From the IMG/VR virus record IMGVR_UViG_3300043432_000152, positions 1-25,591 of that record: a stretch of DNA of 25,591 nt; one strand, given 5' to 3'. The notes below the pieces were generated by a model that was not told the DNA's origin, did no database searches, and saw only the letters and a program-made list of their open reading frames with translations. This DNA comes from a virus. Its lineage: Duplodnaviria > Caudoviricetes. Every line of letters starts with the position of its first letter. Within the stretch, counting starts at the first letter, position 1. Made by a program: the position numbers and the translations under genes. This document shows, in pieces, positions 1 to 25,591 of this stretch.

Positions 1-2
1 CG

Positions 3-764
3 GGCGCAGGCGTGCCCGGCAAGGTGCCCCCTGAAGTAGAAGTTAAAGTTAAAGAACAAACTACAGAAAACGGCGAAGCGGAAGTAACGGACGTTTTACC
101 GGCCGCGGCTGCGCCGCCGTTGGCGGAAAAAGCGCCGGATGAACGGCCCGAACTTCAACACCCGCCGACGCTTAAGCCGCATGAGGCGCAGTATCTGAAA
201 GATGCGAGGGCGTTTCAGGAAGAGCTGGACCGGCCGAGCGGCACAGGTCGCGAACAACCGCGACCCGTGGCACCCAACGGCTCGGCGGAATCTACAAGCA
301 CCGCGGCGAAGGTGTTTGAGGCTCAGCAGTGGACGACCTTTGCGGAGACGCTGCGGCGCTGGGGGGTGGGCGAAGAGCAGACGCGGCGGATATGCCGCTG
401 GCTGAAGGGCGAACCGCTGGCTCCGAAGGTCACGCCCACGGACCGGTTCCTGCACGTGCTGTCGCTGGTGAAGTACACAATGGACCAGTGCGTGAAGACC
501 ACGGAGCCGCGGCAGAACTTTACCGGGTACGTGATCAGCTTGTGGGAGAAGCGGACGGCGGTGGCCGGGGAGCACATCACCACGGCGAAGCTTGGGTGGA
601 CGGCGGCGGAGAGTTCCAAGCCGAGCCTGGACCCGCGGGCGAAGTGGGTGCAGGCGCTGGTGCTCGAAATGTGTGGTATGGCGGGCAGGGACGCCCGCCC
701 CACCGGGCCGAGCGACGGCGGGGCGGCGAAGCGGACGGCGATCCTAAGCGCGGCGCGGCGGTAA
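3..764 (+). CDS. 5'-truncated ORF, possibly the C-terminal part of a phage replication initiator
   Basis: Frame is open from the window start. VEVKVKEQ segment, low-complexity linker and a C-terminal helical region (QNFTGYVISLWEK) recall phage replication proteins; function is inferred. Confidence 0.4.
   Translation, partial: GAGVPGKVPPEVEVKVKEQTTENGEAEVTDVLPAAAAPPLAEKAPDERPELQHPPTLKPHEAQYLKDARAFQEELDRPSGTGREQPRPVAPNGSAESTSTAAKVFEAQQWTTFAETLRRWGVGEEQTRRICRWLKGEPLAPKVTPTDRFLHVLSLVKYTMDQCVKTTEPRQNFTGYVISLWEKRTAVAGEHITTAKLGWTAAESSKPSLDPRAKWVQALVLEMCGMAGRDARPTGPSDGGAAKRTAILSAARR
680..709 (-). repeat. REP-like hairpin, copy 1 (inside CDS)
   Basis: GGCGGGC-AGGGAC-GCCCGCC-CCAC; on the minus strand GTGG precedes a 7-bp palindrome. 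30/30 identical to 14667-14696. Confidence 0.8.
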
Positions 765-797
765 TTCACCGCCTAGTTCACAGAGGACGCGGAGAAC
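765..797 (+). repeat. Cassette-flanking repeat L1 (9-mer type)
   Basis: TTCACCGCCTAGTTCACAGAGGACGCGGAGAAC; 29/33 identical to 5344-5376 and 28/32 to the reverse complement of 3750-3781. Its GGAG lies 8 nt before ATG 803. Confidence 0.9.
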
Positions 798-802
798 GGC
801 AC

Positions 803-1093
803 ATGCCATACAGCGATGAATATGAGAAGGAGGTGCGGCTTTTAGAGGCCTGGTTTATCGAGCAGATCGCCGGGTTGGAGCCGCTTTCCCTGACGACGGC
901 GGAGTACAAGATCGGAACGGACGCAGTGCCGGAACCCTGGAAGGGCATCGTGGCAGAGGCGGGAAAGATTTGGCTGGCACACCGGAATTACGAGCTTTCA
1001 TACAATCAGATTTGCCGAGCCTTCTTTGCCGCGGCTGACAAGTGTGGTTTGGCGCTGAGATTCCCAGCGCCGGGTGCAAAAAGTTCGTTGTAG
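803..1093 (+). CDS. Hypothetical accessory protein (96 aa, MPYSDEYEKE...)
   Basis: ATG 803 with GGAG RBS; more A/T-ending codons than the core genes; true start of the 329..1093 ORF. Confidence 0.75.
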   Translation: MPYSDEYEKEVRLLEAWFIEQIAGLEPLSLTTAEYKIGTDAVPEPWKGIVAEAGKIWLAHRNYELSYNQICRAFFAAADKCGLALRFPAPGAKSSL

Positions 1094-1123
1094 TTCTTAG
1101 CGTCTTTGCGGCTTGGCGTGAGA
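1093..1123 (-). repeat. Cassette-flanking repeat R1 (8-mer type)
   Basis: GTTCTTAGCGTCTTTGCGGCTTGGCGTGAGA begins at the G of the TAG stop; the reverse complement has CGCCAAGC/CGCAAAGA/CGCTAAGA units. Confidence 0.75.
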
Positions 1124-1133
1124 CGGGGTGACG

Positions 1134-1310
1134 ATGAATCGGCCGGGGCATCATACGCTGTGTGCGGCGCGGGAGCTGGCCAGGGGCAAGGCTCACCGGT
1201 GCCGGGACTGTTCGGCGGTGCTGAACAGCCGCAACCCGCTGCGGGTATGCGGGACGTGCACGCGCAAGCGGGCGGAGTCGGGGCGGCTGCTGAAGGGGAA
1301 CTTCAAGTAA
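1134..1310 (+). CDS. Small zinc-finger-like protein
   Basis: CRDC...CGTC pair; fills the gap between repeats; GGGGTG upstream (alternative GTG start at 1128). Confidence 0.65.
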   Translation: MNRPGHHTLCAARELARGKAHRCRDCSAVLNSRNPLRVCGTCTRKRAESGRLLKGNFK

Positions 1311-1312
1311 GG

Positions 1313-1347
1313 CAAATTCGAAGCACGAAGCTCGAAATCCGAAAGGG
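1313..1347 (+). repeat. Degenerate 7-mer tandem array
   Basis: CAAATTC GAAGCAC GAAGCTC GAAATCC GAAAGGG, between stop 1310 and ATG 1355. Confidence 0.75.
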
Positions 1348-1354
1348 GCTGGGC

Positions 1355-1933
1355 ATGAGCGAGGGGAATGGGCAGGAGCCTGGGCAGGAGGCGGAACAGA
1401 AGGTGGACCAACCGCAAGCGGAAGGGCCGGCCGGAGCGCCGACGGGTCTACTGCCGTACGGGCCGGAAGATGTGCTGGCGCTGGCGCAGCGGGTGCAGAA
1501 GGGGCTGGCGGAGCGGCAGGCGGCCGAGGCGAAGGCGGCGGCGCGGGGGGAACCGGGGCTGCCGGAACTGACGCCAGAGGAACGCGTGGCGCTTGCTCAG
1601 GCGCCGCTCACCTGGGAAGAGGCGCAGCGGCTGCTGGTGACGATCAACTTCCTGGCGGAGCGCGCGGGGGCGATGAAGGCGGAGCTGGACGAGGTTGTGC
1701 CGTTCAAGAACAACGCGGTGAACGTGCTGGCGGCGCTGGCGCTCAAGTGCGGGGGCTGGTTCGATCTGACCGAGGCTCAGATGGCCAGGGTGCCGCAGGG
1801 CGCGAGCGTGCAGATCGGGCTGCTTAAGGATGAATGGACGGGCAAGGAGAAGCTGCGGGTGAGCGTGCCGTCGCCGCCGCTGGACCCCAACGCGGGGCGC
1901 GGGCTGGTGCTGCCGGGGAACTTCCAGCGGTAG
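1355..1933 (+). CDS. Hypothetical phage protein (MSEGNGQEPG...)
   Basis: Core-like GC3 codon usage; ATG 1355 after AAAGGGG; helical central region. Confidence 0.8.
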   Translation: MSEGNGQEPGQEAEQKVDQPQAEGPAGAPTGLLPYGPEDVLALAQRVQKGLAERQAAEAKAAARGEPGLPELTPEERVALAQAPLTWEEAQRLLVTINFLAERAGAMKAELDEVVPFKNNAVNVLAALALKCGGWFDLTEAQMARVPQGASVQIGLLKDEWTGKEKLRVSVPSPPLDPNAGRGLVLPGNFQR

Positions 1934-1948
1934 GAAAGCGGGGCTGTT

Positions 1949-1982
1949 TTTCACCATAGAGCGCGTAGAGTGCGCGGGGAGG
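1949..1982 (+). repeat. Cassette-flanking repeat L2 (9-mer type, degenerate)
   Basis: TTTCACCATAGAGCGCGTAGAGTGCGCGGGGAGG; 1949-1973 is 18/25 identical to the reverse complement of 2243-2267; ends in the GGAGG RBS of 1989. Confidence 0.7.
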
Positions 1983-1988
1983 CTGACG

Positions 1989-2243
1989 ATGGACGAGCGA
2001 GTTCTAAAACTAGCGAAGGCTTACGGCACCTCGAAGATTCACACGCGCAAGTGTTCCATGTGTAATTACCCGTTAGGCTACATCTTCAAGGATGGCGCGC
2101 TGGTCTACGATGCCGGATGCGACTGTACGAGCAGTTACAGCCTGGAGCCACGCATGGTGTCGGATTTGACGGATTGGCTGGACATGAACAAACCAGAACT
2201 ATTCGACCGCCTGATGCGTGAAGCGCCGGGTGCTCAGAGTTAG
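1989..2243 (+). CDS. Small Cys-containing accessory protein (putative Zn-binding)
   Basis: GGAGG RBS; CSMC and GCDC motifs; A/T-richer than the core genes. Confidence 0.8.
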   Translation: MDERVLKLAKAYGTSKIHTRKCSMCNYPLGYIFKDGALVYDAGCDCTSSYSLEPRMVSDLTDWLDMNKPELFDRLMREAPGAQS

Positions 2244-2267
2244 TTCTCCGCGTGCTCTGCGGTGAAA
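2243..2267 (-). repeat. Cassette-flanking repeat R2
   Basis: GTTCTCCGCGTGCTCTGCGGTGAAA starting at the G of the TAG stop. Confidence 0.85.
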
Positions 2268-2276
2268 GGTTGTGCG

Positions 2277-2912
2277 ATGAGCAAGGTGGCGGCGCGCATC
2301 CGGCGGGTGAAGTACGGGCAGGGGCTGGCGGCGAACCTGACGCAGCGGGCGGCGGCGCTGGCGGCGGGGTACCGGGAGTGCCCGAGCCTGGACGCGCTGG
2401 CTTCGAAGCTGGCGAAGCACCCGGAAGTACAGGCGGAGATCGCGCGTTGCCAGGCGGCGAGCCGCGCAAAGGCGGTGGCGAAGCGGCGGCGGGCGCTGGA
2501 GATCCTGACGCAGCAGCTCGAGTTCGACCTGGGGCCGTACATCGAGGAATACGAGGCGCCGGTGCTGACCCTGACGGGCCAGGCCCTGGGCGCGGATGGA
2601 AAGCCGATGATGCAGAAGAAGCTGCGCATCGACGTGAAGAAGATCAAGGAGGACAAGAAGGCGCATCTGCTGGCGGGGCTGGAGATTCGCAAAGACGGCA
2701 GCATCAAGTTCAACCTGCACGACAAGCAGGGCGCGATCGACCGGCTGGCGAAGCTGCGGGGGTGGAACAAGCCGGAGAAGGTGCAGCACAGCGGGAGCGT
2801 GGGGCTGGGGCGTGACCCGGCGCAGATGACGCAGGCGGAGATCGACGCGGAGCTGGCGGCGCTGGAGCGGGCACGGGCGCCGCAACGGCGCCACGAAGAC
2901 ACGAAGAAGTGA
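2277..2912 (+). CDS. terS: Terminase small subunit
   Basis: N-terminal HTH-like NLTQRAAALAAGY...ASKLAKHPEVQAEI and C-terminal KFNLHDKQGAIDRLAK, typical of TerS; upstream of TerL. Confidence 0.85.
   Translation: MSKVAARIRRVKYGQGLAANLTQRAAALAAGYRECPSLDALASKLAKHPEVQAEIARCQAASRAKAVAKRRRALEILTQQLEFDLGPYIEEYEAPVLTLTGQALGADGKPMMQKKLRIDVKKIKEDKKAHLLAGLEIRKDGSIKFNLHDKQGAIDRLAKLRGWNKPEKVQHSGSVGLGRDPAQMTQAEIDAELAALERARAPQRRHEDTKK
2890..2908 (+). repeat. Cassette-flanking repeat L3 (8-mer type) within the TerS 3' end
   Basis: GCCACGAAGACACGAAGAA (CACGAAGA x2) encodes the HEDTKK end of TerS; 15/19 identical to the reverse complement of 1094-1112. Confidence 0.65.
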
Positions 2913-2934
2913 AGCCGCACGAGGAAAGGAACGT

Positions 2935-3750
2935 ATGATAGCACGTGTTTTTCCAAGAAGGACCAAGGCAACCCCTACAGATGCACTTTCATTCTGTGGG
3001 CCGCCCGACCTTTTCGCGGGCACGCTTGGGATAACGGAGGTTCATGTTTCTGTTGTGTTTACCTGGGATATTGAGCGTGGGCAGGCGTTACGCACCGCAT
3101 GGGAGCGCATTGCTCCAGCCAAGATCGGCGGCCCGGCGCTAGGGCAGCGTGGAGAGTTTTTTGAGCCAGGCAAATATCTGCGGCGCGGCTATACGATTAC
3201 GAGCCGCGGGTGCCCGCGCGACTGCTGGTTTTGCCGAGTTCCCAAAGTGGAAGGCCGCCTACGGGAATTGCCGATCGTGCCAGGCTGGAAGGTGCAGGAT
3301 GATAACTTATTGGCAACAAGTCGGGCCCACTTCAGCTCTGTTGTTAATATGCTAAAGGAACAACCAGAGCCGGCCGAGTTCACGGGCGGTTTAGAGGCGC
3401 TGCTTTTGGAGGACTGGCACGTGGAAGGGCTCGCGAGTCTGAGCCCTAAGCCGACCTGTTTTTTTGCTTACGACCCTGGCGATAAGCTGGAAACGCTTGA
3501 AATTGCGGCCAAGAAAATGCTATCTGCAGGGTTCACTACTGCAGGGCACAGGCTTCGTTGCTACGTTTTGATTGGCTGGCCGGCCGATAAGATTGAAGAC
3601 GCCGAGCACCGTTTAAGGCAGATGCTCGCAATCGGGTTTACGCCCATGGCAATGCTTTGGAGAAACCCCAGAAGTGGGCTGCCTATTGCAGATGAGTGGC
3701 GACGTTTCCAGCGGGAGTGGGCACGCCCCGCGATCATCCATAGTAGGTAG
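2935..3750 (+). CDS. Radical SAM superfamily protein inserted between terS and terL
   Basis: TSRGCPRDCWFC matches the CxxxCxxC [4Fe-4S] motif; DDNLLA and GGLEA segments; AAAGGA RBS; atypical A/T-richer codons. Confidence 0.85.
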   Translation: MIARVFPRRTKATPTDALSFCGPPDLFAGTLGITEVHVSVVFTWDIERGQALRTAWERIAPAKIGGPALGQRGEFFEPGKYLRRGYTITSRGCPRDCWFCRVPKVEGRLRELPIVPGWKVQDDNLLATSRAHFSSVVNMLKEQPEPAEFTGGLEALLLEDWHVEGLASLSPKPTCFFAYDPGDKLETLEIAAKKMLSAGFTTAGHRLRCYVLIGWPADKIEDAEHRLRQMLAIGFTPMAMLWRNPRSGLPIADEWRRFQREWARPAIIHSR

Positions 3751-3781
3751 TTCTCCGTGTGCTCTGTGAATTAGGTGGTGA
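3750..3781 (-). repeat. Cassette-flanking repeat R3
   Basis: GTTCTCCGTGTGCTCTGTGAATTAGGTGGTGA starting at the G of TAG; 28/32 to L1 in inverted orientation; its AGGTGG is placed as the RBS for terL. Confidence 0.9.
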
Positions 3782-3785
3782 GCTT

Positions 3786-5336
3786 ATGACCACGGCGCTG
3801 CTGAACCGGCGGGCGTTGGCGCTGGAGCGGGAGCGGGCGCTGCGGGCTCGGGACCCGCTGCTGGCGGCGTTCCGGTCGGCCACGGCCGCGCAGCGGGGCT
3901 GGATCGAGAGCACGGCGCGCGAGAAGGGCGCGGAAGGCGGCAACCAGAGCGGCAAGACGCGCTCGGTGATCGTGGATTTCCTCTTGCAGGCCTTAGGGAT
4001 CCATCCTTCGCGCCGCTGGGTTCCGCCGGTGCCCGGCGCGACGTGGAAGGGCTGGTATTCGACCACCACCTACCAACTGTTCGCGGAGCAGGGCTGGCAC
4101 CACATGCGCAGCCTGCTGCTCTTTGCCGGCGAGCAGGTGCCCAAGAGCGGCGCGCAGACGCGGCGCATCGTGGAGATCGGCTGGGACAAGAAGAGCCCCG
4201 AGCGCGTGAAGTACCTCAAGCTGAAGCGCGAGGACGGGCACCTGGCGGAGATCTACATCAAGAGCTACGACCAGGGCCGGCAGGAGTTCCAGTCCGCCGA
4301 GGTGGACTACCTGGCGCTGGACGAGGAGTGCCCGGAGGAGATCTACGAGGAGGCTCAGCCGCGCATCCTGCGCCGCGGCGGGCAGATCGGGGTCGGGGCT
4401 ACGCCCGTCGAAGGGGTGCAGTGGCTGGAAGAGCTGCGGGCTCGAGCGGAGAAGGGCGACCCGGACGTCTTCCATACCCGGTTCAGCACGATCGACAACC
4501 CGAGCCTGTCGCCTGCGGACCTGTCCAAGCTGGTGAAGCGCTTCGAGGGCCGGCCGGACCTGGCGCGGTTGCGGCTCGAAGGCTACCCGGTGGTGGACGA
4601 GGGCAAGGTGTATCCGGACGTGATCTTTAACGTGCCGGGGCGGATCGTGAAGCCGTTCACCATCGGCGGCGAGTGGGCCAAGTACCGGGGGATCGACCAC
4701 GGGGTGCACGTCTGCGCGGGGCTGTGGGTGGCGGTGGCGCCGGGGCGGAAGAAGATCGCGCTGTACCGCGAGTACTACGGCGAGGACGTGGAGCCGGTGG
4801 TCGGGCGGGGCCTGGATGAGCACGGGGTGCCGCTGGACCGGGGCAACGCGGCGAACATCCGCATCTTAAGCCAGGAGGACGGCGGGGAGCACATCTACCA
4901 GGAGAGCATCATCGACAAGGCGACCCTTGGTAGTGGGCAGGAGACGGGCACGCCTTTGATCGAGCTGTGGGAAGAGGCGGGGGTGCGCTGCGAGGCCTGC
5001 CCGGACAACCGGCTGGAGCCTGGGATCGAGCGGGTGAAGAACCTGATGGCGGAGCGGGCTCCGGATGGTACGCCGCTGCTGGTGATCTTCGATACATGCA
5101 CGCACTACCTGCGCGAGCGGCGGCTGTACAGCCGGCAGCCGCGGCGGGAGAAGGGCGACGACGGGCCGATGCGCCCGGTAAAGCGGGTGGACCACACGCA
5201 GGACGTGCTCAGGTACCTGGTGGCGCTGGGGCTGGAGCCCGCGGCGCCGAAGCCGCCGCCGGTGCCGCCGCAGGGCACGATCGGGCGGAAGTTCTGGGAG
5301 CAGCGGAACCGGAAGGTGCGAAAGAGCACGCTGTAA
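3786..5336 (+). CDS. terL: Terminase large subunit
   Basis: Walker A GGNQSGKT, Walker B YLALDEE, GATP coupling motif, RNase H-like nuclease GIDHG...DHTQDVLRY. Confidence 0.95.
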   Translation: MTTALLNRRALALERERALRARDPLLAAFRSATAAQRGWIESTAREKGAEGGNQSGKTRSVIVDFLLQALGIHPSRRWVPPVPGATWKGWYSTTTYQLFAEQGWHHMRSLLLFAGEQVPKSGAQTRRIVEIGWDKKSPERVKYLKLKREDGHLAEIYIKSYDQGRQEFQSAEVDYLALDEECPEEIYEEAQPRILRRGGQIGVGATPVEGVQWLEELRARAEKGDPDVFHTRFSTIDNPSLSPADLSKLVKRFEGRPDLARLRLEGYPVVDEGKVYPDVIFNVPGRIVKPFTIGGEWAKYRGIDHGVHVCAGLWVAVAPGRKKIALYREYYGEDVEPVVGRGLDEHGVPLDRGNAANIRILSQEDGGEHIYQESIIDKATLGSGQETGTPLIELWEEAGVRCEACPDNRLEPGIERVKNLMAERAPDGTPLLVIFDTCTHYLRERRLYSRQPRREKGDDGPMRPVKRVDHTQDVLRYLVALGLEPAAPKPPPVPPQGTIGRKFWEQRNRKVRKSTL

Positions 5337-5343
5337 GGGCTTA

Positions 5344-5376
5344 TTCACCGCAGCGTTCGCAGAGGACGCGGAGAAC
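5344..5376 (+). repeat. Cassette-flanking repeat at the 3' end of the HTH gene
   Basis: TTCACCGCAGCGTTCGCAGAGGACGCGGAGAAC, 29/33 to L1; on the minus strand it reads TAG-CT-GTTCTCC after the HTH stop. Confidence 0.9.
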
Positions 5377-5378
5377 AG

Positions 5379-5606
5379 CTACGACTTGAGGATGCTGGCG
5401 CCGAAGCCCGGCGGGGTGGGCGTGTAGGGCTTGGGTTGCCAGGCTTTGTTGATGGTGGGGAGGTGGACGCGCCAGCGGTGGCCGGCTTTGGTGGCGCCGG
5501 GGAGCTGGCCGCGCTGGGCGAGTTTCCGCAGGGACTGCCACTTATAGCCGAAGATTTTGGCGGCCTCACGCAGGCTGAGGTATTCGCTTGCAGGCGGCTG
5601 GCTCAT
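5379..5606 (-). CDS. Excisionase-like (MerR-type winged HTH) DNA-binding protein
   Basis: YLSLREAAKIFG...LRKLAQRGQLPGATKAGHRWRV; start ATG at 5606 after AAAGGAAC; the only convincing minus-strand gene. Confidence 0.85.
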   Translation of the reverse strand: MSQPPASEYLSLREAAKIFGYKWQSLRKLAQRGQLPGATKAGHRWRVHLPTINKAWQPKPYTPTPPGFGASILKS

Positions 5607-5609
5607 CTT

Positions 5610-5640
5610 GTTCCTTTGCAGGTTATGCAGGTATTGCACT
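5610..5640. promoter_or_regulatory. 9-nt-period TGCA direct repeats upstream of the HTH gene, possible operator
   Basis: TGCA at 5617, 5626 and 5635 (TTTGCAGG TTATGCAGG TATTGCAC), in the AT-richer divergent region between HTH and portal. Confidence 0.4.
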
Positions 5641-5788
5641 TTTCGAGCCGCGAAGGTGGCTCAATGTGGCTTAATGCGGGCTAATCGTCCCATCTGCAAG
5701 CAAAAAAAATTGCATAAAGCGAAAGTCCGCCGGAAGAGTACAGGCTGACGAAGTTAAGTACGGCCAAGGCCAGCGGCGAGGGTGAGGT

Positions 5789-7663
5789 GTGAGCTTTGGG
5801 CAAGCACCGTCACCTCTTGCCGCGGGTCCGGCTCCTGAAGCAGGAGCGGGGCCTATGGCCTTGGGCGGGCTGCCGAACATCTTAACGCAGGGGATGCTGC
5901 AGGCGCCGGGGTTTGGCGAGGACGACTGGCGGAAGGTGATCGAGGCGGCGGAAGCGCACGCGGTCAGCACCAAGGCGGAGACGGACGACCTGATCCGGCA
6001 GTTCAAGGACGGGATCTTAAGGACCAGCGAGGGCGGCGAGGTGAGCGCGAATTTCGCCTTCTCTTACATCACCATGCTGATGGCGTTCCTCATGGGCGGC
6101 GGAGCGCCGTCGCCGGAGATCGAGGCTCGAGATGTGGACGGCGGCGGCGGCGAGGTCTTCATGCCGCTGGTGCAGATGGGGATGTTCCCGAACCCTGATG
6201 AGGCCCGGCGGCAGTTTGCCGACGCGATCGAGCAGGAGCAGGGCTACGCCTACGAGAACGCGGGCAGCGAGTACCACAACCTGGCGGCGCTGTTTTATGG
6301 GCTGGTGCAGGGCCAGGGGATCATCAAACTCAGCTATGACGTGGAGCGCGGCCTGGACCGGGCCGACGCGCTGTGGAACAGCGAGTTCTACGCCGACCCG
6401 AACGCGCGCTACTGCCTGCCGCAGGCGCAGTACGTGGTGCAGACGTGCGTGTGGCCGCTGGAGCAGGCGCGCAAGTTCTTCGAGGCTCGGGGCGTGCCGA
6501 AGATCGAGCCGAATTATAAGCTGGGTCAAGGCGAGGGCCTGGCGGAGGCGAAGCAGGCGAAGGACAGCCCCGAAGGCGCGCTGAAGGACCTGTACAAGTT
6601 CCACGAAGTGTGGGCGAAGGAAGGCGACCAGCGGGTGCTGATGTACTTCGAGGGCATCAGCAAGAAGCTGCTGGCGCCCAAAGGTCCCTGGCCGTTCCGG
6701 CTGGACCGCGACGAGTTCCCCTTCAGCCAGCTCTGTTTCAACCGCCAGTACCTCAAGCTGACCGACGGCTTCAGCGACTTGCAGGTGACGAAGGGCCTGC
6801 AGCGGTCCTATGAGGCGTCGGTGACGTTCATCGACAAGCACACCAAGCGCAGCCGGGCGAAGAAGGTCATGGCCGACAAGGGCATGATCGATGACGACCA
6901 GATGAACCTGCTGGAAGACCCGGACGACATGAAGTTCATCCCGGTGAAGGTGCCGGCGGGCAAGCAGCTCACCGATTGCGTGCGGGTGATCGACTTCAAC
7001 AGCGGCAACGATGCGGACATGGAGGTGGCCAGCGGGCTTAAATCCATCATAGACGAGATCTGGGGCCAAGACGAGCTGCTGCGCGGAGCCGACGCCGGCG
7101 GCAAGGAGATGACGGCGCGCGAGGCGATGGTGCGCGACGCGAACAGCAAGCTGCGAACGGGCCGGCGGCAGAAGATCCTGGACGGCTTTTTGGCCGACCA
7201 GACGCGCAAGCGGGTGATGATCGCGCTGCAGTTGGTGGCTCCGGAGAAGCTGGCGCGGATCGCGGGGCCGCAGGCGGCGCTCTTGTGGAGCCTGCACGGG
7301 GCCGACCCGGAGGACATCACGGCCGAGTACAGCATCGGGGTGACGGCCGGCAGCACCAGCGAGATGCACAAGCAGGAACGGCTGGAGCGCATGGGCAAGT
7401 TCTACGAGCGGGCCAAGGAAGCGAACCAACTCTACAATGCCACCATCTACAACCTGATCGAGATCGAGACGGCCATCAGCAAGATCGACGGCATCCGCAG
7501 GCCGGAGCAGTACCAGAACCCGCAAGCCGTAGCCGCGATCGAGCAGAACGGGGGCGCGCCTATTCCTATGGGTCCGCCACCGGGGGCTCCCATGCCCAGA
7601 GGACCTGGACCGGGGCCGAAAGGTCCGCCTCAGGGTCCGCCGGGCGGAGGGCTGCCGGCATGA
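5789..7663 (+). CDS. Portal protein
   Basis: About 620 aa after TerL; GLVQGQGIIKLSYD, EFYADPNA, KFHEVW and FPFSQL segments typical of P22/T7-like portals; Pro/Gly tail. Alternative start at ATG 5856. Confidence 0.85.
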   Translation: MSFGQAPSPLAAGPAPEAGAGPMALGGLPNILTQGMLQAPGFGEDDWRKVIEAAEAHAVSTKAETDDLIRQFKDGILRTSEGGEVSANFAFSYITMLMAFLMGGGAPSPEIEARDVDGGGGEVFMPLVQMGMFPNPDEARRQFADAIEQEQGYAYENAGSEYHNLAALFYGLVQGQGIIKLSYDVERGLDRADALWNSEFYADPNARYCLPQAQYVVQTCVWPLEQARKFFEARGVPKIEPNYKLGQGEGLAEAKQAKDSPEGALKDLYKFHEVWAKEGDQRVLMYFEGISKKLLAPKGPWPFRLDRDEFPFSQLCFNRQYLKLTDGFSDLQVTKGLQRSYEASVTFIDKHTKRSRAKKVMADKGMIDDDQMNLLEDPDDMKFIPVKVPAGKQLTDCVRVIDFNSGNDADMEVASGLKSIIDEIWGQDELLRGADAGGKEMTAREAMVRDANSKLRTGRRQKILDGFLADQTRKRVMIALQLVAPEKLARIAGPQAALLWSLHGADPEDITAEYSIGVTAGSTSEMHKQERLERMGKFYERAKEANQLYNATIYNLIEIETAISKIDGIRRPEQYQNPQAVAAIEQNGGAPIPMGPPPGAPMPRGPGPGPKGPPQGPPGGGLPA

Positions 7664-7971
7664 GCAAGGCGCAGCGGCAGGCGGAGATCGAGCAGGGGCG
7701 CGGGCGGCCGCAGAACGCAGGCCCGGGCCACGTGAGGTTCCGGCTGAACGGGCGCGAGGTGAGCCGGGCGGAGTTCCTGCGCAACCGGCAGGGCATTCCT
7801 GAAGCGGGCACGCGCGTGCAGGCTCCGCAGACGGACAAGCTCTTTGAGGGCCAGTGGGACCACGGCCTGGGGGTGCGCTTGCAGAGCCGTGCTCACCGGC
7901 GCGAGGTGATGAAGCGCCCGCGGGGCCAGGACGGGTCGAGGTTCGCGGACGGTCTGGTGGAGGCGGTCTGA
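7660..7971 (+). CDS. Hypothetical protein following portal (103 aa)
   Basis: ATGA overlap with the portal stop; GGAGGG RBS. Confidence 0.75.
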   Translation: MSKAQRQAEIEQGRGRPQNAGPGHVRFRLNGREVSRAEFLRNRQGIPEAGTRVQAPQTDKLFEGQWDHGLGVRLQSRAHRREVMKRPRGQDGSRFADGLVEAV

Positions 7972-7973
7972 GC

Positions 7974-8381
7974 ATGGCCAACGAGCACAAGAAGTGGGTG
8001 GAGGCGCAGGGGTACCGCTTCACGGGGGAGCGCCGGCAACTGAAGGCGGGCGAGTACTACTACCGCCCACCCGACGAGACGGTGAAGGAGCCCAAGATCA
8101 TCGGCCCGGTGGGAGAGCCCAAGCAAGACGAAGCGCCGCAGATCATCGTGCGGCCGGTGGGTGAATATAGTCCCGAGGCGGAGGCCGAGCCGAAAGCGAA
8201 GCCCGCGTCGAAGCCCAAGCCGCCGGAGCCGGAGCCTGAAGCGGAAGCGCCGGTCTCGGTGAAGGCGCTGCAGGAGCAGTTGCGCCGGGCGGAGCAGGCT
8301 CAGGGGAAGACCAGCGCGGCGGCGTGGGCGCTGCGGGACGAGATCAGCCGCGCCAAGAAGGCGAAGGCGGCGGCGAAGTAG
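7974..8381 (+). CDS. Hypothetical protein (MANEHKK..., Pro/Glu/Lys-rich)
   Basis: GGAGG RBS; ATG 2 nt after the previous stop; core codon usage. Confidence 0.75.
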   Translation: MANEHKKWVEAQGYRFTGERRQLKAGEYYYRPPDETVKEPKIIGPVGEPKQDEAPQIIVRPVGEYSPEAEAEPKAKPASKPKPPEPEPEAEAPVSVKALQEQLRRAEQAQGKTSAAAWALRDEISRAKKAKAAAK

Positions 8382-8422
8382 GGCGAAGCAGGGCCAAGAG
8401 ATTCCGGCCCCTGGCCGAGGCG

Positions 8423-8514
8423 CACCGGCAACCCTCCATGGGAGGCCCCGGTGACGCAGGCGAGGCAACCCGGATGGAGCGCCAAACGAGCCCCGGCAGG
8501 TCCGGCAACCTCGC
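8423..8514 (+). promoter_or_regulatory. Structured leader upstream of the scaffold gene
   Basis: Two stem-CAAC-stem hairpins: CACCGG/CCGGTG with CCTCC/GGAGG (8423-8453), and GCGAGG/CCTCGC with CCGGA/TCCGG (8460-8514). Confidence 0.5.
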
Positions 8515-8535
8515 GCGGCAGAGAGGGCGTGCAGC

Positions 8536-9651
8536 ATGGCGGACGAAGACGTAGGCGGCGCAGGCGCAGGGGACGCCGGCAGTGCCGTGGCGGAAGCGCC
8601 GCGCACTGGGGCGGACCTGGCGCGGGCGTTCGAAGCGGCGCCGGACGGCGAACCGGAAGCGGTGGTGGACCCCACGCAAGTAGGGCGCGCGGGGCAAGCA
8701 CCGGCGGGAGTTCAGGCCGGCGCAGCCGCGGCAGGGGCGGGTGGTGTGCAGGCGGGCTGGGAGGCTCAGGCGTTGCCGCCGGGGCATCCGGGCTTGCAGG
8801 CGGGCCTAAGGACCTGGGGCGACCTCAACAAGCGCTACCAGAGTTCGAGCCACGAAGTTCGGCATTACCAGCAGCAGGTGCAGCAGCAGACGGAGCTGGT
8901 GGCGGAGTACCGGCAGTTGATCCGGGCGATGGACGCGGAGCTGAAGAAGGGCCCGGGCGCGGGCATCGGCCAGGCAGTGGGCGGGCAGGGCCGGCCGCAG
9001 CAGCCGGGCCAAGGCCAGCAGCCGATTCCGGGCTTCGATTCGCTCGAGCAGTACAGCTTTGAGATGAAGCAGAACCCCGGCGCGACGCTGCGCAAGATGA
9101 TCCAGGCGGCGGTGCGCGAGGACAAGGGGCTGGGCAAGGAAGTGCTGGACCCGCTGGTGCAGGAGCGTTTGCAGCCGCTGCAGATGGACGCGGAGCTCCG
9201 CGGGGTGCAGGCGGCGGGGGCGCAGTTCTTTGCCGAGCACCCGGAATGCCGCAGCGCGGAGCACCCGGTGGCGATCGCCATGAACCAGTTCATGCAGAGC
9301 AAGGGCTGGCTGCGGGACGATCCGCGCACGGGTGAGAAGGGGCTGGTGAAGGCGGCGCGGATGCTGCAGGCGCTGGGTGAGGACCCGTTCAGCTACGCCT
9401 TTGCGAAGGTGGCGCCGCAGTTCCAGGCGGTGCAGGCGCAGCAGGTGAAGGCGGCCGAAGCAAAGCTGGGCGAGAAGCGCGCGACCGCGGGTACGGCGAG
9501 GCCCGGCACGGCGGGCCACGGAGTGCCGGCGAAGCGCACGCCGGGGCAGGGATTTGGAGCGGTGGCGGCGGATCTGCAGGCCAATGGGGTCGAGGTGGAT
9601 CCGAAGTGGGCCAAGATGCTGGAGAGTTCGTACCAGAGCCTCGTGCGGTGA
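8536..9651 (+). CDS. Putative capsid scaffolding protein
   Basis: Between portal and MCP; acidic low-complexity N-terminus, Gln-rich coiled coil, helical C-terminus. Confidence 0.7.
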   Translation: MADEDVGGAGAGDAGSAVAEAPRTGADLARAFEAAPDGEPEAVVDPTQVGRAGQAPAGVQAGAAAAGAGGVQAGWEAQALPPGHPGLQAGLRTWGDLNKRYQSSSHEVRHYQQQVQQQTELVAEYRQLIRAMDAELKKGPGAGIGQAVGGQGRPQQPGQGQQPIPGFDSLEQYSFEMKQNPGATLRKMIQAAVREDKGLGKEVLDPLVQERLQPLQMDAELRGVQAAGAQFFAEHPECRSAEHPVAIAMNQFMQSKGWLRDDPRTGEKGLVKAARMLQALGEDPFSYAFAKVAPQFQAVQAQQVKAAEAKLGEKRATAGTARPGTAGHGVPAKRTPGQGFGAVAADLQANGVEVDPKWAKMLESSYQSLVR

Positions 9652-9654
9652 CGG

Positions 9655-9694
9655 CCGGTTGACTGGTTGGCTGGTTAACTCGTTGGCTGGTCTC
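9655..9694 (+). repeat. Degenerate 8-mer tandem array (CTGGTTGG)
   Basis: CCGGTTGA CTGGTTGG CTGGTTAA CTCGTTGG CTGGTCTC, intergenic. Confidence 0.8.
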
Positions 9695-9706
9695 CGTGCG
9701 TGGGGT

Positions 9707-9731
9707 GTGCGGGCAAGGGTGCCCGCACCAC
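9707..9731 (-). repeat. REP-like hairpin, divergent copy
   Basis: GTGCGGGC-AAGGGT-GCCCGCAC-CAC: 8-bp stem, 6-nt loop, CCAC tail. Confidence 0.65.
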
Positions 9732-9750
9732 AAACAAGGAGACCGGAACC

Positions 9751-10818
9751 ATGCCTGACATTGGAGCTTTTTTCACCGCGACGCTGAAGCGGCAGATCGT
9801 GCCGGACATCAGCGACACGATCCTGAAGGAAAACTGCTGGCTGCGCTTTTTGAACGAGAAGAAGGCGCTGCACTTCGGCAAGGGCGGCGACGGCGGGCAG
9901 TTCCGCGTGCGCAAGACCGCCAGCGCGATCGGCGGCGCCAGCAGCGACTGGGGCACGCAGAACCTGCAGACCACGCAGCCCTTCGACACGGCGACGTTCG
10001 CCTATAAGCAGTACCGCTGGCCGTTGGTGGTGTCGGGCTTCCAGAAGCGCCGCAACGAGAACGCGGGGCCGGAAGCGAAGATGTTCGACATGTGGATGGA
10101 GCAGGTGGCGGAAGTGCGCCAGGCGGCGATCGAGCGCATCGGGCGGCACATCTACACCGGTTCCGGCACCGACTACACCGGCGACCTTTCGGGCCAGCAG
10201 ATCGACGGCGCCGAGCAGATCATCGACAATGACAACACCTACCTGGGCTTCGCTCGCGCGAGCAACAGCTGGTGGCAGGCGCAGCTCCTGACCTGCGGCG
10301 ACGGCACCACCGCGGGCGGAGCCATGGCCGACCCCACGGCCGAGGGCAACACGCTCTTGCTCCAGAAGATGAACCAGATGTGGGTGACGTGCAGCCAGGG
10401 CGGCAAGCAGACCGGCAAGGGGATGATGGACAAGCTGGCGCAGCAGAAGGACGTGCCGGACTACATCATCACCACGCCGACGGGCTTTCAGTACTACCAG
10501 CGCAGCCTGCAGAGCCAGCAGCGCTACGTGGACCCCAAGGCCGACGCGGCGAAGCAGCTCGCGTATCAGGGCTACGCGCTGGAGTGGGACACGTTCGTGC
10601 CCACCGGCACCGTCCTGGGCCTGGCCGACGCCGACACGCAGGTGATGTACTTCCTGAACAGCAAGTGGATCGACTTCGACTGCGTGGGCGACAGCCTGCT
10701 CGAGGTGCTGGACGAGCAGAAGATCATCAACCCCTGGTCGTACGTGTACCTGATCGGCGGGCAGTACCAGCAGTACAGCCGCAACCCGAGCCGCTTGGGG
10801 CGGTTGCTCTTCGCTTAA
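9751..10818 (+). CDS. Major capsid protein
   Basis: AAGGAG RBS; 355 aa; PDISDTI, HIYTGSG...IDGAEQII, RASNSWWQ, PDYIITT, MYFLNSKWI and SRNPSRLG match the pattern of HK97-fold phage MCPs; follows the scaffold. Confidence 0.88.
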   Translation: MPDIGAFFTATLKRQIVPDISDTILKENCWLRFLNEKKALHFGKGGDGGQFRVRKTASAIGGASSDWGTQNLQTTQPFDTATFAYKQYRWPLVVSGFQKRRNENAGPEAKMFDMWMEQVAEVRQAAIERIGRHIYTGSGTDYTGDLSGQQIDGAEQIIDNDNTYLGFARASNSWWQAQLLTCGDGTTAGGAMADPTAEGNTLLLQKMNQMWVTCSQGGKQTGKGMMDKLAQQKDVPDYIITTPTGFQYYQRSLQSQQRYVDPKADAAKQLAYQGYALEWDTFVPTGTVLGLADADTQVMYFLNSKWIDFDCVGDSLLEVLDEQKIINPWSYVYLIGGQYQQYSRNPSRLGRLLFA

Positions 10819-10823
10819 CGGCA

Positions 10824-10851
10824 AGGGACGAGTGACGCGGGGCGCGGGACG
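10824..10851 (+). repeat. Degenerate 7-mer tandem array
   Basis: AGGGACG AGTGACG CGGGGCG CGGGACG right after the MCP stop. Confidence 0.6.
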
Positions 10852-10898
10852 GGGAACTGAACCGCATAAAAAGGAAACCAAGGAAAAGGGACACGAAC

Positions 10899-11402
10899 AT
10901 GCAGATCGAAATGCTTTTGGGCACGCTGACGGACGTGTACACCGCGGCTCAGGCGAACAGCCTGGGGGTGGTGGTGGGCACGCGCTACTACGACTTCGCG
11001 CGCAAGGGGTGGTTCATCTTTCTGATGAACAACGCGGCGACGGCGATCACGGAGAAGCTGGTGGCGGTGGCGCTGGGCACGGACAAGTCCAGCTACTACT
11101 GCGCGCTGGCCGCGGCCACGGCGAGCGTGATGGGCTTTGCCGGGGTGCGCGTGAGCGGGGCGGATTCGCTGGCGCAGAACTACTACGGCTGGTTCCAGTG
11201 CACGGGCAAGGCCACGCTGGTGGCGGGCAGCGACACCACCACGGCGGACGAGCGCGTGACCACGAGCAACCAGGCCGCGGGCAAGGTGGAAGCCTGCGCG
11301 GACACCGTGGCGGCGCACAAGGCCAGCTTCGGCGAGGCCGTGACGACCACCGCGAGCGGCGACGTGGTGGTGATGCTGGACCGGAACGTGTGGGGCATCT
11401 AA
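10899..11402 (+). CDS. Putative capsid cement/decoration protein
   Basis: Immediately after the MCP; YYGWFQCTGKA and an Ala/Thr-rich beta composition as in post-MCP minor head proteins. Confidence 0.6.
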   Translation: MQIEMLLGTLTDVYTAAQANSLGVVVGTRYYDFARKGWFIFLMNNAATAITEKLVAVALGTDKSSYYCALAAATASVMGFAGVRVSGADSLAQNYYGWFQCTGKATLVAGSDTTTADERVTTSNQAAGKVEACADTVAAHKASFGEAVTTTASGDVVVMLDRNVWGI

Positions 11403-11417
11403 GCGGCTTTGTGGAGA

Positions 11418-11440
11418 GCGGGCAGAGACGCCCGCCCCAC
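11418..11440 (-). repeat. REP-like hairpin, intergenic copy
   Basis: GCGGGCAGAGACGCCCGCCCCAC, one mismatch to 681-703. Confidence 0.8.
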
Positions 11441-11458
11441 TAAACCAAGAACCCAACC

Positions 11459-11486
11459 GCCGCTGGGTGAACCTTCGCCCAGCGGC
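11459..11486. other. 12-bp GC-rich stem-loop
   Basis: GCCGCTGGGTGA-ACCT-TCGCCCAGCGGC; no U-tract, so not called a terminator. Confidence 0.6.
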
Positions 11487-11514
11487 ACATCAACCTTCAA
11501 AGGGGAGTAAAGCC

Positions 11515-12624
11515 ATGAAGAGCCTTTTCAAATGCTTTGCGATGCTGGCGCTGACGTGCGCGCTGGCGGGATCGCTTTGGGCCGCGGATAAGCCGGGGTC
11601 GAGCCAGCGCTTTCCGTTCAGCGGGGTAACGTCCACCACGGCGAGCGGAAACATCACGCTGGTGTCCGGCGTGTCGGCTCCGTTCCAGGCCATCGACCCG
11701 AACGGCAGCAACCGCAACGTAACGCTGCCGAGCGAGGCGGCGAACGCGGGGTTGTACTACATCATCAGCAACGTGGGTTCGGCCAACACGCTGGTGGTGA
11801 AGGACAGCGGGGCGAGCACGATCAAGACCCTGAACCCCGGCTGCCTGGGACTGTTCGTGTGCACCGGGGCCACGTACACGGGGCAGATCATCACCAGCGA
11901 CAGCGTGAGCGCGGCGACGGTGACGACGCTCACGGCGACCACGGGCAACTTTAGAGCCAGCGGGACCGCCGGCACGGTGAACGTGTACCCGACCACGGCC
12001 AGCAAGGGCAAGATCACGATCGCGGCGGTGGACAGCGCGGCGGACTACACCATGACGCTGAGCAACGCGTCGCTGGGGCAGTCGAGCGTGATCACGATTC
12101 CCGACCCCGGCGCGGCCACGGATACCTTTATGACGCTGGCGCCGGCTCAGACGGTGACCGGCTGGAAGGTGTTCAGCGCGGGGATCAAGAAGCGCGCGGC
12201 CACGCAGACGGTGACCGACAGCACCACCTTTGCGGCGGACGACACGCTGAGCGTCTCGGTGGTGAGCGCGCATAAGTACGCGTTCCGCATCGTCTACTTC
12301 TTCACGACGGTGAACAGTTCGGGCGTGAAGATCGACCTGAACGGCGGCAGCGCCACGGTGTCGAGCCTGCAGGGCGCGGTGCTGATGTGGAACCTGACCA
12401 CGCCGGCGCTGTTGGCGACGGGCACGGCGGAACTGACGGCGCTGAACACGGCGGTGGGCATCACGACCAGCGGCACGAACGACATGGTGGAGATCAACGG
12501 GACCTTCGTGGCTTCGAGCACCAACACCTTCGCGCCGCGGTTCGCTCAGAACGCCGAGACCGGCGCGGCCGAGAGCGTGGTGGCGAAGGCGGGTTCGTAC
12601 ATGGTTGTCTGGGAGACGCCCTAA
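11515..12624 (+). CDS. Thr/Ala/Ser-rich beta-strand virion-like protein with an N-terminal Sec-type signal peptide
   Basis: AGGGGAG RBS; MKSLFKCFAMLALTCALAGSLWA|AD; then DPNGSNRNVTLP...NTLVVKD, resembling phage structural modules. Confidence 0.7.
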   Translation: MKSLFKCFAMLALTCALAGSLWAADKPGSSQRFPFSGVTSTTASGNITLVSGVSAPFQAIDPNGSNRNVTLPSEAANAGLYYIISNVGSANTLVVKDSGASTIKTLNPGCLGLFVCTGATYTGQIITSDSVSAATVTTLTATTGNFRASGTAGTVNVYPTTASKGKITIAAVDSAADYTMTLSNASLGQSSVITIPDPGAATDTFMTLAPAQTVTGWKVFSAGIKKRAATQTVTDSTTFAADDTLSVSVVSAHKYAFRIVYFFTTVNSSGVKIDLNGGSATVSSLQGAVLMWNLTTPALLATGTAELTALNTAVGITTSGTNDMVEINGTFVASSTNTFAPRFAQNAETGAAESVVAKAGSYMVVWETP

Positions 12625-12633
12625 CGGCTGAAC

Positions 12634-12710
12634 TTTAGTTCGTAGTTTAGGGTTTGTGGTTCCGGGTTAACTGCAAACTACGAACTACAAACCAGGAACC
12701 CGGAACTGAG
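12634..12710. repeat. Inverted 7-mer array, (NNNNGTT)5-(AACNNNN)6
   Basis: TTTAGTT CGTAGTT TAGGGTT TGTGGTT CCGGGTT | AACTGCA AACTACG AACTACA AACCAGG AACCCGG AACTGAG. Confidence 0.9.
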
Positions 12711-12719
12711 GAGTAAGCC

Positions 12720-13448
12720 ATGGCGCGCGAGGTGTACTTTGTGCCGGGGTATGCGGATTCGATCCTGGATGAGGTGCTGGCGGTCACGGCCTACGCGCTG
12801 AGCGGGGCGCAGAACGACCTGGCGCTGATCGTGAACGCGGGCGACACGATCTTTGACCTCACGCCGGCGGCGGCGCTGAACATCACAGGCATCGTGGCTC
12901 CGGCGGCGGGCACCGAGAAGGTGATCGTGCTGCGCAACAAGGGCGCGGTGACGATCACGCTCAAGCATGCCGATGCCGGCAGCGCGGCGGCCAACCGGCT
13001 GACCTGTCCCGGCGCGGCGGACGCGTCGCTACTCCGCGGGGGCGAGGTGGCGCTGGTCTACAACGATGCCACGAACACCTGGGACGTGGGCGCGCTGGTG
13101 CCGCGCAGCGGGTTCAAGCTGGCGGTGAACAAGGCGGCCAACGCCGGCGCGATCGTGCTGCTGGACAAGCGCTGGTGGACGGTGAAGCACATGGCCTTCG
13201 AGAGCGACGGCAGCACGGCGGTGACGGATGCGCTGTACCTGGCGCACGGGCTGACGATCCCCACGGCGAGCTACGCGGCGGACACCGCGGCGAAGCGCGC
13301 GAGCAAGCAGATCGCGGCGTCGGAAGAGGCGCTGGTGCAGATCAAGCGCGGCGAGCAGGCGATCTGGTTCCTGGCGGGCTCCGGGGTGACGACCAACCTG
13401 GTGGCGAACTTCCGGCCGAACGAAGGCGGGTATGGGCTGAACCGATAA
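12720..13448 (+). CDS. Putative virion structural protein
   Basis: GAGGAG RBS; ITGIVAP...VLRNKGAVTITLKHADAGSAAANR beta module; located in the structural operon. Confidence 0.6.
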   Translation: MAREVYFVPGYADSILDEVLAVTAYALSGAQNDLALIVNAGDTIFDLTPAAALNITGIVAPAAGTEKVIVLRNKGAVTITLKHADAGSAAANRLTCPGAADASLLRGGEVALVYNDATNTWDVGALVPRSGFKLAVNKAANAGAIVLLDKRWWTVKHMAFESDGSTAVTDALYLAHGLTIPTASYAADTAAKRASKQIAASEEALVQIKRGEQAIWFLAGSGVTTNLVANFRPNEGGYGLNR

Positions 13449-13461
13449 CCCGGAGGCGGAC

Positions 13462-14187
13462 ATGCTCTTGCTGACGGGGCGGAGTCGGGCGCAGCACGGT
13501 GTGAACTACGGCACGGCGCTGGCGCTGAAGCTGGCGGCGAAAGCCTACTACAACTGCGCCGAATCAGCGGGCGCGAACTTCACCGACAGCAAGGGCGGCC
13601 TGGACCTCACGCAAAGCAATGCGCCCGGCGCATCGGGCGGATACCGGACCTTTGCCACGGCGAGCAGCCAGAAGGGCGAGCGCGCCAGCAGCGCAGCCCT
13701 ACAGGCCGCGGGAGACTTTGGGGTCTTTGGCTGGGTGAAGGTCACCAGCCACGTGGACTATGCGGGACTCGTGACAAAGTACGATGGAGGAGCCGGGCAG
13801 GCTGAATTCGGGCTCTACATTCCCACCGGGACCAATGCGATCCGCTTTGCCTTGATGACGGCTGGCGGGCTGCCCACGGATCAAATCGACAGCCTAGTGA
13901 ATGTGGAAGATGGCGCGGCGCACAGCTTCGCGGCTTGGGTGACGGGTGCCACGATGTACCTCAAGGTGGACGCCGAGGCCACGGTCAACGCGGGCTTCGC
14001 GGGCTCGACGGTGGGGCGCACGGCGCCCTTTAGGTTCGGATCGCTGGATGGCGCGGGGTTCTTCCTCGACGGCGCGCTGCGGATGATCGGGTATTTCAGC
14101 ACCGGATTCAGCGCGGCACAGATCACGTACCTGAAGAACGGCGGCAGCGGCAAGACCTGGGCGCAGATTGTGGCCGACGCGGCGTAA
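13462..14187 (+). CDS. LamG/concanavalin A-like domain protein
   Basis: GDFGVFGWVK, HSFAAW...MYLKVD and FRFGS...FLDGAL...FSAAQITYL fit the LamG pattern; GGAGG RBS. Confidence 0.75.
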   Translation: MLLLTGRSRAQHGVNYGTALALKLAAKAYYNCAESAGANFTDSKGGLDLTQSNAPGASGGYRTFATASSQKGERASSAALQAAGDFGVFGWVKVTSHVDYAGLVTKYDGGAGQAEFGLYIPTGTNAIRFALMTAGGLPTDQIDSLVNVEDGAAHSFAAWVTGATMYLKVDAEATVNAGFAGSTVGRTAPFRFGSLDGAGFFLDGALRMIGYFSTGFSAAQITYLKNGGSGKTWAQIVADAA

Positions 14188-14200
14188 GGAGGCTTGGGCT

Positions 14201-14566
14201 ATGGCGGAAGAGGACGAGAGCGGGCGGATCACGCGGCGGCACGCGGCGGTGCTCACTCATGACGACCTTTCCCGCATCGAGCGCTCCATCGACAGCCTGC
14301 GCAAGGACATCCGCACGGACTTTCAGAGCCTGCTGGAGGCGGTGAAGGAACTGAACGACCGCCACGCGGCGCTGGACGTCTGGAAGGCCACCATCGACCT
14401 GCGGCTGGCCGGAGGCGTGGAGAAGATGAACGCGCTACAGAAGCAGATAGAGGGCTGCGTCGAGAAGAAGATCGTGCTGGCGTACCTGGCGGGCTCGGCG
14501 GTGGGCGGTTCGGCCATCACGGCGCTGGTGATGAAGGCGCTGAGCGCGGGGACGGGTGGACATTGA
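14201..14566 (+). CDS. Coiled-coil protein with C-terminal transmembrane segment (holin-like candidate)
   Basis: AAGGAGG RBS; heptad-like middle; IVLAYLAGSAVGGSAITALVM hydrophobic tail. Confidence 0.55.
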   Translation: MAEEDESGRITRRHAAVLTHDDLSRIERSIDSLRKDIRTDFQSLLEAVKELNDRHAALDVWKATIDLRLAGGVEKMNALQKQIEGCVEKKIVLAYLAGSAVGGSAITALVMKALSAGTGGH

Positions 14567-15378
14567 ACCGAGGTTGGCTGGTTTTCTGGTTGGCGGGTTT
14601 GCTGGCGCTGCCGGGCTGCGTGGGGGACCACCAAGGCCGGCAGGATGTCAGCCAAGGGCAAGCACCGGCGGGCAGGGACGCCCGCCCCACCGGGCCTAAC
14701 CGGAAGCCGGTGCTGGAGGACCTGCCGGAGAGCCGGGGCGAGCTGACCGAGGCGCTGCGCAAGATCGACGCGAGCACGCAGAGCAGCAACAACGCGACGC
14801 AACAGAGCCTGAGCGGGCTGGGGTTGCAGGTGGGCAAGGTGGCGGAGCGGGTCGACGCGGCGCTGGTGAAGTTCGAAGCGGACGTGCAGGTGAGCATCCG
14901 GCAGGAAGTGGCGGCGCAGTTCGAGAGCAACATCAAGGCCAGCCTGGAAGCCAAGGCCGAGGTAGAGGCGCGGGTGCAGGCCAAGGCGTTCAGCGACTTC
15001 TGCCTGGAGCTGCGCAACGAGCTGCGCGTGCAGGCTCAGGCGCAGGCGGCGGCCGCGGCGACGGCTCAGGGGAATGCGGTGGCGGCGCTGAGGAGTGAGA
15101 TCAGCCAGAGCACGGCGACGCTGACGGCGGGGCGGGACAACATCCAGATCACGCCGGAAATGATGAAGGTGCTGCTGGCCTCGATCGGGAGCATGGAGAG
15201 CACGGCGCTGGCGGTGGTGGGGATCGTGATCGGCTGCATGAGCGCGGCCACGGGCATCGTGGCGCTGTTGAGCCGCTACCACAGCCAGGACCTGAAGGTG
15301 TTCGCGGGCGTGGCCGAAGATGCGATCGATGAGGGGCAGAGGAACAAGGAGACGAAGCGTGTACAGCCGAAGAGTTAA
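14563..15378 (+). CDS. Lipoprotein with coiled coil and C-terminal TM helix (spanin-like candidate)
   Basis: TTG start overlapping the upstream TGA; lipobox-like LPGC after a hydrophobic stretch; ALAVVGIVIGCMSAATGIVALLS near the C-terminus. Confidence 0.6.
   Translation: MNRGWLVFWLAGLLALPGCVGDHQGRQDVSQGQAPAGRDARPTGPNRKPVLEDLPESRGELTEALRKIDASTQSSNNATQQSLSGLGLQVGKVAERVDAALVKFEADVQVSIRQEVAAQFESNIKASLEAKAEVEARVQAKAFSDFCLELRNELRVQAQAQAAAAATAQGNAVAALRSEISQSTATLTAGRDNIQITPEMMKVLLASIGSMESTALAVVGIVIGCMSAATGIVALLSRYHSQDLKVFAGVAEDAIDEGQRNKETKRVQPKS
14667..14696 (-). repeat. REP-like hairpin (inside CDS)
   Basis: Identical to 680-709 and translated in the same frame (AGRDARPTGP). Confidence 0.8.
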
Positions 15379-15916
15379 ATGGTTCGCTGGTTGGCTGGTG
15401 ATCTGGTTGGCCGGTTTGCTGGTGCTGCCGGGCTGCAAGAACATCGACGCGGGGATGCTGGGGCAGATCAAGGGGTTGGCGGAGTCGAGCTTGCCGCTGG
15501 CGCAGGACTTCGCGGCGGTGCTGCCGAAGATCACGGCGAAGGACGAGCCGAACGCGGCGGCGGTGAACCGTTTTCTGGTGAGCCACCAGGCGTCGCTGGC
15601 CAAGAGCGCGCGGGCCTGGGCGAATCTCTACAAGGCCGCGCAGTCGGGCAAGCTGAGCAACGCGGCGCTGAAGGATGCGGTGGACGATGCGGAGAGTTCG
15701 GCGCTGGAGCTGCGGACGTGGAACGCCTTCGTGCCGTTCCTCAACGTGAACGCCGACTTTGCCGCGGCTCATACGCAGGCGCTGGCCGACCACGAGGCGC
15801 AGGTGCAGGCTCTGGCGGAGAAGGCGCAGGCGCTGCTGGCGAAGGCCAAGCCTGCGACGGCGCAGCCCGCGGCGGAGGTGGTTCCGGCGACGCCTCAGCA
15901 AAAGGTCGAGGAGTAG
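15359..15916 (+). CDS. Helical lipoprotein
   Basis: GTG 15359 with AGGAG 7 nt upstream; MYSRRVKWFAGWLVIWLAGLLVLPG|C. Confidence 0.7.
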   Translation: MYSRRVKWFAGWLVIWLAGLLVLPGCKNIDAGMLGQIKGLAESSLPLAQDFAAVLPKITAKDEPNAAAVNRFLVSHQASLAKSARAWANLYKAAQSGKLSNAALKDAVDDAESSALELRTWNAFVPFLNVNADFAAAHTQALADHEAQVQALAEKAQALLAKAKPATAQPAAEVVPATPQQKVEE

Positions 15917-15946
15917 TACGAGAAGAAGCCCTAGCCAGGAGAAGCC

Positions 15947-16327
15947 ATGGCGACGCAAGCGCAGTTGATCGGGAAGCAGTTGGCCGACGCGAGCACCGCG
16001 GCGGCGCTGCAGTTCATCACGGATCACGCGGCGGACGTGAAGGTGCTGGGCGAAGACAAGGTGGCGGCGTTCTTGAAGGCTGCGTTTCACGACGCGCTGC
16101 CGCTGCCGGTGCTGGCGGATAACCCCACGCCGGAGCACCTGGCCGACGTTCAGGAGGCGCTCGACGCCCGGCGCACGCAGTTCGACCTGGTGGCCGAGGC
16201 CGAGGCCACCGACGCGGAGATCGCGGCGCGGCTGAAGGCGGACGCGATCGGCGTGGCCAAGAAGCTGGCCGGCACGGCGGTGGGTCTGGCGCTGAGCGTG
16301 GGGTTCAAGGCGCTGATCGGAGCATGA
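15947..16327 (+). CDS. Hypothetical protein with hydrophobic C-terminus
   Basis: AGGAG RBS; LAGTAVGLALSVGFKALIGA tail. Confidence 0.75.
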   Translation: MATQAQLIGKQLADASTAAALQFITDHAADVKVLGEDKVAAFLKAAFHDALPLPVLADNPTPEHLADVQEALDARRTQFDLVAEAEATDAEIAARLKADAIGVAKKLAGTAVGLALSVGFKALIGA

Positions 16328-16368
16328 GATCGAGAGCTTGGGCGCGGCATTGATGGGGGGTGAAACCG

Positions 16369-16515
16369 AAGGGCTTCTGTGCTCAAAGGTACCACTTTTG
16401 GGACGAACTCAGAGGACCCTTGATCAATCGCCCGGCCTGAAGACCGGGTGACCACGCGCTTAAGCGGCCTCGGCGAACAGGACCAAGACCCTCCTCCACC
16501 TGGTTTCGCCGGGCC
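16369..16515 (+). ncRNA. Candidate structured RNA element (family unknown)
   Basis: Three consecutive hairpins with several G-U-compatible pairs on the + strand (16369-16421, 16428-16451, 16466-16515) in one of the few long gaps of the operon. Confidence 0.4.
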
Positions 16516-16532
16516 GAGAATCGAAGGTGGGC

Positions 16533-16706
16533 ATGCGGCGGTGGACCGAACGCACCATCCGCTACTGCCAGGCGTGCCGGAAGACGACGTACCAGCTCCG
16601 GCTGCCGAAGGATGATTTCTGGCGCTGCCGGACCTGTGGAGCGCTGCTGTACGAGAAGCCGCAGCAGAATGGGAACGGTGACGCATGTTCACGCTGGCGA
16701 ACCTGA
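16533..16706 (+). CDS. Small zinc-ribbon protein (57 aa), absent from the ORF track
   Basis: MRRWTERTIRYCQACRKTTYQLRLPKDDFWRCRTCGALLYEK...; AAGGTGG RBS; overlaps the start of the next gene. Confidence 0.7.
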   Translation: MRRWTERTIRYCQACRKTTYQLRLPKDDFWRCRTCGALLYEKPQQNGNGDACSRWRT

Positions 16707-17845
16707 AGCAGGTGTTGAAGGACCGGGACTTTGACGACGGTTCAGACCGGGCGGCGCGGATCTATGTCAAGATCGCCAACCTGGCGAATGCAGCGCTGCG
16801 TGAGGCCGGGGATTGGGACTTCGACAAGGCCTATACCGACCTGGCCTTTCAGGCCTACTACACCACCGGCACGGTGAGCGTGGCGGCGGACGGCACCACC
16901 GTAACCGGCGTGGGGACGACCTTCACGCGGGCCATGGTGGGGCAGTATTTCCGCTTCAACGGCGAGGACCTGCAGTACCTGATCACGGGCTTTACCGACG
17001 CCACGCACCTGACCATCGAGAACTACGCCGGCGAGACGGACCTGAGCGCGGTGACGTACGAGATCACCGACGACCGGCAGGCGCTGCCGGCGCGCTTCCG
17101 CAACTACGCCTGGCCGGCGATGAACTACCGCCCCGTGCCGCGGCTGCTGCCGGAAAAGCTGGAGGTGATCCGTTCCTGGCGCAAGCTGTACCGCCAGATC
17201 AGCTTCCCCTGGTACTACGCCACCGAATGGTCGGACGTGGTGCTGCCGTACTATTCGGCCTCGCGGGCCGTGGCTTCGAACGTGGCGACGCTCACGCTGT
17301 TGAAGCCGCATAACCTGGCTCCAGGCGAGAGCGTGACCGTGGCCGGGATGGGCACGGGCGCGCTGAACGGGACCTTCACGATCATCGACACGCCCGGCCT
17401 GCGCAGCTTCACCTATGCGGCGGTGACCGGCGACCAGGCCACCACGGCCGACACCGCGGGCACGATCACGCCCGAGCGGCGCAAGCGGCCGTACATGTGG
17501 ATCTACCCGAGCACCAGCGAGAAGCGGGTGCTGACGGTGCCGTACTTTTCCTGGCCGAAGGAAATGGTGAGCGACACCGACGACGCGGGGCTTCCGAACG
17601 TGGCCGCGGAGACGGTGCTGCAGGAGTTCGCGGTGGCGTACCTGTACCAGGTGCAGCGCAAGCCCGACGAGTACGCGCAGCAGTTGGCGCTGGCGAAGCA
17701 GAAGGCCGAGGAGAGCCTGGCGCAGTTCCGCAGCCAGGTGGAACGGCGCAGCCGGCAGGAGTGGACCCCGGAGAGCGAGAACGGGCTGCTGACGAAGCCC
17801 ACGCCCTGGCCGAGCCTGGCGCCGGGCGAACCGAGGTTTATCTGA
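16685..17845 (+). CDS. Putative head-tail adaptor (podovirus gatekeeper-like) with inserted beta modules
   Basis: Helical N-terminus (IANLANAALREAGDWDF), ALPARF, MWIYPS and helical VLQEFAVAYLY C-terminus; position before the nozzle-like genes. Confidence 0.6.
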   Translation: MFTLANLKQVLKDRDFDDGSDRAARIYVKIANLANAALREAGDWDFDKAYTDLAFQAYYTTGTVSVAADGTTVTGVGTTFTRAMVGQYFRFNGEDLQYLITGFTDATHLTIENYAGETDLSAVTYEITDDRQALPARFRNYAWPAMNYRPVPRLLPEKLEVIRSWRKLYRQISFPWYYATEWSDVVLPYYSASRAVASNVATLTLLKPHNLAPGESVTVAGMGTGALNGTFTIIDTPGLRSFTYAAVTGDQATTADTAGTITPERRKRPYMWIYPSTSEKRVLTVPYFSWPKEMVSDTDDAGLPNVAAETVLQEFAVAYLYQVQRKPDEYAQQLALAKQKAEESLAQFRSQVERRSRQEWTPESENGLLTKPTPWPSLAPGEPRFI

Positions 17846-18147
17846 TGCCCGAGCTGCAACTGATGCCCTTGAAGCTGGACCGGCGCAGCGCGCCCGAGGC
17901 GCTGGAGGCCAGCGACGCCCGGCAGTTACAGCGCGTCGAGACGAAGAAGCAGCCGGGCAACACCGTGCGGGCTCGCGGGCAGACTCGGGCCACCGGCGTG
18001 GATGCGGAGAGCACCAGCGTGCTGAACTGCGGGGTGTTCGAACGCGCGGATGGGGTGCGCCAACTGGTGTACGGCAACGCGAACGGGGACGTGAAGCTGG
18101 CGCTGACGGTGGCGCCGCAGAACAGCGACAGCGACTACGGGATCTGA
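17845..18147 (+). CDS. 100-aa protein resembling the N-terminus of a podovirus nozzle/stabilisation protein
   Basis: TGATG overlap; paralogous to the first 90 aa of 18150..19046. Confidence 0.6.
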   Translation: MPELQLMPLKLDRRSAPEALEASDARQLQRVETKKQPGNTVRARGQTRATGVDAESTSVLNCGVFERADGVRQLVYGNANGDVKLALTVAPQNSDSDYGI

Positions 18148-18149
18148 GC

Positions 18150-19046
18150 ATGGGTGAGCTGCTGGAACTTCCGATTCCCGTGCCGCGTTCGCTGGAGCGG
18201 ACGTTTCATCCGTTGGTGCTGCCGCCGGACCTGGCGGAGACGCTGCAGCGGATGGACATCCTGGGCCTGCCGGGGCGCGGGGTCAGGGCGCGCGGGCAGA
18301 GCCGCTGCAGCGACGTGAGCAGCAGTTCCACCACCGTGAAGAACTGCGGGGTCTTCCAGCGGGCCGACTGCAAGCTGGAGCTGATCGACGCCAACGCCAA
18401 CGGCGACGTGCGCTTGAGCACCGGCGGCTTCGGGGCGGTGATCGGGCAGCAGTGCGCGGGGCCGGCGCCGGACTGCACCGACCTCTTCCGGGACCCGGAC
18501 GTGGACTGCAACCCGGGGCAGGACTGCGCGGCGGCGGCCGACAGCAGCGGGGCTCCGTACGACGTCGACTGGACCATCAGCACGGTGGCGGCTGGAAGCG
18601 CGTTCAGCTTTATCCAGTTCCCCACGGTGCGGAAGCTGGTGCGGGCCTGCGTGGGGGCCTACGACGGGCAGATCTACAAGCCGGCGCGGCTGCGGAACCG
18701 GATCATCAACAGCAGCGGCTACTGCGTGCTGGGGCAGTTCCGGGCGAACCTGGCGGGCCTGAGCTGCGGGCAGTTGCTCAAGTGGAGAGGCAACGGCGAC
18801 TCGGGGCTGCCGGGCAGTTCGGCCGCGGCTTCGAGCGTGGTGATCTGGAGTTTCTGCCTGGAGAACGGCGCGACCTTGGACTGGGCGGTGGACTGGGCGG
18901 TGGTCGGGCAGGCTCAGGACTGCGGCGCGCTGGCTCTGGTGAGCGGGCTGCGCGCGACCTGGCGGTGCGCTCACGCGAGCCCCGACAGCCTGTGCAGCGG
19001 CAGCGCGCCGTGGAACACACTGACGGTGTGCGCGGCGTGCCCGTAG
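18150..19046 (+). CDS. Paralogue of the upstream module fused to a Cys-rich domain
   Basis: Shares VRARGQ, NCGVF(E/Q)RAD and NANGDV(K/R)L with 17845..18147; 16 Cys in 298 aa. Confidence 0.75.
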   Translation: MGELLELPIPVPRSLERTFHPLVLPPDLAETLQRMDILGLPGRGVRARGQSRCSDVSSSSTTVKNCGVFQRADCKLELIDANANGDVRLSTGGFGAVIGQQCAGPAPDCTDLFRDPDVDCNPGQDCAAAADSSGAPYDVDWTISTVAAGSAFSFIQFPTVRKLVRACVGAYDGQIYKPARLRNRIINSSGYCVLGQFRANLAGLSCGQLLKWRGNGDSGLPGSSAAASSVVIWSFCLENGATLDWAVDWAVVGQAQDCGALALVSGLRATWRCAHASPDSLCSGSAPWNTLTVCAACP

Positions 19047-19058
19047 GGAGGTAGGCGC

Positions 19059-19376
19059 ATGGGCGGGCAGACGGGCGTGGGTGCGATCGGCGAGCTGCCG
19101 GACATGCCGGGCGTGGAGGGCTACGCCGAGGTGGACCTGCGGCCTCCGAGCTTCAGGACCGAGCTGGAGGTGCGGACGGTGCAGACGGCCTGCCTGAGCT
19201 GCGACGAGAGGGACAGCCGGGGCGCGCGGCTGCTGACCTTTCATCCGGGCGGCGGGATCACCTGCGGCAAGTACAAGGGCGGGCAGTGCGGGAAGGATAG
19301 CGGGGACGGGATGGGCTGCTGCCTGAACTGGGCCTGGCTTTTAAAGAGCAAGCACTGCGACCGGGGTAAGTGGTAA
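19059..19376 (+). CDS. Small Cys-rich protein
   Basis: GGAGGT RBS; CLSC...C...C...GCC...HCDRGKW (7 Cys). Confidence 0.75.
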   Translation: MGGQTGVGAIGELPDMPGVEGYAEVDLRPPSFRTELEVRTVQTACLSCDERDSRGARLLTFHPGGGITCGKYKGGQCGKDSGDGMGCCLNWAWLLKSKHCDRGKW

Positions 19377-21470
19377 ATGGCTACAAACACGATCGACTCG
19401 GGGCGCAGCGGGTACCGGGAGCACTTCGCTCAGGTCGGACTGGTGGGCCTGTACGTCAACGGGCACGACGCCAACAAGATCGTGGACATCCGCAAGGGCA
19501 CGGTGACGACGCTGGGCATCGCGGCGCCGGGCGCGGCGCCCATCGGGGCCGCGCAGGGCGCGGGCAACCTGGCCGGGACCTACAGTTGGCGGGTGCGCTG
19601 GAAGGACAGCAGCACGGGCGCGGTATCGCTGGCCTCGGCGATCTACACGGCCACGCCCGCGGCCAACACCTGGCGGATCACGGCGCCGGGATCTCCGCCG
19701 GCGCGGGTGACGCACTGGATTCTGGAGCGGACCGTGGCCGGGGGTTCGGTGTACTACCCGATCAACGTGGACAGCACCACGCCCGACGGCACACCCATTG
19801 CGACCACCACCTACGACGACAACCTGACCGACGGCACGATCCGCAACCGCAACGCTCAAGGGTTCAACAACAACCAGGGCCAGCCGCGGCGCTACCGGTT
19901 CTGTTGGAGTAATGGCGCGTACCTGTTCATGGGCGGCGGGCGGGTGCACACGCCGAACTGTTCGCTGACCAACGGCGCGGCGGCGCTGACGAGCACCGAC
20001 GGCAAGTTCACCAGCGACATGGCGGGGCAGGAGTTCGTGGCCTTCGATGCCGACACTGACGGCAAGACCTACAAGCTGCTGACCTACGTGAACGCCAACA
20101 GCTTTACCCTGGCGGAGAACTACGCCGGCACCACCAAGGCGGTGCAACCGTGCAAGATCGCGGGGCGGCGGGACATCATGGCCTGGTCGGAGCCCATCGT
20201 GCCCGGGCAGCCCGGCACGGCGGAAGCCTGGGGCGCGGCGCTGCCGGGCGGCTTGCAGAATGAACTGCCGATCGGCAACGACGGCGAGCCGCTCACGGCG
20301 GGGGTCGGCCTGGGGCAGGCCGGCTGCCTGATCTGTAAAGAGCGCAGCATGTTCTACCTGAACTATCGGGTGCGCCCGAACCTGCCGCCCTTTGGGGATG
20401 GCCAGATCGTGCCGCTGCGGGCCTTGCGCGGCGCGGCCGGGCCGCTGGCGGTGAAGGCGCTCGAGGACCGCGTGTACGGCATGGATGTGTTCGGGATCTG
20501 GCGCCTGAGCCCCGGCGGCGAACCCGAAGAGATCGGCCAGGCGCTGGCCAACGACTGGAAGACGCTCAACTTCAGCAACCGGGATAACTTTCACATCGGC
20601 TTCGACGCGCTGTGGCGGGTGGCGTACTTCTTCGTCTGCGGCCCGGGCGAGACCTACCCCAAGCGCGCGTATCTGTGGGACGTGGACGGCGAGCGCTGGC
20701 TGGGATCGCGGACCTGGCCCTACGGGATCACCAGCAGTTGCAACCTGCCCGACGGCAATGGCGCGCTGCGGCTGTACATCGTGAGCGAGGCCGTGGGCGC
20801 GGCTCCGAGCTACGGCTGGTTCGATAACATTGGCACCAGCCTGGGGGCTCCGGCCACCGCCGCGAACCTAACCGGCACCGTGACGAGCGGCGGAGCGACG
20901 AGCCTCAACGATAGCGGCGCGGCCTGGTACACCAGCGGCGAGAAGCTGAAGGGCATCCCGGTAAAGCTGGTGCGCGCGGCGGATGCTTCGGAAGAGACGG
21001 TTTTGATCGAGACCAACACCGGCACGGCGCTGACCACCGGGGCCTGGGTGGGCACGGCGCCCGTGGCCGGGGATACGTACCAGATCGCGCCGGTGGAGAC
21101 GAGCTGGAAGACGGGGCGGATCAGCGCTGGCGAAGGCACGCGCAAGAAGAAGTTCCGGCGGCTGGTGATCGAGCTGAAGTACACGGCCTCTGTGGTGCCG
21201 CTGAAGGTGCGGGCCTACTACGACGGGTCGAGCACGGCGTACAGCTACACCAGCGCGGCCAACGCGGAGAACGGCGTGACCTTCAGCGGGAGCGTGGCGA
21301 CGATCACGCCGGTGAGCGGGAAGCTGCGCTACTACATCCCTTTGGATGGGAACATGAAGAACGACGTGCAGTTCGAGTTCTTCAGCAGCGCGCCGGGGCT
21401 GCCGTGGGAGTTGTTCAAGGCGGCGCTGCTGTACGAGGTGGACGACAAGGGCGACCCGAGCAAGGATTGA
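19377..21470 (+). CDS. Putative tail nozzle/stabilisation protein (beta-propeller-like)
   Basis: 697 aa, beta-rich; YVNGHD...LGIAAP, MAWSEP, VYGMDVFGIWRL and WKTG...RKKKFRRL resemble P22 gp10-like/tubular-B-like proteins. Confidence 0.6.
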   Translation: MATNTIDSGRSGYREHFAQVGLVGLYVNGHDANKIVDIRKGTVTTLGIAAPGAAPIGAAQGAGNLAGTYSWRVRWKDSSTGAVSLASAIYTATPAANTWRITAPGSPPARVTHWILERTVAGGSVYYPINVDSTTPDGTPIATTTYDDNLTDGTIRNRNAQGFNNNQGQPRRYRFCWSNGAYLFMGGGRVHTPNCSLTNGAAALTSTDGKFTSDMAGQEFVAFDADTDGKTYKLLTYVNANSFTLAENYAGTTKAVQPCKIAGRRDIMAWSEPIVPGQPGTAEAWGAALPGGLQNELPIGNDGEPLTAGVGLGQAGCLICKERSMFYLNYRVRPNLPPFGDGQIVPLRALRGAAGPLAVKALEDRVYGMDVFGIWRLSPGGEPEEIGQALANDWKTLNFSNRDNFHIGFDALWRVAYFFVCGPGETYPKRAYLWDVDGERWLGSRTWPYGITSSCNLPDGNGALRLYIVSEAVGAAPSYGWFDNIGTSLGAPATAANLTGTVTSGGATSLNDSGAAWYTSGEKLKGIPVKLVRAADASEETVLIETNTGTALTTGAWVGTAPVAGDTYQIAPVETSWKTGRISAGEGTRKKKFRRLVIELKYTASVVPLKVRAYYDGSSTAYSYTSAANAENGVTFSGSVATITPVSGKLRYYIPLDGNMKNDVQFEFFSSAPGLPWELFKAALLYEVDDKGDPSKD

Positions 21471-21471
21471 C

Positions 21472-22473
21472 ATGGCCTTAGACGCGGATACCCGGGAACT
21501 GATCGCCGAGCTGGTGAAGCAGCTCACGGCGGCGCAGCGCCCGAGCGCCGGGGCGAGCCTGGCGGGTTCGCCGCAGCAGAACAATGTGCTGATGGGCCGC
21601 GACCCGCTGACGGGGCAGCTCGTGCCGCTGGACGTGGACAGCGAAGGCGGGGGCCTGCGCGCCACGATGGTGGGCACGATCCCCAGCCTGACGGTGGGCA
21701 GCGTGACGCTGCCGACGCTGAACCCGCGGGGCCAGGGTTCGCTGGTGCTGGACGCCACGACCAAGAAGCTGCAGATCATCCTGGGCGGGGCGATCAGCAC
21801 CAACCAGTTGCCGGTGACCGTCTGCTACGAGGATTGGACGTCCAGCGCGGTGACGCCGGGCGAGGCCGACACGGTGACCAACGGCAACACGGCCGTGGAC
21901 ATCGTGGCCGCGCCGGCGGCGAGCACCTACCGCACCGTGAAGGGCCTCTACGTTCAGAACGCCGACACAGCCGCGGCGACGGTGACGATCCGCTACAACA
22001 ACAACGGGACCACTCGGGTGCTGTTTAAGGCCGTGCTGAGCGTTGGGGACATGCTGAGCTGGCACGACTGGGCCGGCTGGCAGGTGTTCGACGCGAGCGG
22101 CAACCTGAAGTTCCCGAACCTGAACATCACGGCGCCGGTGGGGCTGCGCGGCGACGGCGGGATACGCAAGCTGGCGGGGGTGCTGCTGGGCGCGGGCGAC
22201 ACGCTGATCTTTACGGCCGACCAGGCCTACACCGACGTGATGGTGATCTGCGCCAACGTGGACACGGTGACGCGGACCTTCCAGCTTTACCACGGCACGG
22301 TGAGCGACGCGAACATCATCAGCAACAAGAACCAGCAGATTGTGCTCACCGATCCGCCGCCCTTCTTCATGGGCATCGGCATGGCCAACGGTTCGGTGCT
22401 GCACGGGCTGTGCGATTCGGCCAACAAGGTGGCGGTGGCGGTGTACGGCGCACCCGTGACGGCGGGGGCCTAA
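21472..22473 (+). CDS. Putative tail/virion protein
   Basis: Two beta-sandwich-like modules (AAPAASTYRTVKGLYVQNADT; VMVICANVDT); tail region. Confidence 0.6.
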   Translation: MALDADTRELIAELVKQLTAAQRPSAGASLAGSPQQNNVLMGRDPLTGQLVPLDVDSEGGGLRATMVGTIPSLTVGSVTLPTLNPRGQGSLVLDATTKKLQIILGGAISTNQLPVTVCYEDWTSSAVTPGEADTVTNGNTAVDIVAAPAASTYRTVKGLYVQNADTAAATVTIRYNNNGTTRVLFKAVLSVGDMLSWHDWAGWQVFDASGNLKFPNLNITAPVGLRGDGGIRKLAGVLLGAGDTLIFTADQAYTDVMVICANVDTVTRTFQLYHGTVSDANIISNKNQQIVLTDPPPFFMGIGMANGSVLHGLCDSANKVAVAVYGAPVTAGA

Positions 22474-22476
22474 GCC

Positions 22477-23433
22477 ATGCGCAACGCTCACCAGGGGATT
22501 GGGCCGCCGCCTTCCAACATCCAGTCCTTGCTGGATAAGATCAGCAGCACGCAGGGGACCATTCTCTACCGGGGCGCGTCGAGCTGGGCGGCGCTGGCGG
22601 TGGGCACGGCCCTTCAAAAACTGATCACAAACGGAGCGGCGGCAAACCCGAGCTGGGCATCCGACCGGGAACTGCTCACCGCGGCGCGCACCTACTACGT
22701 CCGCACCGACGGCAACGACAGCAACACCGGTCTGGTGAACTCGGCCGGCGGCGCGTTCCTGACCGTCCAGCAGGCGATCAACACGGCCTCGGGGCTCGAC
22801 AACGGCGGGTACGATGTCACCATCAGCATCGCCACCGGAACGTACACCGGCGCCAACACGCTCAAGAGCTTCCTCGGCTCCGGCAAGATCATCATCGTGG
22901 GCGACGAAACCACGCCTTCCAACGTGGTGATCAGCACCACGAGCGCCAACTGCTTCACGGGCTCGAACGTGCTGGGCGTCTATTCGCTGCGCGGCATGCG
23001 GCTCAAGGCGGCCACGAGCGGCGACGGCATTCACGTTGACAACTGCAACGTCGAGTTTCAGAACCTGGACTTTAACGTCTTCGTGGCTGGCGTCGGCATC
23101 CACATCAAGGCGAGCCTCGGCGCGTTCGTGCTGGCCACGGGAAACTATTCGATCACCGGAGGCGGGTATTACCATATCTTCTGTTACGGCGGCGCCATTG
23201 TGGATATTAACTCCCGCACGGTGACGCTGACCGGCACGCCGGCCTTCACGATCACCGCGTACGTTCAGGAGATCTCCTACTTCTCTTGCTGGTCCACGAC
23301 GTTCAGCGGCAGCGCGACGGGCCAGCGCTACAATGTGATTGGAAACGGCGTGATCTTCACCAACGGCGGCGGCGCGAACTTCATCCCGGGCAACTCGGCG
23401 GGCGCCACCGCCAGCGGAGGCCAGTACCTGTGA
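22477..23433 (+). CDS. Tail fibre/spike with right-handed beta-helix (pectin lyase-like) region
   Basis: TYYVRTDGNDSNTG...AFLTVQQAIN...IATGTY is a typical beta-helix cap; G/N/T-rich. Confidence 0.72.
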   Translation: MRNAHQGIGPPPSNIQSLLDKISSTQGTILYRGASSWAALAVGTALQKLITNGAAANPSWASDRELLTAARTYYVRTDGNDSNTGLVNSAGGAFLTVQQAINTASGLDNGGYDVTISIATGTYTGANTLKSFLGSGKIIIVGDETTPSNVVISTTSANCFTGSNVLGVYSLRGMRLKAATSGDGIHVDNCNVEFQNLDFNVFVAGVGIHIKASLGAFVLATGNYSITGGGYYHIFCYGGAIVDINSRTVTLTGTPAFTITAYVQEISYFSCWSTTFSGSATGQRYNVIGNGVIFTNGGGANFIPGNSAGATASGGQYL

Positions 23434-23852
23434 TCGACTACATCTTCGACGCCGAAGCGCAGGCTTTTAATCTGCCGCTGCTCAAGCAGGAGCTGGCCGG
23501 GTACCAGGCCGCGGTGGAGATCCGGCAGACGCGGCGGCTCGACGGAACGCTCGGCGCAAAGATGCTCTTCGTGAGCATCCCCGACGATCAGGACCCGAAG
23601 GGCTTGGACGATCTGATCGCGGCGCACGATCCGGCCAAGGAACCGACCGCCGAGCAGAAGCTGGCCGTGGTGGCGCAGGCCTTCGACGCGGATCTGGACG
23701 CCGCCAAGGTGAAGGTGCTGCACGCGCTGGCCATAGGAGCGAAGCCCGATCCGCAGTATGTGGCGATCCTCGAAAAAGCCGCGGCGCAGGTGGACGCGGC
23801 GGTGGCGGCGGAGATCGCGCCGGCTCCGGTGGAAGAGATCAAGCCGGGGTAG
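23430..23852 (+). CDS. Hypothetical protein, possible fibre assembly/chaperone (MIDYIFDAE...)
   Basis: GTGA overlap with the fibre stop; GGAGG RBS. Confidence 0.6.
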   Translation: MIDYIFDAEAQAFNLPLLKQELAGYQAAVEIRQTRRLDGTLGAKMLFVSIPDDQDPKGLDDLIAAHDPAKEPTAEQKLAVVAQAFDADLDAAKVKVLHALAIGAKPDPQYVAILEKAAAQVDAAVAAEIAPAPVEEIKPG

Positions 23853-23902
23853 GGGCTATTTTTTTAGAAAAGCTAGGGTAAATTCAGGGCGGGAGGTGTG
23901 CA

Positions 23903-24649
23903 ATGGGTGACGCGACCAGCATGGGCACGGGCTACCTGCCCACGGCGTACCAGATGCAGTACGGCGTGCCAATGTACGGCAGCCCGGCCTACCAGGCCGC
24001 CACGGCGCTGCCGCCGTGGGCGCGGGGGGGCTTGGGCGGCGGAGGCACGGGCGCCACCGGAGCCGGAGGCGCGGCGCAGCCGCCGAACGTGCTGCAGCTC
24101 GAGGACCAGAACTACCAGAACGTGCTCAGCCAGATGCAGGAAGGGCTGAAGGACAACCCGGGCCTGAGCAACGCGGACCAGGAAGCGATCATCAACAAGG
24201 GCACGGACGAGATCAACGAGAGCGAGCGCGCCGGCGCGGCCAACCTGACCGCGCAGAGCCTGGCATCCGGCGGCGGAGCCGTGGGCGGCGACGCTTCGGC
24301 GGGTCTGCGCGACCTGACCACCAACTTTGCCGGCCAGCGCGCGGGCGAAGCCCGAGAGGTACGCACCGAGGCCGCCAAGCAGAAGGCGAGCCTGCTCCAG
24401 GGCCAGCGCAACCAGATGCTGGAGTTCATGGCCAAGGGCAACCCGAGCTGGAACTACGCCCTGTCCGGCGGCGGCGGTGGTGGGGGTGGTGGCGGCGGTG
24501 GTGGTGAGAGCTGGCACATTGGAGGCGGCGGCGGCGTCAGCGGACAGCAGATGAACCAGCAAAGGGCGGCCGACGCGGCCAGTGGCAAATACACGTATCA
24601 GCCCGGATCAAACATCCGCCGGGACCCCAGAACGGGGCTTCCGGTCTAA
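23903..24649 (+). CDS. Gly/Gln-rich putative internal virion (ejection) protein
   Basis: GGAGGT RBS; helical Q/A/G-rich composition with a poly-Gly tract; position after the tail genes. Confidence 0.55.
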   Translation: MGDATSMGTGYLPTAYQMQYGVPMYGSPAYQAATALPPWARGGLGGGGTGATGAGGAAQPPNVLQLEDQNYQNVLSQMQEGLKDNPGLSNADQEAIINKGTDEINESERAGAANLTAQSLASGGGAVGGDASAGLRDLTTNFAGQRAGEAREVRTEAAKQKASLLQGQRNQMLEFMAKGNPSWNYALSGGGGGGGGGGGGGESWHIGGGGGVSGQQMNQQRAADAASGKYTYQPGSNIRRDPRTGLPV

Positions 24650-24661
24650 GCGAGGTGACGC

Positions 24662-25591
24662 ATGGCGAGCATGTTTGACATTATGAACCCGCGCTACGCT
24701 TTCGGCGGGCAGGCCTCGGCCACGGACGAAGACCCGGGGCCGCAGCCCGACGACGAGGAGCAGCAGCAGCGCTGGGCGCGCGAGCGCGCCGAAGCGAAGG
24801 CGCGCAAGGCATCCTGGGCCGCGGCGAACCCGAACTACGCTCAGGAGAACGGCTGGGCGGCGCCCAAGAGCGCCTTCCCGGAGCCGGGCTTCGAGCTGGA
24901 GAAGCCCGACGCGCCGCCGCAGGCCGAGGCCGATCCCTGGAACAGCTTGAAGGAACGCGCGGCGGGGGTGCCGTGGCGCGGGCCCAAGCCGCCCAGCGTG
25001 CTTAGTTCGGAACTGCTACAGCACCTGCGCGAGCGGGCTCAAGGTGGAGATCCGGACGCGCTGGACGCGGCCAAGGCATACGTGGACCGACTGGAAGGGT
25101 TCAAAGGCCCGACGGCTCCGGAGAGTACCTACCGCGGCGCGCTGGGCGAGCACGAGGCCGGCGGGCACGCGCAGCAGGAAGCCAGTCTGCCTATGTTTGA
25201 TGCCTTGAAGCCGCAGGCGCTGCTGCAGATGGGGCGTTCGAGCGTGCCTTCGCGCAACCCGGCCGCAGCGGAAGCCGCGCCGCTGCCGCCCGTGCCGCAC
25301 CCCGAACCGGATCAGGAGCCGGATGCCGATGCCGACGATCTGCGCATCGGCCCGAGCCCCGGCGCGGCGGCCGGGAGCAAGTTCGACGGGCTCAACCCGA
25401 GCCCGGTGGGCCCGGCGGCGGCGCCGCCGTTTGCTCCAGGGGAGTTCGCGCGCAACGCCATGCCGACCCCGGACGCTTCCCCCATGCTGAAGGCGGCGGG
25501 GGTTCCGGTTCCGCGCAAGATGGACCTGGGCGAGGCCGTGGCGTGGGCGAGCTACAAGGCCAACCACCCCGAGGCCACCAAGGAAGAGTTC
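24662..25591 (+). CDS. 3'-truncated Pro/Ala-rich protein, possible ejection protein (MASMFDIMNPRY...)
   Basis: GAGGTG RBS; frame open for 310 codons to the window end; missing from the ORF track because it has no stop. Confidence 0.7.
   Translation, partial: MASMFDIMNPRYAFGGQASATDEDPGPQPDDEEQQQRWARERAEAKARKASWAAANPNYAQENGWAAPKSAFPEPGFELEKPDAPPQAEADPWNSLKERAAGVPWRGPKPPSVLSSELLQHLRERAQGGDPDALDAAKAYVDRLEGFKGPTAPESTYRGALGEHEAGGHAQQEASLPMFDALKPQALLQMGRSSVPSRNPAAAEAAPLPPVPHPEPDQEPDADADDLRIGPSPGAAAGSKFDGLNPSPVGPAAAPPFAPGEFARNAMPTPDASPMLKAAGVPVPRKMDLGEAVAWASYKANHPEATKEEF

Follow-up and report, generated by a model that had tools for sequence, protein, structure and literature searches.

We identified seven repeats at gene junctions around the DNA-packaging genes of a 25,591-nt phage stretch (the whole of this stretch is called the window below) as arms (A-G, Table 1) of a heptad element that accompanies GxxExxY genes in bacteria and archaea. 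What is new here is the use of these arms by a phage. The identity of the arms, their position at junctions, their polarity, the way they merge with stop codons and RBS-like words, and the arm-linked gene gains and swaps in other phages form the established basis of our preferred explanation: the arms likely came from the host and likely serve now as standard gene edges, at which phages exchange accessory genes through ordinary recombination at short homology. We hold this explanation tentatively, the balance for and against it being close to even. Exchange by ordinary recombination and not via an integron-like enzyme is likely. It has long been asked how phages acquire genes at clean gene borders. 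Conserved boundary sequences have been described in only a few groups of phages, with no clear origin; the one reported here is traceable to a cellular repeat family common to bacteria and archaea.

Table 1. Repeat arms and adjoining genes in the window.
Feature	Coordinates	Strand	Remarks
Arm A	765..797	+	Purine strand on +; GAG-type, 9-nt period; the upstream gene's stop precedes the outer end; GGAG in the inner end, 8 nt before the ATG at 803
96-aa orphan gene	803..1093	+	CAI 0.36; TAG fused to arm B
Arm B	1093..1118	-	Three AAG-type heptads, 8-nt period; pyrimidine strand on +
Arm C	1950..1982	+	Degenerate GAG-type; GGAGG ahead of the ATG at 1989; pairs with arm D
84-aa orphan gene	1989..2243	+	Two Cys pairs; CAI 0.35; TAG fused to arm D
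Arm D	2243..2267	-	Two GAG-type heptads; nearest to the 24-mer of bacteria and archaea
Terminase small subunit (terS)	2277..2912	+	PF03592 (3e-9); phrog_51; core gene outside arms D and E
Arm E	2890..2908	+	Two AAG-type heptads that double as the final codons of terS
Radical SAM gene	2935..3750	+	phrog_9298 (5e-15); CAI 0.27; TAG fused to arm F
Arm F	3750..3781	-	GAG-type; outer part is an RBS-like stretch ahead of terL
Terminase large subunit (terL)	3786..5336	+	PF03237; phrog_2 (2e-15); core gene outside arms F and G
Arm G	5344..5376	+	GAG-type
HTH_17 excisionase-like gene	5379..5606	-	PF12728 (2e-6); CAI 0.46; TAG 2 nt from arm G

The two-heptad test detected six arms (779, 1096, 2246, 2892, 3753, and 5358), all within 779-5373, and none in the other 20 kb. 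The Markov null gave 0.37 arms per window (30 runs, maximum 2 arms) and three sets of control phage loci gave 0.10-0.54 arms per 25.6 kb in the same test; the repeat copies reported in an earlier note on this DNA are thus real. The seventh copy, arm C, is too degenerate to pass the test and still parses into heptads. Copies of the 19-mer core lie at 779(+), 2261(-), 3768(-), and 5358(+), each with no more than 2 mismatches; the window holds no further copy of it even when 4 mismatches are allowed. The heptad is CRCNRAK, with two or three per arm at an 8-9 nt period (degenerate in arm C). There are two subtypes, GAG in arms A, C, D, F, and G (9-nt period) and AAG in arms B and E (8-nt period), and both 803-1093 (pair A/B) and the radical SAM gene (pair E/F) are therefore enclosed by unlike arms. 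Pair C/D is of one subtype. Arms A and G share 29/33 nt, the maximum given in the earlier note, and arms A and F match at 28 of 32-33 nt in the complementary sense. Orientation alternates across all seven arms. Each of the three bracketed + strand genes has a purine arm upstream and a pyrimidine arm downstream, in agreement with the oppositely oriented copy noted ahead of each of them. A search of the arm sequence against Rfam gave no match (six sources). The phage also has a REP-like palindrome in three copies as well as 7- and 8-nt arrays.

Pairing of the arms in the transcript is the basis of a very unlikely alternative, in which RNA stems would act in the manner of an intervening sequence, looping out the cargo or silencing it while the packaging operon stays coupled. 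Stems A/B and C/D enclose their genes in predicted folds, and for 11 of 12 arm pairs the pairing is better on the + strand than on the - strand. The flank pairing z-scores were -2.1 (803-1093), -4.3 (1989-2243), and -0.9 for the radical SAM gene, the flanks of which do not pair; whole-region z-scores of -0.43 and 0.12 also argue against stems, as does the finding that the sense strand pairs better in only 9/20 GxxExxY cassettes, and strand-biased mutation could yield the same wobble pattern. The best-pairing arms (z-score -8.9) flank terL, not a foreign-looking gene.

Core genes lie on the outer side of the arms and foreign-looking genes on the inner side. The profile matches of terS and terL (Table 1) agree with the earlier statement that the accessory genes sit amid core genes, including between these two. 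Their non-core codon usage was confirmed: CAI is lowest in the three bracketed genes (0.27-0.36) versus 0.50-0.83 in 27 other genes, with the HTH gene at 0.46 (row g16528, which is out of frame, is left out of the comparison). As reported, the TAG stops of 803-1093, 1989-2243, and 2935-3750 share their G with the GTTCT of an arm, and the minus-strand HTH gene stops 2 nt ahead of its arm. No partner arm was detected upstream of the HTH gene. TAG is the stop codon in 8 of the 30 listed window genes, in 4/26 after removal of the four arm-linked genes, and in 6/61 radical SAM relatives. GTAG occurs at 3/4 stops; we rejected its reading as a REP tag, since it is G plus TAG. The 96-aa protein belongs to no family in Pfam, PHROG, or NCBIfam and a protein search returned only itself, and an atlas search with the 84-aa protein gave no named family. 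The radical SAM gene is a common phage accessory gene (59 relatives at 49-60%), and none of 61 radical SAM relatives has an arm within 120 nt.

Integron gene cassettes are promoterless single genes whose stop codons touch a repeat, and the integron core consensus is RYYYAAC and GTTRRRY. The bracketed genes are likewise promoterless single genes with stops overlapping a repeat, and AAC and GTT triplets are found at the inner ends of the arms, a likeness that the earlier note had pointed out. It fails on sequence: the cores are GGAGAAC and GTTCTCC or GTTCTTA. Among the three GAAC words noted before an ATG, the one at 797 ends an arm and the other two do not. The arms also differ from integron sites in structure, with no single downstream palindrome and no Rfam match, and no integrase was found among the 30 genes scanned (record 66% complete). 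Judged by these cores, integron-like cassettes with attC-type sites and a tyrosine recombinase are refuted, and we consider them extremely improbable.

In cell genomes, the arms either flank GxxExxY nuclease genes or form short hairpins. The exact arm 24-mer occurs in an estimated ∼790 GTDB stretches, and its carriers among the matches listed (80 titles) are Planctomycetota, Chloroflexota, Acidobacteriota, Verrucomicrobiota, deltaproteobacteria, Bacteroidota, and ANME-1/Methanophagales archaea. Cell-genome arms are three-heptad arrays with the same polarity as in the phage, and the gene between them encodes a GxxExxY PD-(D/E)XK protein (PF13366; TIGR04256), of which Gemmata algarum is one cultured carrier. 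At 20 GxxExxY loci a purine arm is upstream in 11, a pyrimidine arm downstream in 13, and both are present in 10; a pyrimidine arm is upstream in none. All 10 cassettes with both arms have arms of like subtype, versus 1/3 pairs in the window. One cell genome has 19 inverted arm pairs (18 short and 1 long); the long one is the GxxExxY locus, and no other cargo was found between the arms of these 19 pairs. Arm density is 4 in 25.6 kb in phages picked for arms versus 56 in 9.8 Mb in one cell genome. The phage arms thus share heptads, period, the outer TTCACC end, and polarity with the cellular element, and differ from it in lacking the nuclease gene, in having other genes inside, and in arm pairs that are often unlike. 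Since cell genomes contain these arms as hairpins, we discarded a pac-site role for them. We found no description of the arms or of a GxxExxY gene-plus-arms element in the literature covered (openly available main texts).

Arm patterns are present in an estimated 280-310 IMG/VR stretches per pattern, and 50,697 deposited phage records contained no convincing arm match. In other phages arms stand alone at junctions, with extra genes on their inner side, and the inner gene starts at the arm in 35/49 cases. Other phage families show empty sites, arms only, arms with an extra gene, and different genes behind one arm. At one terL start, the site is empty in G016 and G017, holds an arm only in G023, an arm and a 58-aa gene in G012, and an arm and 200 nt of other DNA in G011; the end of that terL is empty in four records and carries a 49-nt stop-plus-arm piece in three. 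ATG-arm-gene units at one site number zero in G023, one in G006, and two in G007, the two-unit form having direct arms. Gene-gain junctions often lie in the RBS/ATG or stop region beside the arm, and several gains make use of RBS/ATG microhomology a few bases within the arm. Between related phages, homology commonly ends 7-19 nt beyond the 18-mer core, which is the end of the third heptad. Arm-only indels had no clear target-site duplication (a MITE hallmark) by eye. Searches for TAG-fused arms elsewhere in IMG/VR gave 2 and 48 matches, all chance-like and without arm context. 

The polarity was compared with that of control junctions in two sets, which overlap in some sites. In set 1 (16 merged sites, partly picked via shared arms) the outer neighbour was kept in 8 and the inner in 3, versus 24:46 in controls (p = 0.02); in set 2 (12 sites) the ratio was 6:1 versus 28:29 (p = 0.11). 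Against 50:50 at the gene level the bias was not significant (p = 0.23 and p = 0.125, respectively). Junctions that differ between relatives showed no clear excess at arms (12/16 versus 78/149 in set 1, p = 0.11; 7/12 versus 61/161 in set 2, p = 0.22). Elsewhere, brackets around a single gene are rare: 80 loci included 4 contigs with them, and 64 further loci none.

Such rarity, and the gene turnover without arms among kin of this phage, would fit passive co-location, a rather unlikely alternative in which a tolerant region accumulates both host repeats and accessory genes, the gaps shrink by deletion until stop codons meet arms, and the arms have no role in gene gain. All gaps adjoining the four genes have an arm, so bracketing would arise by default; only a TAG stop can finish on the first G of an arm, and the REP-like palindrome and short arrays have also settled in this phage. 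However, the alternation of the arms, the exact placement of the three pyrimidine-on-sense arms where the three genes of lowest CAI stop, the inner genes starting at arms, and the outer neighbours kept more than at controls all speak against a passive origin.

The earlier note also invoked an enzyme acting in trans, for which a candidate family exists, given the GxxExxY genes bracketed by these same arms. A host GxxExxY protein may bind the heptad array and cut at its inner edge, and repair may then join foreign DNA at a fixed register, giving TA/GTTCT junctions (break after TA); we regard this as quite unlikely. The bracketing of GxxExxY (PF13366) by arms, the arm-only insertions, and the homology endpoints at the third heptad are consistent with it. 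In 123 cell-genome arms a further heptad follows in 118 and TA in none, so the TA junctions of the window replace that heptad at one point, which also favours nuclease capture. Against it, a search for GxxExxY genes in 41 arm-bearing phage records, namely the window record (66% complete) and 40 others (only 5 of these at least 90% complete), gave none, several gains use the RBS/ATG microhomology inside the arm, and the activity of the family is listed as unknown (PMC3424549). It is equally doubtful that GxxExxY and heptad arms constitute an undescribed cross-domain gene-capture system, used in trans by arm-collecting phages for the targeted gain and swapping of accessory genes, even between terS and terL. 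This uncharacterised nuclease family gains a concrete candidate substrate. If the nuclease drives capture, it would represent a new kind of gene-exchange system; if it does not, the arms are a clear case of selfish host repeats re-used by phages as gene edges.

In the explanation that we prefer, with arms as gene edges, the arms would be copied between junctions as stop-plus-arm and arm-plus-RBS/ATG modules, and an arm would remain with its core neighbour because it overlaps the stop of the core gene or supplies the next RBS. Incoming genes would be linked via the arm and via microhomology at an ATG or stop, and inverted arms could permit a two-crossover exchange between genomes and not a loop-out; a dedicated recombinase would not be required. 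Against the gene-edge explanation, the exact register of TAG at three arms, which are of two subtypes, is not accounted for by short homology alone. The proposal of the earlier note survives in part. Arms do mark the edges of acquired DNA, as the empty, arm-only, arm-plus-gene, and gene-swap sites of other phage families indicate. Our results do not uphold the movement of single-gene cassettes as whole units flanked by cognate inverted arms: 2/3 pairs in the window are unlike, gain junctions elsewhere often fall in the RBS/ATG or stop region, brackets are rare, and the best-pairing arms flank terL. The circles or inversions that such cassettes might leave, and mini-circles between direct repeats, a PeSL trait, were sought in two runs from a single sample that may be the source; one contig covers the region and no contig joint lies at the arms (assembled contigs drop rare forms).

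In this explanation, the arms would work like the PeSL boundary sequences of T4 and not like an integron. PeSL shuffling in T4-like phages is a precedent (PMC2839356): in these phages (PMC2839356, PMC4122927), dispersed intergenic repeats lie at accessory genes, one repeat stays at the empty site, and exchange is proposed to occur by general recombination at short homology. PeSLs, as described there, are phage promoter-terminator units, whereas the arms have no sigma-70 promoter match (0 promoter-like sites; 3 terminator-like sites versus 4.5 expected), are common to cell genomes of two domains, and occur in both orientations amid packaging genes. The boundary sequences of mosaic phages are also short conserved sequences at gene edges and proposed crossover points (summarised in PMC3029335); unlike them, the arms have a traceable cellular source and a polarity, with the variable side inside. 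REPIN/RAYT systems (PMC3116915, PMC3733652) share inverted doublets with short spacers, singlets (DNA insertion into doublets being one proposed source of these), and a linked enzyme gene. They differ in that the arms are direct heptad arrays, not self-palindromes, and the arm-linked gene encodes a PD-(D/E)XK protein between the arms, not an HUH transposase.

The relatives found for this phage are distant. A terL single-protein search gave only 2 loci (22-24%) and a terS search none; a terL alignment search gave 8 metagenome loci at 38-50%, and a viral scan with the same alignment (9/64 parts) one locus at 50%. The terL relatives P0002, P0003, and P0005 are at 67%, 58%, and 52%, respectively, and the best locus compared on DNA has 50% terL identity. 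Four kin loci (L197, L198, L200, and L201) have swapped genes around terS/terL without arms, which counts against the gene-edge explanation. In its favour, the window radical SAM protein never groups with those of L197 and L201 (0/200 bootstrap trees). Empty sites, which the earlier note proposed to look for, were found in other phage families; for this phage, an arm is present at the matching junction in only 1/8 distant kin loci. In that relative (L202), a purine arm lies right behind the terS stop, with no radical SAM gene ahead of terL.

The repeat copies described in the earlier note were confirmed in the window, a linear tailed-phage record (G000) of 25,591 nt that is 66% complete. A broader search for any two heptads of one kind detected six arms (short heptad-array repeats at gene junctions), every one inside 779-5373, whereas 30 Markov sequences averaged 0.37 per window and control phage loci gave 0.10-0.54 for every 25.6 kb; a seventh arm is degenerate. 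The 19-nt core has four window matches at two or fewer mismatches and no others up to four mismatches. We concluded that the arm feature in the window is real, and arm identity, position and polarity are read directly from the DNA. The arms alternate in orientation. Since they belong to two subtypes (GAG and AAG heptads), only the pair around the gene at 1989-2243 is alike. The flanks of terL pair best (z -8.9) and those of the radical SAM gene have a z of -0.9; that the arms act by forming RNA stems is in our estimate improbable.

Coordinates of arms, genes and other repeats in the window and in compared loci
Feature	Record	Position (nt)	Remark
REP-like palindrome, 24 nt	window	680-703; 11417-11440; 14667-14690	two copies within reading frames
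Arm A	window	765-797	
Cargo gene	window	803-1093	orphan
7-nt-period array	window	1316-1345	
Degenerate arm	window	1950-1982	
Cargo gene	window	1989-2243	orphan
terS	window	2277-2912	
Arm E	window	2890-2908	
Cargo gene	window	2935-3750	radical SAM
Arm F	window	3750-3781	
terL	window	3786-5336	
Arm G	window	5344-5376	
HTH gene	window	5379-5606	minus strand; excisionase-like
10-nt periodic stretch	window	5653-5686	between HTH gene and portal-like gene
8-nt-period arrays, GGTTGGCT type	window	9655-9691; 14566-14605; 15379-15420	gene-start position in two
Major head protein	window	at 9751	
7-nt-period arrays	window	12630-12712	two, opposed, sharing an intergenic gap
Polymerase/reverse-transcriptase-like gene	L463 (G019)	848-1816	323 aa; phrog_2825, phrog_1423
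Paralogue of 74-aa gene	G019	9129-9323	own arm
Cas2/VapD-like gene	L464 (G019)	19092-19445	PF09827
Pre-terS gene	L200	5223-6143	
Pre-terS gene	L201	5652-6470	

The unusual codon usage of the cargo genes was borne out, with CAI values of 0.36 (803), 0.35 (1989) and 0.27 (2935) against 0.50-0.83 in 27 other genes, with the HTH gene in between at 0.46. All four genes end in TAG, as had been noticed before, and three share its G with the arm; TAG is the stop of 4 of the 26 other listed window genes. Fusion of arms to stops and to RBS-like words is likewise a plain observation. Both small cargo genes remained orphans in family and protein searches. The radical SAM gene is of a kind often met in phages, with 59 relatives at 49-60% and two more in terL kin; no arm lies within 120 nt of any of these 61. 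In a tree of 53 rows, with near-duplicates and partial rows excluded, the window copy has a long branch and grouped with the terL-kin copies in 0 of 200 bootstrap trees.

An exact 24-mer from the window copies occurs in an estimated ~790 GTDB stretches (10 of 64 parts searched) and at least 122 loci, spanning many bacterial phyla and archaea. For 81 matches in 80 loci with flanks, an inverted partner lies within 100 nt in 41, at 101-200 nt in four, and at 484 and 1343 nt in one each; 34 have no partner, 7 of them close to a contig end. The pair spaced 484 nt encloses a GxxExxY gene of the PD-(D/E)XK type, which is encoded in all five genomes behind such arm loci in which the link was tested. 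A Planctomycetota genome has 19 inverted arm pairs: 18 are short hairpins and the sole long pair encloses GxxExxY. Among 20 GxxExxY genes (22 above cut-off, two halves of one tandem protein left out), a purine arm is upstream of 11 and a pyrimidine arm downstream of 13; 10 have both, always of the same subtype, and none of the 20 has a pyrimidine arm upstream. The polarity around the three phage cargo genes is the same. Cutting at the inner edge of the arm by a host GxxExxY protein would explain the common TA|GTTCT register of the window copies (in cell genomes a further heptad follows in 118 of 123 arms and TA in 0 of 123), but the gene was found in 0 of 40 arm-bearing phage records, 5 of them at least 90% complete, and we regard such cutting as rather unlikely.

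The 18-mer core was found in 133 viral loci (~280 estimated). Related phages often have a common outer flank and arm and diverge 7-19 nt past the core, and arm-linked gains were seen among the 33 whole phage records compared. One terL start is empty in G016 and G017 and has the arm alone in G023; among records sharing this start with G023, G012 has the arm plus an extra 58-aa gene, G011 the arm plus other DNA, and G013 other DNA but no arm. At the terL end of the G011-G023 ladder, four records are empty and three carry a stop-plus-arm piece. Elsewhere, units of ATG, arm and gene number none in G023, one in G006 and two in G007, and G019 differs from G018 by an arm-only indel. In two more gains the junction falls inside the RBS/ATG just past the inner side of the arm, which is ordinary phage mosaicism. 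Single genes with both arms are rare (four contigs in 80 loci, 0 in 64 further loci), these counts being lower bounds because the gene caller overlooked two of the three window cargo genes.

Several other features were seen in these phages. Small proteins in G006, G007, G008, G013, G017 and G019 have N-terminal peptides, e.g., TTEDTENTE, that are in-frame readings of an arm, and the same arm-plus-gene unit occupies differing sites in G007 and G008. In G019, the polymerase/reverse-transcriptase-like gene is the immediate outer neighbour of a 74-aa gene that is bracketed by arms and has a paralogue, and the Cas2/VapD-like gene, missing from G018, lies within a 1.2-kb stretch bounded by two inverted arms. 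A 70% GC phage fragment (L480, G029) has 11 arm matches between structural genes, the coding strand being purine in all; some share the terminal GAGAACGGC with arm A.

At 28 arm sites (orthologues merged), the outer neighbour was kept in 17, the inner in 3 and both in 1, and 7 were unbroken (9, 3, 0 and 4 after excluding pair-finding arms); outer:inner controls were 26:58 for gene starts and 49:47 for gene ends. Because non-coding inner DNA biased this test, it was rerun on arms with called genes on both sides, giving 8:3 at 16 sites, which differs from the control ratio of 24:46 (p=0.02) but not significantly from even odds (p=0.23). A second set of 12 sites gave 6:1 (control 28:29, p=0.11); it came from 64 loci, left after 16 of 80 listed were dropped as contig repeats or already used, and has some sites in common with the first. 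The trend toward keeping the outer neighbour is consistent across sets and not decisive.

Core gene order is retained in eight loci whose terL is 38-50% identical, with different genes around terS and terL; L197 and L201 have radical SAM without arms there. The arm test gave two matches in these loci, of which that in L197 looks like chance. In L202, a purine arm stands straight after the terS stop, where arm E sits in the window and in the same orientation; terL follows after ~110 nt and the radical SAM gene is absent. One distant relative, L202, thus bears out the earlier note's expectation, and the other loci partly fit its refutation; all eight are too distant to be decisive. The close phages L200 and L201 carry different genes, methylase-like (by eye) and radical SAM, at one pre-terS site without arms; L200 has two terS-like copies. 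No joint fell at an arm in the assembled contigs of two sequencing runs from a single sample that may be the source, where assembly drops rare forms; one contig covers the arm region and is identical to the window there.

A self-contained cassette system was not upheld, the arms being read instead as phage gene edges built from a host element. Against consensus features of integrons and MITEs, integron-type cassettes are extremely improbable. We tentatively favor, at close to an even chance, host-derived arms acting as gene edges. The arms would derive from the host's element, be copied from junction to junction and stay stuck to core neighbours; by supplying short stretches of homology next to the ATG or the stop codon of a gene, they may let general phage recombination swap the inner gene.

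Such arms would work much like PeSL shuffling in T4-like phages, which uses dispersed repeats (PMC2839356; PMC4122927), and like boundary sequences of mosaic phages (PMC3029335), but they differ in having no promoter match and a cellular source. The parent GxxExxY element resembles REPIN/RAYT (PMC3116915; PMC3733652), except for its heptad arrays and PD-(D/E)XK partner. GxxExxY is listed as of unknown function (PMC3424549) and appears in one preprint as a neighbouring domain only (10.1101/2021.01.26.428298). No description of the arms was found in the literature covered, with subscription papers and supplements outside its scope, and the parent element is apparently unpublished.

Passive co-location of arms and accessory genes is unlikely, though a serious contender, as this phage also carries three copies of the REP-like palindrome, against 0 expected from 100 shuffles, as well as 7- and 8-nt arrays. 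The 7-nt-period arrays may resemble repeats beside four-helix-bundle genes. The 10-nt periodic stretch is a possible operator region.
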